From positions 2,343,561-2,407,560 of the forward strand of contig MU006089.1 in NCBI GenBank assembly GCA_010093705.1: a DNA stretch of 64,000 nucleotides. Reading direction: 5' to 3'. Below, piece by piece: positions 1 through 64,000 of this stretch. The notes beneath the pieces were generated by a model that saw only the letters and a list, made by a program, of their open reading frames with translations, ran no database searches and was not told where the DNA came from. The position numbers were made by a program, and so were the translations under genes. Within the stretch, counting starts at the first letter, position 1, and every line of letters begins with the position of its first letter. Source of the stretch: Patellaria atrata CBS 101060 (Eukaryota).

Positions 1-668
1 ATATTCCTGAGATACCATTTATAAGGCAAATTTCAACAATATTTAAGACCCATCCCTAAAATCGAAAAGTAAAACAGAACTGATATTTCGGGACCTCTCA
101 AAATATGACCATTCTATATTTTGACAGTCTTTTGTGTTTTTGAGCCTTCTTCGGTCATTTGTTCTTTAGAGGGTGTTCCAATAAATCTCGACACCTCCTG
201 ATATACCATCAACTAAGATAGAGGATATATCTCCTCACACGCTGCTCTCAATCATGAATTGCCATTCTGATATTTTTCGGATCTGCCGCGTTCTTGAGCA
301 GTACAATATGTGAGAGAATTGACCGGCCATATTCGTAGATGGACTTGATTGGGGATATATAATTCATTCAGGCTCGATCTTATTCAGATCATCTTTTTCA
401 TGGCACCATCCTTCGAACTTCTTATATATGTTTATTGAAGAATGATTATGCTTCTTATAAATACAAAGTACTTAAAGCTAGATATACATCTGCAGGGATC
501 ATGTATCTTGACGGACAAAGTGTCAAGGTAACGGTTGTTGCATCAATTACTCATACACTATGCTGTCATTTAAACAGCCAATCGCTTTGGATTGCGAGAA
601 CTACCAACCACACACATCCATCAAATCAGCATGGAAATAAACTCATACTGCATCCTCTTTGAAATTCG

Positions 669-726
669 CTACTACTACTACTACTACTACTACTACTGCT
701 ACTACTACTACTGCTGCTGCTACTGC
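669..726. repeat. (CTA)n/(CTG)n trinucleotide microsatellite
   Basis: Run of ctactactact... interspersed with ctg units. Confidence 0.9.
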
Positions 727-1651
727 GGAATTCTGTGCTCTGGTTAATGGCAAGAAGTGGCATACACCCCGCAGTGTATAAGAAGATAGCTCTAGTATGG
801 CATCACCATCCCTTCTTGCCAATGCTTGGGACGACTTCATGACCACAATGAGCTTTCATGTGAGCTGTATGGAAACATTTCCTTGGGACGTTAAAGGCCA
901 AATATGAGCGCTTTCGGCCAGGGTTCAACACGGTTGATTACGATCTTACCCCCTGATAGAACGGTAATATAATCACTCTATCGGGGATGGATTGAAAGGT
1001 CACTTTTACAGACTTTCAGTATTGCAGATGCCCCAGACGCCCAGAGGTATTCCTGGATCCAACTGCAACCAGTAGTGAGCCAGTCGAGAAGAAGTCGAAG
1101 AACTTTGACCGGGTGCGGGAGAGAAACGTGCACTTTTGAAGACATCCATCACGACAAAAGTTCGATCTGAACGGGCCGAGATATGGATATTTCGGCCTAT
1201 ACTATTACGACAGAGAGACGACAGTGACATACATGCTATGCTATTCTGATTGGAAGTGTGTTTCTCCAGTGATCAGTGTATCGGCCTCTGGTACCTCCGT
1301 ACAGAGAGGACCTTGTACCTTTAATGCAGCTGGGGAGTGAACGGGAAGTGGGAAGTGCTTCGGATCTGCGCCTCTCTTCGCCAGAACCACTCACCACCAA
1401 CTCCATCGCTCCTTTCCAAGTTTCACCTAGCCAACCTAACCTTCAACCTCCAAAAACGATCACCATTCACCAAAACCCCGTACCATACACAATCCAACCT
1501 CTGTCTTTCGCTCATTTATCTTTCGTTTCTACCTATCCAGGCCATTCTGTTCATCTACCGGATTTGTTCGTTCGCAGAGGGAAACCCGACTCTGTGGGGT
1601 CACACAGCGCCCGCTCCCGCTGTCGTCGCTAAAGGTAGAGCGTAGGGCGCG

Positions 1652-4185
1652 ATGGCACGACGTCAATTTGAGGACAACCGGAACTCCTTACAATCCAACA
1701 ATCAGAACGTCTTCGACGATGAATTTGCAGACGACAGCTCGGATTTAGACCTGAACATTGGAGTGGCAGATGGATTTAGACCTGGACCTTTTGCTGGACA
1801 GGCGGCAAACCCCTCAAACTTTACAACAGAGGATCATGCCTTCGTTCGGCGATCCATATCAGGAGTCAGTTCGACTGACCAGGCACGGAAGTCTACGAAT
1901 ATCTCTAGAAACAGCACTACCAAACACAATGAAGTCGGGCCCTCCCCTACTCCAAGGAACGATCACTCGGGCTCTCCCGTCCCAGGACGTATACTACGAA
2001 CAAACTCGTCTGGTGTTATTGCACAAACCTCTTCGTTATTACATCGGTCATCTGTTGCATCCACATCATCATACGCAACAACAGCAATGATCCGTTCACA
2101 GAGCCCTTTCCAAGGTCAGAACGGTCCCAGCCATCCTTACGGCATGTATCCTCAAGGAACTGGGCTTGGCCGTTCTGAGAGCACTACCACTGCCTCTACT
2201 CTCCGCACTCCCCAAAGTTCATATTCTGTCCAGCAATCAAGGCCTACTCATCCGTACGCAATGTATACTCAAAATGTCGTCGGTCATGAAGAGGATGACT
2301 TGATTTCGCAGGCTCCTCCAGCTATTCCAGTTGGCTTCCCTGGTTTGAGCCAAACATATCACAGACAGATAGGACCGGATGGTGAAGAGCAGGATATCAT
2401 TGGACCCGATGGCCACACAGAACAGCTTCCACCATATTCCCGGTTTCCGGAAGAAGGCCCCACCAAAGCCTCCATGGCCGCTCTTGAAGGCACCCCTACT
2501 GAAAGTCCGCCTGTATCGAACCAGTCCCAGGATACCATTGTACAAATGCCAGATGCGTCTCCAACAGAGTCATTCCGAGGTCTGGTAATCCCACCTTCGA
2601 CAAGTACAGGCGATTCAGTGGCGTCAGAAAAGAGATGGAATGAGAAGACTTGGAAGGAAAAGCGAAAAACTAAGTTCCTTTGGGGCAAGGTTCCACTATG
2701 GGTTATATTATCTGGCTTGATAGTTATAATGATTTTTGCAACCATTCTCGGGGCTGTCGTAGGATCATTTGTGACGAAAGAGAAGATGGAAAAGAAGACC
2801 CGGTAAGTCACTGTCAATGCCTTGCTAGCTTGCTATTGCTCATAGTTTCCAGCCCAGCAACTGTTACTGTATGGAGCACTGCATCTCTGATTGATGCTTC
2901 TGCCATTCCTACGCCTACTAATATGCCTAACCTTCCCACTGGCAAATTCTCCCTTCCACTCCCAGTACCGGAAGCCGTCAAGCATGGATGTCTGGTCGAA
3001 CCCGAGATGATACCTGCCTGGTCTTGTGAATACAGTGGACCGAAGATCCAGATCGAAGTTGACGAGGAACCTCAGGCCGATATTATAACCGTCACACTCT
3101 CAGGATTCGACACTGGTGTAGTCCCGGACCCAGATAAACTAAACTACGGCCATCAAAGTCCGATGATAACGCCTCAGAACCTTATTCTGGTTGCTGATCT
3201 GGATGAACAAAATAGAGGGCCTGCATATCACTTTCAAACATTGTATGACAAACTAGTCATTCTCAAGTCAGACGAAATGTATTCGAGACGGAAGCGAAAT
3301 TCCCCTTTCGGTGGTTTCTTGTGGGGTCATCGAAATCAGCTCGTTGCTGGTGAGGAGCCTTGGTTCTGTTGGTGGAATCACACCTTGATTGAAGGCTACA
3401 TCTATGTTACACAAAACTCGACATTCGCCGAATCTTACAGTTCATTATACATAACCTCAACTACTTCTGGTGCCTCACAAGCGACGAGAACTGCTTCGGA
3501 TGCAGGACGTGTCACCAGCCCACCTCCAGTAAATGCGGATACGAATCCTTCACGCACTGAAGGAATCGAATTAGCTACTCCAAATAGCAATCAGACTCCA
3601 GATAACAATCAAACTCCAGACAGCAATCAGTCTCCGGACAATAACCAGGTAACGGATCCAGTTGCGGAGGCCACTTCACCGCCAGATATCATCACAACTG
3701 AAACCCTACCGCTCCCAACCCCGAACTCTAATGATGAGAGTGATGATGGTAATGATGACGAGAATGGCAATGCTGCTGTACCAAGCGGTGCTCGGGGTAA
3801 TAGACCTTCCTGGGCAGGTAGCGACCGTCCCTCGTGGGTTGCCGCGGGCGGGAAAAACGCGAAGAGGTTTCCACCCAGGCCACGTTACTTCGAAAACCTT
3901 CCCCCACCGTACCCTCGAATCGTTAAGATAGAAGAGCGCCGCCTTCCGTCGAATAAGATTGCACCTTACTGCCAGAAAATGGTGATTCTAGAAGACGGAA
4001 GAATAGAACCGAAGCGGGATGTTGATGAAGAGGAGATCATCATCGAGATCGAAGAGTCGAATCCGTCCTTCTCGGAGCTGGCCAACCCCTCTGGAGAGTC
4101 GAGAAATTTTAGGTTCAAGAGATCGGGCCTTGAGGTCAGAGAGGACCCTAGCAGTGCATGTCATTGCCAGTGGGTCAGTTCTTAG
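1652..4185 (+). CDS. Conserved fungal single-pass membrane protein of unknown function (2 exons: 1652-2802, 2853-4185)
   Basis: Two long ORFs joined in frame by intron 2803-2852 (gtaagt...gctcat...ccag). Cytosolic Ser/Pro-rich N-terminus with an LPPY motif, one TM helix (VPLWVILSGLIVIMIFATILGAVVG), Cys/Trp-containing luminal domain, NQ(T/S)PD repeats and dibasic sites. Confidence 0.85.
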
Positions 4186-4353
4186 CTTGACGAATATCAG
4201 TTCCTTCACTCTTTTATCTTTCTCCGTGAATAGTTTCTTGCTTCCCGTTTATTCTTTGTTCAGATATGTTCCTATGGCGCGGTAATCAGGAGTTCTTATG
4301 GCATTGGGGGCGCTTTGGGGACAACAAAGGCGCGTATTGGGTTTTTTTCTTGA

Positions 4354-4508
4354 NNNNNNNNNNNNNNNNNNNNNNNNNNNNNNNNNNNNNNNNNNNNNNN
4401 NNNNNNNNNNNNNNNNNNNNNNNNNNNNNNNNNNNNNNNNNNNNNNNNNNNNNNNNNNNNNNNNNNNNNNNNNNNNNNNNNNNNNNNNNNNNNNNNNNNN
4501 NNNNNNNN
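4354..4508. other. Assembly gap (N run)
   Basis: 155 N bases. Confidence 1.
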
Positions 4509-4882
4509 CTTGTTGAGAGTGTTTTCATCACAGATTTTTTGTTCATATAGCGTCTCCGATGCTGGATGGAGTTATGCGGGTTTCGATAGGATATCATGCG
4601 GAATCTTTTTTTCGGTCTTTCCGCGAGAGGGTTTGAGGGATATTAAGGGATCAATGGGGTAAATAAGTAAATATGAGTCACGCCTTTGCTGTAGGCCGAT
4701 ACGGCGAAAAGACGAAGAGAGAATGAAGGAAATAAAAAGTAGATTACTAGTACTTTTTTCATTCCTACTGCTTTGCTGTTGAGTTGGGATGTGTAGTGAA
4801 CGTGAGCTATGACTTCTATGCCTAGGAATTGTCATTTATCTCCAAGTACAGGGCCATATCGCGATGCTTCAGACGGTCCCCA

Positions 4883-6949
4883 TCAATGCGTCTTCTCCAA
4901 AATCGCCTTAATCATCTCATTCCCAACCCTCGTCGCCTCCTCGAACCGCGGCGCGAAGTACTCGCTAATAGCCTCGAACTTGCGCCTGTAGGCTTCGTCG
5001 TTGCCGAGCGTGACGCGCTCGCTCCAGTCCTAGAAACAATATCACCGTCAACAATTAGTGTCTTAAACCCCAGGGAAAGGGGGGACTACCCTTGCCGCAA
5101 ATGTAAACTCCAAATCATCGGCTCGGAACGTGTTATCCTCGATCGCGGTTTCGATGGCTTCGTCGAGGAGCTCCGGCTTGCGGAAGAGGGATTCGGCTAT
5201 GCCGAGCCAGAGTCGGAAAAGCTATTGCGATAGCGAGGTGAGTCAACGCATCCGATCCCGCCCCAACCTTGAAGCAGAAATTGGGTTGGATGGGAGAAGG
5301 GGGTGCTTACGGGTGTGGAACAGATCATGTGGTCGTAGGGCACGATGCCCAGTTTCCACCAACAGTCCACCATGGCGAGGAGGGAGAGGTGATTATTCCG
5401 CACCCTCTCCTGCGGTAGCTCGCCAAGGGAAAACCGATCCAGCAATTCGTCTTTCAGCAATAATCCCTCATCTTCACCACCCCTTCCCTTCCACCGTGCA
5501 TTCCCGAACACCGCCTCTCCGGCCTCCTTGACCCGTCGGCTTAATTCTTCTCGCTGCCCCGCGAGCATGAGCTTGAAGAGCGCGGTGACGGACTCGGCGT
5601 ACTGCCCGATCTGGCGCCGCGCGGACGGGTTCAGCATCGCGAGGCCGGCGTACACGTGCCACTTGTTGCTGTAGATGCGTAGCGTCAGGTTGATCTTGAC
5701 GTTTTCGATGCCGCCGACGTAGCGTGGGACTTCCCAGGGAAACTGCGCGTTGGCACGCCAGGCGGCGCCCATGCTGGGGAGGTTGTGAGTATGGGTGGGG
5801 TTGGCAGATCGGAAAGGGGGTGAAGGCATAGAAAGGGGTTGGAGAATTAGGGAATGGAAAGGGGTTGGAATCGAGATGGTTAGGAGTACTAAGCGTGAAG
5901 CGGAAAGAGAGGGTGGGATGGAAATTGGGTCGGTATTGCTCACCTCAGGAAAGCGGCGTGGGTGACAGCTTGAGTGTCTGCCGTGATATGGTCGTGATCT
6001 GACGCGGACAGGTACACGAACTTAGAACCAAAGCAAGACAGCATCTTCTCTACTAGGGCAAAGCTCTCGTCTGAGGCACGGTGCTTAATGAGTACGAGCG
6101 GTTGTCCTCTTGGATCTACTCCAGGTCCGTGTAAAGAATGGCAGGATACAATCTCGACATCCTGTGGCAGGTGCTTTTCGAATGCTGCGATTTCTGGAGC
6201 TTTGCAAGACGTTTGACCACCAACGATAGCTCCCATCTTGGTTGCTTTGAATCAAACCACTATTAGCATGGATTGCTGAAGAGATGGGAAGCGGTTTTGA
6301 CATGCGTACAAGGACCGAATTGGGCAACAACATCATCAATGTTCTTAGCTGGCACGTTGTAGATAATATAGTCGCTGCATCTCGAGACGAGGTGACCGTT
6401 TTGCATTATGTTTACTCTCCCCTAACATGACCTCAGCATCTCCCTCTGTCTGAATTATATCTGTATATGCTCCTACTCTTCCAGCAAACTCCTTTTTCAA
6501 GGCCTCATAGGATTCTGGTCTATCACATCCATTGATCCTACATAGGAATCCTATCAGCGAATAAGTTCCGGCTAGAATATCTGGCTACTACCTCGATAGT
6601 GTCAGTATATATTCGAGATGTCTTAGTTTCGAAAGCAATGTATAATATATAAGGTTTCAGACCAAAAAAATAGTAAGGTAGCTGAGATATTACATCAGTG
6701 ACAACCCCCAGCTACCTTTGGGGCTAGAAAAGCTTCCAAAGTAGCTAGAGATCATACTCGAGCCAAATGCACTCAAGTCATCAGGACAGGATGATGGCGA
6801 TAGAAAAGTCTGATGACTTACCAATATTCTAGGACTCCCTGATGGCGAGATCGATCATTGACCTACCTCCATCCTGCATCACTAAGTCTTCTCGCGTACA
6901 TCTTCCCCATATCCCCCATACCAATAATACCTATACACTTTTCATCCAT
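4883..6949 (-). CDS. TYR1: Prephenate dehydrogenase (NADP+), 7 exons: 6949-6867, 6537-6477, 6421-6310, 6244-5944, 5773-5311, 5221-5090, 5029-4883
   Basis: Spliced translation gives MDEKCIGIIGMGDMGKMYARR (Rossmann fold), GGQTSCKAPE, SCHSLHGP, HDHITADTQAVTHAAFLSMG, YSNKWHVYAGLA, DHMICSTPLFRLWLG; all exon phases are consistent. Confidence 0.95.
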
Positions 6950-7298
6950 AATAGACACACACTCAACTAGATAAGACTCTAATTAGGAATCCGCAAATGA
7001 GATCAAGCATTCAAGTGTTAGAAGTGATGAGAGCAGTAAGCTCCCTCAGCCTGCCCTTAGCCTTAGTTAAGTAATTGACGGCGTTCCACATTGTTGCGAC
7101 ATCGGACGGAGTGAGGGAGAAGAATGAAAAGAAGGTTGTACAGTGAGAAACTTGGAAAGCTTTGAAGCGAAAAAAAAGTGTCGGCTAAGCTTCGGGCCAC
7201 GAACCGACAACCCGTCGCTCCAAAACTCCTACCTCGAACTTTTTGAGATATCAAGCAAATCTCAGCCCTTCGAACATCTACTACATTAATCGTCAAAC

Positions 7299-7948
<650 letters not shown>

Positions 7949-8300
7949 GCTGTCGAACTGGCAATTGGTCTTCTTGTTGGTGGTCAATGTTCGATGACAA
8001 TTACGCGGGGAACGGCTTTATGCCTGGTCTCCAATTTCTACACTTGTCACATAGTCATGATACCGTGAGACGAATCTAAGCTTCATAGCAACATGTTCAC
8101 AAAGCATTTTCATTTTACCATATATAGGGACAATAAGTGCATGTGTAACAGTGATTCAAAGCTTACCCACCCAAACAAGACTTATACAAAGGTGTTTGAC
8201 CGTCTCGCCCCTACCTATCCAAACGCCAGGGCGCCATCCAATGGCTTCAATACACACACAACTCGAAAGGATGCTATACTAAGCTACAGCTCTCATTTCT

Positions 8301-9371
8301 TTAATAGCGGTATGAATGTCCACCGCGATCCCGAACCATACTATCAGACACGAGGGTACCTTGGCCGCGTCCACCATATCTAGCAGTAGATGGGCCTCTA
8401 TCCCTTGGCGCAGAGTAATCGTCGTACCTATCCCGATGAGTAGAGTTATCATCGACATCCATACTGTCTTGATCATCTCTAGCATATCGTGAACCTGATG
8501 CCTGTGGTGCTGGTTGCGACTGCTGGGCAGGCTTCGTTGGGGGTCCATCTTTCATGTAGACATACAATAACCGTCCATCGGCCTAAATTCTGTCAGTCGA
8601 TTTACTTCAACACTAGAAGGGAAACATGTATTACCCTCTTATTGTTGAACCTATCGACAACCTTCTCCGCTCCACTCTTCCTCGCGAATGCGAGCTCGGC
8701 AATGACAGTAGGGGCTGAGCTTATGAGTCGACACGAGATGAGTTCTCCTCCTATAGGCGCGATGACGGCCTCGATGTCTGCTGCTGTCGTACCAGGCGCA
8801 AAGTTGCTAGCTATAACGACGAATGGAATCGCTTGGCCTCTAATGTTTATCTCTACCCCATCACTCGTACGGTTTTCATCGAAATTGACCTGGTTATCGA
8901 AGTTCCGCTGGGATGATTGCGCTTTCTGTAGCCCATCGTATAGGCGGTTGCCTCGGTCGATTTGTGACGCGGAATTCGTACGTGGAAGTTGCGAGACACG
9001 GGAGGTTCGCGGGTTATTTGGATTTGCGCGGAGACCGGCGGAGGAGTGACGCTGGATCAGAAGGTCGTGTGAGTAGATCATTGCCTCCGCGATATAGATC
9101 AGACATGATGTACCTTAGAGACGCCTATTCGACTTGCGAGGCTTGGAGCAGCGTTGGCCTTGTTTCTAGACTTGAACCCGCCTGGGCCGGGCGCGCTGGC
9201 TCTTCGATTCTTCCCGAAAATCTTACTTGCGAGATCTTCCGCCTTTCTCTTCTTGCGATCTGTAGTATAACACGCGGTAAGCTTCCCTACTTGTCGACTC
9301 GCCCTTATGGATGGAACTGTACCAGCTTGTATGATATCGTCGAACGAGGGGATATCTTTGGCGACAACCAT
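8301..9371 (-). CDS. Conserved fungal protein with RRM-like domain (multi-exon)
   Basis: Exonic pieces MVVAKDIPSFDDIIQA/DRKKRKAEDLASKIFGK...SLASRIGVSK, then VVIASNFAPGTTAADIEAVI...AELAF...VVDRFNNK and an RG-rich C-terminus; separated by GT-AG introns. Confidence 0.75.
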
Positions 9372-9671
9372 TATTGCGATCTAATGCGCTAATTGTGGCA
9401 GGTAGTACTAGGAAGGGAAGGATATTCAATTAGACAATGTTGTGATAGCGAAGAAGGTGGTTATGAGGTGTATGAACCTTCCCCTCGTAGCTAGTTGGCC
9501 AGCCACAACTCCGAAATCTCGACCGCCAAGATACGCCTGTTGACGCGAAGTCTGGGAACGCGCAACGCCTTGGCGTCTTCTCAATGAACCCTTCCCATTC
9601 CTCAACCATTATTATTTGACATGAAGTATGTAAAGTTGTATAAAAAGTGTAACCCTTCTCTCACAAAATAT

Positions 9672-10119
9672 TCACGACGTCACCGGACTACAACGTCCCG
9701 ATTGCACGCGAAATCCCGTTGTCTTATCCAATTTCAGAGAAAGTCCTCTCCTCGCAATCTCCTCCCTTTTCCTTTCACGAGTGTCGCATTCGGAGCCTTG
9801 ATTCTCCCGGTTAAGCTTCTTTAATAGAGTTGCGGCGTCAGTATCGCGAGATAATTTAGCCATGACATTTTCTAATTCAGCACTTCTCCGTTGATCCGCT
9901 AGTGATCGAGGGAGCCGCTCTGCTTGAGGTGCTGTGCCTGCTACTATCCCACGTGGTAAACCCATGGCGACTTCGAGCATTCCTGCAGTGTGTTGTTGCA
10001 TAGAACTATAAGGTTTATTTCAGTATACATTTTCTTCCTGTTTCACAGAGCACGTCATACCGGCAATAGACTTCAACTTCAGCCTTGTTCATATTCCTCA
10101 GGCCTTCTGAATCAGACAT
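9672..10119 (-). CDS. Small hypothetical protein (exons 10119-10061, 10005-9672)
   Basis: MSDSEGLRNMNKAEVEVYCR|SMQQHTAGML... joined in frame by intron gtatga...tactga...tatag. Confidence 0.5.
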
Positions 10120-10775
10120 AGCTTTAAGAGGCAATCAATCGAGTGATATCTTGAGGAGAACCGTCTTTCCGTTCGTAAGAGCAATGAATATTTCAAGTTT
10201 GCATGATAAAATTTGAAAAGTCTTTGAAATCCCACTCCACTGGGCATACGTATTCGTCATTTGTAGTCACGTTGATATCTGGGGGCATCTGCCCTATCAA
10301 ATCTTGCACAACCATCGTCACTTCCCGCTTTCAGTCTACCTCAAAAACCTTATTTCAACCGTCTTGCGCTTATTCTTAACTTACCATATGGAATATTTAA
10401 GAATAGACAAAGAAGCCCTACCGTTACATCGTCACCATCCCTTTGTTCATCCCCCTGCATTCTTGACGGTTGCTTTGCCACCCATTTCAATTATAATGAA
10501 CATGAAAACAGCCGAGAACTCATTAACAAAGAAACTTGCTTTCAGAATAGATATACCACTCAGAAATGATTACCCTCAACCAAAGTCTCGAATGCAGCCT
10601 TGACATCCACTGTATGTCCAAATTTAAAAGAGACAATGGGGAGGTAGAAATTAAAGATTGAACAAGTTCCTTACTATACCCACCGGTCCTTCACTCAAAT
10701 TTCTTCTGTACGGTCCCATCCGTCCCTATCAAAGACTTTTGTCAGAAGCGACTCACGACCTCGAGACATCTCAAG

Positions 10776-11416
10776 ATGCGTTCGACATTCGCTCTAATCG
10801 TCTTCGCGGCGACATCATTCGGTCAATCCCTTGCTGGACTGCCCCAATGTGCTGTAAGTCCAACCCACCAACGATCAAAATCCTACCCATACTAATCCCA
10901 TCAAAGAGAGACCAAATCATCGACGCTATAGCAAGTAGCACCTGCCCACCCAACGACATCGCCTGTTTCTGCAGCGACGGTGGCCTCCTCAATGACCTCC
11001 ACGCGAAGATGGCAATGTGCGACACCGCATCGCAAGAATCAGCCCTCAAATTCGCCGCGAGCCTTTGTCCAAACCTTCGAAGCAGCTTAGCAGCTCCAGA
11101 ACCTACCTCTACCGCACCACCCATCCCCTCTACCGTCATTCCACCACCGTCTACTACAGCTGGCGCGGAGGAGACGGAGACACCGACGTCCGAGAGTATT
11201 CAGTACGATACTAAGTCTGCGCCGGTGGTGGTGACACAGCCCACGGGTACTACCTTGGGCGGGGTGAGCGGCTCTGCTGACGGAACGGCGCCTACGGCAC
11301 CGGTTCAGTTCGAGGGAGGCGCTGGAAGAAGCAAGACAGCTGAATTTGGGAATCCGAGAGCTTGGGGCGTTGGTATTGGGATGTTGGTTATGGGAGTCGT
11401 GTTTGCTGAGTTTTGA
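10776..11416 (+). CDS. Secreted GPI-anchored CFEM-like protein (intron 10854-10906)
   Basis: Signal peptide MRSTFALIVFAATSFG, LPQCA...TCPPNDIACFCSD...MC...LC, Ser/Thr/Pro stalk, hydrophobic C-terminal GPI signal. Confidence 0.85.
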
Positions 11417-12406
11417 ATAACTGTCTTGTGTTTGTTCAGCTTACAGTAATAGTAAGCACAGTAATAGACGAGTGGGAGAGGATAAAAGGGGGTTTGGTGT
11501 GGAGGAGTCCATTCATTGATGAAGAGAAGCCCGCCCTGATGGCGAACAGTTTGTTCTGCTATCCACTTGTTGTTGTATCTTAATTTATATCATATCTTCG
11601 TTCTACAACATCCTCTTGCACGTGGTGGAAAGCGTGATCCTTCCATAGCCACACGTCTTAGTTCAGGGCTTTCTTCGATATAATAAAGAAAATTTAAATA
11701 CTCCGAAGATTAAATAATAACGAAAATCTCCAAGGCGCCTTATCCACGGTATAGAAGTCATAAAACTTATCGTGTCCTTTAGCTACCGAGACTGGTAGAC
11801 ACCAAGACGTCTTTTAGATAGAGCCACTCTTTAAACGACCGTGGTTTTTCTTTGGTCATTTGCTAAACGAGCAGTGAAAGGAATTCTAAATACTTATCTG
11901 AAATCTCCGGAAGAAATGTCGAAGATTTGTGTGCGAAATGATATTTTAGATAATTTAGTGTGGAGTTCAGTTTCCAGTTTCAAACTGGAAGAGTGAATGT
12001 TAGATATTGCGCTAACCGTTTTAGGCGACGCGACCGACTTCATTCACGTCTGAGCTCTTTGAGTTTGAGAAACCCGACTGAAGTTCTATATTTTTCGTAA
12101 AAAGTTGATATCGCACATGATTCTTTAAGATTTTTTGAGGAGATTTTAGAAAAGTATTTAGAACTCTTATCCTACTTTTCGTTAAGCAGATAACCAGAAA
12201 AAAAACCACGCCGTTTTAAAGAATTTCGAGGGACTTTCTCGTGCTAAGATTTCGGATATGGCTCGCTCTGAGGGTAACGAGCATCCAAGGTCCGAAAAGA
12301 CGCCCGGGACTCCCACCTTGTCACCCCATTCTATACTTTGTCGCCAGAGTGAAGATAGAACAGACATCGCAACCAAAATAAAATACACAGTCGAGGATAG
12401 CAACAC

Positions 12407-13799
12407 TCACTTCACCTCCAAACTCTCCCCAATATCCACAACATCAAAGACGCCCTCCTCCGGCAACTCCTTCCACTTCATCGCCTCTCTCAACAACTTC
12501 GGTGGCTCCATCACATCCTCCTCCGTCAAAACCCACGTCCCCCAATGCATGCCCAACGCCTTCTTACACTTCGTATCAATGAAAATATTGACGCTATCAA
12601 ACGGATTCGCATGCATAGAGCTCATGATAAACCTGGGATCATACGCTCCGATCGGGATCAACCCCAGGTCAAAGGGACCCCGTAGTTCGCCTATCTGCTT
12701 GAAAGCGGGACAGAAGGGGAAGTGGGAGTATTTGACGTCATAGTCATTCTCCCCGGGCGGGAGTTGGGGGACCTTTCGGTAGCCGGTATCGCCTCCGAAC
12801 CAGATGGATTTGCCGCCTGAAGAGATGCTCCAGGAGGCCCAGAGGGTGTGGGCTCTGTCGAAGGGTGTGCGGGCGCTGGTGTGTTGGCAGGGAAGGCAGT
12901 TTATCGTTGCCAGTATGTTATCATGCGTGCTTGGAGTTTTCCCCTCCGTGGAGACGGTTGTGGAAGGGCTGGATTCCGATTTACCGGGGACGGCGGAGAG
13001 GGTGATATCTCGTGTTTCCCACCAGTCTAGCTCGGTTACGTTGTGTAGTTCGCATTTCTCGAACCATTTTTTGTTGCCCAGGGGGACGAAGAAGTGGACG
13101 TTAGGGAAACGCTTTTTTATTGTTGTAACGGTGGGGTGGGAGAGATGGTCATAGTGGTTGTGGGAGATAATGACGGCATCAATAAAGGGGAGGTCCTCAA
13201 TTTCGCAAGGCATCGGAGTGTACCGTGAAGGTCCGAGCCATGTGAAAGGGGAGCAGCGCTGCTCAAAAACGGGGTCGAAGAGGGCGCGGAAGCCGGAGGG
13301 GAACTCGACATAGTAGCATGCGTGTCCGAGCCATGTAGCGCGTAGAGTGGGTGTCTCTCGGGTAGGTAGGAAGTCGGGCTTATGAACTGGAACGGTTGGG
13401 GGAGTGGTGTCTGGGATGTTGGTCGTGCGACTTACGAATCGTCGACTGAGGAGGTGGGATTAGTAAACAATATATGTGAGAGGGACAAAGATGGATCTAC
13501 TATAGCATTGTGCATAGGGTCTTGAATACGGGTAGGTCCGTATAAGACTCCCATGGATTTATAAATCCTTTACCCCCTTTGGCGTGGTGTTTTAATTCCT
13601 TTGCATCTTCTGGCACCGCTCCCGTCAATTGAGCAGACGACACGACAGAAGCGTAAAGCACTGCAGCTGTGCTTGCAGACGCCATCCTCGCTGATAAGTG
13701 AAGCTCTTTACGAAGACGGTAATATGGATTTGCAGGCCGAGCTCTTTTGGGAAAAGATGATGTAAAGCGGCGAAGCAGGTAAGAAGTGAAGTTGGGCAT
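12407..13799 (-). CDS. N-acyl-phosphatidylethanolamine phospholipase D-like metallo-beta-lactamase fold protein (intron 13446-13500); start at 13799 or 13685
   Basis: GFINPWES, ATWLGHA, FDPVF..RCSP, ISHNHYDHL, PCQHTSAR, FGGDTGY, PIGAYDPR, MHWGTW motifs; Arg/Ser-rich N-terminal extension resembles a mitochondrial presequence. Confidence 0.9.
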
Positions 13800-14562
13800 C
13801 TAGAAAATTACATTACAATGGGAAGACAAAGATATAAGAAGAATTGGTGAAGCTGTCAGCAGCTGAACCCAAGCCTTAAATTGAGCTAATAACCATCAAG
13901 AAGTGTTCCTCCGAAATTCCAGGCATCATTTTGTCGTACACCACCTGCAATTCCTAGATGTCGTCGTCGGAGCACGCGGGTGCCGGCTGCAATGTGCCCT
14001 TATCTCCGCTCCAGCTCCAAAAGTCCACCTCCTGTCTCCTCTGACGGGATAAACGGTAAACCCGATCTGGACTTCAAAGCTCCATTTCTAGCAATCTGAC
14101 AACGAATATTGTGTGGCGGAGCACTGTTCTAAAGCCCTATTGTTTTCAAACGTTTATTAGACGAGAAGATGCATATGGATAGACGTTGCTTGCAACGCGG
14201 TCCGGGTACAACATGGTTCCGTTTCCCGATGCTCATCTCAGGTCTGCAACCTCGCCGATCGGTTCACGAAATCAACACGGTCACGTTTTGCGGATACCTA
14301 CTGAGTTCTTCTAGATGTGCTAGAAAATCAGAGTATGAGAACTTCGCGATCGGAACCGTATAATCACACTGTGCATTCTCCGCCAAGAAGTGTGATAACT
14401 AAAGAATAACTCATTAAGGAGTAGCAGTATGAAAGTAACTCTACGGATCTTATCAATCGTCAAGTCTAGTTGAATCATCTACCATATATACGTTGAGTCC
14501 AAGGAAAGGTAAAAACACAACCAGTGAAGACCTGCTGATATAAAGCTATAAAAACCCTAGTT

Positions 14563-16591
14563 CTATAACACCAATCTGAATTCCGGGTCTCTATCATCTC
14601 CATAGCCCTTAAACTGGTCGTATTTTCCATTGGTCTTATCCCGATTCTTCTTGGCGCAATAAAGAACATTAAAGAGAATCCTATTGAGATGATGAGTATC
14701 AAAAATAAAGCGGAGACCATGGGATATATACGACTCACATAAACCAAGCATACACCAGTAACCCCAAAATTATGGTATGGCCTTTATGGAATAAAGGAGC
14801 ATCTTTATGTGGATAGATGAAAGCTAAGTATACCGTCAGTCTACTACATTCTCAGGAAGCGATTTGCAGAATACCTACTAGCAACAAATCCTCCACTATT
14901 GGCGATCGCGAGCTGTAGGGCGGATGTGGTTGCCCGTTTATAGTGACCCGCCGAATTATTTGAATTCCATACAAGGACACATGGTACTGAGCTATAAAGT
15001 CCGGTAGCCATCATGAACATCATGCCGTATCTAACTTTTGGCGCTTCAACATTGGCAATGACGGCGTAGCCGATAATGGCGACTGGAAGAGTAAAAAGCA
15101 TTATAACACCACGAAGACGCAGTCGATCGGACAATAGGGCAACAGCAACTTCCAAATTATTAGTATAGCGCATTATGAAGTATATTTCTACCCAGGAGAT
15201 TTACCTGTAAAGATGGTTGCTACCGCATACGGAATGACTGACCACAATTGCGCTTCATTCGGATTCTTAGCAAAATTGAGGTTGTTTATAATCGTTGGAA
15301 GCTAATAGACTATTAGCTTAATGGTATATTTCCGGGGTCAATCGACTTACGAAAAGACCGAACGAATACAACGCAGATAGTATTGCAAAGTATGCTGTAC
15401 CAGTCAACCAGAGCTGGAGACTAAGAATACCACGTCGCACTTCGGACCACTGGAACTTTTCTTTGACCTCAATTCTATTTTTCAGTCAGCGGAAATATTT
15501 ATGACATATTACAGTGTCTTAAAAAGAGTCTCACTGCGCATTATCTTTGGTTGTTAACGGCAAATCTTTGTTCATCCGCTGTCGGGCAAAACTGCGCTCC
15601 TCCGGAGTCAAGAATGAGGCTGATTCAATTCCGTTCGGTAAGAGAAGGTATGCCATAGCGCCACTGATTACGGTCTAGATCTTGGTCAGTTTTTGGAGCG
15701 CTTTATACGATAAACAATTGGAACTACACTACTAACAATAAGGCCCTCAATGATGAATATCCACCGCCACCCCTCTAGGCCACCTCTAGGTCCAATTGCT
15801 GAGAGTCCACGGGCTAGAAGACCTAGCAGCACTGTTAGATGATAGGAGTTTGATAGTCCAAGGATAAATTAGACGTACCTCCAAATGCCCCTGATAATGA
15901 AGCAGCTGTGTAAAAGAGACCAATTCTTAGGGCCATCTCACTACGTTTATAAAAGCTGGATAGATACAATACCTGGGACATACAATTAGTAACATACGAG
16001 TAAATAGGAAGTACAGGCTCGCACCATTCCCGGTAATAGTCCTCCTTCAGCAAAACCTAACAGAGCACGCACAGCCATGAAGCTCGCATAACCCCTGACG
16101 AAGCCCAAACACATAGTAATGATACCCCAAGCGATCGTGAGCGCCGGGAGCCATATTTTAGGGGAAATCTTCTTGAGCACTAGATTACTCGGCAACTCGC
16201 TGTGAAATCATGAGCAGTGCCTTAATCTGAGAAAACAGAGGGAGAAGTACCTAGCAATGTATGTCGCGTAGAACACAGCTAAACCGGTGTTGTATTGATG
16301 ATCAGAAATATTTAAATCTTCTTCTAGACCGATGATCTTTGCGTTACCAACATTTGTCCGGTCGAGGAATGAACAGAGAAAGAGAAGGGCGAGAATTGGA
16401 AGTATTCTAACAGAATATGTTAACCAAATATTGACGGTTCTATCCCTGGACGATTACCTAGTGTCGAAATTTAGCAGGATACGCCGTGTCAACTTTTGTT
16501 TCTCTACCGATTTACTTTCAGTCCTCTCTGGCGCTGAGTGAGCATTCTCAACCTTCTCATCATCGCTTATTGTATGCTTTATATCCTCCAT
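14563..16591 (-). CDS. MFS transporter, anion:cation symporter (allantoate/nicotinate permease-like) family, many exons
   Basis: FLCSFLDRTNVGNAKI, ELPSNLVLKK, RALLGFAEGGLLPG, YLSSFYKRSE, GWRWIFIIEG, NNSAGHYKRAT, C-terminal GDDRDPEFRLVL. Confidence 0.9.
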
Positions 16592-17497
16592 AGCGAGATA
16601 TACTCTGGGGTTGAGTAGACGAAGGATGAGAACGAAATACTTATCAGGCCCTAGGGGTGTAGTGACTACACTTTCTTATAATCAACATTCTAGCGGTCAA
16701 GGCGAAGAATACAAGCCGGTGATAGTTCCATTACATCCCATGGTTGTCGAAGGTGGATGCACAGAAATGCGGGGAACCGTCATGCCTTCAGCTGATCTGC
16801 ACAGCTATGACAGAGGAGAGCTCACCAGGTGAAAGCATCCGACTATGATGCTCCTAACCTCCTTTCATTGCGCGACTTCGATCGAGTGTTGTGTTGATTG
16901 TTTAGACTTAGCATTTAGCATTCTCGCTAGGGAATTAGAGCTTCTAGGAACCAGCGATATATGCGTGATATGCTCTTGAACACCGAAGACCTGGGCACCG
17001 AGGGAGTAAAAGTTCTACGCTGTCTTCACATGAGACAATATGACGTGCGCTCCTTTACCGCATATCGGAATAGTTCTAGTGATTTGCCTTCACCTTTATC
17101 CTCAGGGCTGTGGATCGTCCCGAGTCCAGTCGTTCTCGGACGTCTCATACCCAGTTTGAGTTATACCAAGCCCATGTTGGTTAATTGAATTGAAGGAACA
17201 GATCATGATCAGGTTAGAAGACTAAGAAGAAGAGCAATTTGAGGCTTCTACAGATCTTCGAGGCCAAGTCCACCAAGATCGCTTGTATCTTCGTGGCGGA
17301 CGGGACCGCTTTGCTCTTCAAAATAAGCACTTTTAGCTACCGCTATCAACCTCGGCCCTGAATCCCTCACGGTTCCATTTCTAGGACCGACAATGACACC
17401 TGGATGACAATGCCGATCCCGGCCAAATGTTACTCCAGAATTATATCGATTTTCCTTTCGTCTGATGACTGAAGGACAACCAAAACCTCCAATTGCA

Positions 17498-18411
17498 ATG
17501 TCCAAGATCTCCCCTGCGCTCAAAGCGCTCATCAACGCACCGGCTGCTCGTCCCAATCCCACTCCTGCGCCGCCAAACATCAGAGCAGTATACGAGCGCA
17601 TCGCCCGGGAAGCCGCGTCCAAAAATGTCGGGCAGCCATCCTGGGTTGCGATGTCCGTACGGTCCCTATCACTCCAATCGAACCTCCAACCGTCCTCTAA
17701 CCATCCTCCCAGACCGCCGCAACAATGACTCTGAACTCCCCCGCCTCCCTCTCCACTCTCTTCGTCCTCGCAGCCCCAGAAACCCAGTCCCACCCCCAAC
17801 GCACCCATACCGCCGAACTGATCCGCGAAGTCGGCCTCAAATGCATCTCCTTCAACGGCATCCCGCGCACCATTAACATGCTCGCCGCCTTCCGCGCCTC
17901 TCTCCCCCCGTCCGTCGCCTCCGCACTCACGGCTCAGCCCTCCCGCGCGCCCACGTCGCAGAACGTCGAGGATATTGCCTCGAGGGGGCGCGGGCTTTGG
18001 GACTCGATATACGCGCCCTTCGAGACGAAGCTCGTCGAACGACTGACAGACTCCCATCCCGACCTCCCAGTACATATCTTGAACTCACACTACGGCGCGC
18101 TGCTGGCCGATCCCTCTGACCGGCCCTCGGGAGTTAAGGTCGGGAGGGTGCTGGCGTCCATCGTGGCTGTGGCGTGTTTGAGGGCGCAGACTGGGGTGGG
18201 GCCCCAGGTGCTGAGTCACGTGTATGGGTTGCGGAAGGCGGTGGAGGATGGGAGCTGGAAGGGGGATGAGGAGGCTGGAGCCGAGGAGGGGGTCAGATGG
18301 TTGGCGGGCGATGAGGGCGGTGCGTGGTTGTTGGAGAGTGTGGATAGGATCGTGGACGCTGTTGGGGGGACTACGTATGCGCCGGCTGGGGCGAGGGAGT
18401 CGAAGTTGTAG
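17498..18411 (+). CDS. AhpD-like (PXP2-type) peroxisomal protein (intron 17657-17712)
   Basis: [15 protein letters not shown]..., [46 protein letters not shown]; ends in canonical PTS1 -SKL. Confidence 0.8.
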
Positions 18412-18747
18412 ATGGTCATGTCGGGTTAAAGAGTTGAGGTTGTATATAGGGGTGTGTGGTCTTGTCCCCTTCTCGGTCGAAGCCGGCACTCTCATTCGCT
18501 GTACCGATGCTGTATAAATTCTGGGATACCGTCAGCCTAACCCTCAGCAACAATTCCACGGTCTGTACGATCAAGTCGGAACCGATTTTGCTAGAAGCGC
18601 GTACAGAAAGCTGGGAGGTGTCTTGGAGAGACAATGAACATATAGAGTATACTGCAGATAGATAGATGGTTCAATGCATGCAATTCCGAATATGTACAGG
18701 ACGGTTGCCAGACACAGCCATGATAAATACATCAACGTTCTATATAT

Positions 18748-20513
18748 CTATTCCATCGATTTTACATCTTTCGCCACGTGAAACTTCGCATCCGTCTTCT
18801 TCTCCACCTCTTCGACAGTAACACCATCTGCCAACTCTGTCAACGTCAGCTCGCCCTTTTCCCGATCGACTTCGAAGACACACTACACAGATTCGTCAGT
18901 ACGCCATCCGATATCCCAAGATCAAAAATCACTTACCAAGTCCGTGATAATAGTACTGACACACCTAGCCCCCGTCAACGGCAACCCACAAACCTGCACG
19001 ATCTTCGGTTTCCCATCCTTGGCCACATGATCCGTCGCGACGACAATCTTTGTCTGATCCGGATTCCCGACGAGATCCATAGCGCCACCCATGCCCTTAA
19101 ACACCTTACCCGGGATCATATAGTTAGCTAAATCGCCCGCCGCGCTAACCTGCAGCGCACCGAGGATGGAAACGTCAACGTGTCCGCCCCTGATCATGCC
19201 AAAGGACTCAGCGGAGTCGAAAGTCGATGCTCCCGCGACGAGCGTCACGGTCTCTTTTCCCGCGTTGATGATATCCGGGTCTATCTCCTCGGGGAGCGGA
19301 TACGCGCCCATGCCCAGGATCCCGTTCTCGGACTGGATCCACACCTTGACGTCTTCGGGCAGGAAGGCGGGGGCCAGAGTCGGCATCCCGACGCCCAGGT
19401 TGACGTAGTATCCCTGTTTCAGCTCCTTCGCGGCGCGCTTCGCGATGCGGTTCCTACGGACCAGCGCCGCGTCGGAAGTTGCGTCGAGGGCGTCTTCGCC
19501 GTCCGCGGAGCGCGTTTTGCGGACTTCGATCTGCTTTTCAGCTCTCGAGGGGACGATGCGGTCGATGTAGATGCCGGGGAGGTCGACGTCGTCCGGGGGG
19601 ATGGAGCCGGTGGGAACGATGTTTTCGGCTTCGACGATGGTGAGGCGTGCGGCTTTGGCCATGATTTGCCCGAATGCGCGTGTGGTGTATCTGAATTGGC
19701 AATTTCCCGCCTCGTCGACCTTGTGTGCTCGCAATATCGCTACGTCTCCGGTGATGGCGGTTTCCATTAAGTAAGTCTTGCCGTTGAACTCGCGTGTCTC
19801 TCTCTTCGTCCCGGACTCGAGCACCTTTCCCCCCTCACCGAGTCGAACGGGGATCTTGCCGTCTTGGATGTACGTATGCGCTCCTGTTGGGGTAAAGAAG
19901 GCTGGAATCCCCGCGCCGCCTGCTCTTATACGCTCCGCTAGAGTTCCCTGGGGGCATAGCTCGATGGCGATTTCTCCCGAGAGATACCCCTTCTCTAATC
20001 TCTTGTTGCTCCCCAGAAACGACATGATCAGACGGTTAAGCTGGCCCGCCTCGGCTAGCGTGGCGAGTCCACCCTTTCCAGCTACGCCGGCATTGTTCGA
20101 TATCGCGGTTAGAGAATGAAGGTTTTCCTTGCCTCGTCGGGCGATTGCTTGGATTAATGTGTCTGTGAGGTGTCAATGACCCAATTGGGTTCTACAATGA
20201 ATAGTTGGAGGTGAGAAGTACCAGCCACACCACAGAGCCCAAACCCAGAACTCAGGATAGTGGATCCGCTCTCAATGTCTGCGACAGCTTCGTCTGCGGA
20301 TTTGAATAATTTCGAGCCGCCACGCTTAGGTTTGGGCGTGCTTTGGAATTTACTCCTCGGTGGAGGAGCAGCATCGACATGTCTTCTCCTAACACCGCAT
20401 TGGTTCCAGGATAGACCTACCACTCTACTTTGGGCGGATAATTTCGAGAGCGGGCGTGGTGAGGCAATTGCTGTCCTCGCAATACAGAATACTTGACGTC
20501 TGAAAGAAGCCAT
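18748..20513 (-). CDS. Mitochondrial succinyl-CoA:3-ketoacid CoA transferase (SCOT), 3 exons
   Basis: Presequence, [42 protein letters not shown] (catalytic Glu), GMGGAMDLV. Confidence 0.95.
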
Positions 20514-21202
20514 ACTGTCGGGTGACTAGGACAAAAGAAACGAAACCCCAATGGATCAGAACGCAGTATATACAATAAAAAACAACTATACCAGTCTTAA
20601 CATTTTAGTATTATAATTTCACCCGACGTGGAGTATTCCCTGGCTCCGAAGGTGGGAGATCCCCGAGTTTTGTTATGTTGGCGTCATCTTCGGTTCCCAA
20701 AAGTACATCCGGCAGTTCATCATCCAATCGTTCTAGAACTGTAAGGTACGCCACCCATTCTAACAGAAAATGTCCGACGCAGAAACCTTTAGACTATAAG
20801 AAATATGTTTAGGTGAATGGTAGAACTATGCTATTTGACTATGAGCGTACTTTATGACCGGAAACGTAGATGAAAAGGGCTTACTGAGATGGTGTTGATT
20901 CGTGTAGAACTGGAACTAAAAGAACAATATGAAGGTCAAATACATTAACTTCTAAGAGAGACTAACCATATAACTGACTTGATACATAATAAGAGTCTCC
21001 TTAATAGTGTTTAGGAACTATTCTTGTATATTTTCTTTTTACATTCTCTTGTAACACGAAAAAGGCCCTAATACTCAACATCTATAAGGTAAATGGGGTT
21101 TCACAGGTATCTACGCCCTAAAGACAGGTTGACAACCCCTAACTAAGCAAAGGTTTTGAACTCACAAGCGGACAAAAGGATCTAAGAGGAACGAATGGGG
21201 AG

Positions 21203-21270
21203 AAGAAAAAAAAAAGAAAAAAAAAAGAAAAAAAAAAGAAAAAAAAAAGAAAAAAAAAAGAAAAAAAAAA
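21203..21270. repeat. (A10G)n poly-purine repeat; T-tract on the minus strand downstream of the tRNA (Pol III terminator)
   Basis: Repeated gaaaaaaaaaa units directly 3' of tRNA-Gly. Confidence 0.85.
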
Positions 21271-21274
21271 GGAA

Positions 21275-21345
21275 TGCATCGTGCGGGAATCGAACCCACG
21301 GCATTTGCTTGGAAGGCAAATATTTTACCACTAAACCAACGATGC
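21275..21345 (-). tRNA. tRNA-Gly(TCC), intronless
   Basis: Reverse complement folds to a cloverleaf: GCATCGT/ACGATGC acceptor, TTTGC-CT-TCC-AA-GCAAA anticodon arm, GTTCGATTC T-loop. Confidence 0.97.
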
Positions 21346-24300
21346 CAATGGAAAATACGTATTAGTATGTAATCTATATATTAGAGTGTATCCACCCAGA
21401 ACTGGTTTATTAGACGACCCAACAAGGGCCCGTGCGTGCCCTTCTCTCCCCCCTGCCACCCGACCTCATCTTCGAACTTCTATAAGCTTTTGCCAGCAAA
21501 CTCATCCTGTTAGTAAGCTCATTATCTACCATCTAGTTGGTCTTTCTCTATAAATTCATCCATTTGACCGTTCTCCGACGCCTGTATGCTTAATACATGT
21601 GAATTCTCTCACTAATACGTATCTGTTCTATCTTCTTCCGTCAATTCCTAGTTATGGCTTATAACTCGTAAAGTAAATATCTAGTCTGTCTTTTGGCGAT
21701 TTCTGATACCCATTTCATAATGATTATAATATATTTTCCACAGCTCAATCGTGGTCTACTACTCCGAAAATTACGGTCAACGATTACCCCTGTTCCTCTA
21801 GGAGTTTGAAAGTTCTTGTAAGGTAATTAGTAGTTTTCCATTTGCTGATGATAAGTGTCAACGCTATCAGATCCTTCGTTCTCATCGGGTCTCCTTGGTT
21901 CCTGTACGACCGCTGTACATCTTGGCTTACTGTGAGGTCGGATATTCTGAGAGATATCAACAAACTGTACAGTTAAGTCACGCGTCCTTTCACCCGCAAT
22001 ATTTCCATGTCTTCTCATTTCATACAACAAAGTTGCTCGTATAACATTCGAAGTTGTGATAACCGTCCAGTTTCTATATTCGGGTCCCTGTACAACTGTT
22101 GCGTCATTTGTGCCGTTCGGTCATTTGTTTTAACAGTGTCGTTTGCGTAGTATTGCACCGGCCACCGCATTTTACTCTTCGTATATAAGTACCGTTGTAC
22201 AGCTGTTTGATCATTTGGATCTCATTCACTGAATCATAAAATCAGTATTCCTTTCTTGCTATTTTATATTCCCACCAATAATGCTGCAAATTTTATACTC
22301 GTTATGGTATTAAGCATATAGGAACCAAGAGCCCTACGGCCAAGATGAAATGCGGTCTACACCAAATAACGTTCATACTGAAACTTTTCAACCGACGGGA
22401 GTTGGATGCTCGGTTAATATTTAGGTTACTTGGCAGGCGTAACGGAGTTACTACTGCTAAGTAGATTCTCTTTTTATGGAGTTACGTTTTCAGACTGTCG
22501 TTTGGAATCCCTTCGCCTCCGCGCCCCTTTTCCTTCCCCGGCTCTCGTAGGGCCGATACTATCCACCTCTGGCTCGCTTGATCACCGTAGCAACCCATCG
22601 CGAACTCTCGCACCCTCGCATTGCAATAATTCTCGACACACAATCTTCCACGACACACTGAAGACAAGTGGAATTGCGTTCTCATCATCTTCCCTAGTCC
22701 GTAACAATCTCTTGTCTCACAGTAGGCGCATCATTTTATTTCATTTATCCAGCGCGTATGTTTCCTAGTACTCGCCAGTAAGTCGCTTGCCCATTTGACA
22801 TGTAGGCCTCGACTAACAACCTACGGTGCGTTGGCAGGAATTCATGGCGATGACATACTGTATTATCAATCCTCAGACTCCAGCTATGCCATTCAACCGT
22901 CGATGTCCTCCGAGTTTACTGTAAGGTCACTCCTGGGCATTCTTCGACTGTAATCTACAGACTACTAGATAATCCGGACTATTTATGACTGCGCAAACTT
23001 CTGACAGTGTGACAATTTGTGTCTGTGGATCTTGTGAATACCAAGATGGGCGTCGGAAAGATAGAGCCACGGTACAACAACTCAACTAAGTGGCCGGGAG
23101 ATGATACACTCCTCATTATCCTTGGGGTGGAATAAGGACAGAAGCCCAAGATTTGAGTTATAGGATGGCATCATGTAGGGCCTTGAAGCGACATATTGTC
23201 GGAGCTTGGACTGCATCAATAACGGCGACATACTTCCCTTAGCCTTCTCGAGACATGTAGCTAGGCGAGCGTGCAGAGTATGAAGCACGCACGGGAGAGT
23301 TGTACTGACTAGGGCGGATACCACATCCTCCATCTTGGATAATACACTGTATTGTTACGTATCTCTACTCTAATCGTGATACGGACGTTTCAACTACGAA
23401 GACTCTTAATAGAGTCTCCATCTGTTGCAGTATACAGAGGGTAAGAACAATATGGAGTAAACTGGCCGGACGAATAACATCGCTATACAACTCTCGATAT
23501 CCATGAACACTGTGGGGCTTGACAGTACATCTCGGGATCCAGCGGGCGTATAAGGCGCCTGAAGAGGACTCCAGTCCTGCAAGAAACGATTTAGCTACCA
23601 TATCGTCTGACGAGCAAAAATGGCTTTCATTTTGCTTACCGTAGCTTACGGCAAGCAAAGAAATTTCCCTAATATCAAACGGAGAGTCTCTAACTGAACC
23701 TAAGAGTATTCCCAGGATTAGCACTTTGGGGCGGAAAGACGGACGCATAAGATGGGAATACGACCTGTATGAGCTGTCATGTACATCAAAGCCCTACCCC
23801 GATCTACGCCGGTGGTGATTAGACAAGATCATTCGCCACAGGCATCGTGCACGAGTAAGGGGATGCATGCTATGCCGGACCTCATGCGCTTGTACTAGTA
23901 TGAGCACGCAGCAGAGTAGATTGAGTTGCGGGCATCGCCAATCTGCACGGTAATGGATGCAACTTTATCAGCTGATTGAAGGGATAGAGTGAATTTCATG
24001 AAGTGATTGGCCTGGTTACTACGATAGTTCCCACGCTATCAATGATGGCTCTTCGTCCTCTCCTAGGAGGTAAGCTGTCACCAACATGAGGAAGTTCGGC
24101 AATGTGCTTCTCTTTCTCTTCGCTGTTTCGTATTCCTGCAAGTATATGTCTGATTTTATTTATGTTCTTCCCAGTTGCATCATGTCTGACATTCAATTAG
24201 GCACGGTTTCGCACGGCTGATAGGCCGAAGTTTCAACACGCATGGGATCTAGTCCGTCTCTTGAATGCAGAGTGATGATGAGATTGTTCTTTTCCAACTT

Positions 24301-25888
24301 TATCTTGCTTGATGATCATACATGATGCATGCGTACTACACATAACATGCGGTATGCTCAGCGTGTATCTACTCCATATTCGAAGCAAGGACTACACCTT
24401 GACGGACAATTATGCGCTCTAGTAAGGAGAAGATCCTGAACGGTACCCTGATATAAACCTTGGATTATGCTCAAGTTGAAAAGATGACTTGACGCGAATC
24501 AATGGAGAGCTTGACGACCCGTATTGGACGTTGATCAAAGGGTAGAAGACGAGAAATATCCCATTGTACAGGATTTGCGGAAAGGAGTATGGACAATCAG
24601 ATCTCTGAATGATAGTGAGGTTATCGTGAAAGAGTACTTCAGAATGTCTGTTATGTTGATCGCGCTTTGTTGTCTATACTGTTCTATTATCTCGTAGTCC
24701 TTGTACTCGTACTTGAAATGTACCTGTTACTTTGAACAAATATACGAAATACAAAGCTAGCAATTGCAAACCCATAGTGGTGCCCTTTAAGAAGATATGA
24801 TTTAGTGATAATAGGGCATCAATGGATCCTGGGATCTACTGTATATTTAAGAAGGTTTTAAACATAACTTACAGTATGCATTAGGTCGAGGATGTCAGGA
24901 TGCGGGTGATCCGAGCATTCCAGCCAATGTTTAGCAAGAGCATGTTGAGCCCAAATGGATGACGAGGAAGATGGATGGGAGCCTGCCGCAGAGTGTCCGA
25001 GTGTCAGGGTAAACTTTTGTTGTGTGTGCCCAACTGTCGAAAAACACCACAAATCTACCTTCACTCTTTCCCTTTGAGCACTTCTTCAGCCTCAAATTCA
25101 AGCGGATCGTCCCTGTGAGGACAACACATTCTCTCACGTTATCCTCTTCCATTGCAGGTCTTTCCCGCTCGTGGATTTGGGCCGCAAAGGTTACTTCCAA
25201 GGCTCGAGACTCGAGTCATAGGTCACCCGGCCCTCGCTCTGTTCGCAGCCTGGACTCAGCAGATATTCAACGTCGTCATCCAAGTTTTTCGTGAAGACGG
25301 AAGACGAGAGTCCCTTGCCTTCTTGGACCAAGACGACCTTGGACCGTCACCCCGCCGAAGCCGACTTGGGCTTCTACGTAAACGAGTCCCGCCTTGTGAG
25401 CTACCGTACGCGAAGTGGAATCCGTCGGCAAACTACACACTCCAAGACCAAGGATTCTCCTCCAAATCCTGAAGAAGACAAGCAAGACAAGGAAGACCTT
25501 ACCTCCCATCAGAGCCTGACGACAACAGTTACGAAACATACGTTCAAGAACAATTCAGATCTGTTGAGTATCTTGGCCTCTCCGGTCTCTCTCAGTTAGG
25601 TAAGAATACTACTGTTCTTTGACCGAGAGCATATCTTTCCCCCTCTTCCTCCGTCAATTATGCGATTCGAAGTCTACAGTGTGCTAGACGATTCCTCGAG
25701 GGTAAATGCTGACAATCACTCCTACCATGAGTAGTACCTCTAGTTCTACCTCCCCTCTTCCTTCGCGAGAACATTTGTCCGCAAAGTCTCGCCCTAAGAA
25801 CCTTACAACCCCACTACAGCTACCACTTCATGTTGCACGACGATTAAACTCGCAAAGGAATGCTTCGTTGAAAGCGTCGAAATCAAAG

Positions 25889-28800
25889 ATGAGCAACCAC
25901 TACAGGCCCTCCTCTCCAAGAGGGCGTCATCACATAACTGTGCCTGAACGCTCTTCAACTGGTACGTTTCCCACTTATGATCCTTACTACGACACGCGCT
26001 CGCCCCAAGGCTATACGTCACCGAGGAGCGGAGTAGTTCCGATATCAACACAGACATTCGTAAACTCCGCATCCGGTGCTTCAAGAGCCGCTACTGTCTA
26101 CAATCCTTACAGCACGAGGCCACGGCGATCAACTTTAACGGAAGCAGACAATGCGCACAGGAGATCATCTAGCCTTGTTCCTCCAGCCCTTCCCAGTCGG
26201 AGTCGTCCAATAGTTCAAACTAGCATTGAAAGGCCGTCCAGCCCTCTCGCACGTTCATGGGATAGCCGAGATGCATTCGTTACACCTGCTTCATCTGGAC
26301 CTAAGCGGGAGAGGAAAGTCTACAGTATTGACGATGGTAAAGCTTATAGAGTCAACGATAACGATGCAGATAGTCACTGGAAAGATAGTGAACGTGAACG
26401 AGGTGGTTATAGGAGTTCTGGACAGGGGCCAAGTCGGAAAGGTTATCATCTAAATGGACCTCTCGTTAGGCCTTCACCTGGTGTTGCCGGCGTTAATGAT
26501 GATTACTATTCCTATACGGATCCTGCAACCATGTATAAGGAAACCGAACCCGTTTGGAGACGCCGTCGAGGTAGTGTTGACGGTAGGCGTGAGCGACCTA
26601 CCAGTATGCTTGAAAGTTATGCCCCAAAAACCACTCGCGATAATTTGGGACCACCACCCACGACTCGAGGCTTTGGTAGAATTAGTGACAACATGGGCCA
26701 TCCTACCGCTCCACCTGCCCGTTCATCATCCCGAGACAGGTACAATGACTATAGCGGATACCGAGATGACATCTACGATCGAAACCTCCAGCGGACCAAT
26801 TCCACGCGCCCTAAGACAACAATTCACCAGGACCGTGATGACCGTCGGGGTGACCGATATGATCGTAGAGATGAATATGATACGCAGAGGGATAAGCGTC
26901 ACGGCGACCGATACGATGATCCAGAGCTTGAGGCTCGCGGTTTTGGTATTAAACCTACAGGTGTTGATCCTTACAATATTCCACCACCTCCACCGCCTTC
27001 CCGTGACGATAGGAAGGATCGTAGGCCACCTTACGGCGCGGAACCAGTAGCGCAACAATCCGGACCTTTGGGTTACATCCCCCATGATGACCGCCGCGAG
27101 CAAGACCGACGAGATCGTGAATGGGTGTTGGAGCGAGAGAGGGAACGTGAAAGGGAGCTTCGCGACCGTGATCGAGATCCTCGTGACCGCCATCGAGATC
27201 GCGATGCTACCAGGGATAGGGGGTATGAATTATCCCGTAGAGATCGCAATGACCGCGAAACCGCCAGGGACAGAGATAATGAGTCCACCCGAAAGGACCG
27301 AGATGATCGCGAAAGCCAAGGCGGTGCAGTTGGAGGCGCAGCTCCAGGAATTCCGCCCGCTGTCGCCACCGCAGTCATGGGCTACAATGCACATGAACTC
27401 ATGGATAAGGAACGTCGTGAAGCTGAGTACGCTGAACGTGAGGAATCGAGCAGGCGACACTTGCGCAAGTCTTCAGATGTGCCTGAATCCAGAGATAAGA
27501 GACCTGAAGATGCTGAAGACCGGAACCGAAGGAACCGTAAGTCCGGACCTGATGATGTTGATCGACCTCGTGAGCGGAAGTATGAAGTCGATGAGGAGAG
27601 GGATCACAAGCACCGTAGTTGGGAGCCTTCTGATAACCCAGAGACCCGCGAACGTCATTACGTAGACAAAGATGACACGAAAGTGCGAGATGACAGGAGA
27701 AAGGACCGTCAGGACGAGCCAAGCAGTGCTATGGATCCGGATGAAGAATACCGCCGTAGGGTGCAACAAGAAATGGAGCGTAGCTACCAACCACCGCCGC
27801 GGGAGGCTCTCGAAGCAGATAGAGAGCGGGAGAGGAGGCGCCGTGAACAATCATCCCAAGATAATACACTTGCTATACGCAGCCTTCCCAAAGACGATAG
27901 CATGATCACTCAACCTGATCTGGAGAGGAGGCGACGTGATGAACCATCTCAAGATATCCCTCCCATGCGTGGTCTTCCTAGAGATGATAGCATGACCACT
28001 CATCCTGATATCGAACGGGCTCGAGAGCGGCAGAACAATGTGTTAGGTGGACATATGGTCTCGGAACCAGGCGAAGCCAAGGACGAACCGGAGCGAGATA
28101 GACGTGTGCAAATCGTAGCACCGGCGGAGAAGAAAGATTCTCCACCACCTCCCAAATCTATCCTTCGGAAACCAACGGAAAAGTTCCCCGAGGATCCTAA
28201 CCCTATACGCGAAGGCGTCGCACCTCTAAAGGACGCTACCAAGAAAGGTATTCCACCTGGAGCCCGCTGGACCAAGATCGATCGTCGCCTTGTGAACCCT
28301 GAAGCTCTGGAAGAAGCCAAGGAAAGATTTGAGGAGCGTCAGGATTGCGTAATTGTCCTGCGTGTCTTAACGAAGGAAGATATTCAGAAGTTAGCTGATC
28401 GTACAGCTGAGATCAGAGGTAAATATCACCATTCTCATTCTTGTCAACATGCAGATACACAAAGTAAGATGAAGTCGAAGAAGAAAGTGGAGTTTGATGA
28501 GAAAGAGCAAGGAAGAAGAAAGGAAGAAGAAAAGTCTAAAGAGTACCGAGGATCTAAAGGAGTAATGACTGGTAAAGAGAAGAATGAAGATGCTCCAGCT
28601 TCAAACCCTCTTGCCAGCACAGGAAAATATGGTTCATTATTTTCCTTTCTTGAGGGCGTAGCGGAGAGGTTTCTTTCAAGTAAAGGAGAGAGTCAGAGCT
28701 CCAGTCAAAATGAGTCTCACAATCAAAACCAGCCCCATAGTCAAGATCAGTTTCCTACTCAAGATCAGTCTTATAGTCACAATCAAAGTCAACATTACAG

Positions 28801-28978
28801 TCATGATCAGAGCAAGCGGCTAACCAACAACGCTAAAGAAGAACGCTACGAACGCGATCGCAAACGCCGACCCCGACGCGATGATTACGACGATGATGAC
28901 GAAGAGGACCGAAAGCCGCGTATGATTGAAGATGGTAGTGGAAGAATTGATAGGGATAGGTACAGAGATGAATATTAG
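25889..28978 (+). CDS. Large Arg/Asp-rich low-complexity protein with a conserved fungal C-terminal domain (IPPGARWTKIDRRLVNPEAL...VIVLRVL); probable intron 28419-28838 and 5' UTR intron 25600-25734
   Basis: >1000-codon ORF. The ORF-track start (25706) lies inside an apparent intron (gtaaga...gctgac...tag), so ATG 25889 is preferred. Confidence 0.8.
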   Translation: MSNHYRPSSPRGRHHITVPERSSTGTFPTYDPYYDTRSPQGYTSPRSGVVPISTQTFVNSASGASRAATVYNPYSTRPRRSTLTEADNAHRRSSSLVPPALPSRSRPIVQTSIERPSSPLARSWDSRDAFVTPASSGPKRERKVYSIDDGKAYRVNDNDADSHWKDSERERGGYRSSGQGPSRKGYHLNGPLVRPSPGVAGVNDDYYSYTDPATMYKETEPVWRRRRGSVDGRRERPTSMLESYAPKTTRDNLGPPPTTRGFGRISDNMGHPTAPPARSSSRDRYNDYSGYRDDIYDRNLQRTNSTRPKTTIHQDRDDRRGDRYDRRDEYDTQRDKRHGDRYDDPELEARGFGIKPTGVDPYNIPPPPPPSRDDRKDRRPPYGAEPVAQQSGPLGYIPHDDRREQDRRDREWVLERERERERELRDRDRDPRDRHRDRDATRDRGYELSRRDRNDRETARDRDNESTRKDRDDRESQGGAVGGAAPGIPPAVATAVMGYNAHELMDKERREAEYAEREESSRRHLRKSSDVPESRDKRPEDAEDRNRRNRKSGPDDVDRPRERKYEVDEERDHKHRSWEPSDNPETRERHYVDKDDTKVRDDRRKDRQDEPSSAMDPDEEYRRRVQQEMERSYQPPPREALEADRERERRRREQSSQDNTLAIRSLPKDDSMITQPDLERRRRDEPSQDIPPMRGLPRDDSMTTHPDIERARERQNNVLGGHMVSEPGEAKDEPERDRRVQIVAPAEKKDSPPPPKSILRKPTEKFPEDPNPIREGVAPLKDATKKGIPPGARWTKIDRRLVNPEALEEAKERFEERQDCVIVLRVLTKEDIQKLADRTAEIRGKYHHSHSCQHADTQSKMKSKKKVEFDEKEQGRRKEEEKSKEYRGSKGVMTGKEKNEDAPASNPLASTGKYGSLFSFLEGVAERFLSSKGESQSSSQNESHNQNQPHSQDQFPTQDQSYSHNQSQHYSHDQSKRLTNNAKEERYERDRKRRPRRDDYDDDDEEDRKPRMIEDGSGRIDRDRYRDEY

Positions 28979-29240
28979 TTAGGTTCATGGCTCAAGATGA
29001 GCGCCATACGAATTACGAAAGCGTATACCATCACTGTTAAGGTTCTTCATTAGATTCAAGGTTGATATCACGATAGAGCGCGGTGGTCTTTGATCACTGT
29101 CATAGCATGGCGTAGCAAACAGGCATAGCGTAGGATCCAAGGTTGTCGGCGAATGATTTAAGGTGGAAAATGTAAGGTACTTTCAATATGCGGGAGGTTT
29201 GAAGTGAGGTAGTCATGATGGGAGGGTTGATTATGTAAGT

Positions 29241-29445
29241 CTGCTCTAGATGAATCGTGGTAGAGGATGGGCTCAGTCACTTCTATGTTCTCCTTGCTTC
29301 GGATAATTCACAGACGGGGGATGAACTCAAGTCACTTCTTGGTTCTGCCTGCTTTAGATGAATCACAGCGGAGGATAATGTTAATTTACTTCTAGGTTCT
29401 CCTTAGTTTAGTCACAATGGAGGATCGATTAAACTTATTTCTGTT
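29241..29445. repeat. Degenerate tandem repeat, ~4 units of ~54 bp
   Basis: Anchor g(a/g)ggat at 29263, 29317, 29371, 29420, followed by acttct..gttct in the first three units. Confidence 0.75.
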
Positions 29446-30235
29446 GATCAGTCTCTTGTTTGAACAGATCCGGTAACTTACGCCTCTACCCTAGGCCCCT
29501 ATACAGCGTCAAGTCCCTCCAAACACAAATTTTCCTGATATGGTAAAGAAAAAGAACTTTTCTTCGCGTTGAGTATATAGTAAATCAAATGTCATCATCT
29601 ACGGAATGATACAACTCTCAATTTTCCGCACCTCTGGTACAACATGCTAAATGTAGTACAGATCATAAGTACTCAGCGCTCGTAGCAACCGACTATGCTT
29701 CGGCTTCCCTGAAAACCACATTATAGATATTCGCGCCAAGTCACATTAATGAGATATTGGAACCATCCTATACGTTCAAGTTCTTTAATATATCGTCTTC
29801 ACAGCTTCATTATATCATGAATCTTCTACTTGGTTCTGATGTGAAGCTGAGTGACTACAAGTACTCTCTCTTCCTTAGTCTCCCCTTGAGCAAAGCTCTA
29901 AACTATGGACCTATCTAGTTCGACTAGCCCTAACCAGTAACTGTTCTCCCATCCGAACAGCTATGAGGCAGGCTCAGCTGACATCCAGTATCTCATCTTG
30001 CTGAGCACTGATACTGGATTTATCATGCGCCCTGTATTGAACTCCCCCCCCCCCCCCCCATCCTTACAAAAAACCCCTAATGACAGACCGCTATCCAGTT
30101 CAATAGCCGCTTTGGGACGCTGGTTGCCCTATGCTCACCCACCATTCTCCAGCCAGCCAGCTATACAGCACTAGACAATATGGAGCCCAGGCATCCCCAG
30201 CTCAGTCTCGAAACAACCAAAAGCGTCTTCCCCAT

Positions 30236-30748
30236 TCACAGAAACTTCTTAGCAGCCGTCATAACCCTCCCTCTAAAAACCGGACTCGTAATCCGATCAT
30301 CCCGTCCATAAAACGGGTTCATAGTCGCCTTGATCCAATCCCCAAAGACCTCATTAAAGAACCCCCTAATCGCCTCCTCCGTCGCCGGCGCCGTGGGGTT
30401 ATACACCTCGCCCCTATACCCGCTCCTCCCACCCACCGCGCTGCTCGCCCGGGGGTTCCCCAGGTGCGGCTGCACCAACAGCATGAAGCGGATGTTGTTG
30501 GGTGTGAGGAAACAACTGACGTGGGAGGAGGTCGGTGGGTGCGTGTCGATGGCTTTGAGGTACATGGCGCTGTTGACCCATTGCGTTTCGCAGACTATGT
30601 CGAGAGCGGCGTGCACGATGAATTGGTTCATGTAGCGCGTTTGGGGGGGGAAGCGGGAGGCGCCGTCACCGCCGGATTTGGAGGTGCCGAATTCGGCTTC
30701 GAAGAGGGGGTTGTCGTGGTGACCGATTATCGCGAAGTAGTAGGACAT
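30236..30748 (-). CDS. TRS20: TRAPP complex subunit Trs20/Sedlin
   Basis: MSYYFAIIGHHDNPLFEAEF, NQFIVHAALDIV, MYLKAID, FFNEVF..WIKATMNPFY, ITSPVFR.RV..AAKKFL. Confidence 0.93.
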   Translation of the reverse strand: MSYYFAIIGHHDNPLFEAEFGTSKSGGDGASRFPPQTRYMNQFIVHAALDIVCETQWVNSAMYLKAIDTHPPTSSHVSCFLTPNNIRFMLLVQPHLGNPRASSAVGGRSGYRGEVYNPTAPATEEAIRGFFNEVFGDWIKATMNPFYGRDDRITSPVFRGRVMTAAKKFL

Positions 30749-31019
30749 TGTGGGGTTTGGCTTTTGTTTGGGATGTGGAGGTTTGTGAGGGGGGGATGGA
30801 TGGGATGGGATGTCAAGGAGAGTGGAGGGCGGTGAATACGTGCAACTATTTTTGCGTAGAGGAAGTTTGGGGGATGTTAATAGCTTTTGATGTGGTGGTG
30901 CTGGCGGTATTGAGCTCGGATGTGAGGTGAGGTTCGCCGGGGATGCCAAGACAAGTATCACTTCGTCTCATTCGAACCGCAAACCATCGAGTATTATCGC
31001 CAATTCGACCGTTAAAGCA

Positions 31020-31551
31020 ATGTTTGGGCCTTTTCGAGCTTCGTCACCGTTATCTGGAGGTTTACTATGGTAAATACAGATCCCTACCCATTGGTTCCTG
31101 ATGGCGCTCCAATTTCATCTGAAATATCGTGTTTTCTAATCCCTATATACTAACCACCACATTCAGGAAAATCCCATGGCGCCTCTCCTCACCACAAAAA
31201 TATCGCCATCGTCTCCGACTACGACGCGTAGATAAGGTCGTCAGTATCGTCGATAGCGCCTTAGCGAAGAAAGGACTCTCGACCAAGGGCTTGGAGAGAT
31301 GGAAGGATGAAATGCCGAAGGAGCAGGAGATGCTGCCGAAAGACAAGTATACAGTATTTGATCGCAAGGAGAAGAAGTATCGGAAGGGCATACATAGTGA
31401 GTTTACCTGCAGTTGGCACTTGGAGCAAGGAGCGTGTAGTTGCGTGCTTACGGTACGGCCAAGGGAAGTACATGAACCATAGCTGATCCCCCTTGCAGAA
31501 GTACCAAAGTGGACGAGAGTGAGCCAGAGGCTGAACCCGCCAGGATACTGA
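31020..31551 (+). CDS. MRPL31: Mitochondrial 54S ribosomal protein L31 (mL60), 3 exons; divergent from TRS20
   Basis: MFGPFRASSPLSGGLLW|KIPWRLSSPQKYRHR.RLR.VD...EMLPKDKYTVFDRKEKKYRKGIH|KVPKWTRVSQRLNPPGY. Confidence 0.93.
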
Positions 31552-33415
31552 TTGAGGTTTGGGGTTTGGAGTGTAAACATATGGCGTGTATCGCATATGG
31601 GATGTCTTCTGTTGTTGTCATGAAGCCAGGGAATCAGAGTTTAAGAACTTCTAAAGCATTGGATGGCGTTGCGGATGGATTGATCATAAAGTTCAACTGA
31701 TTGTAACATATACGCGCGGGGGTATCCCCTTACTGTCGCATTTAGGACGGAATTACAGTAGATTTTCGGTCGAGGTCTCATCACGTGTCCGCTCCTTCCA
31801 TAATAGTTCTCCCAACGTCACCGAACATATACTACGCAACATGTCCGTCGTGACTTCCAATTCGGACTAGCAACCACTCTAGCGCGTTTGTCGGCCACCT
31901 TTTCCCTACTTGCTCGCTCAAGCTGCCTTCTGCTTTTTTCTTCTTCTCCATCGAAACAACACTTCGTCCACCGTGTCTCCGACCACCACGTGCATTTGCT
32001 TGATTCCTTTTACTTTCATATTCTGAGTGTTTTGCTAATTTGATGATAGATTAGATACAAGTCAGAACCAGGAATCCAACATCTTCGTCAATTTTCTCAC
32101 TCGGATATTTCCTGATACCGCACATGGCTATCCTGATAAGTTCGGTCTCCTAGGACCTCCAAGGTTTCTGGTTTGCACGACTAAGAGCCATCAACTGGAA
32201 CCCCTCTAAGGCATCAGTTAAGTTCTATATTTTACCTTTCCATATTTCAAGTCTCAGGAATCTACTGAGCACTTTCCGGACCGCCGCGGCGTCCGGTCTC
32301 GAGGTCTATTGTCAACAAGATCCAATTGTTTCAAGAACTAATAGTGCACCGTTACTTCTCTTTACGGCAGTTGAATCGTATCCTCGACCTATTTTTCGGA
32401 AAAATCTGTGCTCTTAAATTGTAGAAGCAGGCAAAATTAATCCAATCCTCGCATAGCTCTCTTGAGGTTACTTAACAGAATGCTACGCACCTGACACCCT
32501 TTCATACGGTTGTCCTATCACATTGTTAGAGCCAGGAATATCTTTGTGATGTTTCTGATTAGAAGCTGGCTACCTGCACTCTTAAATCACTTTTCGGGTT
32601 ATCACGTATAACACCGCTTTTCAATCGACAAAACTTCAATGACTTAGATACCCAGCACCTTGGGGCGCGCGACCCCTACTCGTAGGGGTTTTTCCGAATC
32701 GAACGATGATCGAATCAGCTACCTTGGGATTGTTTTATAGGTATTAGGAGAAGCGCTTCCATAAGAAAGTCCGTGTATCTCGCATTGATCAACACTGAGA
32801 GCTTTCCGAAAACCTTCGAAAACTAGCACTAGTAGTCCCCTCGAGGATTATAACAACGACAACACATGGCGAACAGCTACTATGGGTCCACTTTTCGACA
32901 TGCAAGAATAGTGAATACTGAGACCCCTTCGTCATATACAAAAACAAGTCAGACGAATTCTTTCGAGATTTGCACAACCAAGTTAGGCGGATCTTTCGGG
33001 ATTTGCAGAAAAACAATGAACAACTGTAAGTTACATTGAAGATGTATTCTCTGATATTGTTTTCAATATCGATCACCGTCCTTACTAGGTCAATAATGGT
33101 CCCCTTGTGGGATCTGGGGTCGCCTTGACGTTGCTGCTAACGCATCAGCGAAAGTGGACCTCTACTTCTTGCGGCGAGGGCCGTTTTCATCCTACTTAGG
33201 TCTGTCATAATCGAGTCGGACACCACTGTAAGTTGTAAGAACAACTATTCTGGATCTGATGATTAATGTTGCCGATAGATATAACAGCTGCCATCATTCT
33301 CGTAATACTAAATGATGGTTATAATATATCAAACCTTATCTGAACCTCCTTTTACCGTCCCTAGTGTCTTCGTCGGGCAAATTGTCTCCACCTGTGGCAC
33401 GGGTATATACCCGAC

Positions 33416-33691
33416 TTCTCAACTTTCTTTACCGGACCCAGTGACCGGTGAGGGCTACTCGATGTCGCGTCGTCTGCCGCCGTCTCGAAGCTAGCCTCTC
33501 CCCAAGTCGAAACACTCACCACCGTCAATTTACCTCCTATGACACAACTAGAATCTTCTCAACCTCCCTTACCGGACCCAGTGACGTGTGAGGTCAATTC
33601 CGTTGGATAGAGCGGGTACTCGATGGTCGACTCAGCTGAGGTCGCCTCGAAGTCACCCTCTTCCCAAAGCGAAACACTCACTGCCGTCAAT
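33416..33691. repeat. Imperfect direct repeat, two copies (33416-33529 and 33556-33691)
   Basis: Shared blocks ttctcaac, ttaccggacccagtgac, tactcgatg, ctcgaag, cgaaacactcac, ccgtcaat; starts are 140 bp apart. Confidence 0.85.
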
Positions 33692-35132
33692 ATCAGGTGA
33701 AACATGTGTTCTACCAAGCGCAGAGTTCATTTGTAGAGTGAGTGGACCGCATACTTTTGTAAAGAGATTCGAAGTGCTCACATGATAGGGCTTAACTCTA
33801 CACCTTCAAGAAGTTCCACGTTCTATCGTTGGCAAATCCTTGAGCCCTTCATTTGAATTTTCTTAAGTCTTCGAGGCAAATTCTAACCAGTTTCATGTTT
33901 TAATATGGCATATATCTTGTTCAGTTGAGCTGGTCGAAGACACGGTGGTTCAATCAGCAAGCTTTTCTATACTTCATCTTTTCTTTCCCCCTACGTAGGA
34001 CCTTGCAGAGACTACGCTGTGTAAAACGAAGGAGACATTACAAGTACTTGAACTCAATTTCCTGGTAACTATCCCCTCGTGGACGCAGTACTACTGATAT
34101 CATACAGAATCGCACATAAGACCGTTCGACTTTCGTACTTCTTACCGTGCTGATAACAGAAGCTGTCGGCTTTTAATCTTCGGTCAAGCCCCACGGTCTA
34201 TTTCTACAAGATGTCGCCAGTGGGACGATGGAGAAAGTGCCTATGTTGGATATCTACTACTTGAAGATATATGAAGCACGACGGCAAACTCGACTTCAGG
34301 GTAGCAAAGTTTGAAGGCCGGTGTGGGGGAGTCCCTATCATCGAGTTATTGATTGTGATGGACACTTGGAGGGGCTAGGTAAGTCAATGACTTTGCAGTG
34401 TACAAGCTGATCTGAGGCTGGGTACGAATACGATACGGTGTGTAGCACAAGGGTCACCGGTGAGGTCTTGAAGTCGCTGAGGTGGAGTTACAATCAGTAC
34501 GTATGGATTTGTGGCGCCGAACTCTTTAAAGCTTGTTTGTGAAAGACACTGGCTCTATTTTTGGTAGCGAGAGCTTGCATGGCCTGCTGGGGACAAAGTC
34601 GATCATCCGCATTTCCAAGAAATTCTTTAAAACATCATCACTGCTGATGAACCTCATCCGTGCTACCGTAACGTTTCTACTGTAGAAATATTTGACTGAA
34701 AAGCGATTCAAATGCTAAGAGAAATAATATTCACTAGAAGAAAGAACGAGTTCGGGTTGGGTACAAAGTTCGCTTGTCTCCATAATCTGAACCGTAAGGC
34801 GTGTCGGCGAGTGTATACGCGTCGCCCAAGATGACCTGAAACCGCAATCGTTGGGGCAGTGCATTTTGTCGAAGTAGCTTTATGGCGCTTGATTTACACC
34901 GGGTTTGACATCTTGCGAGAAGAGTTTGATATTTCTCAACCCTTCATCTGCTTCAAAGACTAGTTTAAGACCATCGATTTTCTCTTTTCAATTGCATTGC
35001 TTACTTTCTATCTCCATATTTATTCTTCACAAGCTATATCAATAGCTACATTTGCCCTCGCTCTACGGTCTTATTGTATTATCTCGACTCATCAGAACAA
35101 CAGAATACTGAACTATACAGATAGAGAACGTC

Positions 35133-36248
35133 ATGTACTTTAAATCGTTTGCGCACTTTGCCTTTCTAGCTCCGTATTTGCTATTCAGTCCTATTCTCGC
35201 ACAACAACAAGCTTGCAACAACTCACCATTACTATGCGACCGATCGTACGCAAATGTCACACAACTGGGGGCGCATAATAGCGCTTTCATTCGGGATGAG
35301 TCAAATAATTTTGACGTGGCGGGAAACCAATACTTCAACAGTACTGAACAGCTTGATGCTGGCGTACGATTGTTAACGGCACAGGTGCATAGAAGTGGAA
35401 GCAGTAACGGAGCGCAGGAATGGCATCTATGTCACTCAGTATGTGAACTCATGGATGCCGGAAGGTTGAGCACATGGTTGTCGGGGATCAAGAGATGGTT
35501 GGATAACAATGAGAATGATGTTGTTACCATTCTCCTTGTCAACGCTGATGGTGCAACGGCTAGTGACCTTGATGGAGAGTTCCAACAGGCCGATATTGTC
35601 GACTACAGCTTTGTGCCTGCTGATACCACTCAGCCGTTGAGCAATTGGCCAACTTTGAGGGAGATGATTGCGAGTAATACCCGTCTGGTTACTTTCATTG
35701 CGAGTCTCCAGCCTTCGCAGAATACTGTCGCACCATATCTTCTGGACGAATTTACGTTCATTTTCGAGAATGATTTCGAAAACTTCAACGCGACGGACTT
35801 CGACTGCAACCCAGCCAGGCCAGGGACTCTCGGAACTGCGCGAAGTGCCGCTGAGACAGGGAGGTTGTTCCTCATGAATCACTTCTTGTACGAGCAGCAA
35901 CTCTTCAGCATCGAAGTACCGTTTGAGGACGGAGCGAATGTGACAAACTCGCCAGTTGGCACCGGAAGTCTAGGTGATCACAGTATCCAGTGCACAAGGG
36001 TGTACGGAAGGCCTCCATGGGCAGTTTTGGTCGACTTCTTCAACGTTGGACCAGCCATCGACAGCGTGGATGCTCTGAACAGCGTCCAGAATGCAGTGGG
36101 GAGGAAATCGGTCTCTAATGAAGTTATCAACGCGGAGAATCCGGTGAATTCTGAAGATTCCGAGGGCGCAGCGGTCAGTCGTGGGCCAAGTCTCACCGCG
36201 CTGGTGTTTCCACTCGCACTGGCGATACTTTGGATCGGAGCGTTTTAG
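35133..36248 (+). CDS. Secreted/GPI-anchored PLC-like phosphodiesterase (PI-PLC X-domain-like)
   Basis: Signal peptide, ACNNSPLLCDRSY, GAHNSAF, AGNQYFN...QLDAGVRLL, LCHS.C...DAG, LMNHFL, VLVDFF, hydrophobic C-terminus. Confidence 0.9.
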   Translation: MYFKSFAHFAFLAPYLLFSPILAQQQACNNSPLLCDRSYANVTQLGAHNSAFIRDESNNFDVAGNQYFNSTEQLDAGVRLLTAQVHRSGSSNGAQEWHLCHSVCELMDAGRLSTWLSGIKRWLDNNENDVVTILLVNADGATASDLDGEFQQADIVDYSFVPADTTQPLSNWPTLREMIASNTRLVTFIASLQPSQNTVAPYLLDEFTFIFENDFENFNATDFDCNPARPGTLGTARSAAETGRLFLMNHFLYEQQLFSIEVPFEDGANVTNSPVGTGSLGDHSIQCTRVYGRPPWAVLVDFFNVGPAIDSVDALNSVQNAVGRKSVSNEVINAENPVNSEDSEGAAVSRGPSLTALVFPLALAILWIGAF

Positions 36249-37134
36249 AGTTGGGAGGGAACTTTTTACTTGCGAATTGTTTGGTTTGGTGGGACAAGTC
36301 TTGTGGAGGAAACATTTCGTGTTCATTTGCATAGCGAGCGGTGTTTTATGGGGATCATGAATTTGGTGTTTTGGCTTTACATTCATCATGGTGCGGGAAA
36401 AGGGCATAGCGCAGGAATTCGGGAACTCTGCTTAGAACAAGCCTTTGGTATTCTAACGTCCGTTGACCGTTGTATCTCTTGGATAAGAAGAGCTTGTTTA
36501 TCAACGATATTCAATTTCAGAATTTTACATTCCGAACCAAGAATAGCATGAATAACGGGGTGAGTGCCAACTTTGATAGAGAAGAGATGTCATCTTACAG
36601 GGATAAAGCGGTTTGGTTGCTCGGGTGCTGATTAGTAGCCGTTTTGAGCAAGGAAATCAACAGCTGATCTTCGCCTGGCACGCCTGCCCAAAGGAAACCA
36701 AAATTAACGAGGGAAAGAGCTTTCCTGACCACTGGTTTCAGGCACATCCTGTCAGCTTTGCCCACACCAAAGTTGACACCACCATCGCGTTCATATCTCT
36801 CGAATATCACCACAGCCTCCTCCCACTCTCAAAGATATTCCTCCTCTCGCTGTCTCTTCGTTGAGAATCTAGCGGTAATTATCACATTCGTTATCAATTA
36901 GCGTGCGATCCGTTATTGTTTAAGTACATAATCGAAGACAATTCGTACCACTGTCTCAACAACCCTGCTTGTGTACCCCTTAACCTGCCGAACTCCCCAT
37001 AGCAAACGTTTCAAGGCTTCGAGTGGACGGAAACCAAGGACGTTAAATGAGTTGAATGGTGGATCTTAGTGCTTTTCCTCATTCTGTCATTCATCACATC
37101 CCAATCCTGCTCTATAACCGCCAAGGACATCGCC

Positions 37135-39434
37135 ATGTCTTTAGGAATTCCTCAACGTACATTTTCCTTCGAAGAACACGACGAGCAATCGCATCGTCCA
37201 GACCAACGATATCAATCGCAAGAGTATACTCAGTATAGCGACAATCCAAGGCATGTTTCTCCGGTAGCCAACTCGCCTTCACCACACCAACCCTTCCACT
37301 CATCCTCACCACCTCCTCCACCTACGCATCGCGCTTTTCATCATCCTGGAGCACATCCGAACAGTTCATTCGGACAATATCACTCGGAAAGATCGTACGG
37401 TGCCCCAGTTGGGACGGCATACTCATCACCTGAGCCCAGAAGCATATCAGACACCACACCTGGAGCGGATAACTTAAGTGACGGTGCTCCCGGAGGAGGT
37501 ATAGCAGGTATCGCGGTTGGAGTTGCGAATACGAACGAACGAGAGAGTGGCCTGAACGCTTTGAGAGCCATTGATAACTGGGGACGACCTGCTGGTGGAT
37601 ATTCATCGGGTCCAGCTGAACGAGAGTTACCACGAGAGTTACCACGAGAAGAGCCACCATACGCGTCATTCGCACCTTCCCCTCCGAGAAACGTACAGCG
37701 CAGACCTATCCCCGCCACAATGCCTACAGACGACACTTACGGTTCATCTTCGAATGTTCCATTAGCGGCAGCCGCGCTCCCACCTGCGATGATATCGGGA
37801 AGCGCCAATACATCGAACAGAAGTCTACCTATAGGACAGTCTCCATTCCGCCACGAAGACAATTACTCATTCTCGGACAATGGATATCTACCAAATGTTA
37901 CATACAGTCAACGGGATCCTCCCGCAGGATTCGGCTCCATAGACCCAATGGATATCGAAGACGATGGTGATGACGGTATCACGCGGGCTAATCCTAAGCG
38001 GAAATCCCTGTTGAGTTTAGCAAGACCACAATCTAGAGAAGCATCACAAAGTAGCGCCGTAGGGGCTGCCGGTGGTGTTGCTGCAGCTACCGGCTTTTTT
38101 GGTAGAAAAGGTTCAGGCAATTCAAACGGGCAATACGATGCTGTACCTAACTCTACGACAAATCTCGGTATCGACCACGAACCTGAGAAGAGCGAGTGGC
38201 TTTCAAAGCAAAACAGTGGCAGCAAGCGGCTAAGATGGATAGTCGGTACCATTATCGTTATCATCATTGTCGGAGCCATTGTCGGAGGTGTCATTGGTGG
38301 TGTTCTCGGCAGCAGAAATAAAGGCGATGATTCTGGTCCCTCTACTAATTATGGGGAATCCGCAGAAGAAGATGACGGAAGAGGAGATCTTGGTCTCAAC
38401 TCTGCGGAGATCAAACGGCTTATGAACAACAGGGATTTACATAAGGTGTTTCCAGGAATGGATTACACCCCGATCAATACCCAGTATCCCGAATGTCTCC
38501 ATTTTCCTCCCTCCCAAAACAACGTTACCCGGGACATGGCCGTGCTGTCCCAGCTCACGAACCGAGTCCGCCTATACGGTACGGATTGTAATCAGACCGA
38601 AATGGTCCTCCACGCCATTGAACGGCTCGAACTCACAGATATGAAGGTCTGGCTGGGAGTCTGGCTTGGGGACAACGATACTACCAATGACAGACAGGTC
38701 GAACACATGTGGACAATCTTAGATGACAGAGGTGAGGACCCGTTCGCAGGCATCGTCATCGGCAACGAAGTTCTCTTCCGCGAAGATCTTACCGCCACCC
38801 AGCTCGGAAGGGTGCTCAGTGATACCAAAAAGCAACTAGCACGTAAAAACATTGATCTCCCCCTTGCAACGTCAGATCTCGGAGACAACTGGCGCAACGA
38901 ACCCTTCCTCGTCGACGATGTGGACGTCGTCATGGCCAACATCCATCCTTTCTTTGCGGGTGTCACCGCTGAGGAGGCCGCAGGATGGACGTGGGATTTC
39001 TGGAACAACAATGATATCCCATTGACTCAGGGAACGAGCAAGAAGAATATGATTTCCGAGGTCGGCTGGCCGAGCGATGGAGGTAATAGTTGTGGTGCCA
39101 GGGATTGTACGACGAGGACGGAAGGGAGTGTAGCCGGGATTGAGGAGATGAACACATTTATGGAGAATTGGGTCTGTCAGAGTATGGATAATGAGACCAT
39201 GTATTTTTGGTAAGTTTCTTTCTTTACACTACCTCCTACTGTTACATTGATCGTCGAGAACTAATCCTTGCTTACAGGTTCGAGGCTTTCGACGAGCCGT
39301 GGAAGATTCGCTTCAACGAGGAAGACGAAGGCAAGGAATGGGAAGATAAATGGGGTCTCATGGACGTCAACAGGAAGTTGAAACCGGGCATCAAGATCCC
39401 GGATTGCGGTGGACGTACGCCTTCATATGTCTGA
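37135..39434 (+). CDS. btgC: GH17 membrane-anchored endo-1,3-beta-glucanase/glucanosyltransferase (intron 39210-39277)
   Basis: Long cytosolic N-terminus, TM helix, [63 protein letters not shown]. Confidence 0.9.
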
Positions 39435-40074
39435 GGTGAGATTGGTCTCTGCTGAATCTCTATCCCTATAGTTTTACTCGGTCCCTCTGGTGGTATCGAT
39501 TTTGGACGGCGTTTGTCTGGCGCTTGGCATTTTTATTATTTGAGACGACCAGGACATGGGCGTCACCTAGTAACGAATGGTGGGATGAGCAATTTTACCT
39601 TTTCTGAAGGAGGAACGGGAATACGGGTCCTTGCGCCGTCTAGGGAGTTCTTCTGCAGGATCGATCGTGTATGAATATTTAGGGATAGCTGATGGGGATG
39701 GAGATAGGGATTTATCTAATGGATACTACTGTAGATACATAGACATCGTGGAATGGGAATAAGGGCCTTGGAACCCTTTTTATTATGGTGTCGTATATGT
39801 CTCTTCTTTACTGCACTGTGTCACTGATAGCACTAATGATCCTGGCGGGGTGTAAAGGGTATAGGAGATGGGAGTGATGCTCGCGCCTTAGGATACACAA
39901 TCCATGTCACTCTATGACTAGACATAGGGGTGGTTATAGTGGGAGAGTGTACGTGATAGGATTTGAAGTTACATATAATAGAATATGCGGCCCAAAGATA
40001 TAAAGTGGATAAACTAAGAAATTAGGCGTATATAAGTAAATTAGCCGATAAAGATCTTACAATTAAATGGAATG

Positions 40075-40223
40075 TATCTTATGATATATAGTGCGTTACG
40101 TTTATATCTTACGAATAAGGGGTGTATATCTTACGATAAAATGATCTCTATCTTATGATAGTTGGCGTGTATTCTACGATATATGGTGTGTATCTTATGA
40201 TATATGGCTTGTATCTCATGATG
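40075..40223. repeat. Array of 7 TATCTTAYGATA-like units at mostly 21-22 bp period
   Basis: Units start at 40075, 40105, 40127, 40149, 40170, 40191, 40212. Confidence 0.8.
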
Positions 40224-41750
40224 GAATGATATGGTAACCAAGCGGATAGAATCAGATAATGTATAATTATGGGACTATATCGCCAGAACAAACGAATATT
40301 CAAATTTGCGTGGGACGTACGATGTGATAGCTAATCAGCGCGGGAATAAAACACCTCTAGATGATATCGCATTTCGCCGGGAAGCATCGTTTTGGCCGCT
40401 CCATGGTCGGATAGTCGATCGAATTTGTCTGGCACTCAGGGGATCAACCCCTGAACCGAAATAGTTGTGGGGGAGAGCTCTTGTAGTCACTTTTAACGTT
40501 TAGCATACCTACCCCTTTTCAGTAGATCCTATTTTGAGGACCCGCATGTCATAACCAACTAGACCATCGAGACATGCCATGGAGGTTGTGGAGCATGGTA
40601 TAAGAGACAGATGATTCCGGACGAAAGGGAAATAAGAGACGTGGCGGTGCAGACGGACGTGCCTTACTTATAAGGATGCCTGTCCTTTTTTTCTCTACCC
40701 CTAGCCGCTCTCCTAATGGAGCTCTGAAGTGGAGTTTACAGCGGAGTGGAACGGGCTAAGTAAAGGGATAGGTGTCCCTTTTCGTTGCACATATTTGTTT
40801 CCATATTTGATTCCATATTCGGTGCCATACTCGGTTCCAAAAGTGCTTTTACAGTGCTTTCACAAAATTTTTAGTCGCGCACTACGTATTGACTTCGTAC
40901 GGTCCATATGACTCTAACGCTCCAAGCGGCGGATGGGCGGAACATGTTGACGCGGAATGCTCTGGGGACAGTGGGTGAGACTCTTCTCAAAATGAAGTCA
41001 GTACAGTGAGGGAAGATGCTACTTGTAAATGGAGAGGCTAGATAGTGCCAACTAAGGAAACAGTTCTGGGATACAATCGGATATGGGATAATGAAGCAGG
41101 AAGACTAAATTCTCATAGCTGATAACTTGGGGATCGGGCCCAAAAGGATAATTTAATACATTCTATGTAGTAGTGTTATGGAGTCCTTAACTATGCCCGT
41201 CAGATCATCAAACCCATAATGGATGGTGTCGGTATTGTCTGCAATTGGCGAGATAAGTAGAAGGGAGTGAGCATTCTATAAGCGTTCAAATAACCCCAAT
41301 AGGTAGACGACTCGATCTTTCTATGACGAGTTGAAAGTATGACCATAGGACGAACTGTATAGCGACTCAGTAGTGGTAGAAAAGAGATATTGATACGATT
41401 ATTAACTATTGAAAAACAGGAAAACTGCACACTGAGTAACAGATTTCTGAACTTCAACTTTGTGGGAGAGGGAAGGCGGCTTGCGGCCGACCAATCTGAA
41501 GGGGCTGCATTGATATACATAGGGACCTACGGTAAGGTAGATGGGGCACAAAGAGACAACGGACCTTTATAATAGTGCATGTAGTTGTTCGGGGAAATAG
41601 CGGAGTTTATCGAGAACTGCTGGCATCGGCCCGATGTCAAGGCTGGCAAAAACGCACCATGGCACGTTCGCCTACACTACCACGTCTCTTATTCCCCTTT
41701 CGTCCGGAATTACTCTTCTCTTATACCATATTTTGCAATCTCCATGGCAT

Positions 41751-41859
41751 GTCTCAATGGTCTAGTTGGTTATGACATGGGTCTCATAAAATACTAATTT
41801 ATGACTCAATCTCAGATTGGGATATCCCGGGGTCCAGAGTTCGATTCTCTGTTGGGACA
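41751..41859 (+). tRNA. tRNA-Met(CAT), elongator type, 35-nt intron (41789-41823)
   Basis: Acceptor GTCTCAA/TTGGGAC, anticodon arm TGGGT-CT-CAT-A[intron]A-TCCCG with the T31:T39 mismatch typical of elongator Met, CAGAG-TTCGATT-CTCTG T arm. Confidence 0.92.
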
Positions 41860-42332
41860 AATACTTTTGCTGTCCGTTCCTTTTTGGTCCCAAGCACGCA
41901 ATCTTTTGGCTAAGTTATTATGCCGATATTTTGGTTATCAAGAGCAACATTGGAATGGTAATTTTTTCAGTGGATTCTGGTCTCAAACAGGGGTTCCGTT
42001 CAAAAGCCGAAAGTGGGGAGCCATCATCAAACACCTATACTGTTACCTCCTCTACGTTTCAAAGACGTCAAACTTTATACTTCAGTTGCCGATCGACCGC
42101 GATGCATCACTTGACTTTCCTTCGAAGTTTATTACATAAATGAGTTAATGGTAGCTTATATAGGTCTTCGTACAAAAAGTCGAACTAGCCCGCGGCCGAG
42201 TATGATCCCTAGCGCGATAGCCGACATCACTTATATATCACTCTGGACCTGAAGAGGACATCTCGTCCTTCGATCTACTGAGATTCGAAATATAAAATTA
42301 AGGACAATCTACTTCTTTTTTGGCGCTCGAAT

Positions 42333-43599
42333 ATGCCTCAGGATAGATCAGCGCTCCTTATTGGAGGAATCACTCATGCTAAAGAAGAATGGGAAGCATG
42401 TAGCTCACTCCTGAACCTTAAGGTACGTTACCGTAGTAGCTGTCGTCCCCATTCTCCTAATTTATCTTGATCAGGTTTATCCCGAAGGATCCCGGGACGA
42501 TTTTATCTCGAAATGTCGCAAAGGTGATTTTGACGATGTCTTCGTGATATATCGAAGCAATGAATCTACGAGCGTGGGTAATTCTGCCATCTTCATAACC
42601 TATCGACACAAGTTGTTCATGGGAAGTAGGTAACCGGTCCATTTGACGAGGAACTCGTGCGAACATTGCCGGCAAGTTTGAAATTCATCTGCCATAATGG
42701 TGCTGGATATGACAATATAAACGTTCCGGCCTGCAGTGACCGAGGTTTGAAGCCCCTGAACAACTCAAAATTTAGTGTCATTGATGGAACTTCAGGAATT
42801 CGTATTGCAAATACCCCTATCGCAGTAAACGAAGCAACCGCTGATGTCGCTATCTTCCTTATGTTGGGTGCACTTCGAAGGGTTACAATACCATTCAATG
42901 CATTACGACAAGGTAAATCACTTATCTTTGGTCTAGTAAGAGCTCTGTTAATGTATCTTAGGTGAGTGGAGAGGGAGAAATTTCGGTCTAGGCCATGACC
43001 CTAAGAAACAAACCATTGGGATCCTTGGAATGGGAGGCATTGGCACAGCAGTCGCCCTTCGTGCAAAAGCCTTTGGCATGAGACTTCAGTACCACAATCG
43101 GCATCAATTGCCCTCAGACAAAGAATGCGGTGCCAAATACGTGTCTTTTGACGAGCTCTTGGAGACATCCGACGTGCTTAGTCTCAACCTATCGCTTAAC
43201 AGCTCGACGAAGCATATAATTTCGAAACCTCAGTTCGACAAGATGAAGGACGGCGTGATTGTTATCAATACGGCCAGAGGGCCTCTAATCCACGAGAATG
43301 CCTTAGTAGATGCGCTAAAAAGCGGTAAAGTTTGGAGTGCCGGTCTGGATGTGTACGAAGAAGAGCCAAAAATACATCCGGAACTTGTTAAGAATCAAAA
43401 TGTAGTCCTCTTACCGCATATCGGCACTGCCACTTTAGAGACACAGGTAAGGTTTCTCGCGGAATGTGTCCCTCTAGTGGCTAACAGTTCATAGCGGGAC
43501 ATGGAGTTGCTCGTACTGGAAAATCTGAAGGAAGCGGTACAGAACAACCACCTCAAAACACCTATACCCGAGCAAAAATCTTCACGAGCGAGAATTTAG
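42333..43599 (+). CDS. D-isomer-specific 2-hydroxyacid dehydrogenase (glyoxylate reductase/D-mandelate dehydrogenase-like), multi-exon
   Basis: ICHNGAGYDNI, NTP.AVNEATAD, GILGMGGIG, INTARG, GLDVYEEEP, LLPHIGT; C-terminus -ARI (PTS1-like). Confidence 0.92.
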
Positions 43600-44598
43600 T
43601 AAGGGGGCCTAAGTTCTCCTTCGAGAACTGCTATTAGGCAATTTAGCCCTCCCTTTCTAATCACCTATCCTGAGCGTCTGCAAACTCCGCTTTTGCAGAC
43701 ACCTAGAACATTACACCTAGTTATCCTATATATAAGCAACCAGCATTAGGTACTTTACAACTCAAGTATTGGGATCCCATCCAATGTAGAAGCGAGTCCA
43801 GCATTTACAAACAAGCCCGGTTCATTATCCTGTAGGACTGACAGCCATAGAAAATGATGCAGAAGCAGGTTTCAATTACTAGGATGTACCTTCGTCCGTA
43901 TTTCTGGGATTAGAAATTTCTTATCTAGTCCTTAATTCTTTCACAACTCTTCCTGCTGGATCTTTGAAATACACATGATCAGTATCATCACTAAACGGGT
44001 GATTTGATTACAATATCAAAGGACGGGAAACCGGAATAATACAGTAACAGGTTGGTCAGATGAAGCTCAGCTAGATATAGAGTGAGTGTAGCTCCACCGC
44101 TTAGAGTTTTTTCTATATAGTTTAAGGGTTGCGTGCTTACAGAATACCACCGGGATTTGTACATTCATGCTACCCCGCTGTAGATCTCTATATTATAGGA
44201 TATATTACCCACGAGGTCAAAAAAAAAATACCGGGTAAGCGTAGTAACAGTGGGTAAAGATCGACCCAACCACAAGGTCTGTGGATGGTTATGTGTGCCT
44301 CCTAAAGGAGATGTGTCAAATATATTTCACAATTCTCCCGAGACATATGCAAGCCTACAGTGAATATGCAAGGGTAGTGTAACAGAGTGAGTATAAAAGG
44401 CCACAGTTGAGTATATAGTGTATCGACGGTCCTACGGCTCGGTAAGAGTAAAGTATAGTGATTTCAAGATACAAAAGTGCGTCTTTCTACTGCTATCAAC
44501 AGGTATTCCGTATTCAGTTAAGCTCTCGATCAGACAATACACATATCTCGCAGATACACTCGGATTAAGCTAAGAGAAGAACAGAGCTCAGAGAAAAT

Positions 44599-45414
44599 AT
44601 GGTTGGAACAATATCAGCTACATCACTTTCCGCCCGCCTAAACTCCGACGATAGGTTCCGCCATTCCGTTCCGCCCCTTCAATGCCCTCAATCATATCAT
44701 CCAGCACTTTCGAAACACGAATTCCACCGCAAGCCTAGTCGATTATCTCCAGTCCGCTCTCGAACATACAGTCCCAGTAGCGCGTCATATACATCACCTC
44801 ACGACCTCCAATGGTTGACTGGACCTAATGAGATAACGGCAACATTCCAAGTACACATCACACAGAGCCTCTTCAGCTTAACTTCCGCTACCGTACGCCC
44901 GCAATTCTCAATCCAGCCCTCAGCCGTAGAGGCTGGATACTTCATCGATTTCTCAAACAGTAGCATCCTCGTCCGCCGTTGGAGCAAAGCGGGTCCTCCT
45001 ATCGCGACGGGGAACATGCACGCCGGCTACGGCATCAGTGAGGTCGAAATGCTTAGTCCCAGCAATCCTGTCGGTGGCGGAAAATATATGCTTATTTCTC
45101 CTGCTGCGGCTGCAGATAAGGGGTGGCAGGCAACTATCACTTCTGTTGCGGGTGTGGCAGCGTCCTTTGTTGGACCGTTGCATTTCAAGTCTGCCGGCTT
45201 AGTTGACTCAGGAAGTAGCCAGACGTCGGGTAATTGGGAGATTCTAGATGGGGCTGGGAAGACGGTAGCGGCGCTTATGATGTCGTCAGCGCAAAGAAGT
45301 GCTACGAAGACGGGGAGGTTACACTTCCTTATAACACCGGAAATGGATGTTGTTGATACCGTCATTACATCTCTGATGGCTGTTATCAAAAAGACGGAGA
45401 GACATGTGTGGTAG
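44599..45414 (+). CDS. Hypothetical protein (5' end may be spliced)
   Basis: 271-codon ATG ORF with a plausible globular C-terminal half; no recognised motif. Confidence 0.55.
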   Translation: MVGTISATSLSARLNSDDRFRHSVPPLQCPQSYHPALSKHEFHRKPSRLSPVRSRTYSPSSASYTSPHDLQWLTGPNEITATFQVHITQSLFSLTSATVRPQFSIQPSAVEAGYFIDFSNSSILVRRWSKAGPPIATGNMHAGYGISEVEMLSPSNPVGGGKYMLISPAAAADKGWQATITSVAGVAASFVGPLHFKSAGLVDSGSSQTSGNWEILDGAGKTVAALMMSSAQRSATKTGRLHFLITPEMDVVDTVITSLMAVIKKTERHVW

Positions 45415-45561
45415 TCAGGAGGTCTTGACGAGCACTAGACTGATCCTAAATAGTAAGTAGGGATACAAGAGATGATCAACACCTTCGATATTCGCAAGGA
45501 TGAGCAAAACACCTAGATGAACTACTGCGATGTCCATGTCATTGCTCCCCTAGACTTGCAA

Positions 45562-46494
45562 TTACCCAGTCAACCTCACCTCCCAGCCATCATGATCTGT
45601 ATAACTCAAACCCCAAGCCTTCGATTTCGAAAACACAAGGTCATTAGTGTAGATGACATGCTGAACATCGCCATCACCCTTTCTCGTCCAACCCGGCGGC
45701 ACGCATTTCTGCACATTTTCCGCATCGCTGGTATCATACTCGAGATTGAAATCACCCCCAACAACAGTCTTCCCAGCCGCACCAGCAACACCCTTGAGAT
45801 ACGGTACGGCATCGAACATGAGTGCCTTGCACTGCGACAAAGCCAACGGTTCCGACGACGACGAAAGATGCGTCGTGCACGTAAAATGATCCCCTCGCGC
45901 GTACGCACACACAAAGATGCGTTCCTCATTCGACGAATCCTGGGCGATGAATTTCCCTCCATACGCATCGAACGTCGTCCATTTCGAAGCTGCGACACGG
46001 CCCAAAACCGCACTCCCATACTGAAACCCGTCCTTGCACTTATATGGCGCAGCCGTACGCTTATCAATCGCCGGCATGAATGCCGAATACGTATAGTCTG
46101 TCGGCCACGCCTCGCTCAGATAACTCTGCAGCTCTGCGACGTCATTCGAGCATATCTCGTTGACCGTCACGACATTGGGGCCTGTGGCGTAGATGAGCTC
46201 GCCACCTTCGGGGATAGAGTCCCCGCCGGCGTAGCAGCCTGCAAAACCGGAATTGCATAAGTTGAGCTGGAGTTCATTGAAGGAGGTGCTGCTTGTGCTA
46301 CCGGTGCGGCCGCGACCACCAGAGCCGTATGGTGGGAGGGTGGACTTGATGATGTCGTTTGGACGGAGTTGAATTGTTGTTGGGACGGCGGCGGTAGAGA
46401 TATCCTCGTCTGGTATGCGGCATGTTGAGAGTAAGGGTTGCGTGAGAAACAGCGCTGTGAGTAAGGCGGCACGGCACCCAGGGGACGTAATCAT
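45562..46494 (-). CDS. Secreted endonuclease/exonuclease/phosphatase (EEP) family protein, intronless
   Basis: Signal peptide; LQLNLC, TVNEIC, YGSAVL, CTTHLS, GGDFN, VQHV, TDH motifs of the DNase I-like fold. Confidence 0.88.
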   Translation of the reverse strand: MITSPGCRAALLTALFLTQPLLSTCRIPDEDISTAAVPTTIQLRPNDIIKSTLPPYGSGGRGRTGSTSSTSFNELQLNLCNSGFAGCYAGGDSIPEGGELIYATGPNVVTVNEICSNDVAELQSYLSEAWPTDYTYSAFMPAIDKRTAAPYKCKDGFQYGSAVLGRVAASKWTTFDAYGGKFIAQDSSNEERIFVCAYARGDHFTCTTHLSSSSEPLALSQCKALMFDAVPYLKGVAGAAGKTVVGGDFNLEYDTSDAENVQKCVPPGWTRKGDGDVQHVIYTNDLVFSKSKAWGLSYTDHDGWEVRLTG

Positions 46495-47161
46495 CTTGAC
46501 AGATATATGGATTAAAGAAAATGATTTGAATGAAAATGTGCTCTTGTCTTCAAAGCGCGCGAACTGACTGAAATACCTCTTTTGAGGCCAGTGCCGTCAT
46601 CAAGCGGTGCTGTAGTCGTAGTGCTGTACGCCATATGACCCCATAGCCCCGGATTTACCTTATTTGTGCACATCTTTTGGCGAGATAGAGTTTCATAATC
46701 CGAGAATGCGCGATCCCCTGCGTTCGATATTTATCTTGACAATTCAACCTGCCATTAACGAATCTTGATCGGCCCCAATGCCAACGGGCTTAAGGCTGTT
46801 CGTGCATTGATTGGTGGCAAGCCAAGGATGCACGTCGTTTCACGGCCTATTCTTCGATCGTCCACTCACAACATCCACGGTGGATATCTCCGGATTATAT
46901 TCACATACTGACTCTAAGCCTTTGTTTCTATGGCCAGCTTTAGCTAGCAACGATCTCGATAGTCGTTAACCGCTGAGATGAACTAAAGGAGGACTTTAAC
47001 GGAGCTAGTTCAACGACAGGTTCGATTTAGAACTACCCTGCAACTGTCAATGGATGAATTGACCATTTCCGGGTCCTGGAGAGCTCTGATAATGCATTCA
47101 TAATCTCTATTCAAATTAAGAGATATTTGTAGTGGCCTATAGAACTGCGTATCTCACTTGT

Positions 47162-49628
47162 TTAGAATGTTGGGCCGAAGTCTGATGCAGTCCCAATCTG
47201 GTTCACATCCCAACTAACATTCATTTCCAAAGGAAGAAATCCACCCCAAAATGCATCTTCATTTGGGCCGTTAGCTGCTGTACTAGATCCATTAATAGCA
47301 AAATCACCAACAGCTGAGAGATCGGTCCAGGCGAAGTCACCCATCTGTTCCGCTATCGTTGTCCCTTCTCCTGAACCTAGGCTGTCAGGATAAGTGGGAG
47401 GTTCAGCAGGACGCGATATACTGGAGGAACGAGTTTGTGGTAGCTCATGAGTCCGAAAATGGGAATCAGTCGAATTTGGTAGTCTAGGTTCGACCTTTTC
47501 CCAAAGTAGCTTGAGAAGCTGGGAGTATCGGCTCCCAAGGTGGTGAATTCCAACGCTGGATCGTTGCAACCTCGAGACTGTTTCCTGGATCATCGTCCGA
47601 ATCGCACGTTCTTCGTCAGGGGACATGACACCGACACATCGAGCGCGGTATAAAAATACGCCACTATAGACAAGATATAGATAATATCTTAGAGGCATAA
47701 AGCGTAGAGACCGCTCTGGGTCAACAAAGTTGTTTGCAGTACTCAAGATTGCTTTAGCCGCATCAAGTCCTTCGTATATGAAGCGAGCATCACCCACAGA
47801 GGCCACATTATTATAGAAGACCCGGCGAGGAGCTTGATTGTTTACCGGATTAGACTTGCCATCTTTGGATGTAAGCGCACGGATTGTTGCTTGGAAGGCG
47901 AAAGCGTTGGTATAGAGCCGTAGGTAATCATAAGACATCAGAAGAATAGCTTTAAGATGTGGCGAACCTAGGATATATTAGATGCAAAGCACGCTCTAGT
48001 AGTGAAAGAGGTATAATCCGTTGCGGGATACAGTGAGAATATAGGAAGCCGTTAGATAAACGTTACTTACATGTCAATGTTCCCCACACGCTTTTCCATC
48101 CGTATATAGCGGCTCGAAAATCATCAATGAACTTGATATAGCCGCCAGCAAGATGAGAGCGAAAGCTGGATCCCGGATTTGAGTAGAGTACATCATGAAC
48201 GTTACTCATTATCTGCGTCTGCTCAAGAAAAGCTTGATATATACTGGCGTAATCTTCATCATTTGGACTTCGGGGTAATAAAGAAACATAATCCTCTCGT
48301 CGGAGGTTAGTCAGTGGTCCAGGTCCTCTAGACCAGAATGCTCTCCCAATCCTTATTGATATTTGACGGTCTGATATGTAACAAGTTGTCCATACAAGAC
48401 GCTTACGACTGAAAAGTGAATCCTTACCTTCGTCCATGAGTCTAAATGAAAACTTATCAAGACCAAGAAAATATGCAAGCCTAAGGGCAATACCTACATG
48501 ACACCAAGCCTCTCGATCCTCCTCTCCGCGACCTATATGGCCTGACTGTGCTTTTTTCTGTGTATAAGGGGTCCATTCGGCAAGGATTAGTAAAGCTTCG
48601 ACAGCCCCAACATCCCCTTCGCCGCCTGCGGCCAGATCAGAAACAAGTGACCGCATATAGCTAGAACAGACTTCGTATAGGTTAGGTTCATCAAGGAGGT
48701 CTTTTGACGCAATTACCAGGATGGCGGTTAATAGATGTTGTTCACGTGTAGCAGTTTCTATTAACCTTGAGGAATCAAAGGTCTCAGGGGGAGCCAGAGG
48801 AAAGTATGGATGATAATGAACTCGGTATCGTTCAAGTAATTTAACTATTTTCTCAATGCTCAGACTTCCTTGGTTGAGCAAAGGATATACAAGTTCGTTA
48901 GCTGGGGCACCTGTATATATTGACTGTCGGTGGTTCATAGCTGGACTCTGGATTTGATGAGATCGCAAATTATATTCCTCGTTAGATCCGTTCTCTGCTA
49001 CCTGGGCTAGAATGCCGAGAGCATCTGATGGATTTTGCAAGTTTGAGAACGGCATAGGTTCTGAAGCAGAGGAGGACGAGTTTCCATTACGATTCAAGGG
49101 GCCACGGACTTCTGAAGGCGGTTTGCTTCCGCTCCCTCCAGTTGGATCATAAGTTCCAACATTTCCGAGCTCATGGAAATGCTGACCAGTGTTTAGCTCC
49201 GTATATGGGTTCTTGAAACTCTCAAGTCCAGAAATTGATGAATCTAAAGGCTTCTTTCTCACTCGTCGCCCTCCACGATTAGAACCGCCTAGAACGCACT
49301 CGAGAGACTCTCTTTTACATCTCAGACATGGTAATTGAACAATATCACCATTGAAACGTCTGAAATGCAGAACAAGTCGTTAGTGATAGTCCACAGTAAA
49401 CGAGATAGCGCATATCATCTGTAGTTCAATGCTGAAAACTATACCATGTTCCACTTTCTAGGCGGCCTTTGAATCTGTTTGTTGGACTTACAGATGGCAT
49501 CTTGATTTCCTTTTGCGGCAATTGAGACAAGCCCTGTTAACCCTTTTCGACGTTGAGTTTTCGCCATCACGCGGCGCATCTTCCGGTGTGCGAGGTGCTA
49601 CATCTGTAGAGTCCTGAGAGGGTTCCAT
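47162..49628 (-). CDS. Zn(II)2Cys6 transcription factor, ARO80-like (3 exons)
   Basis: ACLNCRKRKSRCHL|RFNGDIVQLPCLRCKRESLECVLGGSNRGG; LQNPSDAL.ILA; AVEALLILAEW; CYISDRQIS.R.GR. Confidence 0.9.
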
Positions 49629-49982
49629 GCGGTAAATGAGAAAAGGATTTAAAGACCACCGAGCGGTTAGTAGTCGGCAAATGAATGAAGGGGGAGGGGG
49701 AACTAAATAGCCTAGTGCCAAAGTTCCACTCCCGAAATCCGCTTCGACGACCCTTGCACCTGCGTCATTCGAATTGATGTCTACTCACTTCGTATACTAT
49801 ATTCAAGATAGCCTAATCCTTATAGAGGATTCTTAGAAGACGTCAATCTCAGTGGTATACCTGCCCTTAAGGTACCTATTCAGCAATCGAGAGATGCTCA
49901 CTATGTCAAAGTATGGGATATATCTCCATCAGAATTGAAAATCTCGACCGACCATCCTAGTTAATACTCGACATCCCGCGTT

Positions 49983-50936
49983 ATGTCTGCTAGTAATAAC
50001 ATCAAAGGGAAGCTTGCACTGATAACAGGTGCTTCGGGCGGGTAAATAGGACTGGATTCATCGTTAAGACGACTCTCTCTCTGACTCTATTCGTATAGAA
50101 TTGGAGCAGCTTGCGCAAAGAAACTTGCCCTACAAGATGTCGATCTAGCACTTACATACTCAACTAATCAGTTAGCGATTGAAGAGCTCGTTGCTCAAAT
50201 ACGTAAGGAGCATGAATGCGAGCGTCCAGACGCAGGTTACCTTCGGATCACAATACACAAAGTTGACCTCAGCTCTACCGAAGAGACAATCCAGCTCTGC
50301 GAAGATGTAAGAAAAGCGCATGGAAAGCCGGTCCAAATTCTCTTCAGTAATGCAGGATATGGAAAGAGAATTCAAGACATCTGGTCTGTCCCGTTCTCAT
50401 ACATGATGAGGACAAACTTGCTGACTGGTAACTCCAGGGATATCCCTATCGAAGAATTCGATTACACCCTGACGGTGAATCTCCGAGCGTCATTTCTTTT
50501 AGTAAAAGGCGTAGTTGAAGGTATGAAAACCAAACAATGGGGTCGCATCATTTTCTGTTCTTCTATCGCAGCATATGGCGCGGGAATCAATGGAGCGCGT
50601 AAGTCTCCCCAATACTTAAGTCTGAAAGTCTGAGAGGACCATCTCTCACCCTGATCAGACTACGCAGCCTCTAAAGGTGGGCTTACGGCCATGATGAAGA
50701 ACCTCGCAAGCCGGTTAGCTCCCTACAACATCACCGTTAACGATGTAGCTCCAGCAATGATTGGAGGTACTGGGATGATTCCGAACGGAAATATCGTTCC
50801 TGGTCTTGTCGACAGTATACCCATCGGACGTCTTGGTTTGCCTGAGGAAGTCGCAAACGTCGTACACATGTTCTGTACGACTGGATATGCCACTGGACAA
50901 AGTTTTCTCCTAGCTGGAGGACTCAATCATAAGTAG
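49983..50936 (+). CDS. Short-chain dehydrogenase/reductase (3-oxoacyl-ACP reductase-like), 4 exons
   Basis: LITGASGG|IG, FSNAG, SSIAA, HYAASKGG (YxxxK), NDVAPAMIGGTGM, GRLGLPEEVA. Confidence 0.92.
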
Positions 50937-52059
50937 AACTGGTCACTGACGGATGCAGCGATCTTTAACCATTTCTCTAAATCTTCTCCCCTACCTTGTT
51001 CCCTCCTTCAAGTTTGCCCTCCGCGTATCACACATATATTATCTAGTCAGGGTTTTGCCTTATCACTCGTAATTCCACCCTCTGTACGCTCTCGGCATTT
51101 GCGTTTTGCAGTTTCTAGCTCATTATAGTTCAATCGATTTAACCGTCTCTCCATCCTAGAATCGCCATCCAATTGCTGTCCACTTATTGTATGTGCCAGA
51201 TCTCCATTGGCCTGAGTCTACGTTCCAGTTTAACGGTTCGGTAAAATCGGGCGTATCCTCTAAAGTCATCGTGCAAGACAATAGGGCACTTCCAGGATAA
51301 TTTAAACCTATAATGTAGTACAATGAGGGTTTGAGATCTACGCCTTCCGTCGGTATAAATATCCTTTATAGAGAATTTCAATTTATACATCTATGCTACC
51401 AATGCAAATAGGCGGTTATACTTGGTTCTCGCCCAAGATGCTTACACTCTTCCAACCTTACCCATCGATTCCATCATTTACATCAAATAATTCTTATCGT
51501 TTCCCTCAAGGATTGTCCTCTCAATTTAGGAGCGTGCGTCGTTGCGGTTCGGACTGAAACAAGTCTCGGTATCGAATTGAATATATTCGAGTAACGACTG
51601 AGAATGATGGGCAGCTGAATGTGAGAGTTCACTCCAACTGAGTGAGCATACTATGTAGAAGTCAGTAACAATGAGTCAACAGATACTCATCGAATTGTGG
51701 TGGGCTCAAGAGGCTTACATAATATTGAGTTCTGCCGTCTTACGAACAAGGATTTTGATGGAAGCTCCCAGCCATTCTATCATTCGTTACCGATACAATC
51801 AAAGGAGGTCAGATAAAAGCACATTACATCTTGGTAGCTGTGGACCGGTCCGAATTGACATCTTTTAAGTGGCACCAAGGATTATGAATCCATTGCCAAG
51901 CTTTTTTCAAGCTGGAGCCTCCTTCAAGAGTTTTGGGATACAGTTTGGCCCCCACTGGAGTCAAAACTCCTATAATATATAAAATCCCTAGAACTTGTAA
52001 GATGATAATGTGCTACAACCCACAATTGTTGCTTCACGCTTGAGGAGCACGCCTGCAAC

Positions 52060-54418
52060 ATGGTTTTTGTACGCTCTTTCTTCGTTTCCCCTCTTGTCGT
52101 TTACTTACCTTCCTGCTTAGCCAGAAATGATAGAGAGGCACGATTTCAAGCTGCAGTCGGAAATTTCAGGATCCCGCTCAATGACCAGAGAGTTATTGAT
52201 AAGGTTAAAGTGAAAGAAGATAATCTGACAAACTTTGACTGTTTATGGAACAAGACAATTGAGTACTGGCTCGACAATGAACTTCCGCAGCAAGACGAGA
52301 ACAGCACCTTGTTTCAATTCGCGAACAGCTGTAGTATAGGCGAATATCACAATAACTTGACAGAAAACGCGGAAAGAAATCTTACTTGGTGGCTAGAATT
52401 ACCAGATTACAATAACGACTTCATTCTACTATGGAATGAGAGATATATCGACCTATCAGAAAGATATCTTACAGCGGTAGAAAACGAGTCACAAAACCTC
52501 CACTATGAGATTATGGGTTCCTATATGGGCATCGGTGAAAGCGTCAGCTGTAGTCCCCATATTGATCGCATCCTTGATGAGGCGAGTGAATGGGATAAAG
52601 CTGGTGCTGGAGCTGCAACAACACTGATGGCTCTTGTTCCTACATTTTTGGCATTTGGCAATCTGTGAGTCTTCTCAGTTAGGCCTTCCCTATTCCACCC
52701 TGTTACAGTCGGCGCTCCTTGATCGGTGTTCACTGGTTGTGGGAACGCTAGTGTCTGTCAAAGTCAACCGCTATCCCAAAGGTATACAGATATCAGCCTA
52801 TCCGTATAGTCTAGGCGTTTCCTATGGTCAGAGTAGCTGTACGGTTCATGACTGACAATGAACAGCTTTGTCCCCCGAAGTTCGGAAGCTTTCGCTACAA
52901 GCTGGCTTATTGGGTTCGGCGCTGCTCTCTATAGCTTTGGGCTTCCAGTTCGAAGTGTAAGTGGAATTCTCTTTTTATATATGTTCAGCAATTGCAGCTA
53001 GAGACACTCCTCAATTCCAAACTGACAAAGAGTATAGCGGCCTTCTGTGCCCAGGAAGAGGGTCACCGAATTAGGGACTTTCGGTATCGCACCGTTAGCG
53101 GAAATCGCAAAGTTGGGTGACAAAACCTGTCGGACCACTTTGGATTACCTGAGAAAATGGACACGATATACGGAACCAGTTGATGGCTTGAACTTGGCGC
53201 ACGGCCAAATGCCTGCGCATTATCAAGTCTTCGCAAATATTCGAAGTAAGGTGTTGGACCCAGAAGACATCAAGAAGCGCTGGCATTGGTGGCATATACC
53301 TTCCGTATTGATTGCAGCCAGCCAAGGTCTCATCTTCGGTTTTGTTGTTGAACCATTGTTTTCAGCTCCGGGAATTCCCAGATTTATGTTCGCTTGTGCG
53401 CATCAAAGGTACGTATCGTTCTTTCCGTGACTGTGTATCTTAGAACACTATTCTGACTGACTCCCTGCAATAGCTGGACCGGTCTGTACCTGGCAATTAG
53501 TGCACTTGCAAATGCTTGCTTTCGTCTAGCTCTGTGGCAGCTAGCTGATCATGAAGTTGTCACTAGTAAGTTGCCCCTCAGATAAAACAACTCTTCGGTA
53601 GATTGGCTTACAGCGATGTAGTCTATCCGATATCGCCTGAAACAAAGTCATCTCTTGACAACCTCATTCCTAAAGAATCAGAAAATAACGAAGAGGGAAG
53701 TACGGCTGTTGAGTTGCCTCCTCTCTATGCGCCCTTGGTCTATAAATTACGTTCCTTTATCCCTAGTTTTTCGAGAGCGGGAACTTTGGAGCAGAAACAA
53801 CTTTTGGAGCATCCATCAGGAGCGATACTGGACCCTGTGAAAGAGCAGGTGGTCTACTTGAAGGCTCTTCTCAAACATCCCATGTCGCTCTTTCAGGGAA
53901 GCGCGTCCGGTGTAGCTCGTCGATATCGTCCGCTTATTCTTCTAATACATCTCTCAACGGAAGGCCGACCGCAACTAAGAACACTATTTACGGGCTTTTG
54001 CGAAGCTACATTACTATTAGTGTTGACCTTTTTCTTTGCCGCACAGTGGGGAGGTAATCTGTACATTACAGTTTGGGCCCTTGGACTTCTGCTCCTCTTT
54101 ATAACCGTTGGACGAGCACTCGCATTCATCTATGTCTGGATCAGCGCGCAGACATGGGGTCTCCATGTCATCAACTGTGACGAGAGCGACGAAATCTTAG
54201 GTTGTTTAAGAATTGTATGCAGCATGGAAGATGTCCTGGTAATCGTGAACGGCGCTCACTACTACAATGGCTATCGTCTCAATTTCTTGCCAGAGTTCAG
54301 CCAGTGGAGACTGCATTATGCAGCCGGCAAATTTGATGGAGAGATATCCGAAGCAAAAGTGAACAGTACCGAGGAAGACTTAAAGCAAAATATCTCACTA
54401 TCCCAAATGCCGGTTTAG
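52060..54418 (+). CDS. Multi-exon integral membrane protein of unknown function
   Basis: Signal peptide, N-glycosylation-site-rich luminal N-terminal domain, several hydrophobic segments. ORF pieces 52060-52664, ~52866-52955, ~53038-53408, ~53474-53565, ~53614-54418 are separated by GT-AG introns (internal boundaries approximate). Confidence 0.7.
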
Positions 54419-55797
54419 GTCATAGCATGATGGGTCTCCGGGGTGCTGTCTACATTCGACAACTACATAACTACATTATTCAAGTTCTAATAGGGTTATT
54501 TCAGGTTTCCATACTTCTCTGTTTTTGCAGAACTACATGTCTCAAGGAAGGCTGAGCTCAGACTGCAAATATCATGACTACAAAGTATCCCGATACAATG
54601 ACAGTTATCACCACCCACGTTCACGAAACATTTTGTGTCCACACTCTCGGGTTGTAAATCAAGCCTTTCTAGTGGAAAAGATGATTTATCCGGATATTAG
54701 GATATGTGGTAAAGGGACTCGCATGCGAGATGCGAGCAAAACCGGTGAAGATAGAATATCAGTAGCTGAATCTGGAATGAAGATGCGAGGAGATTATACG
54801 TGCGGTCCAATATTAGACGCCCGGAGGCGTACTGAGTGGGTGCATCCCACATGTTACCAAAACAATTTCGCACCGCATAATCGCGACGTTGCTGCCTGTC
54901 CAATGTTTTGAGATCAACCAATGCAAGTTTTCGTGAAGGCTGGGGAAACAGGCGGTCCCTTTGGTCATTGGAAAGCCTCATAGGTAGGCAAATCAAGGCA
55001 AGGTTTGCGGTCCGGAGTCTCATCGGATGAGCCGGTAAGTTAGGACTAGTGCCGGTTCAACATATGCTCCGAGTAACGCTTCGTGCAACTTCATGTCCAG
55101 CTTTTCATCCCTAACCTAATCGTTTTACATCTTGAAACGCAAACAGACTCTCGGAGGGGACTCGTGGTACCTTGTGCTTCTCCAAAAACATCCAGCTGGC
55201 CTCATCGTACGGTGGCAGCAAGCCCGCATAACTACTCCTAGAACCGTCGTAGGAGAGATCTCTGGAGTAGTATTTCACAAAAGATTCCAACTTCAACAGC
55301 TTTGTATTAGAGTCTAATATGAGGGAACCGAAGGTTCCGAAAAGCCCAAGATTTATTCGCCGGTATTAATATCAATATTTCACCCCTGTCCAAGTGGTCC
55401 CAGCCGCACGCAGTCTTGCGAAGCTGCGGTTTCCCCACGTTCAATAAGCAACGGACTTTGCGCGCATACTAAGGGTTTGTTTTACCATCCATACCCCCCA
55501 AAATGGGGACACTACCAATGATTAACTCCCAAGAGACTTTATTCTGGTCTTTTCCTGCGTGGTCCATTTCACAAGGCGCATTCCACCCCCCAGAAACATA
55601 GCCTTGTAGGCAAGAAAGTAGAAATGCTCGAAGTGATACTGCAAGGACGGAGTATTATAAGAATCAGGCTCGACCCACCCAACGGTCATTTTACCATAAC
55701 TTGAGATCTGCCCTGGGATATTCTATATGGGAAGTATCTCATCATATTATTGGTCTTATTTTCAAATTCTCCACAATCAGCCACAGGCATTTGGACT

Positions 55798-57318
55798 ATG
55801 GCGGGAGGCTTTTATGCCCCTCTGTCTCAGTGGAAAGCCTGGCCACATCATAACTGGGTCAATCCAGAGAAAAGAGGATGGGGCCTTAGTATCCTTGTTA
55901 TCATTCTGTCAGTGCTTACAATTTCTGTTGTTTGTGCCAGACTCTGGGCTCGTATGAGATTGCAACGCAATGCCGGAGTGGACGATGTTCTTATCACAAT
56001 TGCTGTCGTATGTGCTCAGCGAGCTGTCTAAACAGATTCATAGGTCTGACCAAGCTTTAGATACCAATGTTGGGACTAGACGTGTCCACAATCCTCGGTA
56101 TGACGCTCAGGGACACTCCAAGAAACATCGATGAATATATAAACGCTAATGCCATCAATTTAGGATCAAGGATATATGGATTGGGACTTCATCTATACGA
56201 TCAAACACCTGTTACAGCATTACAGAGTCCTAAGGTGAGAACGAGCATTTGCCCATCGAGCCCTCTATTTCTACCCCCTATCTTTCACTGTTCAAATATA
56301 CCAGCATCTTTCAAATTCAATATCTAATCATATTCTGATTATTCAATGTAGATCAGTCTAGTAATCGAGATCTTCTATATCTTCTGCACAGGCCTAACGA
56401 AAATCTCGATCCTTTGTCTCTACCAACGCCTAGCTCCCCATAAAGTCGCCCAATCGTTCATTTACAAGACCTGGGCCTGCATCGCCTTCATTATCGCATA
56501 CGTGATCACCTTCCTCTTCGTCAGGAGTTTCGGCTGCAAGCCTATCTCCGCCTTCTGGTACCGTCAGATCCCACAATGGCGCGCAACCCACGAGTTCTCC
56601 TGCCTCGATGACGCTGCGGTCTACTTCACCGCCGGCTCCATCAGCGTCGTGCAGGATATTCTCGCCGTTATTCTTCCCATGATTCTCGTATGGAAATTAC
56701 AGATGACACGGCGTCAAAAGATAGCCGTTGGAATCATCTTCAGTCTCGGTATAGTGTAAGTTATCACCCCACTATTCAGCATCAGCCAGCAAATAAAGAT
56801 TCCCCATCACATGAAAACTTCAACTCACAAAACACAGCACCTGCATAACCTGCGCAATGCGTCTGATCTACCTCCACCGCATCCTCTACACCACCTACGA
56901 CATAAGCTGGGAGAGCGAATCCGCCTGGGTTTGGACGGCCGTGGAAGTTCATCTCGGCATGATCTGCGCCTCTGCACCAGCTCTGCGCTTCTTCTTCGGC
57001 CGCTTCTTCGAGAAGTCGCGCTCGCGCTCTCCGTCTTCCACGTCCCGCCGCTCCACCATCACCGACATCGGCTCGATGCTCAAGTCGATGCTGCGGCCGT
57101 CGGTGAGCTCGCGCACCACTGCTAGTAGTAACGCTACCGTGCCGGTTAGCGAGGCGTTGGGGTTTAAGGAGATGAGCGGGTGGTCGAGTGAGGTTTTGGG
57201 TTCGAGGGATACGTGTGTGAGTAACACTGTTGTCGATGACTCTGATGAGCAGATTTCGCCGGCGCTGACGCCGGGGGAGAGGAGTATTAATGTTCAGAGG
57301 ACGTTTAATGTTGTTTGA
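55798..57318 (+). CDS. PTH11-like GPCR (fungal rhodopsin domain, no CFEM), multi-exon
   Basis: W..HNWVNPE.RG, ARLWAR...G.DD, GLTKISIL.LY.RL, CKPISAFW, D...VILPM..VWKLQM..RQK, WTAVEVHLGMICASAPALR. Confidence 0.9.
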
Positions 57319-57899
57319 TTTATTTTTTTCTGTATCATGTCTAATAATTGCTTTTTCCGGAGTATTTCAACGTGTATTCCTTTGTCGAATTTCTTTTTTC
57401 TTTTTTTTGGGAAGGAGATGGAGCAGGCGTTCCTCGCGATTAGGTCTCATCTCGATCTGGCTTACCAATGACTACTGTACTCTTCCAAAAGTTTACGACG
57501 GCGGTTTTCTCCTTTTTTGGTCAGCTTTTCTGGTACAGTCAGATATAGTACTTGTACCCCCTAGTTTATTTGGTCTAATTTCTTGAATTGAGTGGTGTTT
57601 TATCGACACCCAAGAAGGAACATAGCATAACAGGACAGAAAACCCAATATCCTCCCTGAAAAACAATACATAAACGATATCACACAAACAACAGTAACAA
57701 TTCTCCCACGACTAAACCGTATGTTAGTATAAAACTTGGGACTGTGATTTTGATACCTCCCCTTCCCCTACCCCCCTCCAAAAAAAAAAAAAAAGAAAAA
57801 AAGGGAAAGAGACTAACCCAAAGAGGCAGTCAAAACTTTTCATTATAAAGGGCGTGTAAAATCAGGTATACCGTTGCAAAATACTAGCTTAACTTGAGG

Positions 57900-58080
57900 T
57901 CGTATCTGAACGAGCACAAATCTGAACCGTATCTGGTGCCGTATCCGAGCACGAATTTGAACCGTATCTGACGCCGTATCTGAGCACGTGTTGGAGCTGA
58001 ATCTGAAGACCTATCTGAAGACGTATCTGAGTAGAAATCTGAAAACGTATCTAAGCACAAATCTGAGCATGAATTGGAGC
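57900..58080. repeat. Degenerate 12-bp-period minisatellite (consensus ~gtatctgagcac/gtatctgaagac)
   Basis: Repeated atctga core at 12-bp spacing. Confidence 0.75.
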
Positions 58081-58878
58081 TACCGCCATAGATTTGAGGT
58101 GAAGCGTTGAAAACGGTAATAAAACGGAAGGAGACCCCGCCACTAGAGGGTAGGTATGAGGTATACTTTATTTAACTGTCCCTTTAGGATAGTTCCCTTC
58201 CCTTTTTAGAGGGGGTGTCAATCTAGTAACGAGGGGTTGTCAACGTATAAAAAGGTGGGTGACAAAATAACAGTCCCCTAAAACTTAAAGCTCAGCTTCA
58301 CCATACAGATTGTCGAGATTCTTGAATGGGACAGAGTAGACAACCGTCCGATATACGTACAGAAGCGGTAAAGCGAGCCAGAACTCCAAAACCGACGAAG
58401 GAGTCCGCCGTACATTGTTGGAGACTCCATTGGGGGTAGCAGTAGACAGTATCTCCTTATCCGCACAAACGCTGTACAGAAATCGAGCCCTCCGCACCCG
58501 TGTTTGAGCTTTGCGTACAACTCATGTAAATCGTACAATCGTACAATATTGATGGCATATCGTCGAATGTACAGTAACTGTACAGGAACCGAGGAGTTTA
58601 GAACTAAGACAGCAACGAGGTATATGCATTTGAAAAAAAGTTGTGTATCTGATGCATTCAATTTATACGAGTATCACTACGAGACTGTAAGGAAGAAAAA
58701 TCCATCCCATCCCAACCTGAACCAGCATATACTCTATGCAATGCAACGATCCGTAAAGCTATAACAATAATAGCCATGATAACCTAAATTTGAACGAATA
58801 AATATCAAACACCCAAATAGACAATGACATCGACACTAGCGTGAACTACGTTCAACCGGACCCACCAAACTAAATGAT

Positions 58879-60627
58879 TTACTTCGAGCTCCTGTGTCTA
58901 GCGAACTCCTCCAAGAAGTCCCTCATCTCATCGACGACCAAGTCCTCGACATCCTCTGTAAGCTTCTCGATCTTGGTAGCGAACCTGTCAGACGTTCTAT
59001 GGGCTTTGTTACCGAAGGACTCAAGCTCAGCTTCAAGTTGGCGTTCGAGTTCCTCGATATGAGCAGGAATAGTATAATCGACCTTAGGTACGGAGATGAC
59101 GGTATCCTCTTCGACCTCGTTACGGGCAACGGTGTAGCCACCCTTCTCAACGATGTCGGTGTAGTTGGAGGACCCACCACCATTCCAGGCAAGGATCTTT
59201 AATTATGTTAGCATTTTACGTAAATAGTGAACGGCAAATATTGCATATACGTACGTTCTTGGTGTTGCTTGGAACCTCGCTCAAAGCATCAACGGTACCG
59301 ATAGCAATAAGGGCTTCCTTCAGCTTCTTGGGGGTAATCTCAGCAACAGCATAAGCTGAATCACTGGAAGGTTGGAGCGAGAGAAGGTAAGCAAGGAGAC
59401 CGGCAATATGAGGAGATGCCATAGAGGTTCCGGAGATGGTGTTAACGGCGTGATCACTGCCAATCCAAGTGGAGAGGATGCTCAAACCGGGAGCGAAGAT
59501 ATCGTTGCACGGGCCGTAGTTGGAGAAGTAAGCGCGCTCGTCGGGAAGAGAGGAAGCACCAACGGTTACGGCCTTCTCAGCTGCAGCAGGGGAGTAGTTG
59601 CATGAGTCAGCGTTGTCATTACCGGCGGCGACGGCGAAGTGAATGCCGACATCAACAGCAGCATTAACAGCGAGATCGAGGGTGACGGACTTCCCACCAC
59701 CCAAGCTCATGTTAGCAGCGCTTCCCTTGAAGCCCTTCTTGCCTTTGCCCTTCTTAGCAGCTTCGACCTTGTTGGAGTGTTGTTCTGCGGCATATTCGAC
59801 GCCCTTGACAACATCAGACATAGATCCGGAACCGTTTGAACGAAGAACCTTGACGGCATAAATATTCGCCTTCTTTGCAACACCGTACTTCTTGCCGCCA
59901 ACTGTGCCGGAGCAATGAGTTCCGTGCCCATTGCCGTCCTCATCAGCATCGTTGGTCGGGATGGTCTTTCCCCAGTGGGCACGACCCTCGAAGTCAACGT
60001 GGTTGATGTTGGTACCGGTATCGATGACATAAACGTCAACACCCTCACCACCATCAGAGGCATAAAGGTATTTGTTGAATGTACCGAAGCTAAGAGCTTT
60101 CCTGTGAGAAATACGAGCTAAGCCCCAAGGAGCGTTCTTCTCGGTGGTGCCCTCATCCATAGTGTGGACCTCAGAGTCTTTCTCGATGTAGTCAACCTAG
60201 TGGATGCGTATTAGCAAGGAGAATATAACGGGCTCGTAGGAGCTTAGAGCTTCATGTGGCAACTTACATCTGGGTGGTTGGCGACCTGCCTGATGGTCTC
60301 CTCGTCGAAATGACCTGAGTATCCTAATAGGTCTCCAATCCTGTAGGTATGTTTGAAACCCTCGAAGTCTACGAGAGGAACTTGAGAGCGCTTGCGGAGC
60401 TCCATCCTTTCGGACTCAGCACCAGCATGGAGCTCTTGCACCCAACTATGATGGGAAAGAGCAGCAGACTGAGTCACATGCTTCTTGAAGACGACCATAT
60501 ACGAGTCCGGAATGTGTTTAGCATTCTCAGAGGTGACGATAGGAGCTGGTTCACTCCGTGCCTGGAGAGGAGAGCAGGACACGAGGCCCCAGCCAAGCGC
60601 CAGCGATAAGGCAGCTACGGCCTTCAT
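58879..60627 (-). CDS. PRB1: Vacuolar subtilisin-like serine protease (proteinase B/PepC type), 3 exons
   Basis: Signal peptide and I9 propeptide; catalytic VIDTG, GHGTHCSG, SGTSMASPH; ILAWNGGGSSNY and acidic C-terminal extension typical of vacuolar forms. Confidence 0.95.
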
Positions 60628-61173
60628 GATGTAGAGAACAAAGAGAAGAAGTGCAGATGGAATGTAATGAGAAGAGTTATATGGAGATGAAGATGGAGAT
60701 GGGAGATGAAAGTGTTTAGATGGGAAATGGGAGGAATAAGAGGAGGAGGTGTTGATGGTCAGAAGGTAGGTAGCTGGGGAGACGTAGAGAGGTCTGAGGG
60801 TGGAGCTTATCGAGGCAAGCGTGGCGCATGATGCATCACCGTATCGGAGGTTGTCGTGCTTGTTTGGGGGGGGGCTTGGGGGTTATCCCTTAGCTCCCTT
60901 GCGTAGATACACGTGACATGGTTTCTGTTCCGCTCTCATGCCGGTGACTTTTCCAGACATCACTTTATTAGCTTACAAGGGTTAAGGTAGCCACTAGCTT
61001 CCTTTGCTCTCCCGAGTTCCCCGTCAAGAATACGGGTCACGTGCAGCGATTGTTAACGTCAGCTTGTCCTTGAGCAATCATCATATTATATCTATATGGA
61101 AGTTTGATATCAAAATGAGTCGTATTGGGCTCTTGCTATTCCGCAAATATAAGAGCTCATGGGTATCATCATA

Positions 61174-61347
61174 GGTACCATACCGCCAAACTCCCTCCTT
61201 ATGTCCTTCCTATGAAATCGCCTAGTTACAGAGGGTATCATGCCGTCAAACTCCCTTCTAATGTTCATCCTAAGAACTCGCTCTCCTAGTCGAAAAAGGT
61301 ACCATACCGCCAAAATTCCGCCCTAATGTCCATCTCGTGAACCCGCC
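61174..61347. repeat. Three degenerate tandem copies of a ~60-64 bp unit
   Basis: ggta(c/t)cat(a/g)ccg(c/t)caaa at 61174, 61234, 61298, each followed by ...atgt(c/t)c..c...gaa.(t/c)cgc. Confidence 0.8.
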
Positions 61348-61420
61348 CTATGGAACACGCATTGTCAAAGTGATGAGCTCCAGAGTAATACGTAGAAACC
61401 AGCTAGGAGTGTTGTACTAT

Positions 61421-62506
61421 TTAGGGTATGCGGGCAACCCAGCCAAACGCTAATGCCCACTCAGGAATCTTGGGTACAGGTGGAATTGCTCCATCTTCTT
61501 CTCCCATTCCCATCTTAGCACCATTATCGTTCGCTACTCCAGCTGTGATCCAATTTCCTCTTGGTCCTTGAATGAATCCAGCTTCAAGCTTCGTTACCGC
61601 GTCATCTGCATCCTCGCGGTCAGCAAAGAGGCCCACCTCCTTATCCGTTTCAGTATTTGTGACGAGATAAGCACCGTCGTCTAGAGTTATCACATAGATC
61701 GATGCATTGGGTGCGCATCTTCTCCGAGCAGAGGGAAGCGGTGAGCTAAGACGTCTTCGCGGCTGTGGTTCTTCTGAAATCTCGGGACACCTTCCTCTGG
61801 AATATGAGGAAACGCGGCTTGAGCTCGAGGTAGATGACTTGTCGAAGTGCTTAGGAAGGTTTGTGTTCGAATGTGGTTGACCAGCCTGCTTATATTTGGT
61901 AGAATGAGGAACCTCCACTGAGTCAAAAGAGGATATGGAGGTCAACGTATGGTCTTTCTCCTCATCGTTGTCGGTGGACCCTCCATCGGAATATTCTGAC
62001 TCGGTATCAGAGTCGGAGTCGAGAGAACTACCCTCATCATCGCTATCAGAGTCGCATCCAGAACCACTGTCTTCATCGTCGGCTTCGAATACTATGAACG
62101 CATCATCGGATAGATCGTACTGACATGCATCTTGTCCTGTCGCGTTGCTTTCGGTGATCTCCGACTCGGTATCAAAATCATCATCGTCTGTTTTCGAATC
62201 GAACTCAGAATCACTTTCATCGTCATCTGCTTCGAAAATTATGAAGTTATCGTCAAAATGATCCTGCTGGGGATTTTCCTGTTCGGAAGCGCTGTAACAA
62301 ACGCTGCTGGGATCGCTGGCCTTCATTGACTGGACTGTAATTACAGGGACGCGTGCGGCTGGTCGAAGGTTGCGCACTACTACTGCAGAGAATGCAGTGC
62401 AACGAAAATGGGGTCTAACTGTTGTGCGCCGTACTTTCTTTGCTCGAGCGACAAAGATGCTCTTATTTTTGGCCATCTTCCTTGTTCGTGGTTGCGGTTG
62501 TGCCAT
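61421..62506 (-). CDS. Hypothetical protein, basic N-terminus and Asp/Glu/Ser-rich middle
   Basis: Long uninterrupted ORF, first ATG at 62506; duplicated DDxFI(I/V)FEADD motif. Confidence 0.65.
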   Translation of the reverse strand: MAQPQPRTRKMAKNKSIFVARAKKVRRTTVRPHFRCTAFSAVVVRNLRPAARVPVITVQSMKASDPSSVCYSASEQENPQQDHFDDNFIIFEADDDESDSEFDSKTDDDDFDTESEITESNATGQDACQYDLSDDAFIVFEADDEDSGSGCDSDSDDEGSSLDSDSDTESEYSDGGSTDNDEEKDHTLTSISSFDSVEVPHSTKYKQAGQPHSNTNLPKHFDKSSTSSSSRVSSYSRGRCPEISEEPQPRRRLSSPLPSARRRCAPNASIYVITLDDGAYLVTNTETDKEVGLFADREDADDAVTKLEAGFIQGPRGNWITAGVANDNGAKMGMGEEDGAIPPVPKIPEWALAFGWVARIP

Positions 62507-62937
62507 TGTTCGGTCGTAGATTCGTTGTTCTTGTTTGCGATAGAAAGAAAGTGTCAAAAAAGTGGTTATAAAGACCTCGCCGTAAAAGTAGCGTGCGATT
62601 TTGCGACTCGTTCGCTGCGTTGTTCACTGGGGCAAGGTCTTTCGGATATAGAAGAGGTATGGTATAGGAGCGAGGAGTGACGTCGAAGTCAAAGTGTGAG
62701 CTGGTCACTGAAGGTTAGGTTCGGGACCTGTGAATGTTCCGAATTGGGAAATAATGACTATTCCTAAGCGGAGATTGGTCGACATAACAACCAGCCTTCT
62801 GTCAAACCAGACTCGTCCGGTGACAATGGAACTATTCCGCAGTGAGGATACAATACGGTATTGCCATAGTAAATACTGAATTTTCTTTGAAATTTGCCCC
62901 TTTTCTACCTTTCCGCCCTACCTTATGTACTAATGTA

Positions 62938-63059
62938 CGAGCCCAGTTGCTAATGCAAGCATATGCCCGCTTTTGGAGTGGTCGTTTCCCAAAGCGAGCA
63001 AAATTTGAGACTGACTTTGGGCTGATCAGCGACTTGGCCTGTATTAGTAACTGGGCTCG
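62938..63059. mobile_element. MITE (Tc1/mariner-type), 122 bp, TA target-site duplication
   Basis: TIRs CGAGCCCAGTTGCTAATGCAAGC / GCCTGTATTAGTAACTGGGCTCG (20 of 23 match), flanked by TA on both sides. Confidence 0.8.
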
Positions 63060-63534
63060 TAGGTCAGTACATACGGCATATTTATGAACCAGGCGAGGAA
63101 TGGATTCGATAGAGGCTATATGAGATAACAGAAGGTAGCGTTTCACGTAAAAGCACATAGTTCTCACCACGATTCAATTACCTTTGACTTGTGATACTTA
63201 TAAAACAGAAGAGGCCCTTACGAAATCCATGGGTATACGGTTGTATTTCATCTATAAAGATCATTTCCAAAGCCTTCTAACCTCTAAGCTTTCTTTATCT
63301 TCACTAGATCTAGATCATCTTCAGGTCCCACAGTTACGAAAAAAAGTCCAAGTTCCGATTCTATTGCTGGATCTCTTTCGAGCTCTACAATTCTCATTCT
63401 TATAAAGACGGTTAATATAGAGGTAATATATTATCCGTATATGATTATGCCAGTACTACAGATCTCATATCTTTGATCGGGTTCTGAAGACCACGGGATA
63501 TTATAGAGGGATGCCTGTGGATCCATTTATATCC

Positions 63535-63705
63535 TAATAGATAAGCCCACAGATGAGCCCACAGGTAAGCCCACAGGTAAGCCTATATATGAGCCTGAAT
63601 AGACTAGCTCAAACAGACGGGCTTGGACAGATTAGCTCAAATAGATGAGCTCAAACAGATAAACTCAAATAGATGAGCTTGAACAGAAGAGCAGACAGAC
63701 GAGCT
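63535..63705. repeat. Degenerate 12-14 bp tandem repeats (aagcccacaggt; gagctcaaacagat)
   Basis: Repeated agcccacag and gctcaaa(c/t)aga units. Confidence 0.7.
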
Positions 63706-63847
63706 TCTGGCTAATTGTGGCGAGATGGTGACCAATACAGTCGCTATCTATTGGACCTTATGAAAGCTACAGCGGTACACTATCCTTTCCCATGATCCGG
63801 AATTTTGGCCAGAGGTATTGAGCAAGAGATAAAAACTAATTACTCTC

Positions 63848-64000
63848 TCAGGCTGCTTTCGCAGGTGCCTTTGTGAAGAACGAACTCAATTTCTTCATCC
63901 CTGAAGTATCCACCCTCTTAAGATTCTTGATGGCTCTACTTTCCGTCTTTTTCTTCTTCTCCTCTTCCTCTAGTTTCCGTTTCTTCTCCGCTTGCTCTTC
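63848..64000 (-). CDS. RNH202: Ribonuclease H2 subunit B, C-terminal 50 aa (partial; gene continues beyond the window)
   Basis: EEQAEKKRKLEEEEKKKKTESRAIKNLKRVDTSGMKKLSSFFTKAPAKAA*, with the C-terminal PIP-box-like GMKKLSSFF characteristic of RNase H2B; not in the ORF track. Confidence 0.8.
   Translation of the reverse strand, partial: EEQAEKKRKLEEEEKKKKTESRAIKNLKRVDTSGMKKLSSFFTKAPAKAA

Follow-up and report, generated by a model that had tools for sequence, protein, structure and literature searches.

TYR1 intron 1 of Patellaria atrata as the host of a predicted box C/D snoRNA of the Nc CD1/snR13 family, nested within an inner intron of its own

The first intron of TYR1, the prephenate dehydrogenase gene of Patellaria atrata CBS 101060, is unusually long and contains a second set of splice signals; this raises the question of what the additional sequence is for. 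The gene lies on the minus strand of the 64,000-nt stretch of contig MU006089.1 analysed here (the window). The predicted TYR1 gene model yields a product with 100% identity to the deposited protein P0001 (432 aa). Two sequencing runs, from one sample and one study, contain the sequence as DNA contigs; these match the window exactly, may be its source and have no joints. A tblastn comparison of P0001 with the window places exon 1, coding for residues 1-28, at 6867..6949 (minus strand); its last codon is split (phase 2). Intron 1, the outer intron, covers 6538..6866 on the same strand (329 nt, GTAGGT...TAG), with the outer donor GTAGGT at 6866-6861 and the productive acceptor TAG at 6540-6538, and exon 2 follows at 6477..6537. 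The remaining TYR1 introns are 55, 65, 170, 89 and about 58 nt long. A sequence-only reading of this DNA had set the 329 nt of intron 1 against 50-100 nt for most introns; this holds, with one 170-nt exception among the TYR1 introns.

That reading also listed two perfect 10-bp stems, an inner consensus donor and a second branch point with acceptors, all of which were found on the minus strand where it had placed them. It offered two explanations: an unproductive-splicing element that may sense a metabolite or protein, or release of a structured ncRNA from an inner intron. The second is essentially right, in that the ncRNA is a predicted box C/D snoRNA and the nested signals are conserved, and the interpretation as a whole is partly supported. 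We consider it likely, with a probability of roughly 85%, that TYR1 intron 1 is the host of a box C/D snoRNA orthologous to Nc CD1/snR13 and nested within its own inner intron. TYR1 intron 1 would be unusually long because it carries this known snoRNA in an inner intron.

The predicted snoRNA spans 6654..6789 on the minus strand (ends approximate; its parts, below, are on the same strand), as placed by a covariance model and by string matches to Nc CD1. The span from box C to box D is 128 nt in Patellaria and 123-130 nt across 20 sequences. Box C (CUGAUGA, 6778..6784) and box D (CUGA, 6657..6660) are present in all 36 distinct orthologous introns, which share the position and phase of TYR1 intron 1 and are 249-486 nt long; in an 18-sequence alignment, GAUGA in box C and UCUGA at box D are invariant. 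The same alignment has three further invariant blocks. These are the D' guide GCAUUUGGCU (6761..6770), which is complementary to LSU rRNA; UGAUG in box C' (CUGAUGU, 6692..6698); and GCUACCU in the putative accessory guide GCUACCUUA (6674..6682), which would be an extra base-pairing region. The D' box is aligned at 6758..6762 as CUCGA (UCGA). In the window, GGCUCGAG follows the D' guide, while four of the 18 aligned sequences, from four loci, have a D' region of the N. crassa type (CUAGAG/CUAGA).

A U-rich spacer (6661..6673) precedes box D, and its sequence is variable among orthologues. The A(U)7GG at 6671-6662, previously read as an Sm-like site, is this spacer; it varies, for example by an interrupting A or C. 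No terminal stem is predicted beside boxes C and D. Between D' and C' there is an internal stem-loop (6700..6754) recognised by covariation: both-side changes are found in all 13 pairs, and 92.3% of cells are paired, compared with 19-43% for slid partners. Helix 1 of the model shows no covariation and therefore gives no evidence of structure.

The family to which this element is assigned is known already. Nc CD1 is a cloned N. crassa snoRNA of 125 nt (GenBank EU780925; Liu et al. 2009, PMC2780460, supplementary file 1). Table 1 of that paper gives its target as 26S-Am2242, reached through the D' guide with a 10/0 match, its homologue as snR13 and its location as 'Intron'; supplementary file 4 shows a 10-bp pairing of the guide with 26S rRNA (PMC2780460). 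The window agrees with the published Nc CD1 sequence in the string of box C plus D' guide, in box C', in the accessory-guide string and in box D; the D' guide 10-mer is thereby identical to the guide whose pairing is drawn for Am2242 of N. crassa 26S rRNA. The two are also alike in length class (125 nt, and 128 nt from box C to D here), in being intronic and in having a D' guide for an LSU adenosine. They differ in the D' box, which is UAGA in N. crassa and UCGA in Patellaria, and in the sequence of the internal hairpin. Neither the text of PMC2780460 nor its seven supplementary files, in which host, NCU and dehydrogenase were sought, names a host gene for Nc CD1.

The Rfam search that had been proposed as a check gave no family match for the intron element: with E up to 10, queries of 601 and 156 bases matched no snoRNA family, and there was no match to a riboswitch or other family above threshold. 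Over the whole window, Rfam finds tRNAs elsewhere and, at the intron, sub-threshold miRNA-like matches. Since all functional strings are shared with the cloned N. crassa member, the missing snoRNA match is taken as a gap in the Rfam models. A hit to a known snoRNA had been named beforehand as an outcome that removes the novelty of the ncRNA; the identity of functional strings with Nc CD1, and not Rfam, provides this match, and the novelty is therefore removed. The predicted Patellaria element is a new member of a known snoRNA family in an unusual, conserved nested-intron setting.

In yeast, snR13 is transcribed independently as a gene of its own, in contrast to the intronic element found here. 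According to the part of its description considered (PMC5389607), snR13 methylates A2280 and A2281 of 25S rRNA (domain IV), has a conserved UCGA/CUCGA D' box and uses an accessory guide. So described, the S. cerevisiae snoRNA resembles the Patellaria element in its UCGA/CUCGA D' box and would also do so in its 25S domain IV target and, given the putative accessory guide of Patellaria, in its accessory guide. The complement of GCUACCUUA has a single occurrence in E. coli 23S rRNA, which is not a fungal LSU rRNA, and there adjoins, on the 5' side, the segment homologous to the target. In viral contigs, a 16-mer complementary to both guides has six chance matches, none of them rRNA. The literature covered contained nothing relevant linking a snoRNA and prephenate dehydrogenase; the family and its hosts may be listed in the supplements of 'The fungal snoRNAome'.

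A covariance model of the snoRNA, R1, was run on the window and on 80 metagenomic TYR1 loci. The window has one match (6649-6792, minus strand, 125.8 bits, E 2e-24). Matches are found in 48 of the 80 loci, one per locus and always on the TYR1 strand. Of the 46 full-length matches, 45 have TYR1 exon 1 upstream and 45 have exon 2 downstream; the two misses are locus L051, whose contig begins too late, and L023, in which exon 2 was found by regex instead. One snoRNA-bearing locus has 96% protein identity to Knufia (Eurotiomycetes). Model R1 finds no snoRNA copy in intronless yeast-like TYR1 loci.

This distribution bears on the idea that the element is what remains of a MITE or other dispersed repeat, or else a gene transcribed independently from the opposite strand. 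The two perfect 10-bp inverted repeats would fit such an origin, as would weak miRNA-like Rfam matches on both strands, although these score 13.7-21.1 bits against gathering thresholds of 45.5-95.5. With a single model match per 64-kb window or orthologous locus, always on the TYR1 strand, such an origin is extremely improbable. The stem arms are present at chance frequency, which also speaks against the repeat/MITE alternative of the earlier reading: with up to one mismatch, the arm 10-mers have 6 and 7 matches in the 64-kb window, where 2.85 and 4.93 are expected, and 8 and 21 of 100 shuffles reach these counts. The sense-strand intron folds at -90.6 kcal/mol (z = -2.09), somewhat better than expected by chance, with 1 of 100 shuffles equally good; the antisense fold (z = -1.47) is no better than shuffles.

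The first of the two perfect stems pairs 6819-6810 with 6784-6775, and its 3' arm is also box C. The second pairs 6718-6709, which belongs to the 3' strand of the internal stem-loop, with 6684-6675, within which the accessory guide lies. The first stem gave rise to the proposal of a hairpin-locked donor comparable to the NMT1 TPP riboswitch: by opening or closing this hairpin, a ligand or protein would expose or mask the inner donor and thereby regulate TYR1 output through unproductive splicing. When the inner site is joined with the outer one, reading through from exon 1 does give AGG-TAG, an immediate stop, as had been claimed. The donor/box C duplex in Patellaria is also far stronger than in shuffles (-16.6 kcal/mol, z = -4.3). 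Across orthologues, however, p<=0.05 is reached by this masking duplex in the window alone (1 of 28 introns) and by the second stem in 2 of 36 introns. The conserved blocks are exactly the boxes and guides of the known snoRNA, with no conserved sequence left over as an aptamer, and no riboswitch or other Rfam family matches the element. A regulated switch is hence very unlikely. What the locus has in common with the NMT1 TPP riboswitch is merely the idea of a second, base-pairable donor; here there is no aptamer, no Rfam match and no conserved masking stem.

Both predicted 10-bp stems are specific to Patellaria, one formed with box C and the other with the accessory guide, and neither is a conserved switch. 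The result for conservation and covariation is accordingly divided: the snoRNA, its internal hairpin and the nested signals are conserved, whereas the two 10-bp stems are lineage-specific. There is an additional 9-bp repeat (6832-6824 with 6580-6572) which flanks the inner intron. Pairing of the flanking pieces was considered as a conserved feature and rejected, as it reaches p<=0.05 in just 2 of 28 introns.

Rather than lying directly in the TYR1 intron, the predicted snoRNA occupies a nested inner intron with a putative donor, branch point and acceptor of its own (all on the minus strand). The inner 5' splice site GTAAGT (6816..6821) is 37 nt upstream of box C and is separated from the outer donor by the 45-nt 5' piece of the outer intron (6822..6866), which is not conserved among lineages. 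On the other side, the inner branch point TACTGAC (6601..6607) has its A at 6602, 55 nt after box D. It is followed by a cluster of inner 3' splice sites, TAG, TAG and CAG (6581..6590, with the G's at 6588, 6585 and 6581); the inner acceptor lies about 70 nt downstream of box D. The 3' piece of the outer intron (6538..6580) carries the outer branch point GCTGAT (A at 6554) and the outer acceptor TAG. In N. crassa, the distance from the 5' splice site to the snoRNA is typically 41-60 nt, and processing also depends on how far away the 3' splice site is (PMC2780460).

The inner signals noticed in the window recur in orthologues. GT[AG]NG[TC] occurs once, 33-58 nt upstream of box C, in 29 of the 36 distinct introns; its density in that interval is 26.3 per kb, compared with 0.39 and 0.45 per kb elsewhere in the intron. 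Inner donors were scored by this regex; a matrix derived from outer donors penalised GTACGT and was poor as a general model. NCTRAY with its A 52-69 nt after box D is found in 34 of the 36.

Lineages were defined by the intron sequence outside the snoRNA. Clustering at 60% identity merged almost all introns (background about 50%), and thresholds of 65-80% were used instead; at less than 65% identity there are 25 intron lineages. The inner donor is kept in 22 of these, the inner branch point and acceptor in 22, and both in 21. The 5' and 3' flanking pieces have diverged to background similarity, while the distances of the inner signals are conserved across fungal classes.

These figures bear on a simpler reading, in which the same snoRNA is carried but a single splicing step at the outer sites removes the whole intron, and the inner donor and branch point never act as a splicing pair. 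The inner signals would then be kept for other reasons, for instance recruitment of U1 or a branch-point factor, or spacing for snoRNP assembly, or they would be decaying relics of an insertion. The outer sites are intact and yield the annotated protein, and one-step excision with them would release the snoRNA too. In seven of the 36 introns the inner-donor regex is absent: a group of four (L012/13/14/21) has the non-consensus GTTCGT, and three (L033, L011 and L016) have none. L033 and L011/L016, counted as three lineages without nesting on the 3' side, work with a simple 3' side; nesting is not obligatory for the snoRNA because of these. On the other hand, inner donor, branch point and an acceptor 10-17 nt later are all kept in 21 of 25 lineages, and conservation of the inner acceptor argues against a mere factor-binding site, which would need none. 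The inner donors are also closer to consensus than the outer ones: they are mostly GTAAGT, GTACGT, GTATGT or GTGAGT, while the outer donors have T at +6 in about 15 of 36. One-step removal is possible but on balance doubtful.

Given the conserved signals, the inner intron would be spliced in two steps with the outer one. Splicing of the inner intron first would yield the snoRNA. The remaining outer intron, 80-189 nt long in the 28 introns for which it was computed, would then be removed with the outer donor, branch point and acceptor, and exons 1 and 2 would be joined in frame. By analogy with the family, the excised intron would be debranched and trimmed by exonucleases to the mature snoRNA. 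With the box C/D proteins, the snoRNA would direct 2'-O-methylation to domain IV of the LSU rRNA, at one adenosine or at two adjacent ones. Another route considered was recursive splicing, with an AG|GT ratchet formed at the inner acceptor; it was rejected as a general mechanism, since GT follows the acceptor only in some loci (by eye, in the window, L034, L048 and L079).

Nested introns have been described in related systems, each with differences from this one. Stwintrons of Pezizomycotina are pairs of nested U2-type introns, for which consecutive splicing has been demonstrated in filamentous ascomycetes; in the accounts considered in part here, one of the outer splice signals (donor, branch point or acceptor) is split by the inner intron. 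The TYR1 intron resembles them in its nesting and in the consecutive removal suggested above. It does not have stwintron geometry: none of the outer signals GTAGGT, GCTGAT and TAG is interrupted, and 45 nt at the 5' end and 43-50 nt at the 3' end separate the inner intron from the ends of the outer one. The snR41-snR70-snR51 cluster of Euascomycetes undergoes stepwise splicing of a nested intron, and snoRNA-associated introns are described as 'excised and inserted' elsewhere, moving as units with their own splice signals, according to the part of Luo et al. 2013 considered (PMC3596301). As far as that part goes, the cluster is similar in that nested introns are tied to a fungal box C/D snoRNA; it differs in that its host is non-coding and the extra intron lies inside the snoRNA, whereas here a snoRNA-bearing intron lies within the intron of a protein-coding gene.

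The neighbourhood of TYR1 is also conserved. RPS14 (7300..7948, plus strand, from ORFs and sequence) is arranged head-to-head with TYR1, and about 350 bp separates the two start codons. A match to RPS14 is found on the opposite strand upstream of TYR1 in 28 orthologous loci, all 28 of which have the snoRNA. The head-to-head TYR1-RPS14 linkage is thus conserved, together with the predicted snoRNA, across fungal classes.

A more speculative reading, which we regard as rather unlikely, is that the nested intron is a device which uncouples snoRNA output from TYR1 mRNA output and which derives from an inserted mobile intron. The locus has a head-to-head promoter region in common with RPS14; its transcription at ribosome-biogenesis rates would serve to supply the snoRNA, and the inner intron would have canonical snoRNA-intron geometry. 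TYR1 mRNA would come only from transcripts that complete the slower outer splice with its weaker donor; other transcripts would retain the 5' and 3' pieces, with an immediate stop codon, and be degraded. On this account, a mobile snoRNA-bearing intron would have inserted in a short pre-existing TYR1 intron in an early ancestor of the Pezizomycotina.

The locus thus appears to hold an unannotated snoRNA gene which is missed by current Rfam models, and model R1 can be used to annotate the same element in TYR1 intron 1 across many Pezizomycotina. The snoRNA itself is ordinary. Its setting is more interesting: it has stayed in one and the same intron of a single amino-acid biosynthesis gene, next to RPS14, and the inner splice signals have been kept while their surroundings diverged to background. 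This provides a natural case in which to ask whether fungal intronic box C/D snoRNAs must lie at a set distance from the donor and branch point, and whether nested splicing can separate production of a snoRNA from that of its host mRNA.

The 154-aa exon translation of TYR1 (prephenate dehydrogenase; tyrosine biosynthesis) in the window is 100% identical to the deposited 432-aa Patellaria atrata protein P0001, in which ...DAGWR is joined to INGCDRPESYE...; this agrees exactly with the gene model of the earlier, sequence-only reading. Intron 1 lies at 6866-6538 on the minus strand, starts with GTAGGT and ends with TAG. At 329 nt it is long, as had been noted, compared with 55, 65, 170, 89 and ~58 nt for the remaining TYR1 introns. 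All elements attributed to it are present on the minus strand: an inner GTAAGT donor (6821-6816), an A(U)7GG run (6671-6662), an inner TACTGAC branch point (6607-6601), three AG acceptors ending at 6588, 6585 and 6581, and two perfect 10-bp inverted repeats. The sense strand of the intron 1 region folds slightly better than shuffled sequences (z = -2.09) and the antisense strand no better (z = -1.47); within the 64-kb window, the stem arms do not form a repeat family. The only public sequencing runs that contain this sequence are DNA contigs. Intron 4 (5774-5943, minus strand; 170 nt) is also longer than its neighbours, and is pyrimidine-rich with repeated CCC/TTTCC-type motifs. Elsewhere in the window, undetermined bases at about 4350-4500 give long X runs in ORF translations. 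Rfam identifies tRNA genes at 21275-21345 (minus strand) and 41751-41859 (plus strand); the second probably contains an intron, since it is 109 nt long.

The N-terminal halves of six Dothideomycete TYR1 orthologues were aligned and used to scan metagenome contigs; 278 loci (L numbers) were confirmed and 80 were kept for comparison. Many carry a long intron at the identical codon position and phase, after AGW-R/K. The 45 long introns (44 loci plus the window) reduce to 36 different sequences, which range from 249 to 486 nt and all have GT...AG ends. A few loci (L017/18, L035/36, L038, L077) have a short intron of 36-63 nt at this position, and yeast-like and cDNA-like TYR1 loci have none.

All long introns share one strongly conserved core. 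Its 5' part consists of xxGAUGA, an invariant stretch with GCAUUUGGCU, and CGAG or AGAG; a variable hairpin, invariant UGAUG, invariant GCUACCU, a U-rich stretch and UCUGA follow in that order. Judged by its motifs, this layout is that of a box C/D snoRNA: C, guide, D', hairpin, C', a second complementary element and D. A covariance model built from 18 sequences has a single match in the 64-kb window (6649-6792, minus strand; 125.8 bits) and matches 48 of the 80 loci, once per locus and always on the TYR1 strand; three of these loci are truncated at contig ends. Among 46 full-length matches, TYR1 exon 1 lies upstream in 45, the exception being L051, whose upstream sequence is missing; exon 2 likewise follows downstream in 45, and that of L023 was recovered by regex.

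The alignment of orthologous introns proposed earlier yields a conserved core, and the D'-C' hairpin within it covaries. Its structure is conserved while its sequence is not: changes on both sides occur at 13/13 pairs, and 92.3% of cells are paired, compared with 19-43% after the partners are shifted by 1-3 columns. This covariation was reached by 0/500 shuffles, in an alignment that was fitted to the covariance model and is therefore biased towards the modelled structure. RNAalifold, run independently on a MAFFT alignment, finds compensatory changes at 12/22 pairs. Helix 1 of the covariance model shows no covariation and is probably spurious. One locus of the AGY (instead of AGW) group encodes a protein 96% identical to that of Knufia (Chaetothyriales, Eurotiomycetes), the window is from a Dothideomycete, and several loci have an N. 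crassa-type D' variant; the snoRNA has therefore been retained in the TYR1 intron across the main Pezizomycotina classes.

The element corresponds to Nc CD1, a cloned 125-nt N. crassa snoRNA listed as a homologue of yeast snR13, with location 'Intron' and a D' guide targeting 26S-Am2242 with a 10/0 match (PMC2780460, Table 1). Nc CD1 (EU780925; PMC2780460, supplementary file 1) is identical to the window in the box C plus guide string, the C'-to-accessory-guide string and box D, and near-identical to loci L050 and L060. The same guide 10-mer is drawn pairing with 26S rRNA in supplementary file 4 of that paper. According to Van Nues and Watkins (PMC5389607), snR13 methylates 25S A2280 and A2281, has an unusual, evolutionarily conserved UCGA/CUCGA D' box, and requires an extra base-pairing region (accessory guide). 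A CUCGA D' box as described there is found at 6762-6758, and a 9-mer conserved in orthologues, a candidate accessory guide, at 6682-6674 (both minus strand). E. coli 23S rRNA contains a single complement of the 9-mer, immediately 5' of the segment aligning with the fungal target; this position, seen in the E. coli rather than the fungal LSU, fits an accessory guide that would pair beside the target. Because Nc CD1 shares the functional strings and the snR13 traits (CUCGA, conserved 9-mer) match, the intron element is assigned by sequence as the Patellaria orthologue of Nc CD1/snR13. The Rfam search that had been suggested returned no family for it, whether gathering thresholds or a limit of E up to 10 (601 or 156 bases) was applied; this is a gap in the models and not evidence against membership.

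Of the two explanations in the sequence-only reading, the second, an intron-hosted ncRNA, is borne out as a box C/D snoRNA of the Nc CD1/snR13 type. The element adds a new, so far unannotated member to a known snoRNA family; consequently the main part of its supposed novelty is lost, by the standard which that reading had itself set. The supposed Sm-like site is the spacer before box D.

The preferred explanation had been a riboswitch-like switch in which a hairpin locks the inner donor. Both perfect 10-bp stems (6819-6775 and 6718-6675) are Patellaria-specific. In the window, the inner-donor and box C regions form a duplex with z = -4.3, a pairing that reaches p<=0.05 in only 1/28 introns; for the duplex of the internal region with the accessory guide, the window gives z = -5.9, and p<=0.05 is reached in 2/36. 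Hence no conserved donor-masking hairpin is found among the orthologous introns compared, and the aligned introns offer no further conserved sequence that could make up an aptamer. The switch was rejected on both of these defining features. Each Patellaria stem pairs a functional snoRNA element with nearby sequence. In the first, box C and three further bases make up the 3' arm (6784-6775); in the second, the 3' arm (6684-6675) covers the accessory guide, and the 3' strand of the internal hairpin supplies the 5' arm (6718-6709). Because the 5' strand of this hairpin (about 6749-6737) nearly duplicates the accessory guide, the hairpin's 3' strand can pair with either.

Of the earlier observations, the nested splice signals hold up best. 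Exactly one inner donor, GT[AG]NG[TC], lies 33-58 nt upstream of box C in 29/36 distinct introns; the exceptions are L012/13/14/21, with GTTCGT at that place, L033, L011 and L016. Matches have a density of 26.3 per kb in this 31-nt zone, compared with 0.39 upstream and 0.45 downstream. An inner branch point, NCTRAY, has its A 52-69 nt after box D in 34/36 introns (by eye, L037 has CTCAC; L011 has none), and 32 of the 34 are followed 10-17 nt on by their own acceptor and then by a second branch point for the productive acceptor. When introns were clustered on their non-snoRNA parts at 65% identity (background about 50%), 25 lineages resulted; the inner donor is kept in 22, the inner branch point plus acceptor in 22, and both in 21. 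The distances from the snoRNA agree with those of N. crassa host introns, in which 41-60 nt separate the 5' splice site from the snoRNA and the 3' splice site distance is constrained (PMC2780460). The pieces between outer and inner sites show no sequence conservation; together they measure 80-189 nt (28 introns), an ordinary fungal intron size. Across the 36 introns, inner donors are mostly GTAAGT, GTACGT, GTATGT or GTGAGT, and outer donors frequently depart from the consensus at +4 to +6 (GTAGGN, GTAATT, GTAAGG).

Three lineages are simple rather than nested. In the 249-nt intron of L033, 51 nt separate the donor from box C, and the only branch point follows box D by 59 nt; L011 and L016 likewise have just one branch point, at a distance of 60 nt from box D on the 3' side. 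These lineages keep the geometry around the snoRNA and not the outer pieces. The 5' side of L011 and L016 is 284 nt long, without a consensus inner donor. In the N. crassa-like L050, L060 and L065, the 5' piece is long (110-126 nt) and has a branch point and acceptor 14-28 nt before the inner donor (both by eye), which hints at a further small intron or micro-exon-like segment.

Comparison of the orthologues demonstrates a conserved, predicted box C/D snoRNA of a known family in TYR1 intron 1, with inner splice signals at fixed distances and the outer signals intact. Splicing that joins an inner to an outer site leaves an immediate stop (AGG-TAG after exon 1), as had been predicted. The anatomy suggests that removal of the inner intron would precede that of the residual outer intron, since this is the sole productive use of the inner sites. 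The whole intron could instead be removed in one step with the intact outer sites, which we consider less likely; inner signals are maintained in most lineages. Stepwise removal has a precedent in the nested introns (stwintrons) of Pezizomycotina, which are spliced consecutively. In contrast to a stwintron, TYR1 intron 1 has no interrupted outer signal and so is not one. Luo et al. (PMC3596301) report stepwise splicing of a nested intron in a snoRNA cluster, and movement of snoRNA-bearing introns as units. By analogy with its family, the snoRNA would be trimmed from the excised, debranched intron and guide 2'-O-methylation in LSU domain IV.

RPS14 (7300-7948, plus strand) is head-to-head with TYR1 in the window. 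An RPS14 match is present in 29/80 loci, every one of them with the snoRNA, and at none of the snoRNA-less loci among the 80. It lies upstream on the opposite strand in 28/29 (in L047, downstream on the same strand), and is found in 26/30 snoRNA loci having >1200 nt upstream of TYR1. This arrangement links the snoRNA to the promoter region of a ribosomal-protein gene, and suggests that snoRNA expression may follow ribosome synthesis. Many human snoRNA host genes make NMD-sensitive splice variants, according to PMC4233243; by analogy, and more speculatively, nesting might uncouple production of the snoRNA from that of TYR1. Neither the nested-intron snoRNA architecture nor the TYR1-RPS14-snoRNA linkage was found described in the literature covered, which concerned snoRNAs in connection with prephenate dehydrogenase, nested introns and stwintrons. 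The remaining interest of the element lies in these two features, the conserved architecture and the linkage.
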